DNA of 37,021 nt from a virus. Its lineage: Duplodnaviria > Caudoviricetes. Below, in pieces: positions 1 through 37,021 of the stretch. The notes beneath the pieces are model-generated. The model searched no databases, was not told the DNA's origin, and saw nothing but the letters and a program-made list of their open reading frames with translations. The translations under genes were made by a program, and so were the position numbers. Where the stretch lies: positions 1-37,021 of the IMG/VR virus record IMGVR_UViG_3300035182_000650; one strand, given 5' to 3'. Position 1 is the stretch's first letter; each line of letters opens with the position of its first letter.

Positions 1-311
1 GCAGCACTCAATATCCGCGCAACACGGATAAACAGCGTGTTCCAGTCAACCCGCGCAAGGAAACCTTGCAGGGCTTCCCATGCGTTGGTTGGTCGGCCTG
101 CGGTTGGTGTTCCGTCCAGCGTCATGCTGCCGTAATAGCCCATCAACGCCGCGTGCATAGCCTTGGTTTCCTTACTGTCGGGCTTTCCGTCGATAGCGTC
201 CTGAGCGGCTTTAAGTTCGCGCTGGTAGTCGGATTCGACTTGTTCCGGGGTAGGGTGCGGGGTATTTCCATCATGGTGTTGCAACCATAGGGGCAGGTTT
301 GAGTTGCTCAT
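1..311 (-). CDS. hypothetical protein, N-terminal part (runs off the left edge)
   Basis: ATG at 311 overlaps the stop of the 3D-domain gene (ATGA). The frame is open to the window edge: MSNSNLPLWLQHH...FIRVARILSA. Translated by hand; not in the ORF track. Confidence 0.65.
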   Translation of the reverse strand, partial: MSNSNLPLWLQHHDGNTPHPTPEQVESDYQRELKAAQDAIDGKPDSKETKAMHAALMGYYGSMTLDGTPTAGRPTNAWEALQGFLARVDWNTLFIRVARILSA

Positions 312-697
312 AAATCCCTCCATTCGATCTCCACCGCCCGTTTGCCGAATTGACGCGCCGCGTGTGAATCCAGCCCGGCATACAGGTCTATGCGGTTACT
401 GAAGCGGTTATTCATGCGGTCACGCACCACATATTCATTCCCGTTGATGCGTACTTTCACCCCGCATTTTAGGCCGTGGCGGAATAGGTCGGTACTCACA
501 GCAATGGCGCGTCTGCCGTCGCGTAGATCGCCACCACAAGCCGGTTCAAACGGTGTGCTATCGGTCTGGTTTTGATGGGATGTGTAGGCTGTGGCGGTTA
601 CGGTGCGCTTGTTGGTGTGCAAGGTGTCATCCACACACGCGACAATGCTTAGGGCAATGCCTGCAAACATAATGGTGGTTGCTATGGGGTGTTTCAT
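308..697 (-). CDS. 3D-domain (three-Asp, MltA-like) putative peptidoglycan hydrolase lipoprotein
   Basis: Lipoprotein-like signal (ALSIVAC). Motifs TVTATAYTS..TD, IAVS, YVVRDRM, RIDLY..A..FG are typical of 3D domains. Confidence 0.8.
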   Translation of the reverse strand: MKHPIATTIMFAGIALSIVACVDDTLHTNKRTVTATAYTSHQNQTDSTPFEPACGGDLRDGRRAIAVSTDLFRHGLKCGVKVRINGNEYVVRDRMNNRFSNRIDLYAGLDSHAARQFGKRAVEIEWRDL

Positions 698-922
698 GAC
701 TTCACCTCCACGCGCTTGCCATCGTCTGACAAAAGCTGGTTAGGGGTTTCCACGATATAACGCGGGGTGTTGCCCATTTTGGGCGGTTTTGAGGTATGAT
801 TTTGCATACTGGTTACTCTTCAAATGGTTGTCAGTAATTGGCTGTTTGGTGCTCTAACACCTTTCAGCACGGTAGCGCCCCACCCGAAAGAGTGGGGCGT
901 TTTCGTTTGGCTTAAGTGCCTG

Positions 923-1108
923 TCATCTTTTACACATCCAATAATCAGTGTTGGTAAGATCAGTATCGCGCCAAATTGCTGGCTGCGCATTCGCAACCTG
1001 CACAGCTTTCGCTTCGTGGTCTTTGGTTTTGTTACTCACAATCGACTCGTTTATACCCCGATTGCGTTTTTGTCTGGCATTTCTTACCTTTGGACTAGTC
1101 ATTTTCAT
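923..1108 (-). CDS. small basic hypothetical protein
   Basis: 61 aa ORF co-oriented with neighbours, AGGGG upstream; no recognisable motif. Confidence 0.45.
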   Translation of the reverse strand: MKMTSPKVRNARQKRNRGINESIVSNKTKDHEAKAVQVANAQPAIWRDTDLTNTDYWMCKR

Positions 1109-1112
1109 ACCC

Positions 1113-1364
1113 CTATTTATTGGTAAAGCTGTAATCTTTGTCGACGGATATTCTCACCTCCACGTCTCCAATTACGTTAGCTTCACGGCATCTCGTCACA
1201 GCTTCATAAGAGGCGCACACATTATGTTTTCCGTAATTCACCTCGTGGGTTAAGCTGTGGCGTTTCCCCTGAATGTTATTCCCGTCGATACTCCACTGGA
1301 CGGGGTGCATTGCTGGTGCGTTGTTCAGCAGTGCGATCAGCGTTAATGTTGCTACTGCACTCAT
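1113..1364 (-). CDS. hypothetical protein with possible signal peptide
   Basis: 83 aa, GAGGTG RBS upstream, hydrophobic N-terminus (AVATLTLIALL). Confidence 0.55.
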   Translation of the reverse strand: MSAVATLTLIALLNNAPAMHPVQWSIDGNNIQGKRHSLTHEVNYGKHNVCASYEAVTRCREANVIGDVEVRISVDKDYSFTNK

Positions 1365-1397
1365 TCAGATGTCACCTCTTTCAATTTATTGTCGATA

Positions 1398-1562
1398 TTA
1401 AATTTCATTCGTCTTTGTCTCCGTTATTGGTTTATGTTTAATCAAAAATTCCTGCACCGCCTGCCGAACAATCTCGGTCATGTTTGTATCAAGCTCCACT
1501 GACAAGCGGGCAAGCTCCTTTTTAGTGCCTTCTTTAAAAAGAACATGTAAGTACTTAGCCAT
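1398..1562 (-). CDS. ribbon-helix-helix DNA-binding protein (54 aa)
   Basis: MAKYLHVLFKEGTKKELARLSVELDTNMTEIVRQAVQEFL: beta strand plus two helices, RHH pattern. Start overlaps the exonuclease stop (TAATG). Below the ORF-track size cut-off. Confidence 0.7.
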   Translation of the reverse strand: MAKYLHVLFKEGTKKELARLSVELDTNMTEIVRQAVQEFLIKHKPITETKTNEI

Positions 1563-2341
1563 TATAAACTCCTAATTTTGTTAACAATTTCATCTCTATA
1601 TTCCGCAGCCATCGCTACCCGTTGCGCCATTTTGTCAATGTCCGCCTGATTGCGGTCAATGCGGACAACGTGCAAACGTGCGCGTGGGTTGTTGGCTACC
1701 GGGTTGTAACTGACCCAGTAGCCGTAATCCTGTTCGGCTGCGGCGATTTGTGTTTGCTGCTGCCAGTAGTAACAGGCACTGGCCTTGAGTAGCGAGTCGT
1801 TGTCCGTGACGGTCAAGATATTACTGAGGTGATTGGCGCGTTTCGGGCTTTTAACGTCAAACGTCACGCCATCAACCGAGCCGATACGCCCGTCTGGCGT
1901 TGCACCGGAATCATTGACCCATGGGATAAACTGCTGACTTTCTCCGATGTGGAAAAGATCGGTATCAAGACGCATAGCAAGATCAGCACATGCACCTGAT
2001 TCGCGCTCATTTCCGCGCTTAATGTCGAGCGTTTGCAACTGTGGCTCGTATTCGTCTTCGCCAAAAAGCAGTTCCATTGCCTTTTCTTCGGCGTAGGTCT
2101 TCGCCCCCGCGCTCAGGGTAAATTCACCAAGACGGGCGCGTTCTGACCGGATGAAATCGTCATAAGCGGCAACCGTGGCAAACACAGTATCAATATACTG
2201 TTTTCCGTTAGTCCAAACTGTGTATCCGACACCCTTCGCGCCTTCGCGGTCGGGTGTCCAGTCGACTTGTCCGTTTGCTGCCATCAGACGGTAAATTCCG
2301 CTTGCGGTGAATTTACCGTCTCTTTCGGGTGATAGGGTCAT
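1562..2341 (-). CDS. YqaJ / lambda-exonuclease-like recombination nuclease
   Basis: RDGKFTASG, GATPDG, DVKSP and YYWQQQTQ motifs. Start placed at ATG 2341 (TGATG overlap); the track start at 2353 is also possible. Confidence 0.85.
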   Translation of the reverse strand: MTLSPERDGKFTASGIYRLMAANGQVDWTPDREGAKGVGYTVWTNGKQYIDTVFATVAAYDDFIRSERARLGEFTLSAGAKTYAEEKAMELLFGEDEYEPQLQTLDIKRGNERESGACADLAMRLDTDLFHIGESQQFIPWVNDSGATPDGRIGSVDGVTFDVKSPKRANHLSNILTVTDNDSLLKASACYYWQQQTQIAAAEQDYGYWVSYNPVANNPRARLHVVRIDRNQADIDKMAQRVAMAAEYRDEIVNKIRSL

Positions 2342-3060
2342 CAAGCAATCCATCCATTGTTTTTTGCAATCTGTTGAAGAATAGGCTTCCAGATCCTCCA
2401 GAATTCAATGGCGCGTTCGCCATCCATTTTTGATATTGCGCTTTCGTCAAAACCAATCCAGTCGGTAATAGTGTGGAACTCGCATCCAATTTTCAGATGC
2501 GTGTTTGTCATGAAAATCATGTAATTACCTGTAGCCTCCGAAGCAGCAACACTAAAAACATCTGCCTCGCTCAGGTCTGCCCCGTCCATGCCTGTCCCTC
2601 TCAGGCTTGCCTCGCTCAGTTCTGCCCCTCTCAGGTCTGCCCTGCTCAGTTCTGCCCCGTTCAGGTTTGCCCCTCTCAGGTTTGCCCCTCTCAGGTTTGC
2701 CCCGCTCAGGTCTGCCCCTCTCAGGTCTGCCCCTCTCAGGTCTGCCCTGCTCAGGTCTGCCCTGCTCAGGTCTGCCCCTCTCAGCTTTGCCCCGATCAGG
2801 TTTGCCCTGCTCAGGTTTGCCCTGCTCAGGTTTGCCTCGTACAGGTTTGCCTCGTACAGGTTTGCCCTGCTCAGGTCTGCCCTGCTTAGGTCTGCCCTTC
2901 TTAGGTCTGCCCTGCTCAGGTCTGCCCTGCTCAGGTCTGCCCTGCTTAGGTCTTTCCCTCTCAGGTCTGCCCCTCTCAGGTCTGCCCCTCTCAGGTCTTC
3001 CCCGTTCAGGTCCGTCACTGTAATACGGTCTTTAATATCGACTTTCATGATGTTCTCCAT
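2341..3060 (-). CDS. pentapeptide-repeat protein with conserved phage C-terminal domain
   Basis: About 29 A(D/N)Lxx repeats followed by the LKIGCEFHTITDW...MDG..A.EFW..WK domain. Confidence 0.9.
   Translation of the reverse strand: MENIMKVDIKDRITVTDLNGEDLRGADLRGADLRGKDLSRADLSRADLSRADLRRADLSRADLSRANLYEANLYEANLSRANLSRANLIGAKLRGADLSRADLSRADLRGADLRGADLSGANLRGANLRGANLNGAELSRADLRGAELSEASLRGTGMDGADLSEADVFSVAASEATGNYMIFMTNTHLKIGCEFHTITDWIGFDESAISKMDGERAIEFWRIWKPILQQIAKNNGWIA
2566..3012. repeat. 15-bp coding tandem repeat (CAGGTYTGCCCYNCT-like) underlying the pentapeptide repeats
   Basis: Period of 15 bp visible directly; it explains the spurious overlapping plus-strand ORFs. Boundaries approximate. 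Confidence 0.9.
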
Positions 3061-3069
3061 GTTTCTCTG

Positions 3070-3112
3070 TTGATGTAGATATGATTATATAATGATATAT
3101 ACATCAAGTAAA
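3070..3112 (-). promoter_or_regulatory. sigma70-like promoter inside a 38-bp palindromic operator
   Basis: TTTACT-17bp-TATAAT on the minus strand. Palindrome TTGATGTAGATATGATTATATAATGATATATACATCAA (3070-3107) has 17/19 matching arm positions. Confidence 0.7.
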
Positions 3113-3460
3113 CTGAAATAAGCCCAGCTTGCCCAACTGATTAATTGCATCGACAGCACCCATTGCGACAATCACGCGATAGCCAGCGGATTCAAGCCTG
3201 AGGATACGGGCTTTTTGTTCTGGGGATAGTGAGCCGCCTTTTTGTCGCTTTAACTCGATGTAGACTCGGTGCTCCGGGAGGAAAATATCCAGCGTCCCGG
3301 CTTGATAGCCAAGCGTCTTGGTCTTAGTAGCCATAGCCTTGGTGAGTTTCATTCCGGCGGCGGGGTTGGTTTCAATCAGGATTCCCGGTTCTATCCGTTC
3401 AAGTTCGGCAACAAGGCTTTGCTGCTCCCATGATTCGTGGGGAGTTGTGTTTTTAGTCAT
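3104..3460 (-). CDS. VRR-NUC domain (PD-(D/E)XK) nuclease
   Basis: E..EQ..LV, GY.AGTLDIF, YIELKRQKGGSLSPEQK, GYRVIV..G motifs. Confidence 0.85.
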   Translation of the reverse strand: MTKNTTPHESWEQQSLVAELERIEPGILIETNPAAGMKLTKAMATKTKTLGYQAGTLDIFLPEHRVYIELKRQKGGSLSPEQKARILRLESAGYRVIVAMGAVDAINQLGKLGLFQFT

Positions 3461-3674
3461 TGGTAAAATGCGCCTCAGTCAATGTTCCGCGCAACAAGGC
3501 CGCAGGTGCTGGTGATTTAATCAAACGATTCAGGACGCGCATCGTTACAACATCGGTATTGCGGCTCTTGTGCCATGCCTTGCGCTCAACGGCTGCACGT
3601 CTGATGTGGGCATCAGGGTTGTCTCCAATTTCGGCTGCCAGTAGCAGGTGAAAAAGCCAATCGTCAAATTTCAT
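3453..3674 (-). CDS. hypothetical protein
   Basis: 73 aa ORF overlapping both neighbours in the operon. Confidence 0.55.
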   Translation of the reverse strand: MKFDDWLFHLLLAAEIGDNPDAHIRRAAVERKAWHKSRNTDVVTMRVLNRLIKSPAPAALLRGTLTEAHFTND

Positions 3675-3835
3675 TCTTTTCCCCTAACGTGATTTATGTA
3701 ATATTTCGACAGACCAAACCAAGTGGACCCATCAGCGCGGGCTATTAGCGTCGTGCCGTTGTCGTAGTGGATAATTGTTGGCTGTTGCGCCATGTTGGCG
3801 CGTTTTTTGACGCGGGCGTTGTCGGTGTTGACCAT
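3671..3835 (-). CDS. hypothetical protein (54 aa)
   Basis: MVNTDNARVKKRANMAQQPT...HVRGKE fills the gap exactly, with TGATG and ATGA overlaps. Translated by hand. Confidence 0.55.
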   Translation of the reverse strand: MVNTDNARVKKRANMAQQPTIIHYDNGTTLIARADGSTWFGLSKYYINHVRGKE

Positions 3836-5646
3836 CAGTTATATCTCCTGTCATTAATTTCAACAAAATCCTTGCCATCGCGTTTGCGCCACGCAATGAC
3901 CGTGGGGGTGCGTGCCTGTCCGCCGTTAATGGCGTTGATGATGGCGCTGTGTGACGTGATGCCGGGCAGATGCATATCTGTCAAAATAGCATTGGTCTTT
4001 TTAAGCATATCGTCGCGCTCCGAGGTAGGGTTGATAAAATCCGTTACTCGCTGCCCATCAGTGGTGGTATAGATCAGCATGACGGCCTGTTTTGAGGCCA
4101 TAGCCCTCATTGATTGAACTGCGCTGTATGTCCAGACCCCTTCGCGGGTTTTTTTGATCGTTTCCACGGCCTCTTTTAGGATTAGCTTGTCGTTTGGATC
4201 CACGAGTTCCGCACCGCAATGCACGCACTCACGGGCGGATATGTTGTTTTCGCCCCCGCATTCCGGGCAATCTCGATAGTTCCATCGGTGGTCGCATTGT
4301 TTTGTTCCGGTCGCCGTCAGCGCGATGTGCTGGCAACGCTGCCCAAAATGCGCGGCGATTGGGTGTCCGGTGGTATCGAGCAGCCGATGACCGAATGCGT
4401 CCTCGAAATATCCGTGCGCATCAATGGGGATTTGCTCTTTGTTTGGCTTGGCGGAAAACTTGTTTATGTGGTGGCAGATGGGGCAGGTCACATCAATGGG
4501 ATTTTTGATGCTTTGCGCCTTGGCTTGGATTTCCGGGTTTAGGTTATCGCTGCTTAACCCGTGCCGGGTGAGGTTTTCGGCATAGTCCAAAATCAGTGCG
4601 GTTTGTTTGCCATCATGCAGCCGCAAGCCGCGACCGATGATTTGCAGCAGCAGCCCGGCTGATTCGGTGGCCCTCATAATGGCAATCGTGCCGACATTGG
4701 GGGCGTCGAACCCGGTTGTAAGCACGTCACGGTTGACGATGTAATGGATTCGCCCGGCCTTAAACTCGGACAGGATTCGCGCACGGTCGCCCTTGGCTGT
4801 TGCGCCAGTAACAAGTCGGCTGTGTTCCGGAGGTAGGCTCTCCATTATCTCTTGCGCGTGCTGGATGGATGCTGCAAAAAACATCACGCCAAAACGGTGA
4901 TCAGCTTTGTCGATTACATCCGCTACGATGTCAGCCGTTAGCCGCCCCTTGCCCTCAAACACTTGCGCTACTTCGCCCGCGTCAAACTGGTTTTGCTTGT
5001 TGAGTTGCAGGCGCGCAGCATCATAGTGACGATCTGATGCCAGCATTTCCGGCGGAGTTAAAAAGCCACGATTTACAAGCTCTTGGGTCTGGATGCGGTA
5101 CACAAGGCGCGAAAATAGCGGGTTATTAGCCTGCTCGACTTTCTGCCCATCCATGCCTATTTGGTAAATATAGCCGTCTCCCATGCGGTATGGAGTGGCT
5201 GTCAAGCCGATTACACGTAAGTTTTGATTGCCTTCGCTCATACCGGAAATAATGGCTTTTGTAGTTGGGTCGATGCGGTGGCATTCGTCAATGATGATTC
5301 CGGCAAATTCGCTCTTGAATCGGTCAATACTGTTTAGTACGGTTTTTGGTGTGCCGAATACTGCCGGGTGGCGAGTGGATTTGATGCCAACCGACGCACT
5401 AAACAGGCTGGCTGGGGATCCGGTGGAAATGTACTTTACATAGTTTTGCTCGATAAGCTCCTTGCTTGGAGCCATACACAGCAATTTTTTGCCTGACATC
5501 TCATTGATGCGCAGTGCAACGTCGGCAATGATAAGGCTTTTTCCTGCCCCGGTTGCAAGTTCGGCGCAAATCGGCGCACTGATTTTCCGCACCCATGTAA
5601 TGATTGCATCGGATGCGGCTTGCTGGTAATCTCTCAGCACAAACAT
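3835..5646 (-). CDS. superfamily 2 DExH helicase with C-terminal Zn fingers (RadD/YejH-like)
   Basis: LRDYQ (Q motif), ATGAGKS (Walker A), IIDECH, GLTATPYR, LTTGFD, QIIGRGLR, several CxxC pairs. Start at 5646 follows a GGAG RBS. Confidence 0.92.
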   Translation of the reverse strand: MFVLRDYQQAASDAIITWVRKISAPICAELATGAGKSLIIADVALRINEMSGKKLLCMAPSKELIEQNYVKYISTGSPASLFSASVGIKSTRHPAVFGTPKTVLNSIDRFKSEFAGIIIDECHRIDPTTKAIISGMSEGNQNLRVIGLTATPYRMGDGYIYQIGMDGQKVEQANNPLFSRLVYRIQTQELVNRGFLTPPEMLASDRHYDAARLQLNKQNQFDAGEVAQVFEGKGRLTADIVADVIDKADHRFGVMFFAASIQHAQEIMESLPPEHSRLVTGATAKGDRARILSEFKAGRIHYIVNRDVLTTGFDAPNVGTIAIMRATESAGLLLQIIGRGLRLHDGKQTALILDYAENLTRHGLSSDNLNPEIQAKAQSIKNPIDVTCPICHHINKFSAKPNKEQIPIDAHGYFEDAFGHRLLDTTGHPIAAHFGQRCQHIALTATGTKQCDHRWNYRDCPECGGENNISARECVHCGAELVDPNDKLILKEAVETIKKTREGVWTYSAVQSMRAMASKQAVMLIYTTTDGQRVTDFINPTSERDDMLKKTNAILTDMHLPGITSHSAIINAINGGQARTPTVIAWRKRDGKDFVEINDRRYN

Positions 5647-5677
5647 TGATTTTCTCCAGTTTGTTAGTTGATGCACC

Positions 5678-5710
5678 AAAATCCCCGCCTTACCCAGCGG
5701 GGATTTTTTT
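5678..5710. terminator. intrinsic terminator, probably bidirectional, downstream of ssb
   Basis: AAAATCCCCGC-8nt-GCGGGGATTTTTTT hairpin flanked by A and T runs. Confidence 0.75.
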
Positions 5711-5715
5711 GTATA

Positions 5716-6123
5716 TCAGAAGGGAATATCGTCCTCGAAATCCTCAAACGATTGCGGCGATGGCTCGGGTTTAGGTGGTGGCGCGGGTTTAGGTGGTGGT
5801 GATTGCGTACCCTCTTTTTTCCCGCCAACAAACTCAAAAGATCGACCATCTAGTTTAATGCTCTTTTTTTGCTCTCCATTATGGTTGTACGTGTCCTCGT
5901 ACAAATCACCAGACACCAGCAACTGATCGCCCTTATGGCAATGCTGTGAGATTGTTTCCCCTTGTTTCCCCCAAAACACCGCCTTGACCCATGTGGTCGT
6001 CTGTTTGTCACCAAATCCGTGATTGCTCGCAAGTGCCACATCAGTGACGGATTGACCGCCTGATGTGTAGCGGGTTTCTGGGTCTCGTCCTAGGCGGCCT
6101 ACAAATGTAGCGTGAATACTCAT
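5716..6123 (-). CDS. ssb: single-stranded DNA-binding protein
   Basis: GRLGRDPETRYT N-terminus, OB-fold pattern, acidic DFEDDIPF tail. Confidence 0.95.
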   Translation of the reverse strand: MSIHATFVGRLGRDPETRYTSGGQSVTDVALASNHGFGDKQTTTWVKAVFWGKQGETISQHCHKGDQLLVSGDLYEDTYNHNGEQKKSIKLDGRSFEFVGGKKEGTQSPPPKPAPPPKPEPSPQSFEDFEDDIPF

Positions 6124-6857
6124 ACTTTTTTCTCCTTCAGGCTTTTTATATATTCGCCCATCTCAACTTTCTGGTCGTAGGTAAGGGTGTTGTCGCTGAA
6201 ATTTAATGATTTAAGAATATCGGCGGGCACGAACTTTGCGTCAATGATTTGCTTATAAAACACGTCCTTGGCTTGTGCCGACATAACGTCTGTGAGTTTC
6301 GGCACTGAGCCGATTAACTCCATTGCTGTCCCGAATTGTGACTCGGTGAGTTTGTCTATTTCGTCCGTGCCAAGTTTGCTTTTCAGGTACTTGAGCGCGG
6401 CTGGCTTGTTGGCGACCAGCGATATGGCTGCGGAAACCTCTTGCAGTTGCCCCGCGCTCAACAAAAGACCGCCTTTATCCGGCTCTGCGAATAAATCACC
6501 CTTAAACCAGAATTCAAGGCCAACACCAAAGCGCATAGCAGCGTTTCGGATAGCATCGCCAATGGCTTCTTTAACGCCGTTCCCCGCTTTTAGGTTTTCC
6601 GGGAAACCATAACCCGGTCTGGTAACGCCACACACAGTTAATTCGATCCAGATTCCTCCAAAATCGTCAAATACTGGTGTGCCGTCTCCCAAGAATTTCC
6701 ATGTCCAGCATGGGTCAACTTCAAGAAGTCGGTCTGTTACGGCAGCGTGACCGGCAAATTCCTTGTCCGCCTTTGCCGCTCCTGCACTCTTCGGGAATTT
6801 TGATACAAGATGTTCTGGTATCTTTGCGCGTAATGCGCTTGATTGTTCAGGTGTCAT
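6120..6857 (-). CDS. Sak / Rad52-family single-strand annealing protein
   Basis: GHAAVTDRLLEVDP.W.W, IELTVCGVTR.GYG, KEAIGDAIRNAAMRFGVGL; adjacent to ssb. Confidence 0.8.
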   Translation of the reverse strand: MTPEQSSALRAKIPEHLVSKFPKSAGAAKADKEFAGHAAVTDRLLEVDPCWTWKFLGDGTPVFDDFGGIWIELTVCGVTRPGYGFPENLKAGNGVKEAIGDAIRNAAMRFGVGLEFWFKGDLFAEPDKGGLLLSAGQLQEVSAAISLVANKPAALKYLKSKLGTDEIDKLTESQFGTAMELIGSVPKLTDVMSAQAKDVFYKQIIDAKFVPADILKSLNFSDNTLTYDQKVEMGEYIKSLKEKKV

Positions 6858-7092
6858 TGACTATCTCCGTCGTGTTAAAAACAATGGCTTTATTTTTTTC
6901 CGTCTTCGCCCGATCTTCCATTATAAGGCGAGCTATAAAGCCGGATTTATTCCCGCGCTTCGAGCCGTCTTCCTTAGCTCTGATATTCGCCCAATCAAGG
7001 GTTGATTGGGGGATTCTGATGGTTACCGCCACCAGCGGCTCAGGAGCAGGCTTGCGGCCTGCCCCTTTTGTTTTACCGCCAATGCCAGCCAT
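6847..7092 (-). CDS. ribbon-helix-helix DNA-binding protein with GG..GAGRKP N-terminal arm
   Basis: GGKTKGAGRKP followed by VAVTIRIPQSTLDW...NKSGFIARLI. Confidence 0.75.
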   Translation of the reverse strand: MAGIGGKTKGAGRKPAPEPLVAVTIRIPQSTLDWANIRAKEDGSKRGNKSGFIARLIMEDRAKTEKNKAIVFNTTEIVNDT

Positions 7093-7241
7093 TAACGTTT
7101 AGCAACTTCATCAGCAAACCACTTGAACGCGGTTTCCTCATCATCGGTAGGCCATTCGCCGGATTCAAATCTTTCCTTAAATTCTTCATTCAAGGCTGTG
7201 ATTTCTTCATTGGTGTAATCTGTGTTTTCTTGAGTAAACAT
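7092..7241 (-). CDS. small highly acidic protein (49 aa)
   Basis: MFTQENTDYTNEEITALNEEFKERFESGEWPTDDEETAFKWFADEVAKR; strong AAGGAG RBS; stop overlaps the next start (TAATG). Not in the ORF track. Confidence 0.75.
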   Translation of the reverse strand: MFTQENTDYTNEEITALNEEFKERFESGEWPTDDEETAFKWFADEVAKR

Positions 7242-7291
7242 GACATTAATCTCCTTGGTTTGGTTGGCGGTATTGCCTTCCCATGAGTTGA

Positions 7292-7320
7292 ACTATACTC
7301 GCCTCAATTGATTAATGCAA
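7292..7320 (-). promoter_or_regulatory. sigma70-like promoter for the acidic protein-RHH-sak-ssb operon
   Basis: TTGCAT (7320-7315)-17bp-TATAGT (7297-7292). Confidence 0.7.
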
Positions 7321-7338
7321 TACTTTTTCAATCAGCAG

Positions 7339-8319
7339 CTAATCAATGTCCTTCTCGCGCTCAAACACAATATAATCATTCCAGTCTGTCGCCCATGTTG
7401 GCACGTCTGCTGGAGGTTCAATCACTGTCACGCGGGATGGGTCGTGTGTGACTGCGGTGTTGGCGGCATTTACGCCCGCTTTGTCAAAATCCCGATAAAT
7501 CACGATACAGCTTGACGGGTATAGGGTGAGTAGTGAGGCGGTCACTCGCGGGATGTTTCCAGCGTCAAAAGCAATCGCTACAGCACCATCAAAGCCAATT
7601 TCAGTCTCTACAAGACTTGCGCCAGTTGCCCAGCCCTCTACTACAGCTATCGTCTGCCCGCGTGATGGCGGAGATTGTAGCCAGTGCAAGCAGCCCTTTT
7701 TTTCCTGTCCTGGTAAAAACAGTTTGGAGCCATCGGCGGCGATCTTTTGGCAGCCGGTTAACTCGCCGTGGGCACTATTGGTGTAGACAATTAACTGATC
7801 TTTATACTCTATCAGGTTATGCGGATTGGTCAGCATCTTGGCATCCAGATACGGGTGATGCCGGGGGCGCGTGCCGGATTTTAGATAGTGCCGAACACGG
7901 TAAACAGCATCTAGCCGTTGCCTAGCCTGCTCAGCAGCCCTGATGGCCTTTGCCTTTGCTGCTTGCTCCTCAGCAATCCTGCGCCTACGGTCAAGCTCGG
8001 CATAGTCAATCTCTGCCGCCTCAACATCCAGACCGCACTCACGGGCAACCGCCCGCAAGGAATCTCCCGCCGTCCAGCCGTGGACGTGTTGGAGGAGGGA
8101 GAAGCCGTCACCGCCAGTGGTATCGCCGCCTTGGCCACAAATAAACCCGCCAGTGTCATGGTAGGCTTTTGTGACCCGAAAGCGGTCTTTCCCGCCGCAG
8201 CCGGGGCAGGGGGTGTGCTTTTGGTGGCTTGTGGTTGATAGCGCCACGCCCAGAGATCGGTGGATTTGCTCCCAGCGTCCTGCTGCAAGCGGAGCCACTT
8301 GGGCAAATGTTAGCTTCAT
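7339..8319 (-). CDS. DNA primase (P4 alpha-type Zn-binding domain plus TOPRIM)
   Basis: H.PCPGCGGKDRFR Zn ribbon, GDGFSL, HPYL, GCQKI..DG.K.F, VVEGWATG, AFDAGN, DFD, DWND. Confidence 0.92.
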   Translation of the reverse strand: MKLTFAQVAPLAAGRWEQIHRSLGVALSTTSHQKHTPCPGCGGKDRFRVTKAYHDTGGFICGQGGDTTGGDGFSLLQHVHGWTAGDSLRAVARECGLDVEAAEIDYAELDRRRRIAEEQAAKAKAIRAAEQARQRLDAVYRVRHYLKSGTRPRHHPYLDAKMLTNPHNLIEYKDQLIVYTNSAHGELTGCQKIAADGSKLFLPGQEKKGCLHWLQSPPSRGQTIAVVEGWATGASLVETEIGFDGAVAIAFDAGNIPRVTASLLTLYPSSCIVIYRDFDKAGVNAANTAVTHDPSRVTVIEPPADVPTWATDWNDYIVFEREKDID

Positions 8320-8693
8320 TGCCCTAACCAGTCGCGGTTTGCCAGCTCTAGTTCTTCAATAAGGCGTTCACATCCGTCTATGTCGCCTTTAATATCCGAG
8401 AGGAATAACATTCCAGCGGCAATGCGGCAAAGTCGATTATAAGCCAACGTCTTGCGAATATCGCGCAGGAGACTCCGGTTGCGCCGGTCAATGTCATCTG
8501 CATGGGAAATCAGGTCGCCCATATCGTAACCCGCCCACACGCCGCCGCGCCGAGTGTCTTCTCTTTCCATATAGTCCAGAGTATCTTCAAGGAATCGCCC
8601 TTCGGCTTCTAGAATTTCTCGGACGGACGGGGTGTGGTCTGGATCGTCCCATGCACTGCTGTTGTACCAGTCTGCTAGTGTTGCTTTGCTCAT
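8316..8693 (-). CDS. hypothetical protein
   Basis: Start MSKATLADW at 8693 after a GGAG RBS; the track's extension to 8750 overlaps the promoter. Confidence 0.65.
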   Translation of the reverse strand: MSKATLADWYNSSAWDDPDHTPSVREILEAEGRFLEDTLDYMEREDTRRGGVWAGYDMGDLISHADDIDRRNRSLLRDIRKTLAYNRLCRIAAGMLFLSDIKGDIDGCERLIEELELANRDWLGQ

Positions 8694-8722
8694 GTCGTTT
8701 TCTCCGTGTGTTGATTGGTTAA

Positions 8723-8757
8723 GGCTATAGTATATGTATAATATAGCCATAGATCAA
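8723..8757 (-). promoter_or_regulatory. promoter with 26-bp palindromic operator
   Basis: TTGATC-17bp-TATACT on the minus strand; palindrome GGCTATAGTATATGTATAATATAGCC (8723-8748). Confidence 0.7.
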
Positions 8758-10412
8758 ATCTTATTTTTATCGCAGAACGACTTTAAGCACTCTTCGACGG
8801 TGAACGGGAATACCCAGCCGCGACTATTATTTGCCGCTTTGTTATGCAGTCCAGCATCATTGCCCAACCAACGCCCCAGCTTATTGGCGCTAAGGCGGTT
8901 GCTGATTTTTTGACGGTCACAAAAATCGATGTAACTGTCGAAAATGATAGATGACGGTAGCCACGGTTCCCACATCAGTGTGCCAGTGTGGGCAATGTGA
9001 CCGCGCTCTAAGCAGTCAAGGAACCATTGTGATGTTGTGTCAAGCGAGTATAGCCGTTGCTCTCTTGCTCCTGCTGTGTCAGGTATCGTGCCGGGGTGAA
9101 AAGTTGAAATATCACGATTAAGCATGTCGTACAGAAATGCTGATCGGGCAGACTCACTGTCAATTTGTGCCGCTAGTGATCTAAAGTATGTCGTATCGCC
9201 CTTTCGACAATCCGACACATCGGCGACAAGATAACGCGCATCATCAGCGGATGTCGGCACTACCCACCGCTCGTTTGTTGCCATGATAATTTTCAGGCGA
9301 TTGGCAAGCTGGACAATACCCAACCCTTTGCCCTCGATGGTCAGAACATCATCGCTTATCATCGCCTTCAGCACGCCCTCGTGCTGCTTGTCACCGGCAA
9401 AAAATGCCTCATCTGCAAACAGCAGGCAGGTATTGGCTAGATGCTGGTTAAATTTCCCCGTAAGATGGTTTCCGTTGCTGATGTGTAGCCCGTGTTGTCC
9501 CCATAACTTACGCAAAAAATGCCCGAACAATCCTTTACCTATCCGCTTTTTACCCCTGAACACCAATACCGCACCTGCCTGTTTTTCGGGGAATTGCAGG
9601 GTATGTGCGCACCAGTCTAGGATGTAGGTGTAAACCTCTGTGTTACCACCTGCAAGCACGTTAAAAACGTGATCGTCTATTAACTGCCAGTCGCCCTTGG
9701 ACGGCTTTGTTTCCATCCCGCCCCACAGGTTTAACGCACCTTCTACACGGTCTATTTCCTCGCCCTCACGCACGGGGTAAAAGTACACTCCGTTGGGATA
9801 GCGTCTGCATTTTGGGTTAGATGCCCATGCTGTGATCCTGTCACGAAACGCTGGTGCACCTGCGGAATTTTTCCCGCACTCATACGTGTCGTGCTGGTAA
9901 AGCACAGACAGCTCGACAGGGCGTAAGAATTCAGTTTGTAAATGGCTTGTGTCGTTTGGGTTTGGCGACTTGCGCATGATGACGGCCTTACCACCCAGCA
10001 TCGTCAGCGCATGAGAAACGCGGCTTTCTGGGTCGTCGTTCATCTGCTCAACCATTTCATTCAGCGGCAGTTTTCCAGTGGCTTTTTTGCCGTGCTTGCG
10101 GATGACGGCTTTTTTGATGGCATCACGCACAGCGTGGGCGGTTAGATCAAAGACGCGGCTCATGTGGTTGATAAATTCAGTCACATCTGATGCACGCAAA
10201 ATTCCTATGCCATGATGCCGACCCATAAAATCAATGATGCGTAATTCATCATCATCTTCTTTTTTAGCAAGGCTGGCAGCGTCTACTACCATGCGAGAAA
10301 ATTCAGGCTTTAGTGCGCCTGCATCAAATGCATTAGCACCAGCATCATCTATATCTAGTAGGTATTGTGCCGTATTGCGCACAATGCTACTATCTGTAGT
10401 GTTCTTTGACAT
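8754..10412 (-). CDS. DUF5906 / D5-like superfamily 3 replicative helicase
   Basis: LNLWGG, YILDW, Walker A GKKRIGKG, GKFN, Walker B FADE, IEGKG, ATN motif C; C-terminal segment may be a winged helix. Confidence 0.85.
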   Translation of the reverse strand: MSKNTTDSSIVRNTAQYLLDIDDAGANAFDAGALKPEFSRMVVDAASLAKKEDDDELRIIDFMGRHHGIGILRASDVTEFINHMSRVFDLTAHAVRDAIKKAVIRKHGKKATGKLPLNEMVEQMNDDPESRVSHALTMLGGKAVIMRKSPNPNDTSHLQTEFLRPVELSVLYQHDTYECGKNSAGAPAFRDRITAWASNPKCRRYPNGVYFYPVREGEEIDRVEGALNLWGGMETKPSKGDWQLIDDHVFNVLAGGNTEVYTYILDWCAHTLQFPEKQAGAVLVFRGKKRIGKGLFGHFLRKLWGQHGLHISNGNHLTGKFNQHLANTCLLFADEAFFAGDKQHEGVLKAMISDDVLTIEGKGLGIVQLANRLKIIMATNERWVVPTSADDARYLVADVSDCRKGDTTYFRSLAAQIDSESARSAFLYDMLNRDISTFHPGTIPDTAGAREQRLYSLDTTSQWFLDCLERGHIAHTGTLMWEPWLPSSIIFDSYIDFCDRQKISNRLSANKLGRWLGNDAGLHNKAANNSRGWVFPFTVEECLKSFCDKNKI

Positions 10413-10472
10413 AAGCACCTATGTTATTAAGCCACCCTAGACCGGTGGCTTTTCCGTTTATGGGAAATCAGT

Positions 10473-10631
10473 TTATGCCGACTTATACTCTTGCCGCAAT
10501 CTCTCGATCAGCAATGTCTTAAATAGGGTTGTCAGGTTCATTCCCTTTGAGTTGGCGAGACGTTGCGCCGCAGCCTTAAGGCTTGGCTCAAACACCATTC
10601 TGACCGGTGCTGTTGCTTTTTCTGTTTCCAT
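10473..10631 (-). CDS. ribbon-helix-helix DNA-binding protein (52 aa)
   Basis: METEKATAPVRMVFEPSLKAAAQRLANSKGMNLTTLFKTLLIERL; TAATG overlap with the upstream gene. Not in the ORF track. Confidence 0.7.
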   Translation of the reverse strand: METEKATAPVRMVFEPSLKAAAQRLANSKGMNLTTLFKTLLIERLRQEYKSA

Positions 10632-10831
10632 TATTTCCACTCCCCACACCAATCATCATCATAAGTATTTTGTTGTATAATATCTTCATCGCCGTCTTCA
10701 TTCACACGGGTCACTGGCGGGTATCTCCTGCATTCCCCATTAGCTAAAGCGTTTTTGGTGAGTAATGCTTTGTACCATTCAGGGTGCCTCATGAAGAACT
10801 TGCAGTTCTTGCATGATTCGTTATCGCTCAT
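10631..10831 (-). CDS. small Cys-rich (probable Zn-binding) phage protein
   Basis: SCKNCKFF...GECRRYPP...DDWCGEW; start at 10831 after a GGAG RBS. Confidence 0.7.
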   Translation of the reverse strand: MSDNESCKNCKFFMRHPEWYKALLTKNALANGECRRYPPVTRVNEDGDEDIIQQNTYDDDWCGEWK

Positions 10832-10854
10832 ATCAATCTCCTTTCTTTTAAAGA

Positions 10855-10888
10855 TGTCCATATTATACCTATAATATAGACAAATCAA
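10855..10888 (-). promoter_or_regulatory. leftward promoter with 28-bp palindromic operator
   Basis: TGTCCATATTATACCTATAATATAGACA (10855-10882); TTGATT and TATAAT/TAATAT boxes on the minus strand. Confidence 0.65.
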
Positions 10889-11208
10889 TACGCATTCACG
10901 GGCAAAAATACACATTTATACGCATTTATACACGTTGTGTATTTTGTAACTTGCTGAAAATAAACTGGAAAATACAGAAAATACGCATATACGCATTTTT
11001 TGGCGAAATCGCTATGGTAAATATAATATGTGTCATGGGCATATTATGACTATGATGCTCTCTCACGTACATGAGTCATAATATAATGTATAATGTGTAT
11101 ATTGTGTATAAAAGATAATAGAATCAGTAACTTACAAAAATACACATTAATACACATTTTTTTTATTACTTGTTAAATCATACAGTTACAGCAATACACA
11201 TTGTGTAT
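10888..11208. repeat. iteron-like array A (ATAC[A/G]CA, direct and inverted), putative replication origin
   Basis: Direct copies at 10888, 10908, 10918, 10928, 10981, 10989, 11140, 11150, 11194; inverted (TGTGTAT) at 10936, 11094, 11103, 11202. IHF-consensus match AATCAGTAACTTA at 11122-11134. AT-rich. Confidence 0.65.
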
Positions 11209-11277
11209 TGGCATGGTTTTTGAAGTTTAATCGTGAAGGTCAGCATAACCCACCTCGGCCATAGTGAGGGCTTTTTT

Positions 11278-11583
11278 GTAGTCACGTAGTCACCTGTAGT
11301 CACTATATAATTTTTAAGCGACTACACGAAAAATCCTTTTAAATCCATATACTTGCCACACTTGTAGTCATGTAGTCACTAGATATAGGTAAAGTATATT
11401 GGTAAAACACATTATGCCTATATACCCATGTGGAAAACGCTACGTACAAAAAAAGTTTGCTCGGTACTAGTGACTACGTGACTACAAAGCATTTTATAAC
11501 CTTTTAAGTGTATGTTTTGAATGTGTTTTTTTCTGTAGTCACTACCGACTACACGGCACTTTAAATAGTGACTACGTGACTAC
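11278..11583. repeat. iteron-like array B (GTAGTCAC octamer, 6 direct and 6 inverted), putative replication origin
   Basis: Direct at 11278, 11286, 11296, 11364, 11372, 11535; inverted at 11318, 11470, 11478, 11545, 11568, 11576 (some with 1-2 mismatches). Arranged as a large imperfect palindrome around an AT-rich centre. Confidence 0.75.
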
Positions 11584-11596
11584 AGTTTTTCCCATG

Positions 11597-11632
11597 AAAA
11601 AACCCGCTGCAAGCTAAGCCTGTAGAGGGTTT
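11597..11632 (-). terminator. intrinsic terminator downstream of the CRISPR mini-array
   Basis: Minus strand AAACCCTCTACAGGCTTAGCTTGCAGCGGGTTTTTT: imperfect hairpin with a U tail. Confidence 0.6.
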
Positions 11633-11644
11633 CAGCGTAAAGGC

Positions 11645-11746
11645 ATTGTAGTATTCCGGGGGGAGAGTGGGCGCTACAACATGCTGTACTCACTGAGATA
11701 AAAGCCGTACATTGTAGTATTCCGGGGGGAGAGTGGGAGCTACAAC
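11645..11746 (-). CRISPR. type II-C-like CRISPR mini-array (2 x 36-bp repeats, 1 x 30-bp spacer)
   Basis: Repeats 11645-11680 and 11711-11746 differ at one base. Minus-strand repeat GTTGTAGCTCCCACTCTCCCCCCGGAATACTACAAT shares its length, 5' GTTGTAGCTCCC and 3' CTACAAT with the Neisseria meningitidis II-C repeat. Spacer 11681-11710. Confidence 0.85.
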
Positions 11747-11749
11747 TGG

Positions 11750-12238
11750 ATGGGACCGGTGAAACTAATCTACCTAGACATAGACGGCGTGCTCTGCACT
11801 CACCGCGCTTGTGCTGCTATTGGCGAATCCACGGGTAGTATGGACTACCTTGATCCGATTGCCTGCAAGCTGGTGGAGCGTCTAATCACTGACTTTGAAG
11901 CAAAAGTTGTGATTAGCAGTACATGGCGGTTAACCCGCAGCAAGCGCGAAATGTATCAGCTATTCCGTTGTGCAGGGCATCGCATCATTGCCGAATCACT
12001 GCATGAGCGTTGGGCAACACCGACAATCAAAAGACCCGACCTGATGCGCGGTCACGAAATCGAACTTTCCCTGTCTGAAATCGAAAACCACGAACACGTA
12101 ACATCCTATGTAATTCTTGACGACGATAGCGACATGCTGGGCTACCAACAGCCGTTTTTTGTGCAGACGGATACCTATGATGGGCTTGGCTTCATGGGAT
12201 TTGAGCGTGCTAGGCGGATTTTAGGTGGTGAGTCTTGA
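11750..12238 (+). CDS. HAD-superfamily phosphatase (HAD_SAK_2-like, Swiss-army-knife RNA-repair type)
   Basis: IYLDIDGVL (motif I), VVISSTWR, RGHEI, YVILDDDSDM, FVQTD..DGL. Start may be GTG at 11759. Confidence 0.85.
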   Translation: MGPVKLIYLDIDGVLCTHRACAAIGESTGSMDYLDPIACKLVERLITDFEAKVVISSTWRLTRSKREMYQLFRCAGHRIIAESLHERWATPTIKRPDLMRGHEIELSLSEIENHEHVTSYVILDDDSDMLGYQQPFFVQTDTYDGLGFMGFERARRILGGES

Positions 12239-12398
12239 TGCCAAAAGATTGGACGCAAACCCAAAACATACCGCTAGACTGCCACCGCCCGCTTATGGAG
12301 GCATCCCATCCGCCAAGACGCATTCGCAAGAGTGCCCGGAATGTGAGCGTAGGCTCTGCGGTGAGTTTGTTGTAAAAAAGACCATAAAAAAACATTGA
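12228..12398 (+). CDS. hypothetical protein (56 aa, CPEC motif)
   Basis: GTG start overlapping the end of the HAD gene; open frame ending ...ECPECERRLCGEFVVKKTIKKH. Weak support. Confidence 0.35.
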   Translation: MSLDAKRLDANPKHTARLPPPAYGGIPSAKTHSQECPECERRLCGEFVVKKTIKKH

Positions 12399-12438
12399 AT
12401 TGCTATATACTCATCGCATCTATTTATGAGGATTTTTT

Positions 12439-12621
12439 ATGTTGAATTTTCTATCAGGCCGTAAAACCTACCTCACCGCATTGATCATGGGTGCCATTGG
12501 AGTGGCAAAACTGGCAGGCGTGGAAATCCCCGGGTTTGAGCAGGCTGATGCCGGGCAATTGATCGGGAATGCCATGGCGTTTGCATTCCTCCGCAGCGGT
12601 GTAAAATCCAATGCAGTTTGA
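12439..12621 (+). CDS. putative holin
   Basis: 60 aa, G.KTY N-terminal motif, two hydrophobic segments, GAGGA RBS, overlaps the endolysin. Confidence 0.7.
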   Translation: MLNFLSGRKTYLTALIMGAIGVAKLAGVEIPGFEQADAGQLIGNAMAFAFLRSGVKSNAV

Positions 12622-13138
12622 TGACGCCTTTGACGAGCTTATCGACTCCGAGGGCAGTTACAGTGACGACCCGCAGGACCCCGGCAACTGGACATCTGGC
12701 GTATGCGGTAAGGGTGAGTGCAAAGGCACAAAATACGGCATTGCCGCTAACTCTTACGGCAGTTTAGACATTAAGCGATTGACGCTAGATGATGCCAAGG
12801 CTATTTACAAGCGGGATTATTGGGATGTGTGGCAGTTTAACGGGCTAACATCGCCATTACCAGATAGTTTGCAGTATGAGCTATTTGATGCCGCCGTTAA
12901 TACAGGGCTAGGTAACGCATCTAGGTTTTTGCAGCGGGCTTTAAAAGTGGCTGATGACGGGGTAATCGGCAATGTGACAATCAAGGCTTTGGATGATGCG
13001 CTAACCAATTTCGGGATAGCGCGTGTCGAGCAATGGTTTTTAGCCGAAAAATTAGATCACTACACTAACTTATCCACATGGGGGCGATTCGGGCGTGGGT
13101 GGACAAAGCGCGTGGTCAAATCACTGAAAAATATCTAA
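12611..13138 (+). CDS. endolysin, glycoside hydrolase family 108 with PG-binding domain
   Basis: EGSYSDDPQDPG, GTKYGI, A..IYKRDYW, FDAAVNTG, LQRAL.V.DDG.IG..T, FGRGW..RV. Confidence 0.93.
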   Translation: MQFDDAFDELIDSEGSYSDDPQDPGNWTSGVCGKGECKGTKYGIAANSYGSLDIKRLTLDDAKAIYKRDYWDVWQFNGLTSPLPDSLQYELFDAAVNTGLGNASRFLQRALKVADDGVIGNVTIKALDDALTNFGIARVEQWFLAEKLDHYTNLSTWGRFGRGWTKRVVKSLKNI

Positions 13139-13155
13139 CAATAACCGGGGGCACA

Positions 13156-13392
13156 ATGGAACCTCAAAAAATACAAGAACTCGTCCTTAAAATGGACGCC
13201 AGAATTGAGCGAAATAAAGAATCCATCGACAAGCTAGAAGCCATTGCAGACCGCACTGACGCAGCAATCCGAAAGATTGCCGAACAGCAAGCAAAGCAAG
13301 TCTGGATTATGACAACGGCAGGGATTTTTATTGCCGCCAGTCAAACAGGATTGCTTGCCAACCTTGGAAAATTATTTGTGTTAGCTCCATGA
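13156..13392 (+). CDS. small coiled-coil protein with C-terminal membrane anchor (lysis-cassette protein)
   Basis: MEPQKIQE... heptad pattern then VWIMTTAGIFIAA; GGGGG RBS. Confidence 0.6.
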   Translation: MEPQKIQELVLKMDARIERNKESIDKLEAIADRTDAAIRKIAEQQAKQVWIMTTAGIFIAASQTGLLANLGKLFVLAP

Positions 13393-13428
13393 AAATAGTT
13401 TCAATGCTCCTCCTAGCGACGACACTTA

Positions 13429-13456
13429 CCGGATGTGCAACACATCCGGGCTTTTT
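13429..13456 (+). terminator. probable intrinsic terminator after the lysis cassette
   Basis: CCGGATGTG-CAA-CACATCCGG perfect 9-bp stem followed by GCTTTTT. Confidence 0.55.
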
Positions 13457-13559
13457 GTGTCTGCCGATGCGTCGATAGCAAAGCCAGTGCCAAGCGCCAC
13501 AGATTGGCGGTTTAATGGATTGCAAACACGCAGGCAGTGGTGATATGTTATTGTTTTAA

Positions 13560-13636
13560 CGCAGGGTAGAGCAATCAGGCAGCTCGTCAGGCTCATAACC
13601 TGAAGGTTGAGGGTTCAAATCCCGCCCCTGCTACCA
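13560..13636 (+). tRNA. tRNA-Met(CAT), initiator (fMet) type
   Basis: Cloverleaf closely following E. coli tRNA-fMet; unpaired C1:U72, anticodon loop CTCATAA, TTCAAAT T-loop, encoded CCA. Confidence 0.93.
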
Positions 13637-13700
13637 TTCTTTTTGAGGTATCTATGCTGACAATCAGTGACAACCACCTTGCTTGTGTGATTACCGAGTA

Positions 13701-13988
13701 ATGGTGCAACTACGCCTCAAGCTACCCGATACGCCGCTATCAAAAGAGGAGATGCGGCTAGCGATGTTTGAGCGCGTACCCATGCTGATTAATACGCTCT
13801 CTGAGATTATCCAAAACGAGGATAATCCGGCAAGCGTGAGAGTGCAGGCTATAAACTCATGGCTTGATCGGGCAATTGGCAAGCCAAAGCAAGCGGTTGA
13901 TATGCAGCATTCTGGTAACGTATCCACAACCGTCCTGACCCCTGAGCGATTCGAGCAGATTTGCCGGGATTTGGCAGATGACGTTTAG
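13701..13988 (+). CDS. terS: putative terminase small subunit
   Basis: Immediately upstream of and overlapping terL; C-terminal RVQAINSWLDRAIGKPKQAVD pattern. Start uncertain. Confidence 0.6.
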   Translation: MVQLRLKLPDTPLSKEEMRLAMFERVPMLINTLSEIIQNEDNPASVRVQAINSWLDRAIGKPKQAVDMQHSGNVSTTVLTPERFEQICRDLADDV

Positions 13989-15378
13989 TCCTGAGCAGCA
14001 CGCGGCAATGTCTCTACGTGCGCATCATGACTTTTATCATTTCACGCGCTGGATGTTCCTCATGCGTCGCAACTATAAGTGGTCACGCGCCCCCCATCAC
14101 AAAAAGATAGCGGATGCCCTTATGAGGGTTTACCGGGGCGAGTGCAAGCGGCTGATTATCAATATTTCGCCGCGTTACGGAAAGACGGAGCTAGCCGTTA
14201 TCAATTTTATCGCGTGGACAATCGGCAGGCATCCCGACTCTGAATATATCCATGCGTCCTACTCTGCTATGCTAGCAGGCAATAATAGCTCACAAATCCG
14301 CACACTGGTGCAACATGAGGATTACCGAGCCATATTCCCCGGCTTGGAGCTAGAAACCGAAGCGGCGCATCACTGGAAAACCACCGCCGGTGGCGTGATG
14401 TATGCCACGGGGACGGGCGGGACAATTACCGGGTTCGGCGCGGGTAAGCAGCGGGAGGGGTGGGGCGGATGCATAGTAATCGATGATGCGCACAAAGCCG
14501 ACGAAGCGCGGTCTGAGGTTATGCGCCGGAACGTCATCGACTGGTTCCAGAACACGTTAGAAAGCCGCAAAAACAGCCGGGAAACCCCTATTATCGTTAT
14601 CATGCAACGTCTGCACGAGGATGACTTGAGTGGGTGGCTGCTGAATGGCGGAAACGGTGAGGAGTGGGAACATCTGTGTTTGCCTGCCATCCAGTCAGAC
14701 GGTACTGCGCTGTGGCCAGAGAAACATTCCCTTGCTGAATTGCGCGTGATGGAGCAATCAAGCCCATACGTGTTCGCAGGCCAGTACATGCAGCGCCCCG
14801 CTCCGTTGGATGGCGGAATATTCAAGCCGGGGCAAATACAGGTTATAGACGCACTTCCAGCCGAGCGGATTACGTGGGTACGCGGTTGGGATTTTGCCGC
14901 CACGCTGGATGGCGACTACACCGCAGGCGGCAAGCTGGGGCGATTGCCCGATGGTCGGTTTGTCATTGGTGATATGGTGCGACTAAGAGCGCTTGCGGAT
15001 GAGCGGGATAATGCGCTAGTCAACACGTCGGCACTCGACGGCAAGTCGGTAAAGATCAGCCTCCCCCAAGACCCCGGACAGGCTGGCAAGACACAAATCC
15101 TGTATCTGTCGCGCAAGCTGGCAGGATACCGCATCCACACCAGCCCAGAAACGGGCGATAAAATCACCCGTGCTGAGCCATTCGCGGCTCAAATCAATGC
15201 GGGCAATGTACTTATGTTGCGCGGAGGCTGGAATTCGTCTCTAATTGACGAAATGCGAATGTTTCCCAATGGCAGCAATGACGATCAGATAGACGCACTG
15301 TCACGGGCATTTTCCGAACTGATCACCCCAATCCGTCTGTCAGTTAGTCAGTCGGCAATAACCAAGGCGGCAAAATGA
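13978..15378 (+). CDS. terL: terminase large subunit
   Basis: INISPRYGKT (Walker A), CIVIDD (Walker B), IMQRLHEDD, GQYMQRP, GWDFA, DDQIDA nuclease motifs. Confidence 0.95.
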   Translation: MTFSPEQHAAMSLRAHHDFYHFTRWMFLMRRNYKWSRAPHHKKIADALMRVYRGECKRLIINISPRYGKTELAVINFIAWTIGRHPDSEYIHASYSAMLAGNNSSQIRTLVQHEDYRAIFPGLELETEAAHHWKTTAGGVMYATGTGGTITGFGAGKQREGWGGCIVIDDAHKADEARSEVMRRNVIDWFQNTLESRKNSRETPIIVIMQRLHEDDLSGWLLNGGNGEEWEHLCLPAIQSDGTALWPEKHSLAELRVMEQSSPYVFAGQYMQRPAPLDGGIFKPGQIQVIDALPAERITWVRGWDFAATLDGDYTAGGKLGRLPDGRFVIGDMVRLRALADERDNALVNTSALDGKSVKISLPQDPGQAGKTQILYLSRKLAGYRIHTSPETGDKITRAEPFAAQINAGNVLMLRGGWNSSLIDEMRMFPNGSNDDQIDALSRAFSELITPIRLSVSQSAITKAAK

Positions 15379-16742
15379 GCCTGAAAAAAGCAGCAGCAAA
15401 AGTGCAGATGATGGACAGACCCCAAAGGTCCTATGATTACCCTGTCACGCCCCCACGGTTGTTGCGCGGCGTTGCCCCGGCATCCGCCCCCGTAATGGCG
15501 ATGGATTCGCCAGCTTATACCGAATTCCAGTATTCGGGCGGTGGTTTCCCCGGATTCCCTTATTTGGCGCAACTGGCTACCCGCTCCGAGTTCCGGGCGT
15601 TCGCAGCAGCACTGTCAACGGAATTGACGAGGGAATGGATAGAGCTGACATCAAGCCAAGAGGATGACAGCGCAGGCGAAAAACTCAAGGCGATTGAGGC
15701 TGAATTCAAACGGTTGAACCTGCGCGGCGTTATTCAAAAAGCGGCAGAACATGATTGCCTGTTCGGGCGCGGTCAAATCTATCTGGACATTGCAGGGGCG
15801 GACTCTAAAACTCCGCTGATATTATCCCCCAAGACCATTGGTCCGGGGGCGATAAACGCAATAAAAACGATTGAGGCGGTATGGACAACACCATCGGCAT
15901 ATAACAGCAATGACCCTACCGCTCCCGACTTCTACGCGCCTACAGGCTGGTATGTGCTGGGAAAAGAGGTACATGCGTCCCGGTTAATGACTATCGTCAC
16001 GCGCCCCCTTCCCGACATCCTCAAGCCGGCGTTCAATTTCGCCGGAATGTCTCTGAGCCAACTCGCCGAGCCATACGTTGACAACTGGTTGCGTACACGT
16101 CAAAGCGTTTCAGATCTGATAAGCAACTTTTCCATTACGGCACTTGCCACGGCGATGGATCAGGTTTTGCAGGGTGATGACGACGGGCAAGACCTGATTA
16201 ACCGAGCCACCCTGTTCACGACTCTGCGCAGTAACAAGGGGTTGATGCTCATTGACAAAGAGCGTGAGGAATTAATCCAAATAAATACCCCTCTTTCTGG
16301 GCTACATGAATTACAATCACAAGCGCAGGAACAGATGTGCAGCGTGTCTCGTCTGCCAGCCATCATCCTGACGGGTATCAGCCCCAGTGGGTTAAATGCC
16401 AGCAGCGATGGAGAGGTTAGGGCGTTTTACGACTGGATAGCCGCACAGCAGGAAAGCCACTGGCGGAGACCGATTGAAACCGTTTTATCACTGGTGCAAC
16501 TGTCTCTATTTGGCGAGATTGACCCAGATATTGGCTTTAATTTCATGCCACTTTACCAAATGAGCGCAGCCGAGCTGGCGGGTATCCGCGCGCAGGATGC
16601 CAACACCGCAGCCACGTACATTGACAGGGGTGTGCTTGACCCGCAAGAGGAGCGGGAACGGCTGGCACACAGCAAGGACAGCGGATACCATGGACTAGAT
16701 GTTGATGCGATGCCGGAGATTGAACCCGATGAAGAAGCCTAA
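15375..16742 (+). CDS. portal protein (DUF1073 family)
   Basis: Follows terL; VHASR, G.SLSQL, LSGL, LTGISPSGLNASSDGE..FYD, F.F.PLYQ motifs. Confidence 0.9.
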   Translation: MSLKKAAAKVQMMDRPQRSYDYPVTPPRLLRGVAPASAPVMAMDSPAYTEFQYSGGGFPGFPYLAQLATRSEFRAFAAALSTELTREWIELTSSQEDDSAGEKLKAIEAEFKRLNLRGVIQKAAEHDCLFGRGQIYLDIAGADSKTPLILSPKTIGPGAINAIKTIEAVWTTPSAYNSNDPTAPDFYAPTGWYVLGKEVHASRLMTIVTRPLPDILKPAFNFAGMSLSQLAEPYVDNWLRTRQSVSDLISNFSITALATAMDQVLQGDDDGQDLINRATLFTTLRSNKGLMLIDKEREELIQINTPLSGLHELQSQAQEQMCSVSRLPAIILTGISPSGLNASSDGEVRAFYDWIAAQQESHWRRPIETVLSLVQLSLFGEIDPDIGFNFMPLYQMSAAELAGIRAQDANTAATYIDRGVLDPQEERERLAHSKDSGYHGLDVDAMPEIEPDEEA

Positions 16743-17502
16743 AACTGCCCGTGCTGTCTCTGCCAACCGTGGGCTAGAAGCCAAATACCGCAAAGCGTTG
16801 GTGAAGCTGATCGACGAAATGCAGCGCTCCATGATTTACTGGCTGGGGGCGCAATACAACAAAGCGCCGCCGATTATGGCAGGTGATGCCAGCCCCGTGC
16901 ATTACGTGAGTAATCTCATGCAGTCACTGGCGGCTAGCTGGACAAAGCGGTTTGACGCCTACGCAGACAAGCTGGCGGATTACTATGTTAACGGCATGTT
17001 TCGCAGCTCCGACCGTGCGTTACGCCAATCTCTCAAGGATGCCGGTTGGTCGGTTGATTTTGAAATGACCGGCGCCATGCGAGATGCCCTTAACGCCACA
17101 ATTGCCGAAAACGTCGGGCTGATACGCACTATCCCGCAGCAGTATCTACAGCAGGTCGAGGGCGTGGTGATGCGCTCGTACACGCAAGGGCGCGATTTAG
17201 AGACCATGGTTAAAGACCTGAAAGCCCTGTACCCGAAGGCAAGCCATCGGGCGGAACTGATTGCGCGCGACCAGTCTAACAAGGCCAACTCTGTTGTCCA
17301 ACGGACAAGGCAACTGGAGCTTGGCATAACAGAGGCTGTTTGGATGCACTCTCACGCGGGAAAGAATCCACGCCCCGACCACGTAGCAGCAAATGGAAAG
17401 AAGTACCGCATTGCTGAGGGGTGTTTGATTTCAGGGGAATATATCCAGCCGGGATATGAAATAAATTGCAGGTGTACAAGCCGTCCGGTATTGCCGATAT
17501 GA
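16729..17502 (+). CDS. head morphogenesis protein (MuF / SPP1 gp7-like)
   Basis: ENVGLI, RAELIARDQ, W.HS...PRPDH, PG.EINCRC. Confidence 0.9.
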   Translation: MKKPKTARAVSANRGLEAKYRKALVKLIDEMQRSMIYWLGAQYNKAPPIMAGDASPVHYVSNLMQSLAASWTKRFDAYADKLADYYVNGMFRSSDRALRQSLKDAGWSVDFEMTGAMRDALNATIAENVGLIRTIPQQYLQQVEGVVMRSYTQGRDLETMVKDLKALYPKASHRAELIARDQSNKANSVVQRTRQLELGITEAVWMHSHAGKNPRPDHVAANGKKYRIAEGCLISGEYIQPGYEINCRCTSRPVLPI

Positions 17503-19622
17503 TAAAAACAGATGATAATGCCGAAATGAAAACCATTCTTGCTTTTGACGAACAACGTACCGCGAACGATGCCGGAGAGCATTGGATAACTGTGCACCCA
17601 AACGGTAAAGGCGTTAATAATTCAGGCGGCGATATTGTAGGCTCTCATGTGCAGCTTGATGGTTCTGGAAAAATCGTTTCTGGCATGGGAGGGAGGTTTA
17701 ACGGTAAGCACATCTCTGAGGCAAAAGCCGGGAAACAGAGTGCGCAAACGGAAAAAAAAGACCCAACAGAGCCAAATTCTGAAGAATCAAAACCATCAGA
17801 ACCAAGCATTAAAGAAGGACATTTCCGCCGACAAACGCCACTGAAAGTACATAAGCAGACTGATAAAGCGGTTGCGGTCGAAAACAAGAAATATGACCCC
17901 AGCAAGTGGGACAGTCAAAAATATATCTGGCTACCAAAAAATGACGTGTCTGTTCAAAACGGCGAAATACACGGCGTATCCCCTTGGCTTGCTGAGAAGT
18001 ATAAGATGAAGGTATCTGAAAAAGACGCCGAATCCTTGAAAAAAACCAAATCTGAGCGAGCCTATCTTAACGTCAAGTACGATGACCGTAACGAGGCAAA
18101 GAAAGCGGGTGCGAAATGGGACGGAGAAAAAAAGAAGTGGTATCACGAAGGCGGTGATTTGCCCGATGGCCTTAAGCGGTTTTCTGGGTCTTCCTCCTCA
18201 TCAGCATCCTCTTCCCGCTCGTCAAGCCAGGCATTATCAGGAGCTACGCGGCAAGAGACAGCCAATCTTGATGAGCTGACATCAGAAAAAGACATTATTT
18301 CTCACATCGAAGACCTAAAAAAACGTCAAGCTCGATACAATAATGTCATGAACGAAGGCTATTCCGATAGCTACAACCCATACAATGAAAAACTGCAAAA
18401 AGCCCGTGAAAAGCTGTACACAATAAAAATGCAAGGAATGGCAAAAGATAGCGATGGCTCAGATGACCCGCTAAATTATGATGAGTATGACCCATTTGCT
18501 TTTGACCACTCCTCCCGCACCGTTGACGCTGACGGTCGTTTGCATGTGGACAAGTCTCACATCAGCAAAGCCGCGATAAACCCATACTACGGGCGAGAAA
18601 TCCCGCAATGGGAGGAGTTGGGTCTGAAACCCGGACAGGTTTACAAACTTTACCGAGACCCGGCAGAGCTGGCAAAAGCCGCCCCAACCTTTGCCCGTTT
18701 GCCAATCTTGAAGGAACACATCCCCGTCACTGTTGACGCACCCCGACCTGATTTGGTCATCGGTGCAATCGGCTCTAACGTCGAGTTTAACGCGCCCTAT
18801 CTTGATGCCGATCTGGTGTTCTGGGATGCCACCGCCATCGCCGGAATTGAGACCGATACCGTGCGAGAGTTATCATGCTCCTATCGCTACGTTGCTGACA
18901 TGACCCCGGGCGATGTGGGCGGAGAACACTATGACGGACGCATGACTGAAATCAGAGGAAATCACTTGGCACTTGTTGAAGTCGGCCGTGCCGGTGCTGA
19001 TGTGATTGTTTCCGACTCCAACCCATTTACCAAGGGAACCCCAGAAATGAAACGAAAAGCCACTATCAAGGCGGCAGTGCTGGCAAAAGATGCCACACTT
19101 TCAGCCGAGCAGCTCGACAACGTGATTGATGCCCTGATTGGCGTCGAAGATGAGCCAGAGGCGTCAACGCCCCCGCCCGCTGCCGTGGATGAATCCCCTG
19201 CGGAAAAGGTCAAAAGCATGTTGTCGGGCAAGGTTGATGATGCCACCATTTCCGCCATCTGCGACCTGATTGCACAGCCGGAAGCCAACGACAAAGACCC
19301 TAATGACGATGACAAGGTGAGCAAAGAAGACGTGAAGGCCGCGATGGATGCCATGCGTCAAGAATTCCGTGATGCGACCGAAGCACGCGCCGCTGTGCGC
19401 CGTGTTGTGGGTGATGTTATTGCGATGGATTCGGCGGCTGACATCTACGGCTTTGCGCTTGATCATTTGAAGGTCGATCACAAAGGCGTTACCGGCCTGC
19501 CAGCACTCAAAGCCCTGCTGAAGGTTGCAACCGGAAAATCACAATCCGCTCCCATCGTTGCCCGTGATTCAGCGGGAGCGGTTTCAAAATTCCCGGGAAT
19601 CTCCCGGTTTAAGACAGTTTAA
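17499..19622 (+). CDS. prohead protease/scaffold (DUF2213) with a ~330 aa N-terminal extension containing a DUF5710-like domain
   Basis: DUF2213 region from ~18495 (FAFD..R..D.DGRL, Y.GREIP, ELSCSY, GNHLALVEVGRAG), acidic scaffold tail. Extension has WITVHPNG... and YLNV.Y.DR.EAK.AGAKWD...K.WY. ATG 17499 overlaps the MuF stop. Confidence 0.88.
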   Translation: MIKTDDNAEMKTILAFDEQRTANDAGEHWITVHPNGKGVNNSGGDIVGSHVQLDGSGKIVSGMGGRFNGKHISEAKAGKQSAQTEKKDPTEPNSEESKPSEPSIKEGHFRRQTPLKVHKQTDKAVAVENKKYDPSKWDSQKYIWLPKNDVSVQNGEIHGVSPWLAEKYKMKVSEKDAESLKKTKSERAYLNVKYDDRNEAKKAGAKWDGEKKKWYHEGGDLPDGLKRFSGSSSSSASSSRSSSQALSGATRQETANLDELTSEKDIISHIEDLKKRQARYNNVMNEGYSDSYNPYNEKLQKAREKLYTIKMQGMAKDSDGSDDPLNYDEYDPFAFDHSSRTVDADGRLHVDKSHISKAAINPYYGREIPQWEELGLKPGQVYKLYRDPAELAKAAPTFARLPILKEHIPVTVDAPRPDLVIGAIGSNVEFNAPYLDADLVFWDATAIAGIETDTVRELSCSYRYVADMTPGDVGGEHYDGRMTEIRGNHLALVEVGRAGADVIVSDSNPFTKGTPEMKRKATIKAAVLAKDATLSAEQLDNVIDALIGVEDEPEASTPPPAAVDESPAEKVKSMLSGKVDDATISAICDLIAQPEANDKDPNDDDKVSKEDVKAAMDAMRQEFRDATEARAAVRRVVGDVIAMDSAADIYGFALDHLKVDHKGVTGLPALKALLKVATGKSQSAPIVARDSAGAVSKFPGISRFKTV

Positions 19623-19634
19623 GGAGGGCAGGTT

Positions 19635-20108
19635 ATGCCATTTCAAAAGAGCGTGAATACGTACCCAGCCCCGGCGAATGCGGGTGATTTTGCCAGTAGT
19701 AACCCGCGTGCAAGCGTCGTAAGCCCTGAGAGCGGTTTTGTTGCTGCAACGGGCGGCGTGACGGTCGGTCGATTTGCGTGGGCAACAGGCACAACCGTTG
19801 CAAACACAGGCGCTGGCGCACCTACGGGGTTTGTCCACCGTGATCAGCAAGCCAGCATCACCACCTATCTGGCAGAGTCGGGCAATGCCGTGCTGCAAGG
19901 CCAGCCCGTCACCCTGATGAGCATTGGCGATTACTGGTTTACTGCCAACACCAACGCTGCGGTCGTCGGGCAAAAGGTGTTCGCAAAGCTAACAGACGGT
20001 TCAACCCAGACAGGCGCGGCTGGCGCCATCATCTCCGGTTTCGTCGAAACCCCATTTGTCGTATCGCAAGCGTGCCTGACGGGCGAACTTGCCGTAATGA
20101 GCCTGTAA
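19635..20108 (+). CDS. head decoration / cement protein
   Basis: Between protease and major capsid; FQ..VN...A....GDFAS.NP, G.T.GRFAW, GDYW motifs. Confidence 0.75.
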   Translation: MPFQKSVNTYPAPANAGDFASSNPRASVVSPESGFVAATGGVTVGRFAWATGTTVANTGAGAPTGFVHRDQQASITTYLAESGNAVLQGQPVTLMSIGDYWFTANTNAAVVGQKVFAKLTDGSTQTGAAGAIISGFVETPFVVSQACLTGELAVMSL

Positions 20109-20118
20109 GGAGTAACTC

Positions 20119-21159
20119 ATGGATCCAGTATTACAAAGCCTTGCCGAAGCGGCAGGCATCCACTTTATGGGCGTGCTCCCCCAGTGGCAGCCTGATAACT
20201 TACGTTTGCATTATGCTCATGACGGCGGGTTTGCGTGCGATGCGCAGCCGACCATGATTACGTCAAGCAACAGCGGCATTCCCGCGTTCCTTTCCACGTT
20301 CGTTGACCCCAAGCTGATCGAAGTGCTGGTCAGCCCTATGAAGGCGGTCGAGATCGTTGGGCAGGAGGTTAAGAAAGGGGATTGGACAACCGAAACCGCC
20401 ATGTTCAGCATGATAGAATCGACAGGTCAAACCACGGCTTACGGCGACTACAACGAAACCGGAAGCACGGGCGTTAATGCAAACTTCCCGCAGCGTCAAA
20501 GTTTCCACTACCAAACCGTGACCCAATGGGGTGAGCGCGAGCTTGAACGCGCAGGTCTGGCTAAGATCGACTTCGCTAACCGACTGAACATCGCCAGCGC
20601 AATGACCCTGAATAAATTTCAGAACAAGGCGTACTTCAATGGCATCGCTGGTTTGCAGAACTATGGATTGCTGAATGACCCGCAATTAAACGCGGCAATT
20701 GTGCCTACGACCAAAGCAGCAACCGGAACAAGCTGGACAGTTGCCACTGCGCTGGAAATCCTCGCGGACATCCAGAAGCTGTTTAAGCAGCTACAGACGA
20801 AAAGCGGCGGTTTGATTGAGCTGGATACCAAAATGACGCTGGCTATGTCCCCGTCATCCGAAGTATACCTTACCAACACGACCACTTATAACGTGTCTGT
20901 GGCGGATATACTGAAAAAGAATTTCCCCGGAATGACCGTCAAGACCGCCCCTGACTACAGCACGGGCGGTGGTGAGTTATTACAGTTGATTGTCGATGAA
21001 TATGAAGGTCAGCGCACGGCGGAATGTGCATTCACCGAGAAAATGCGTGCGCACCCTGTTGTGATTGGGTCATCCAGCTTCCGGCAGAAAAAATCTCAGG
21101 GTGTTTGGGGAACGATCATCTACCTTCCTGTGTTCATCGCTCAAATGTTGGGGGTTTAA
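20119..21159 (+). CDS. major capsid protein (DUF2184 family)
   Basis: 346 aa; FVDPKLIEVL, KKGDW, WGERELE, YF.G..GL.NYGLLNDP, G.WG.II..P. Confidence 0.92.
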   Translation: MDPVLQSLAEAAGIHFMGVLPQWQPDNLRLHYAHDGGFACDAQPTMITSSNSGIPAFLSTFVDPKLIEVLVSPMKAVEIVGQEVKKGDWTTETAMFSMIESTGQTTAYGDYNETGSTGVNANFPQRQSFHYQTVTQWGERELERAGLAKIDFANRLNIASAMTLNKFQNKAYFNGIAGLQNYGLLNDPQLNAAIVPTTKAATGTSWTVATALEILADIQKLFKQLQTKSGGLIELDTKMTLAMSPSSEVYLTNTTTYNVSVADILKKNFPGMTVKTAPDYSTGGGELLQLIVDEYEGQRTAECAFTEKMRAHPVVIGSSSFRQKKSQGVWGTIIYLPVFIAQMLGV

Positions 21160-21161
21160 TT

Positions 21162-21464
21162 GTGGCTACTATTCATTGCAAATTACCGTGCGGCATTGTG
21201 CTCGAATTGGGCGAAAAATCCATCGAGCTGAATGGCGTTAACAAGGCGTCAATCATTGGCGCTGATTACGGCACAACCGAAGTTGACGATGGCTTTTGGT
21301 CGGAATGGGTAAAGGCGAATAAAGAATTCGCCCCGTTCAAATCTGGCGCTATTTTTTCCGCCAAAGCAGCGGACGCTGAAGCAAAGTCGACAGACCAGCC
21401 CAAAACAGGGCTGGAGCCAATTGACCCAGCAGCGTCTAGCGTCACCCCCGCAACGGCTGGCTAA
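21162..21464 (+). CDS. hypothetical virion-associated protein
   Basis: Probable GTG start at 21162; CKLP.G..L, YG.TEVD..FW..W, KTGLEP pattern seen after the capsid gene in this phage group. Confidence 0.65.
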   Translation: MATIHCKLPCGIVLELGEKSIELNGVNKASIIGADYGTTEVDDGFWSEWVKANKEFAPFKSGAIFSAKAADAEAKSTDQPKTGLEPIDPAASSVTPATAG

Positions 21465-21853
21465 TGGCTATCGTCTCGTTTGACCCGACTGCATTCAAAA
21501 TCCGTTACCCAGCATTTGCTGGCGTGGCGGATGCAATGTTGACTGCGTGTTTTAATGACGCGGGGTTTTACCTGTCAAACAGTGACGGTAGCCCCGTACA
21601 AGACGTTGGCCGCCGGGAGCGGCTGCTATGGATGGTAACAGCGCACATCGCATACTTGGGTGGCGCATTGTCGGCTGATGGGTTGCCCCGTCCTGTCGGC
21701 ATTATGACATCAGCCACGGAGGGCAGTGTGTCCATTGGTATTGCCGCACCTACAGCCACGCCCGGAAGCGGTGAGTGGTTTAAGCAGACCCAGTGGGGCG
21801 CACAATTTTGGCAGGCGACTACGGCATTGCGGGGTTTCCGATGGGTGTGTTAA
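21464..21853 (+). CDS. head-tail adaptor (DUF4054 family)
   Basis: FD..AF..RYP.F, L....AHIA.L, SATEGSVS, WF.QT.WG..FW. Confidence 0.85.
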   Translation: MAIVSFDPTAFKIRYPAFAGVADAMLTACFNDAGFYLSNSDGSPVQDVGRRERLLWMVTAHIAYLGGALSADGLPRPVGIMTSATEGSVSIGIAAPTATPGSGEWFKQTQWGAQFWQATTALRGFRWVC

Positions 21854-22275
21854 TCGGTGGTGATAGGGTCATGAGACGATTGGCGGAAATCGCCGAACAG
21901 ATGGGCGGTGGGCGTGTGTCCGTCGGATTTATGTCCGGTGCAACGTATCCCGACGGCACGCCTGTTGCGGCTGTTGCGGCATCCAACGAGTACGGCATCC
22001 CGACCAAGCACCAGCCACCACGCCCGTTTTTCCGCAACATGATTGCCAAAGAATCACCTACGTGGGGCGATAAACTGGCGCATCTTGCTCCTATGGGTGG
22101 GCATACAGCACTGTCCCTGATGGGTGAGGACATAGCAGGTGCGCTGAAACAGTCAATCAATGACCTGACCGACCCGCCACTTGCCGCCCGAACGATTGCC
22201 GAGAAGGGCTTTGCAAAACCATTGATCGACACGTCACACATGATTAACTCTGTAACCTATGTTGTGGAGGATTAA
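21841..22275 (+). CDS. neck / tail completion protein
   Basis: VGF...ATYPDGTPVA.VA..NEYG, PPRPFFR, KGF.KPLIDT.HM.NSV. Confidence 0.75.
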   Translation: MGVLIGGDRVMRRLAEIAEQMGGGRVSVGFMSGATYPDGTPVAAVAASNEYGIPTKHQPPRPFFRNMIAKESPTWGDKLAHLAPMGGHTALSLMGEDIAGALKQSINDLTDPPLAARTIAEKGFAKPLIDTSHMINSVTYVVED

Positions 22276-22637
22276 TGGAATTACGCGGCATTGCCAACGG
22301 CGCAATACAGCCAATCAATGGCAATATCCTTGTGACATGGACGCGCCCCGATGGTACGTTTTTGACGGATTCAGTAGGACACAGGACGGCAAACACAACG
22401 TCGTCCACGGTTGCAGCACAGGTGCAAGCCCTGTCGGCTAATGACCTGCAACACATTGATGGTCTCAATATTCAGGGCATCAAACGGGCTGTGTATATGT
22501 ACGGAGATGTACAGGGCATTGTCCGTGCCGACCAAAAAGGCGGTGACATGCTCAACTTCGGCGGGCATGACTGGCGCGTGGTGCAGGTGCTCGAAACGTG
22601 GTCTAACTGGTGCAAAGTAGTAGTGGTGATGCAATGA
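22275..22637 (+). CDS. head closure / neck protein
   Basis: Position; AQVQAL...DL.H..GLNIQG, GGD, W.V..VLE.W..W. Confidence 0.7.
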   Translation: MELRGIANGAIQPINGNILVTWTRPDGTFLTDSVGHRTANTTSSTVAAQVQALSANDLQHIDGLNIQGIKRAVYMYGDVQGIVRADQKGGDMLNFGGHDWRVVQVLETWSNWCKVVVVMQ

Positions 22638-23116
22638 CACAAAACGATGTTTTAACTGCGTTACGCGCATTCCTGCTGCTGATCGTTCCGGCTGGTACAC
22701 AAGTCATAGCGGCTCAAGATAACGGTGTGCCTATGCCGCTCGACCCGTTTATCTCGATGAATTTAATCAGCGTTGAGCGGCTATCCACCAATCATACGGA
22801 CTATCCCGGCACGAATGAAGCGCTGCAAACCGCACCCAGCAAAATCACAGTGCAACTTGATTGCTACGGTGCAGATTCGGGAGACACGGCGGCTCGGATT
22901 ATGACGATGTTCCGAACCTGTTACGCGGCGGACGATTTTGGTGAACCGTGCCAACCACTGTACGCTGATGACCCCGTGCAAATACCGCTTATCAACGGCG
23001 AAGAAACGTATGAGCAACGCTGGAAACTATCCGCTGCGTTGCAGTACAACCCACAATATACCCACCCGCAACAGTACGCGGATGCAATTACTATCAATTT
23101 GGAGAGCCTCAAATGA
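22634..23116 (+). CDS. tail terminator / completion protein
   Basis: Directly upstream of the sheath; VQLD.YG, PLYA.DP, E..YE.RW, LQYNP. Confidence 0.7.
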   Translation: MTQNDVLTALRAFLLLIVPAGTQVIAAQDNGVPMPLDPFISMNLISVERLSTNHTDYPGTNEALQTAPSKITVQLDCYGADSGDTAARIMTMFRTCYAADDFGEPCQPLYADDPVQIPLINGEETYEQRWKLSAALQYNPQYTHPQQYADAITINLESLK

Positions 23117-24591
23117 GTATCCCTATTTCGTCCATTGTTCGCATCAACCCCGGCGTATTGTCTGCTGCGGGTAACGCGGTCGACCTTAACGGGCTAATTC
23201 TGACGCAAGACACCGCCGTTCCAGTCGGATCGGTCAAGCCGTTCGTATCCGATGATGACGTTGGCGCGTTTTTCGGGCTGACCAGCACCGAATACAAAAT
23301 GGCGCAAACGTACTTCGCTGGTTTTGTTAATGGCACAAAAACACCGGGCCTGCTGTATTTCGCGCAGTTCAACCCGGCTGCGGCTGCTGGCTACATGCGG
23401 GGTGCAAACCTTGGCACAATGACATTGACGCAACTCAAAGCGTTATCGGGCGTGCTTACTGTCAGTGTCGACGGCGTGGCTAAAACGTCAAGCGCCATCA
23501 CTTTGACAGCGGCAACCAGCTTTAGTAATGCAGCAACGATCATTCAAGCGGCGTTTACATCGCTGGGCGGGACGGTCACTTATGACCAGCAGCGCAACGC
23601 TTTTAAAATCACCAGCTCAACCACTGGCGCAACATCTACCGTATCGTTTGCCACAGGCACGCTATCGGCAGGCTTGATGCTGACAGCGGCAACGGGGGCG
23701 GTAACGTCGGCAGGTGCAGCGATTGCAACACCAGCAACGTTTATGCCGGGTATCATTGCCATCTCTCGAAACTGGGCATTGTTCACGACTACATGGGAGT
23801 CAATCCTAGCTGAAAAACAGGCATTCAGCGACTGGGCGGCAAGTGTTGCGCCTAGATTTGGTTACGTCGGCATGGACTCCGATGTGAACGCGCTGACCTT
23901 GGGCAGTACCGTTACGTGGGGCTACTACCTACAATCGGGCAATGTGTCAGGCTCTATCCCTGTATTCGGGGATGTAACCGCCACTGCGTTTGTATTGGGA
24001 TTTGCCGCATCCCTTGATTTCAACCGCTTGAATGGTCGGGCAACAGCAGCGTTTAAGCAGGGTAGCAACGTCACGCAAACCGTTGTGACGCAAGCTGCGG
24101 CTGATGCGCTCAAGGGCAACGGGTATAACTACTACGGCAATTACGCAACGGCAAACGACCAGTTTGTATTTTTCTATCCCGGCAGTGTGTCGGGCATCTG
24201 GACGTGGCTGGATTCGTACCTCAATCAAATATGGCTGAATGCCAATCTGCAATACAGCATCATTAATTTGATGATTGGTGTAACGTCAATACCCTATAAC
24301 GCGGACGGTTACGCGCTGATTTATGCAGCCTGCCAAGATCCCATTGAAGCTGCGGTGAGCTTCGGCGCAATTCGTCGGGGTGTGGTGTTGTCGCAAAGCC
24401 AAAAGGCGCAAATGCAGTCAGTGTTAGGTGTCGATGTGTCTGCGGTCATGAGTGAAAAAGGCTGGTATTTGCAAATTCAACCCGCAACCGCAGCTATCCG
24501 TGCGGCTCGATCAAGCCCAGTGATGACGCTCTACTACATGGACGGCGGCTCTATCCAGTCCGTAACACTCGCAAGCATTGAGGTGCAATAA
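23113..24591 (+). CDS. tail sheath protein (DUF3383 family)
   Basis: 492 aa; IP.S.IV.I.PGVL, V..FFG..S.EY..A..YF, NGYNYYG, WLDSY, IPYN..G, Y.DGGSIQ. Confidence 0.9.
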   Translation: MSIPISSIVRINPGVLSAAGNAVDLNGLILTQDTAVPVGSVKPFVSDDDVGAFFGLTSTEYKMAQTYFAGFVNGTKTPGLLYFAQFNPAAAAGYMRGANLGTMTLTQLKALSGVLTVSVDGVAKTSSAITLTAATSFSNAATIIQAAFTSLGGTVTYDQQRNAFKITSSTTGATSTVSFATGTLSAGLMLTAATGAVTSAGAAIATPATFMPGIIAISRNWALFTTTWESILAEKQAFSDWAASVAPRFGYVGMDSDVNALTLGSTVTWGYYLQSGNVSGSIPVFGDVTATAFVLGFAASLDFNRLNGRATAAFKQGSNVTQTVVTQAAADALKGNGYNYYGNYATANDQFVFFYPGSVSGIWTWLDSYLNQIWLNANLQYSIINLMIGVTSIPYNADGYALIYAACQDPIEAAVSFGAIRRGVVLSQSQKAQMQSVLGVDVSAVMSEKGWYLQIQPATAAIRAARSSPVMTLYYMDGGSIQSVTLASIEVQ

Positions 24592-25022
24592 TGGCAACGA
24601 TTACCAGCGCTAACAGCACGTTAGCAATCTCGATTACTGGCCTGTTCCAAGCGCCGCAGAACATTAAGGGCTATGCTAGTGATGATGCATTTACGGCTGA
24701 TGCGCTTGAAATGGCGGAGGTCGTCATGGGTGTTGATGGGCATTTGTCAGCGGGTTTTGTGTTTAGCCAGGTCAAACAGACCATTACCATTATGCCCGAC
24801 AGTCCGTCCATTCCGTTTTTCGACACATGGGCGAGTGCTGAAAAGGCGGTTCATGAGAAGTACGTGGCAAATGCAACCGCCATACTCCCTGCTGTTGGAA
24901 AAAAGTACACCATGACTAATGGCTACCTGACCACAGTCCCCGTCATGCCGTCTGTCAAAAAGACGCTGCAACCACAGGTGTACGTGATTACGTGGGAGAG
25001 TGTGACAGGTGAGGCAGCATAA
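24591..25022 (+). CDS. tail tube protein
   Basis: Follows the sheath; TITSANS, G...DD.F, MGVDG.LSAG, PDSPS. Confidence 0.8.
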   Translation: MATITSANSTLAISITGLFQAPQNIKGYASDDAFTADALEMAEVVMGVDGHLSAGFVFSQVKQTITIMPDSPSIPFFDTWASAEKAVHEKYVANATAILPAVGKKYTMTNGYLTTVPVMPSVKKTLQPQVYVITWESVTGEAA

Positions 25023-25417
25023 TGGCAAGATATACTAAGACATTCACGGCGACAGACGGGCGTGACAAAGGCAAGATGTTTTTGATCACCGAAATGTCAA
25101 CTTATCACTCCGAACGTTGGGCACTCCGCGTCATGTCTGCAATGGCCCTGTCGGGGTTTGAGGTCCCGGACGTCTCCAGCGGAATGGCAGCGATTGCCGG
25201 TAACATCATTGGTGCAGTGATGCGCATAGGGCACAAGGAATACGAGCCGCTGCTAGATGAGATGCTGGAATGCGTGAGGATCATTCCGGATGCGAAAAAC
25301 CCAAGCTTTACCCGCGAACTGTTTAAGGATGACATTGAAGAACTTCCGACTATTTTCAAGCTACGTGGTCATATTTTTGACCTGCACACCCTTTTTTTAA
25401 AAGCCGAAAGTCAATAG
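25022..25417 (+). CDS. tail assembly chaperone (gpG-like)
   Basis: Between tube and tape measure; GRDKGK.F.ITEM, DDIEE..TI..LR....LH..F; slippery T-TTT-TTA near the 3' end. Confidence 0.8.
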   Translation: MARYTKTFTATDGRDKGKMFLITEMSTYHSERWALRVMSAMALSGFEVPDVSSGMAAIAGNIIGAVMRIGHKEYEPLLDEMLECVRIIPDAKNPSFTRELFKDDIEELPTIFKLRGHIFDLHTLFLKAESQ

Positions 25418-25425
25418 ATTTCGGG

Positions 25426-25629
25426 GTGCATGTTCCGCATCAGGTGCGGGGATTGGTCGAATACACCAATCTTCCCCGCACCATTGGGACAATCGTTTCG
25501 AGCAGACTTGCGACATTGCACGAACTCCAAACGGTTTATGGTCTGGCGGATTTGTGGGATATGTTGGAGATAAACGCCGTGGACACACATAACCAAAACA
25601 GGATGAGCGAGTATGCCAACAGTCATTGA
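25426..25629 (+). CDS. tail chaperone frameshift extension (gpT-like)
   Basis: In the -1 frame of the upstream gene and open back to the slippery site; ATL.EL.TVY.L.D..DMLE motif. Confidence 0.7.
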   Translation: MHVPHQVRGLVEYTNLPRTIGTIVSSRLATLHELQTVYGLADLWDMLEINAVDTHNQNRMSEYANSH

Positions 25630-27412
25630 TAGCCTGCTGATAACCCTTGGTTTCGATACGTCTGGGTTACGTCGTGGTCAGGCTGATGCTGGGCAATCGC
25701 TCGACAATCTCGACAAAGCCAGCGACAAGCATGCCAAGGCGCAAGCAGCGCGCGCCGAAGCGATGGCGGACGGCTTCAACAAGGTCAAAAACGAGATCGT
25801 CAGCATGGTTGCCGTGCTGGTCGGGGCGAACTCCATAAAAGGGTTCGTGGCTGATACGGTATCAGCTCAGGCGGCATTGGGCAGGATGGCGCTTAACCTT
25901 GGCACGTCAGGGCGAGAGCTGGACGCATGGGGTGCGGCGGTCGAATCGGCGGGTGGGAAGAAATCCGATTTCCAAGCATCAGCTCAGGCTATCGCTGGCA
26001 CTCTCGAAGAGATTAAAGCGACAGGCAACGCGCCCCCGGCATTTCTGGGCGCAATGAATGCGCTGAATGTCAGTATGTTGGATGCCAAGGGCAACATGCG
26101 TGATGTATCCGATATTATGGGGCAGATTAACAAGGGGCTGCAAAACCGGGCGCTGACCGAACAGGATAAAATGTACCTCGCCAACGCCTTAGGGCTGGAT
26201 GCAGGGACGTTCAACTTGTTGCGCCAATCCCCCGAAAAAGTTCAGTCTCTTGTCGATAAGATGCGTAACTTGTCCGGAGTGTCCGAGGAGGGCGCGAAAG
26301 TCACGGAACGGATGCAGGAAAAGTGGTCGGTGTTTAAACAATCGATTGACGGTCTGATGACAGGCGCGTTTATCAAAGTTGCGCCAGAACTTGACAAGAT
26401 AATGGACTCTTCGGAGAGTCTAGCGGATTCATGGATTGGAAAGTTAGTGCCAGTTATTAAAGATGGTGCGGAATGGCTTGGAAGGTTGGCTGATAAATTA
26501 ACGGCGGTCAGCGAAGCAACGGGCGCTGAGTCTCCTATCGACACTCGTGGTCAAGGGCTTTTTGATGACCCGCTGACCGTTGGGGAGCGAGCTAGTAACG
26601 CTTGGTTGGGGATCAAGCAATACTTCGGTTATTCCAAGGATGAAAAGCCTATCGCGCCCCCGCCATTTGTTCCGGCTCCGGCAGAACCGGCAGCACCACT
26701 TGGCAGCAAAGAAACGTGGGCAAAAAATCCCAACGCCAATGCGCTGTTTTCCTCGCTCGAAAAGCAGCGTGGGCTACCGTCTGGCTTACTGGATAGCGTT
26801 TGGCTACAAGAGTCTCAGCGCGGAAACCCTAAATTTATGCACAGCGGCGCAGGCGCTCAGGGGCATTTTCAATTCATGCCGGATACGGCCCAGGCTTACG
26901 GATTGAAAAACCCCAATGATCTGAGCGAATCCGCTGATGCTGCAAGCCGCTATTATGCCAAGCTCATCAAGATGTTTAAGGGCGACACATCGGCGGCGCT
27001 GGCTGGATACAATTGGGGAGAAGGCAACGTCCAAAAGGCAAAAGCTCGGTACGGCTCAGATTGGTTATCTCATGCCCCCGCCGAAACGCGTGGCTACGTG
27101 CGTGACATCACATCTAGGATGGGGGCCGGGTCTGTTTCTGGTGGCGGTACGTCAAGCATTTCAACAAAATCCAAGTACGGCTCAGATTGGCTATCTCATG
27201 CCCCCGCCGAAACGCGCGGTTATGTGCATGACATTACATCGCGCATGGGGTCAGGTGGCGCTAGTGCTGGCAACACATCCAGCGTATCCACCAACATCCA
27301 AAACATGACGATAAACACGCAAGCGACAACCGCAGACGTGATGTTCAAGGACATGAAAGCCGCGTTACAACGACAGGCAGCCGTATACTCACATGCGGCG
27401 GGGGCACAATAA
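25613..27412 (+). CDS. tape measure protein with C-terminal lytic transglycosylase (SLT) domain
   Basis: VIDSL.ITLG.D N-terminus, helical Ala-rich body, QES, GAQG.FQFMP.TA, ALAGYNWG.GNV, ETRGYV. Confidence 0.9.
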   Translation: MPTVIDSLLITLGFDTSGLRRGQADAGQSLDNLDKASDKHAKAQAARAEAMADGFNKVKNEIVSMVAVLVGANSIKGFVADTVSAQAALGRMALNLGTSGRELDAWGAAVESAGGKKSDFQASAQAIAGTLEEIKATGNAPPAFLGAMNALNVSMLDAKGNMRDVSDIMGQINKGLQNRALTEQDKMYLANALGLDAGTFNLLRQSPEKVQSLVDKMRNLSGVSEEGAKVTERMQEKWSVFKQSIDGLMTGAFIKVAPELDKIMDSSESLADSWIGKLVPVIKDGAEWLGRLADKLTAVSEATGAESPIDTRGQGLFDDPLTVGERASNAWLGIKQYFGYSKDEKPIAPPPFVPAPAEPAAPLGSKETWAKNPNANALFSSLEKQRGLPSGLLDSVWLQESQRGNPKFMHSGAGAQGHFQFMPDTAQAYGLKNPNDLSESADAASRYYAKLIKMFKGDTSAALAGYNWGEGNVQKAKARYGSDWLSHAPAETRGYVRDITSRMGAGSVSGGGTSSISTKSKYGSDWLSHAPAETRGYVHDITSRMGSGGASAGNTSSVSTNIQNMTINTQATTADVMFKDMKAALQRQAAVYSHAAGAQ

Positions 27413-28017
27413 TGTCACTGATACCGTTCCCAAATGTTCCAAAAGTTCCCGGCGTCCCCGATGTTCCACGCTCTATTACCAATGCCGTAACGGGCATTTA
27501 CCGTGCACTTGGCGGTGATTTGTTTGGCCTGATGGATTTATTCAGCTCGACCAAATGGCAGATATTGACCGCTGGCGGACAACCTGCATTAACGCCAGAT
27601 TCTGTGATTGGATTGGAATACAGAGGCGATGCAAAGATAGCCACTCACCCAGTGGAAAATGGCGGCTTTTCGGCATATAACAAAGTCGCAGTGCCGTCCG
27701 ACCTGCACATCGTTATGACCTGCGGCGGCATGGGGCAGATGACACGCGCAGGGTTTTTGATTGCGCTGGAATCTATGAAAGACAGTCTGCTGTTGTATTC
27801 CATCGTGACTCCCGATGCAACTTACCCTAGAATGAATCTCATTAATTACAGCTATCGGCGCACGGCAAAAAACGGAGTGAGCATGTTGACGGTTGAGGCG
27901 GGATTTCAGGAGGTCCGGGAGTCGGCAGTAGTTGGCTACTATTCCACCAAAACGCCAGCAGCTCAGGATACGCAGGGACGTGGTACTGTGCAAGCCACGG
28001 ATGTAAACGTCAAATGA
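27412..28017 (+). CDS. baseplate / tail-tube initiator (Dit-like) protein
   Basis: Follows the tape measure; PVE.G.F..YNKV..P, Y.IVTP..TY, F.EVR. Confidence 0.75.
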   Translation: MSLIPFPNVPKVPGVPDVPRSITNAVTGIYRALGGDLFGLMDLFSSTKWQILTAGGQPALTPDSVIGLEYRGDAKIATHPVENGGFSAYNKVAVPSDLHIVMTCGGMGQMTRAGFLIALESMKDSLLLYSIVTPDATYPRMNLINYSYRRTAKNGVSMLTVEAGFQEVRESAVVGYYSTKTPAAQDTQGRGTVQATDVNVK

Positions 28018-28319
28018 AAAGCATACCCCTACTGCCAATCGCATCACAGACGCTGTACACATCACTCGACCAGCAGTCGTGTGAAATATCCATTTATCAA
28101 AAAAGCACGGGTGTTTATTTGGACTTGTCTGTGGAAGGCGTGGCGGTAGCAACTGGAATTATTTGCCGTGACCGGGTGCGTATCATCCGTTACGGTGGCC
28201 TGTCGGGTGATTTGATGTTTGCCGATACACGAGGGAAAAGCGACCCACAACACACGGGGATGGGTAGTCGTTGGCTGCTGGTCTATCTATTGCCCGCCGA
28301 GGTGTCGCAATGGCTCTAA
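28014..28319 (+). CDS. baseplate protein
   Basis: IPL....SQ.....L..Q.C.I...QK..G.YLDL, G.L.F.DT.G..DP...G.G.RW.L.Y. Confidence 0.75.
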   Translation: MKSIPLLPIASQTLYTSLDQQSCEISIYQKSTGVYLDLSVEGVAVATGIICRDRVRIIRYGGLSGDLMFADTRGKSDPQHTGMGSRWLLVYLLPAEVSQWL

Positions 28320-29170
28320 TCGAGCGGGAAATCCGCGTTGTGTTGGCACTGGCATCTGGCGGGAAAAACTCCATACTATCGCTGTCAGGTCATCGGGTTG
28401 AAGCCATCGTCGATAATCCGGGCGGATTGCACGCAATGGACACGCTAAACCTACGCATTTTCGGTATGAAATTGGCGGATATGAACAACTTCTCCACGAA
28501 CACCTTACAAGCCCTGAGCATTCGCGGTGATTCTGTCACGGTGCTAGCTGGCAATATTGGGGGCGCGATATGGCAGGTATTCGAGGGGACAATCATAAAA
28601 GCTTACACCGATTTTTCATCATCCCCCGACAGTAGCTTCAACATTTTTGCACAATCAGGCTACCGGAATAGGGCGCAACCCATCGCCCCCTCGTCCTATT
28701 CCGGATCCATCCCAGTGGCGGATGCGATCAAATCCATCGCTGTGGGCATGGGCTACACGTTTGTCAATAACGGCGTGACGGCTAGGCTCTCCAATCAATA
28801 CGCCCCCGGCAGTGCTATGCAGCAAATACAACGGCTAGCGCAGGCTGCTGGCATCGCCTACAGCGTCAGCAATAAGACGGTGAGCATCTGGCCTAATGGC
28901 GCAGCGCGTAATGATACGCCCATCATCCTGAGTGCCGATACAGGGATGATTGGATACCCGTCATTTACCCCGGCAGGCATTGAGGTAACAGCAGAGTTTG
29001 ACGTTAACCTGTCATACGGCGCAATGGTTGACCTGAGATCAATCGTCGGCAATGCAACAGGAAAATGGTTTTGTCTGGCAGCACGCCACGAACTATCAGC
29101 ACAAATGCCCGGTGGAATGTGGCAGTCATCGCTAAAACTTAACAGGTCGCTTTATGCCCCAAGAGCTTAA
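28310..29170 (+). CDS. baseplate hub protein
   Basis: Position; L.I.G....M, F.G.I..A..D, GMIGYP, G.W.....H.L...PGG.W. Confidence 0.75.
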   Translation: MALIEREIRVVLALASGGKNSILSLSGHRVEAIVDNPGGLHAMDTLNLRIFGMKLADMNNFSTNTLQALSIRGDSVTVLAGNIGGAIWQVFEGTIIKAYTDFSSSPDSSFNIFAQSGYRNRAQPIAPSSYSGSIPVADAIKSIAVGMGYTFVNNGVTARLSNQYAPGSAMQQIQRLAQAAGIAYSVSNKTVSIWPNGAARNDTPIILSADTGMIGYPSFTPAGIEVTAEFDVNLSYGAMVDLRSIVGNATGKWFCLAARHELSAQMPGGMWQSSLKLNRSLYAPRA

Positions 29171-29774
29171 TACAAACCTCACACCCAGTGACCTGACCAG
29201 CCCACAGAATGAGATGCAGTTTATTATGCGGTCACTGCTGGGCGATGTGCGCACATCCATGCCCGTCAAAGTAACCAAGGTCACAAACACAGGCAATGTG
29301 GCGGAAATCGGTCGGGTAGACATCGTGCCGTTAGTGGGGCAGCTTGACGGCGACGGGCAGCTTATCCCGCATGGCGCTATTTACGACGTGCCGTACCTGC
29401 GGCTGCAATGCGGTGGCAATGCGATCATCATTGACCCGGTAGTAGGCGACATTGGTATCGCCCTGTTTTGTGACCGCGATATATCCGTGGTTAAAGCATC
29501 AAAAGCTGGGGCGCACCCCGGAAGCTTGCGCAGGCACGATATGAGTGATGCGGTATATCTGGGGGCTATACTCTCAAGCGCCCCAACTCAGTATATCCGG
29601 TTTAGCGCCAGCGGAATTGATATTGCAGCGCAAACAATCAACATTATCGGTAATACGTACATTACTGGGAGCGAGACAGTCAGCAACACATTGACAGTGG
29701 CAGGAAAAAGCATCAACGCCCACACCCACGGCGGGGTGCTGCCCGGCGGCGGTACATCGGGAGGAATGTCATGA
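29154..29774 (+). CDS. baseplate central spike (gp138/gpV-like)
   Basis: VPY.RLQ.G..A.IIDP.VGDIG...FCDRD, R.HD.SDA, C-terminal HTH.GV..G metal-binding tip. Confidence 0.85.
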   Translation: MPQELNTNLTPSDLTSPQNEMQFIMRSLLGDVRTSMPVKVTKVTNTGNVAEIGRVDIVPLVGQLDGDGQLIPHGAIYDVPYLRLQCGGNAIIIDPVVGDIGIALFCDRDISVVKASKAGAHPGSLRRHDMSDAVYLGAILSSAPTQYIRFSASGIDIAAQTINIIGNTYITGSETVSNTLTVAGKSINAHTHGGVLPGGGTSGGMS

Positions 29775-30088
29775 AAACACTGCTACTCGACCGAGACGCA
29801 TGGGATCTAGTGCTGGATTCGTCGGGAAATATTGCCATGGCGGACAACCCATATGCAATTGCTCAAAACGTCTCAAGTGCCTGCCGCACTTTCTCGGGTG
29901 AGTGCTGGTACAATACCGCCATCGGCGTGCCGTATTGGGACATACTAGGGCAATTGCCACCTCGCCAGTTTGTTAAATCGGCGCTTGATAATGAGGCGTT
30001 ACGTGTTCCAGACGTGGGTATGGTCGAGTTCGACGACCTGCACGTCGTGAATAGACAACTGATTGATTTAGGAGTGTCGTTTAAATGA
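29771..30088 (+). CDS. baseplate wedge protein (gp25/gp46-like)
   Basis: WDL.LD..GNIA, AQ.V..A.RTF.GE.WY....GVPY. Confidence 0.75.
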   Translation: MKTLLLDRDAWDLVLDSSGNIAMADNPYAIAQNVSSACRTFSGECWYNTAIGVPYWDILGQLPPRQFVKSALDNEALRVPDVGMVEFDDLHVVNRQLIDLGVSFK

Positions 30089-31302
30089 CGATTGCCACCA
30101 CAGTGCCACCGTTAACATTTACAGCCACGGGCATTGTTTTGCCCCAAGAGTCGGCCGTCCTTGACGGCGTGCTGACTGACATTGACACCGCATTTGGTGG
30201 CGGTCTGGACAAGTCGCTGACCACACCGCAGGGTCAGCTTGCCCAATCCATGACCGCCATCATAGGAGACGCAAACGACCAGATTATGCACGCGATTAAC
30301 TGCCTAGACCCCAATACGGCGGACGGGCGCTATCAGGATGCAATCGGGCAGATTTATTTTCTGACTCGCATCGTTGGAACGGGTACGGTGGTTACTGTTA
30401 CCTGCGTTGGTGCGGTCGGCACGGTCATTCCTACGGGGTCTATCGTGCTAGATTCGGTGGGGTACAAATACTACGCCACAGGCTCAGGCACTATCGGCGC
30501 GGGCGGGTGGGTTAAACTCCAATTCCAGAATGGCGAATACGGCGCCATACCCTGCCCCGTCAATGCCATTACAACAATCTACACGCCTGTACTTGGCTGG
30601 GAATCCGTCAGCAATACTAGTTTGGGCATTGTCGGCCGGCTGGCGGAATCCCGTTCTGAATTCGAGGCTCGGCGCAAACTGTCAGTTGGGAAAAACTCAA
30701 TAAACGCGCTCAACTCGATTTATGCTGCGCTGCTAGAAGTGCCCGGCGTAACTGATGCGTATGTGACCGATAACCCCACGGCTGCTGCGGTTGCCACGGG
30801 TGCAACATCCTACTCAATACCCGCTTACAGCCTGTTTGTGTGCGTGTCCGGCGGGTTAGCGGCTGATGTCGCCAAAGCAATATGGGATAACAAACCGCCC
30901 GGTTGCCCAATGACGGGCAGCACCACTTACACCATTACTGATGACAACTACAGCACCCCTGCGCCTACGTACCTTATCAAGTGGGTAACGCCAGCCGCCC
31001 AGCCGATCACGTTTGAGATAAGCATAAAAGCAAATTCAGGGCTGCCGTCTAACATTTTGCAGCTTGTCAACAATGCAGTTCTGGAGGCATTCGCCGGGCA
31101 AGACGGCGGCGAGCGGGAGCGCATTAGCAAGACCGTTTACGCCGGACGCTATTATCAGGGCATCTACGCCATCAGCCCATTGGTGCAAATCCTGACACTG
31201 GGGGTGGGTTTCGCCCCCGGCAGTACTGCGACGGCACGTACTATCGGGATTGACCAAATCCCAGTAGTTTCCGACTTTAACATTCTGGTCACGGTCGTAT
31301 GA
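30085..31302 (+). CDS. baseplate J / gp47 family protein
   Basis: TPQGQLA, DP..A.GR.QDAIG, G...ESR.EFE.RR, V.GV.DAYV.DN, A.AIW..KP.G. Confidence 0.9.
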   Translation: MTIATTVPPLTFTATGIVLPQESAVLDGVLTDIDTAFGGGLDKSLTTPQGQLAQSMTAIIGDANDQIMHAINCLDPNTADGRYQDAIGQIYFLTRIVGTGTVVTVTCVGAVGTVIPTGSIVLDSVGYKYYATGSGTIGAGGWVKLQFQNGEYGAIPCPVNAITTIYTPVLGWESVSNTSLGIVGRLAESRSEFEARRKLSVGKNSINALNSIYAALLEVPGVTDAYVTDNPTAAAVATGATSYSIPAYSLFVCVSGGLAADVAKAIWDNKPPGCPMTGSTTYTITDDNYSTPAPTYLIKWVTPAAQPITFEISIKANSGLPSNILQLVNNAVLEAFAGQDGGERERISKTVYAGRYYQGIYAISPLVQILTLGVGFAPGSTATARTIGIDQIPVVSDFNILVTVV

Positions 31303-31835
31303 TTAATTACCGTGACACCCTGTTAGCCCAATACGCTAACAGCCCAACCCTCACTGCGCTCGTTGATTACGCAGACCAATGGTTTTCACCAGATGACACA
31401 CTCAATGCACTGTACGATAACGTGATAAATGTCATGACAGCGCAGGGGTTCGGTCTGGACATTTGGGGGCGTATCGTCGGGATTGAACGCGAACTCGATA
31501 TTCCCGTTCCCGGTGGGTTTTTCGGCTGGAACGATTTGGGGTTTGGTCAGGGCGTGTTTTATTCCGGCGTGTCTTCCACGACGATGTTTAGCCTGTCAGA
31601 CGATGCGTACCGCCGTGTGATACTGGCAAAGGCTGCTGCAAATATCAGCCCCGGCACAGTGCCCAGCATCAACGGCATCCTGCGTATATTATTTGGTGAG
31701 CGCGTTTGGTGTCAGGACAACTATAATATGACCATGACCATTGTCAGTAATGGAACGATGGACGTAACAAATATAGCGATTCTTAATGCTGGCATCATCC
31801 CGCGCCCTATTGGCGTAAAACTAATTGTAACTTGA
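31299..31835 (+). CDS. baseplate protein (DUF2612 family)
   Basis: QYANSP, TA.GFGLDIWGRIVG..R, L.DDAYR..I.AKA..NI, PRP.GV. Confidence 0.88.
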   Translation: MINYRDTLLAQYANSPTLTALVDYADQWFSPDDTLNALYDNVINVMTAQGFGLDIWGRIVGIERELDIPVPGGFFGWNDLGFGQGVFYSGVSSTTMFSLSDDAYRRVILAKAAANISPGTVPSINGILRILFGERVWCQDNYNMTMTIVSNGTMDVTNIAILNAGIIPRPIGVKLIVT

Positions 31836-31842
31836 GAAAATT

Positions 31843-32553
31843 ATGTTATTGAGCAACGTACCCGCATTTTTGACAAAACTATGGAATTCGACGGGCGTCA
31901 ACCGCCGCACAATCCCTGTTGCGTCATCACCGACCCCCGGTCAGGCATCGTATACCGATGGGTTTCCGCCCATCACGTTTTTATCCCCCGGTGCGGGCGG
32001 CATCAATGTTTCAGGTCAGGATTTTCAGGGCATCATTTACGACATCACGCAGCGCGAGCAGTGGGCGCAAGCGGGGTGCGGGTATCCCTATAGTGCCACG
32101 TTTAGCGCGGCAATCGGAGGGTACCCGAAAGGGGCAACTATCCCCAAGGCGGGCGGTATTGGCTGGTGGAAAAACACCGTGGACGGAAACACCTCCAACC
32201 CGGATACGGGTGGCGCTTTTTGGGATAGCATGGTCGATGACACGACAATGAAAAGCGGTTACGCATCAAGCCAAGCAGTAAACGGCTACATCAAGCTGCC
32301 GACGTGGCTGGGAGGCTGGACTGTGCAATGGACATCCATCTCCGTTGCCGTTACAGCGAATACGCCGGCGTTTTATACATGGACGTTTCCAATAACGTTC
32401 CCAACTGTGTGCCTATTCGGTATCGCGGGTGCTGGCAACTACGTTACATCATCGTGGACAGTTGAGAGTATTTCCGCGAATCAGCTAAGTGGCTATTGCC
32501 AGCACAGTGCATCCCTCACGCTAATCGGCCGGATTTTTGCCATAGGAAGGTGA
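31843..32553 (+). CDS. short tail fibre protein
   Basis: N-terminal AS...GFPPIT.....GG....G.D..G..Y and FSAAIGGYPKGA anchor; C-terminal NGYIKLP..G..VQW...TFPI.FP domain. Confidence 0.8.
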   Translation: MLLSNVPAFLTKLWNSTGVNRRTIPVASSPTPGQASYTDGFPPITFLSPGAGGINVSGQDFQGIIYDITQREQWAQAGCGYPYSATFSAAIGGYPKGATIPKAGGIGWWKNTVDGNTSNPDTGGAFWDSMVDDTTMKSGYASSQAVNGYIKLPTWLGGWTVQWTSISVAVTANTPAFYTWTFPITFPTVCLFGIAGAGNYVTSSWTVESISANQLSGYCQHSASLTLIGRIFAIGR

Positions 32554-32615
32554 TATGAAAACACACACAACGGATTATTTATTTAAATCATCAATCATAA
32601 TTTGGAGAATTAATC

Positions 32616-32882
32616 ATGGCAGTTAATACGTTGATTAATCAGGTTATTTCAGGGACAGGGTGGACATCTGTCGTAAATAATACCACCGGCTGGAGTGCCA
32701 CACTTATTAGCGGTGCGTGTTTAATCGCGGTTGGTGATGTATCCCCATTACCTGATGATAGTATAGGCATAATGCTAACAGCCAACGGCTATAGAGATAC
32801 ATTTATAAGCAACTCGGGTGGTAATCTTTGGTGTAAATCCATTGACTCACAAGGGGCTATTATTTCAGTAACGACGTGGTAG
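32616..32882 (+). CDS. hypothetical beta-rich protein (fibre-associated)
   Basis: 88 aa with GGAG RBS, in the AT-richer block after the fibre gene. Confidence 0.65.
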   Translation: MAVNTLINQVISGTGWTSVVNNTTGWSATLISGACLIAVGDVSPLPDDSIGIMLTANGYRDTFISNSGGNLWCKSIDSQGAIISVTTW

Positions 32883-32891
32883 GATTAAAGT

Positions 32892-33980
32892 ATGGATAAT
32901 GCAATTATTGTTGGTACATCCGCTTGTGCTGCGTCAAATCCAAACAATTGGCTAACTCCCCCGGTCATCACTGATACCACTATGAATGGTCTAACAGATG
33001 CTTGCGGCATGTTTTGCAACGTGCTTGACATCGGGGATCGTAATTATTTTAGTTGTGTAGCGTCTGGTAGTTATACTGTTAGTGTGTACACGTCAGTGGG
33101 CGGCATACTAATCAGTAGTCAAAATATTGCATCAAATGTGCAATGCAACTGGCAAATTGATTGGGCATCTTGTACGCACAATATTGATGCTTATACACGT
33201 CAGGCATATGTAGAGATTACTCCACAAGCCGGACAATCTCTTACATCTCTGCTGTTTTCCACTAATAACCCAGCAGAAACCAATGCAAATAGCTCAGTAT
33301 ATCTTGTTGGTTTGTTTTATAGACTACCTTCAATGACCAATGCGGCAAATATGAACAGTGCTAATTATGCATTGCAGTCAGTTACACACGGCAATTACCC
33401 TGCAATGATCAATGCGATAAATATGCACAATGCTAATTATGCATTGCAGTCAGTTACACACGGCAATTACCCTTCAATGACCAATGCGACAAATATGCAC
33501 AATGCTAATTATGCATTGCAGTCAGTTACACACGGCAATTACCCTGCAATGACTAATGCGACAGCAATGCACTATGCTAATTATGCATTTCTGTCAGTTA
33601 CACACGGCAATTACCCTGCAATGACCAATGCGACAAATATGCACTATGCTAATTTTGCATTGCAGTCATGCTATTTTGGTGGGTTGTCTGCGCTGACCAA
33701 TGCAACAGGTATGTTCGGCACGACAACCGAAGCTACTTGCTGTAGATCGCTGCGAAAGTTGATCACAAATGGTTTGGGGACAGCTTTCCCAAATGCAACA
33801 ACCTTCGTTTTGCGATACACCGCAATTCAAGAGACTGAAGCGTTGGCATGGGTGACGAGCTTAGGTACTAGCGCAAATACAATTACTTTTGATTTGCGTA
33901 ACAATCCATTTAGTACGTCTACTTTAGTAGCACCTGCTATTTTGGCTGATTTTCCCAACTCAACAGTAACCCTAGTTTAA
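32892..33980 (+). CDS. repeat (solenoid, BspA/DUF285-like) protein, putative receptor-binding or adhesin
   Basis: About 4.75 copies of a 24-aa repeat P(S/A)MTNATNMHxANYALQSVTHGNY, followed by an LRR-like cap (FDLRNNP). Confidence 0.65.
   Translation: MDNAIIVGTSACAASNPNNWLTPPVITDTTMNGLTDACGMFCNVLDIGDRNYFSCVASGSYTVSVYTSVGGILISSQNIASNVQCNWQIDWASCTHNIDAYTRQAYVEITPQAGQSLTSLLFSTNNPAETNANSSVYLVGLFYRLPSMTNAANMNSANYALQSVTHGNYPAMINAINMHNANYALQSVTHGNYPSMTNATNMHNANYALQSVTHGNYPAMTNATAMHYANYAFLSVTHGNYPAMTNATNMHYANFALQSCYFGGLSALTNATGMFGTTTEATCCRSLRKLITNGLGTAFPNATTFVLRYTAIQETEALAWVTSLGTSANTITFDLRNNPFSTSTLVAPAILADFPNSTVTLV
33327..33668. repeat. 72-bp coding tandem repeat (~4.75 copies)
   Basis: GTTACACACGGCAATTACCC recurs at 33381, 33453, 33525, 33597. 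Confidence 0.9.
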
Positions 33981-33991
33981 GGGGGTGGTAT

Positions 33992-34228
33992 ATGTGGTGT
34001 AAACAAAACGATGATACAAGCTGGATGATTTGCGAAGAATTTTGGACAGTTATCGACAGCAAAGTAACATTAGTTGATAAGGATTTTGACAAAAGCAAAA
34101 CCCCGCATGGGTTTAAATGGGAGTCAGATGCGGACGTAATCAACGGGTATTTAGCGCATAACGCTGATTTAATCGCTGCGGAATTGGCGGAATTGGAGTT
34201 TTTTGACTATGGAAGCAACGGCGCGTAA
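33992..34228 (+). CDS. small acidic protein (possible fibre chaperone)
   Basis: 78 aa, GGGGG RBS, last gene of the late operon. Confidence 0.6.
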   Translation: MWCKQNDDTSWMICEEFWTVIDSKVTLVDKDFDKSKTPHGFKWESDADVINGYLAHNADLIAAELAELEFFDYGSNGA

Positions 34229-34238
34229 ATGTTACTAA

Positions 34239-34400
34239 TCACCGTTCATACTCCGTGCACTTAACAATTTTCACGCCTGTTTTTTTATCCGTCTCGATAA
34301 CTGGCATTTCGGCAAATTTTAGGTGTGAGCAGTTCCGAAAAAAATGCACGCAGCTTGCGCACATTCTGCCTTTTGGTTGGTAGGTTGTTGGCTGGCTCAT
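34239..34400 (-). CDS. small Cys-rich phage protein (53 aa)
   Basis: MSQPTTYQPKGRMCASCVHFFRNCSHLKFAEMPVIE...IVKCTEYER; AGGAG RBS and TATAAT box upstream. Translated by hand. Confidence 0.7.
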   Translation of the reverse strand: MSQPTTYQPKGRMCASCVHFFRNCSHLKFAEMPVIETDKKTGVKIVKCTEYER

Positions 34401-34462
34401 GGCTTAAACTCCTGTGCATAATTCCGTGCTCGTCCATTATACATCATCCTTTTGCAATCAGG

Positions 34463-34665
34463 TTGACATCCTCCCCGCCCTAAAGGACGGGGATTCCTCC
34501 TGCGAGACGGCTATGCCCAGCCGCGAGAATGTTGCGTGCTGCATTGACATCTCTGTCGTGCAGCGTGCCACAGTCGGCACACATCCATTCCCTTATTCCA
34601 AGCCCTGCCCTACCTTTCGGACTGTCGACGGAAATGCTCCCGCAACACGAACAAGCTTGGGTACT
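34463..34665 (-). mobile_element. tnpB: IS200/IS605-family remnant: tnpB 3' end plus right end
   Basis: STQACSCCG...REWMCADCGTLHDRDVNAARNIL is the TnpB Zn finger and RuvC-III. It is followed by the right-end hairpin CCCCGTCCTTTAGGGCGGGG and terminal GGATGTCAA. The 5' part of tnpB and the left end are missing. Confidence 0.88.
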
Positions 34666-34681
34666 GATGTGCATTTTCTTG

Positions 34682-34715
34682 TTGCATCAATGGAAAATAG
34701 TGCGTAATATGCACT
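34682..34715 (+). promoter_or_regulatory. promoter with inverted repeat over the -10 box
   Basis: TTGCAT-17bp-TAATAT; AGTGC (34699-34703) and GCACT (34711-34715) flank the -10. Confidence 0.65.
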
Positions 34716-34743
34716 TATCGACAACACAACAGGAGACCAAAAA

Positions 34744-35049
34744 ATGTACTACCAACCACCACACGAAGTAAGAGATCAAGAAAAACTAGAAGCAATGATC
34801 GAAATTTTGAAAAACGGCGGGGAGCTGCCACCTGTATTGGTATGCGGCGACCGAGCATACAGTGGAAGCCACCGCTTGGCGGCATGGGAGAGCATGGGAA
34901 TGGAAGCCGTCGTGGTAGAAATGTCTGATGAAGAATACTGCGAAGTTATGACCGAGCTTGGATTAGACCCAATGTATGACGATGCAACAGACCTCGAAGA
35001 TTTTTTGAATGTTGCCCGCGAACTTGGCTTTGCAGGTAAAGCAGAATGA
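34744..35049 (+). CDS. stand-alone ParB/sulfiredoxin-like domain protein with acidic tail
   Basis: D.EKL..M...L..G..LPPVLV......SGSHRLAA motif; AGGAG RBS. Confidence 0.7.
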   Translation: MYYQPPHEVRDQEKLEAMIEILKNGGELPPVLVCGDRAYSGSHRLAAWESMGMEAVVVEMSDEEYCEVMTELGLDPMYDDATDLEDFLNVARELGFAGKAE

Positions 35050-35273
35050 GAGCCGGAACATTAGCTGAGCTATGCAAAGACAATGGCATAACACTACAAC
35101 AACTAGAGGCGCATCTTGTATCAACAAGCAATGTATCGCGCAGAGCTTTATTTGACTGGGCAAGCGAAACAGCCAAAGCACGCCCTCTCTTGATATGCGC
35201 CATTGTCGCTGGGTCTGCCAGCTTTATAAAAGCTGATCGGCAAGGCGGTATTGTTGAGTCTGAGGATGTCTAA
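35046..35273 (+). CDS. putative helix-turn-helix regulator
   Basis: TLAELCK.NGITLQQL......VSRRALFDW; ATGA overlap with the ParB-like gene. Confidence 0.55.
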   Translation: MRAGTLAELCKDNGITLQQLEAHLVSTSNVSRRALFDWASETAKARPLLICAIVAGSASFIKADRQGGIVESEDV

Positions 35274-35297
35274 CACCCTGTTCAAAAGGGATTAAGG

Positions 35298-35456
35298 CTA
35301 AGGCGAAAAGTTGCCGAAGTCTTCGGTGTCTTGAAACTGAATCTCCAGGCGCATCTTGCCGCTGGGGTACGCACGAATGCGCACCCCGTCGGCGATTTTC
35401 CCAAGTTCAATGGTTGGGGTTGGGTTTCTATTTTGCTTAGACCGTGTTCTACCCAA
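35298..35456 (-). pseudogene. int: integrase remnant (N-terminal arm-binding segment only)
   Basis: TTG-GGT-AGA start nested in the xis WVE codons; MGRTRSK...DGVRIRAYPSGKMRLEIQFQ resembles a DUF3596-type arm-binding N-terminus; stops after 52 codons with no catalytic domain. Confidence 0.55.
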
Positions 35457-35573
35457 CGGTTATAGGCTTCGATACTAACGTAGAGATTGGACGCTACCAC
35501 GGGTTTCGCCGGTACTTTCACAAAACTTTTCCAGCTTGAGCCATTTAATCGGTAGGTATTGTGCTTTTTCCAT
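35420..35573 (-). pseudogene. xis: excisionase remnant (internally deleted or frameshifted)
   Basis: MEKAQYLPIKWLKLEKFCESTGETRGSVQ (stop at 35475) plus, in another frame, NLYVSIEAYNRWVE: both ends of a winged-helix Xis with the middle absent. Left boundary approximate. Confidence 0.55.
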
Positions 35574-35758
35574 CATTGCCATCTCCAGAGGTAGGTAATA
35601 ACCGCTGCAACGGCTGCTGCGTACAGCATTAACCGGAACTTGCATGGGGATACGGTAGCCCTATCCTGTTTTTGCACGGCAAGCCATGCTGTCCAGGCAA
35701 GGCGGTTTTCCAGTGGCACGGATTCATCATCCAGCCCGATGTTATCAGGGTCGATCAT
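35573..35758 (-). CDS. small membrane protein
   Basis: MIDPDNIG...LMLYAAAVAAVITYLW; AAGGAG RBS upstream of ATG 35758. Confidence 0.6.
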   Translation of the reverse strand: MIDPDNIGLDDESVPLENRLAWTAWLAVQKQDRATVSPCKFRLMLYAAAVAAVITYLWRWQ

Positions 35759-35928
35759 GTGGTTTGCTCCTTTGCTGCTTCCCGTAAAGTTTCCAGTAGC
35801 TGCTGGGTAGAATCCAGTGTTGTCAGTCGGGTGGCATGTCACTACTAAATACGCTGGTCTTGGCATTTTGTTGTTTCCTTCCCCGCTTTCGCGGGGTTGT
35901 TAGTTATAAAATAATACTTAAATACTGG

Positions 35929-36484
35929 TGGAACGCTTCTTTTGAAGTGGAACGGATGAAGCGTTCCATCCGTTCCGTTCCATCCGTTCCGTTCCATCCG
36001 TTCCGTTCCGTTCCATCCGTTCCATCCGTTCCATCCGTTCCATCCGTTCCGTTCCATCCGTTCCATCCGTTCCGTTCCGTTCCGTTCCATCCGTTCCGTT
36101 TAATCCGTTCCATCCGTTCCGTTCTGTTCCTTGCCACGGTATCCGTTCCGCTTGGCGAGCTTCCAGTAATGTGCTTTGTCTTTTGTGCAGCAGAACCGTT
36201 GGTTGGAACGCTTCTTCAGGAACGGCACGGTACACACTGGGCAGAACACTTCTCTACCTGTTTCAAGTAGTTCATTTTCTTCAAAAACCTTGCGCATTTT
36301 CTCAAAGTTTTCAGCGTTATTTTCGATGCTTGCGCCCTCTTCCTTGGTGTCTGGAACGCTTCCGCCCTTCTCGGTGGAACGGGTTGGAACGCTATGGAAC
36401 GCTTCTATTTCACCCGTTCCAACCCGTTCCATAGCGTTCCGTTCCGTTCCGTTTGGAACGCTTCCATCCGTTCCATCCGTTCCA
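35929..36484. repeat. GGAACG-based repeat field: dense CCGTT/CCAT array (35960-36130) plus dispersed TGGAACGCTTC copies
   Basis: TGGAACGCTTC at 35929, 36204, 36352, 36395, 36454, inverted at 35958; many CGTTCC units. Confidence 0.85.
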
Positions 36485-37021
36485 TATTGTTGCATTGCGT
36501 CATTTTTGCTCACTGGTAAGGGTAGCGAATAGTGTTCCTCAGCCGTTCCCAACGCGGGGTTATGCAGGCCAGTTGCACCCTGTTTCTGGTTGACCGGCAC
36601 TGATGGAGTAGGGGTCTTTGCTATCAGCTTGTCCGTGATCTTGTCCGATACCTTGGCAAGGTCTTTGTCGTCCAGTTCCGCCGGGGCAGGGATGCGTGCA
36701 TAAGCATCAAATACCGCCGCCTGAATCGCTTCCTGAGACGTTGCACCGCTGGCCTTCACATCGGCATAGATTCTCTGGATGGTTTCAACCACGGGCATTT
36801 TAGGAAGCGGGGTAGGGGTGTTAATACCTGCCAGTTCCATTACATGCGCCAATTGTTCCGGTGATTGTTTAAACCCTTCGGATTTTTTCAATAAGGCCGC
36901 ATCCAGTTTATTGCCGACGTTACGCAAAACATCAGAGGTGTCTGCTAATACCTGTTTGTTTGCATAGTCTGCCCGCATCATTTCAGTTGCGATTAATTCA
37001 GGTGCAGCTTTTAAACCTTCC
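36100..37021 (-). CDS. hypothetical protein, C-terminal part, with GT(D/E)/NGTER repeats and a terminal Cys-rich Zn-finger-like motif (start lies beyond the right edge)
   Basis: Frame open from the right edge to TAA at 36100; ends with FCPVCTVPFLKKRSNQRFCCTKDK. Confidence 0.75.
   Translation of the reverse strand, partial: EGLKAAPELIATEMMRADYANKQVLADTSDVLRNVGNKLDAALLKKSEGFKQSPEQLAHVMELAGINTPTPLPKMPVVETIQRIYADVKASGATSQEAIQAAVFDAYARIPAPAELDDKDLAKVSDKITDKLIAKTPTPSVPVNQKQGATGLHNPALGTAEEHYSLPLPVSKNDAMQQYGTDGTDGSVPNGTERNAMERVGTGEIEAFHSVPTRSTEKGGSVPDTKEEGASIENNAENFEKMRKVFEENELLETGREVFCPVCTVPFLKKRSNQRFCCTKDKAHYWKLAKRNGYRGKEQNGTDGTD

Follow-up and report, generated by a model that had tools for sequence, protein, structure and literature searches.

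The analysed stretch of DNA (the window, 37,021 nt) represents a tailed phage with a contractile tail, i.e., a 37-kb myovirus, in which the replication genes are oriented leftward and the genes for lysis, packaging, head and tail rightward. The record is classed as linear and was rated 83% complete by the classifying tool, such that further phage DNA could be missing. A minus-strand frame without a stop for 413 codons spans the junction between the end and the start of the record, which suggests closure of the phage genome; given two open ends, such a frame is expected by chance in about 1 of 3 cases. The gap between the leftward replication module and the rightward modules contains, from left to right: (i) ten GTAGTCAY motifs in both orientations (11278..11585), (ii) the captured leader-side (3') end of a host type II-C CRISPR array (11586..11644, minus strand), (iii) two CRISPR repeats flanking a single spacer, and (iv) a gene for a HAD_SAK_2 phosphatase-like protein (11750..12238, plus strand; Pfam PF18143, E 1e-20). 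All 10 genome-wide GTAGTCAY matches fall within 11278-11583, at about 2.3 expected genome-wide. The motif cluster, which ends where the captured segment starts, likely represents replication-origin iterons and is presumably comparable to the P4 origin. To its left, an AT-rich stretch (10888-11210) carries recurring AATACACA and ATACGCAT motifs. The HAD_SAK_2 gene starts 4 nt from repeat 1 and is also present on a sister phage contig (L003); searched with the phage gene as query, 107 genomes of the inferred host order (see below) were devoid of it.

The two repeats are 36 nt each and lie on the minus strand at 11711..11746 (repeat 1, distal) and 11645..11680 (repeat 2, leader-side, from which the predicted crRNA would take its 3' handle), separated by a 30-nt spacer (11681..11710, minus strand). 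Thus, coordinates and sequence agree with the first-pass annotation, which had described two 36-bp repeats with one mismatch around a 30-bp spacer. The single difference resides at position 9 (crRNA sense), where repeat 1 has T and repeat 2 has G; about 1e-11 such repeat pairs are expected by chance in 37 kb. Repeat 1 ends with a TACAAT hexamer resembling a -10 box and, as noted at first pass, lacks the TGn extension, since positions 28-29 read TA rather than TG. Rfam yielded only a sub-threshold CRISPR-DR34 match (25.7 bits versus a cut-off of 35). The hairpin with U run reported downstream on the minus strand is likewise borne out (about 11597-11633; 55-nt fold of -18.2 kcal/mol, z -2.2, with 8 of 200 shuffles as good), even if a simple terminator scan of the window did not list it among its predictions. 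Rather than being a terminator of the phage mini-array, as originally proposed, this hairpin belongs to the host's own array end, and the feature accordingly begins at 11586, where the host-derived segment starts, and not at 11597. The window itself contains neither cas9, cas2 nor a tyrosine integrase gene (six-frame search), no tracrRNA (model search) and no second copy of the spacer beyond 18/30 identity, in line with the initial view that cas genes, an anti-repeat and a full protospacer are lacking. Furthermore, no serine recombinase was found among the phage ORFs scanned and no named anti-CRISPR among the ORFs near the array. A natural single guide formed by a repeat hairpin and the downstream hairpin was rejected: with a model built from 35 tracrRNAs of the repeat family (see below), true tracrRNAs reach 69-71 bits, while the best score in the window was 17 bits, on the repeat.

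The family consensus of the repeat was obtained from a match on an Acidovorax plasmid beside cas2 and cas1, together with a loose viral scan. Scanning genomes with it revealed 121 loci (L037 and L095 being one contig), most of them in Beta- and Gammaproteobacteria and spread over 18 of the 64 parts of the collection; the genome search pattern left positions 19 and 29 free and fixed position 9. At one of these loci (L035), the neighbouring genes encode Cas9 (752 bits), Cas1_NMENI and Cas2, all above the model cut-offs, with no gene intervening before the array begins next to cas2. RuvC and HNH motifs are conserved in 29 full-length Cas9 proteins of the family, the C-terminus of which is nearest to Nme1Cas9 in PDB, and 36 family loci share the same anti-repeat core, as detected with a pattern requiring most of that core. 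Among the 95 family loci with enough sequence, the cas2-end motif follows the last repeat in 70, and in 69 of them cas2 ends 60-65 nt past the last repeat, usually with a hairpin in between. The linkage with cas9-cas1-cas2, the leader homology and the combination of a 36-nt repeat with a 30-nt spacer support the type II-C assignment and the orientation made at first pass. Such sizes also raise type VI-B, which the cas9 linkage of the repeat family rejects. A Neisseria-type source, in contrast, was not upheld, as the Neisseria repeat agrees with that of the phage at only 27 of 36 positions and the closest family members occur in relatives of Thiothrix. The TG extension is found in only 20 of 90 family loci (70 lack it) and hence is not family-defining, but the repeats of the nearest hosts carry it. 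Several host loci are organized differently: in two host MAGs a repeat runs into an anti-repeat or the 3' part of a tracrRNA (L044:24-125 and, past the last repeat, L090), an arrangement like a natural single guide; the array of the Thiothrix relative G315 (L199) is interrupted by an IS982-type element; and in the relative G287 (L202), cas9 leads straight into the array without cas1, cas2 or leader.

The Candidatus Thiothrix moscowensis locus (L096) derives from genome G004; in the order to which G004 belongs, and which we take to be Thiotrichales, 5 of 107 genomes gave matches to the cassette. Repeat 1 is identical at 34 of 36 positions to the repeat of genomes G315, G295 and G287 (differences C19 and A29), and the repeat match to Cas9-associated families that had been called for is thereby provided by II-C loci; repeat 2 shares 33 of 36 positions with the nearest host repeat (differences G9, C19 and A29). 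Leader plus repeat 2 match G315 and G295 at 86 and G305 at 85 of 95 positions, and in the hairpin core 42 of 43 nt agree with the segment between cas2 and the array in G315, G295 and G305. The phage region occurs in four sequencing runs (X1-X4; four studies, sediment and microbial mat), X1 being a possible source of the window. In X2, X3 and X4 (X1 excepted), the phage sequence is joined at 11586 by a contig whose end encodes a G315-like Cas2 C-terminus; the junction lies five bases past the cas2 stop, and therefore the phage retains 59 of the ~64 nt which separate cas2 from the last repeat in the host. Judged from these identities, leader and repeats originate from the II-C array of Thiothrix-related bacteria. 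Since neither 1076 nor, in a second set, 51 host spacers convincingly match the phage, it is solely the homology of leader and repeats that points to a Thiothrix-related phage host. Halothiobacillus was rejected as host: its repeat agrees at 33/36, 1 of 54 genomes in the order was positive, the capsid protein gave no match, and the leader match is weaker than that of the Thiothrix relatives. Likewise, no leader was found in 151 sampled genomes of the order of G002. Site-specific integration into the array was discarded for want of a tyrosine integrase in the phage. A tRNA-Met(CAT) gene ahead of the terminase genes (13560-13636, plus strand) is 86% identical to genomes of the inferred host order; one such comparison scored two candidates per genome, so that its misses mean little. 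In one X2 record and at a loose end of X1 (L035:9031), leader-side repeats are followed by at least 159 nt without a recognised second repeat; these samples may thus also contain host loci with one repeat.

Both phage repeats carry C19 and A29. Among 817 host repeat copies (90 loci), C19 occurs once and A29 never; G29 is present in 813, and A19 is the host state. G29 is likewise found in the allele linked to cas2 in X2 and X4. Most simply, the two repeats would descend from one drifted repeat duplicated upon entry of the spacer; because both share C19 and A29, the spacer was likely added after the drift. This suggests acquisition after capture, possibly on the phage, with G9 probably being a later change in the leader-side copy. 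The same C19/A29 pattern would arise from gene conversion between the repeats, or if the array came from a host outside the sample that has variant repeats. II-C arrays are described to gain spacers through the last repeat (PMC12080349), and leader plus one repeat to suffice for acquisition in Neisseria (PMC12477760). In X3, depths differ along the region (phage left arm 14x, cas2-ended contig 31x, array piece 33x, right arm 47x to ~12428) and no other allele is listed, whereas both phage arms are equally deep in X1, X2 and X4. This hints at the phage-type array together with the HAD gene also residing behind a cas2 end in X3, bearing in mind that contig depth is not copy number and that records may have been filtered. 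The unequal arm depths of X3 are not what simple integration of the entire phage would give. One may tentatively speculate, although we consider it unlikely, that the phage carries a working acquisition site into which host Cas1-Cas2-Cas9 write spacers, with the 95 nt of homology allowing the cassette to return by recombination to a site behind the host cas2, as hinted at by X3, such that phage and host trade array ends. If true, a cas-less phage would possess its own adaptive memory against rivals.

Outside the phage, the spacer has a perfect protospacer (30/30, no differences) in all four runs, on separate contigs at 29-52x; the chance of an exact protospacer is about 4e-9 per run. Its flanks in X1-X4 correspond neither to the repeat nor to the window, and the 3' flank (crRNA sense) reads CAAGCAAC, with C at PAM position 5, while the copy flanked by repeats in the phage array has T there. 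The match outside the phage that the first-pass annotation had asked for was thus obtained in X1-X4, with C5 in its flank, directly supporting its suggestion that another element is cut. The target site is likely coding, one frame being open by eye across the 91 nt seen. Aspartate at the position of Nme1 H1024 is reported to go with a C5 PAM (PMC9433092). It is present in the Cas9 of L035 and of G287 and in 9 of 29 family Cas9 proteins; G315 and G295 have serine (S) instead. A search with 59 spacers of the relatives yielded two G315 spacers that each match, at 28/30, a prophage-like contig of genome G297, with CC at PAM positions 5-6 in both cases; for one of them, a further 25/30 match has an identical flank, and a separate 24/30 match has T5. 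Measured against these G315 protospacers, C5 of the phage target fits, and A6 may not (CA versus CC). All four runs also contain Cas9-like contigs (8-98x) and multi-spacer arrays of the repeat family, as judged by comparison with L035.

Beyond these runs, an exact 18-mer and a codon-degenerate pattern retrieved nothing from IMG/VR but the record of the phage itself, JGI metagenomes gave no match, and phage and plasmid collections only chance-level matches (E 0.2 or worse). The spacer was absent from five genomes and, at three mismatches, from 107 genomes of the inferred host order; a genome search with the codon-degenerate pattern gave one match, which was unrelated. By these searches, a conserved host gene is excluded as the target. 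The target could still be strain-specific chromosomal DNA, such as an insertion sequence, island or prophage, on which the phage would turn Cas9 against its host. In X1-X3, the target contigs end ~660-690 nt to either side of the site, a break pattern expected of a multi-copy element; in 4/4 runs they are deeper than the phage left arm, and IMG/VR has no match. However, the 107 genomes of the order lack the target, and the X3 depths weakly suggest that the same spacer is also located behind a cas2 end, a position in which self-targeting of the chromosome would kill the cell. We consider this host-directed use very improbable. Repression of a host gene by partial pairing, another early proposal, did not hold, since the best PAM-proximal run in five related cas loci was 8 nt, by which a regulatory crlRNA was likewise rejected.

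Dependence on host Cas9 and tracrRNA, as foreseen at first pass, is supported by membership of the repeat in a Cas9-linked family and by the absence of both components from the phage. Predicted pairing of the phage repeat with the G315 anti-repeat amounts to -29.4 kcal/mol for the 24-nt duplex (host repeat, -33.8) and to -40.7 kcal/mol for the 36-nt repeat-tracrRNA duplex (host, -51.8). In this prediction, the eight-pair lower stem is kept; two pairs of the upper stem are lost through C19 and A29, and a G-U pair is gained through G9. Hence, the proposed pairing with the tracrRNA of matching II-C loci is predicted to be retained where the repeat faces Cas9. Nme-type guides tolerate a shortened upper stem. 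TACAAT is conserved in the phage repeat, but the TG of the Thiothrix-type repeat was removed by A29, and upstream of the array only weak candidates for a minus-strand promoter, and no strong one, were found. Transcription of the array is thus doubtful from its sequence, expression being the weak link.

With moderate confidence, we regard a guide for host Cas9 directed against a rival element as the best reading of the array. In this scenario, leader and one repeat of a host II-C array would have been captured by recombination, the captured repeat would have drifted (C19, A29), and host Cas1-Cas2-Cas9 would have inserted a spacer next to the captured leader. The array would then be transcribed to yield one crRNA, which would combine with host tracrRNA to load host Cas9, and the loaded Cas9 would cut a likely rival mobile element in the co-infected cell. 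In favour are the identities of the repeat (34/36) and of leader plus repeat 2 (86/95) to II-C loci of Thiothrix relatives, the exact protospacer with C5 as in both G315 protospacers (T5 in the phage's own copy), the intact predicted lower stem and the co-occurrence of family Cas9-like contigs in 4/4 runs. Against it stand the weakened tracrRNA pairing, the lost TG and the missing strong promoter, CA in place of CC at the target, S instead of the C5-predicting aspartate in the G315 and G295 Cas9, and the persistence of the unmutated target at 29-52x in the same samples.

A further counterpoint is that the array was seen in no relative: IMG/VR contains one identical record and one sister contig of 94-96% identity, which starts at 11940 beyond the array, positions 11746-11933 are uncovered in X4 (a hole that proves nothing), and none of 19 distant relatives (27-38% identity in the primase-helicase) has the array within the fetched flanks. 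This restricted occurrence, along with the weakening of tracrRNA pairing and repeat promoter by the shared changes, would also be compatible with an inert or decaying hitch-hiker, i.e., host array DNA acquired beside the origin through recombination and kept only as a terminator or for its GGGAG in repeat 1, which is positioned 11 nt ahead of the ATG at 11750 and could be the ribosome-binding site of the HAD_SAK_2 gene. Such a remnant appears unlikely in view of a spacer that matches a living target at all 30 positions next to a fitting PAM base, of a Cas9-facing lower stem that is unchanged or gained one G-U pair, and of the shared changes, which would imply repeat duplication after the drift, as spacer acquisition yields.

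Alternatively, the RNA may act as a decoy, titrating Cas9/tracrRNA or loading guide-free Cas9 and thereby damping acquisition against the phage, the spacer being incidental. For N. meningitidis, a crRNA-tracrRNA pair is described to suppress acquisition driven by guide-free Cas9 (PMC12477760), and Cas9-sequestering phage RNAs are reported (10.64898/2026.06.01.729453; 10.64898/2026.06.03.729762). A decoy is nevertheless improbable for the present array, which has no fused tracrRNA scaffold, no solitary repeat, a weakened promoter and no named anti-CRISPR nearby, and for which an exact target would be superfluous.

As a guide for host Cas9, the array is most readily compared with the virus-borne mini-arrays of SPV1/SPV2 (Medvedeva et al. 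2019, PMC6858448; review PMC11656645). It is small, lacks cas genes, has repeats matching the nearest genomes at 34/36 and 33/36 (the actual host not being among these) and a perfect external protospacer without self target. As described for SPV1/SPV2, it is intergenic with one spacer and host-type repeats, has retained a host leader, and its target occurs in the same community. In contrast to them, it is of bacterial type II-C, requires host tracrRNA, has its leader 3' of the array and carries repeats close but not identical to those of the nearest host; a related virus as target is described for SPV1/SPV2. Mini-arrays on phages are already known, and those of an earlier survey (Faure et al. 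2019) are without leaders according to PMC6858448; the retained leader is thus a new feature among them, although a leader 3' of a II-C array may have escaped notice in that survey.

With the N. meningitidis II-C array as described in PMC12477760 and PMC12080349, the phage array shares repeat and spacer lengths, acquisition at the last repeat and the layout of a repeat-embedded promoter; it differs in repeat sequence (27/36), in the lacking extended -10 TG and in having neither cas genes nor tracrRNA in cis. Phage RNAs aimed at host Cas9 also include viral single-guide RNAs and rAcrIIA1 (10.64898/2026.06.01.729453; 10.64898/2026.06.03.729762), but these are described as guide-tracrRNA fusions, mostly beside Acrs and often targeting the cas9 promoter, whereas the phage array lacks both a scaffold and a promoter match and has its full-length target outside the phage; a viral single-guide RNA was rejected on the tracrRNA model scores given above. 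Racr solitary repeats and crlRNA/Cracr (PMC10651486; PMC10120712, 10.1101/2024.10.29.618823) also represent host-derived repeats on cas-less phages; two near-intact repeats and a full 30-nt spacer with a perfect target set the present array apart, and a Racr was rejected. According to PMC11656645, the use of mini-arrays between viruses has been validated for one archaeal pair, and the literature found contained no test of a Cas9 mini-array borrowing host tracrRNA, though paper supplements may list II-C mini-arrays. The phage case supplies the guide, the exact natural target with its flank and the sequences of related host Cas9, tracrRNA, Cas1 and Cas2, and the retained II-C leader bears on whether spacers of phage mini-arrays originate from recombination or true acquisition.

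The family repeat was also detected on five other viral contigs, two with one-spacer arrays and three with single repeats. The one-spacer arrays (L150:2997-3098 and L152) reside without leader on phage contigs, where they apparently replace the middle of a small gene in the lysis region; a search for the target of the L150 mini-array did not find it. Single II-C repeats are present on viral contigs L151, L153, L155, L007, L009, L010, L013-L015, L018, L019, L023 and L024. In the Neisseria-type group of these, the repeat is followed by a hairpin and a T run, making them candidate Cas9 single-repeat guides or decoys.

Elsewhere in the phage genome, the replication module encodes a pentapeptide-repeat protein (2341-3060, minus strand), for which Qnr/MfpA and other pentapeptide models remained below cut-off and one generic model was above it. 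About six 72-nt repeats (33255-33713) are located within an unannotated gene for a 362-aa protein after the tail fibre. A C-terminal zinc-finger fragment resembling TnpB (34454-34674, minus strand), ending in a sub-threshold Rfam HgcC match, is presumably an IS200/IS605 remnant. Finally, a dense, irregular CGTTC/CATC array with an inverted copy (35934-36495) overlaps the end of an unannotated gene which may cross the contig junction.
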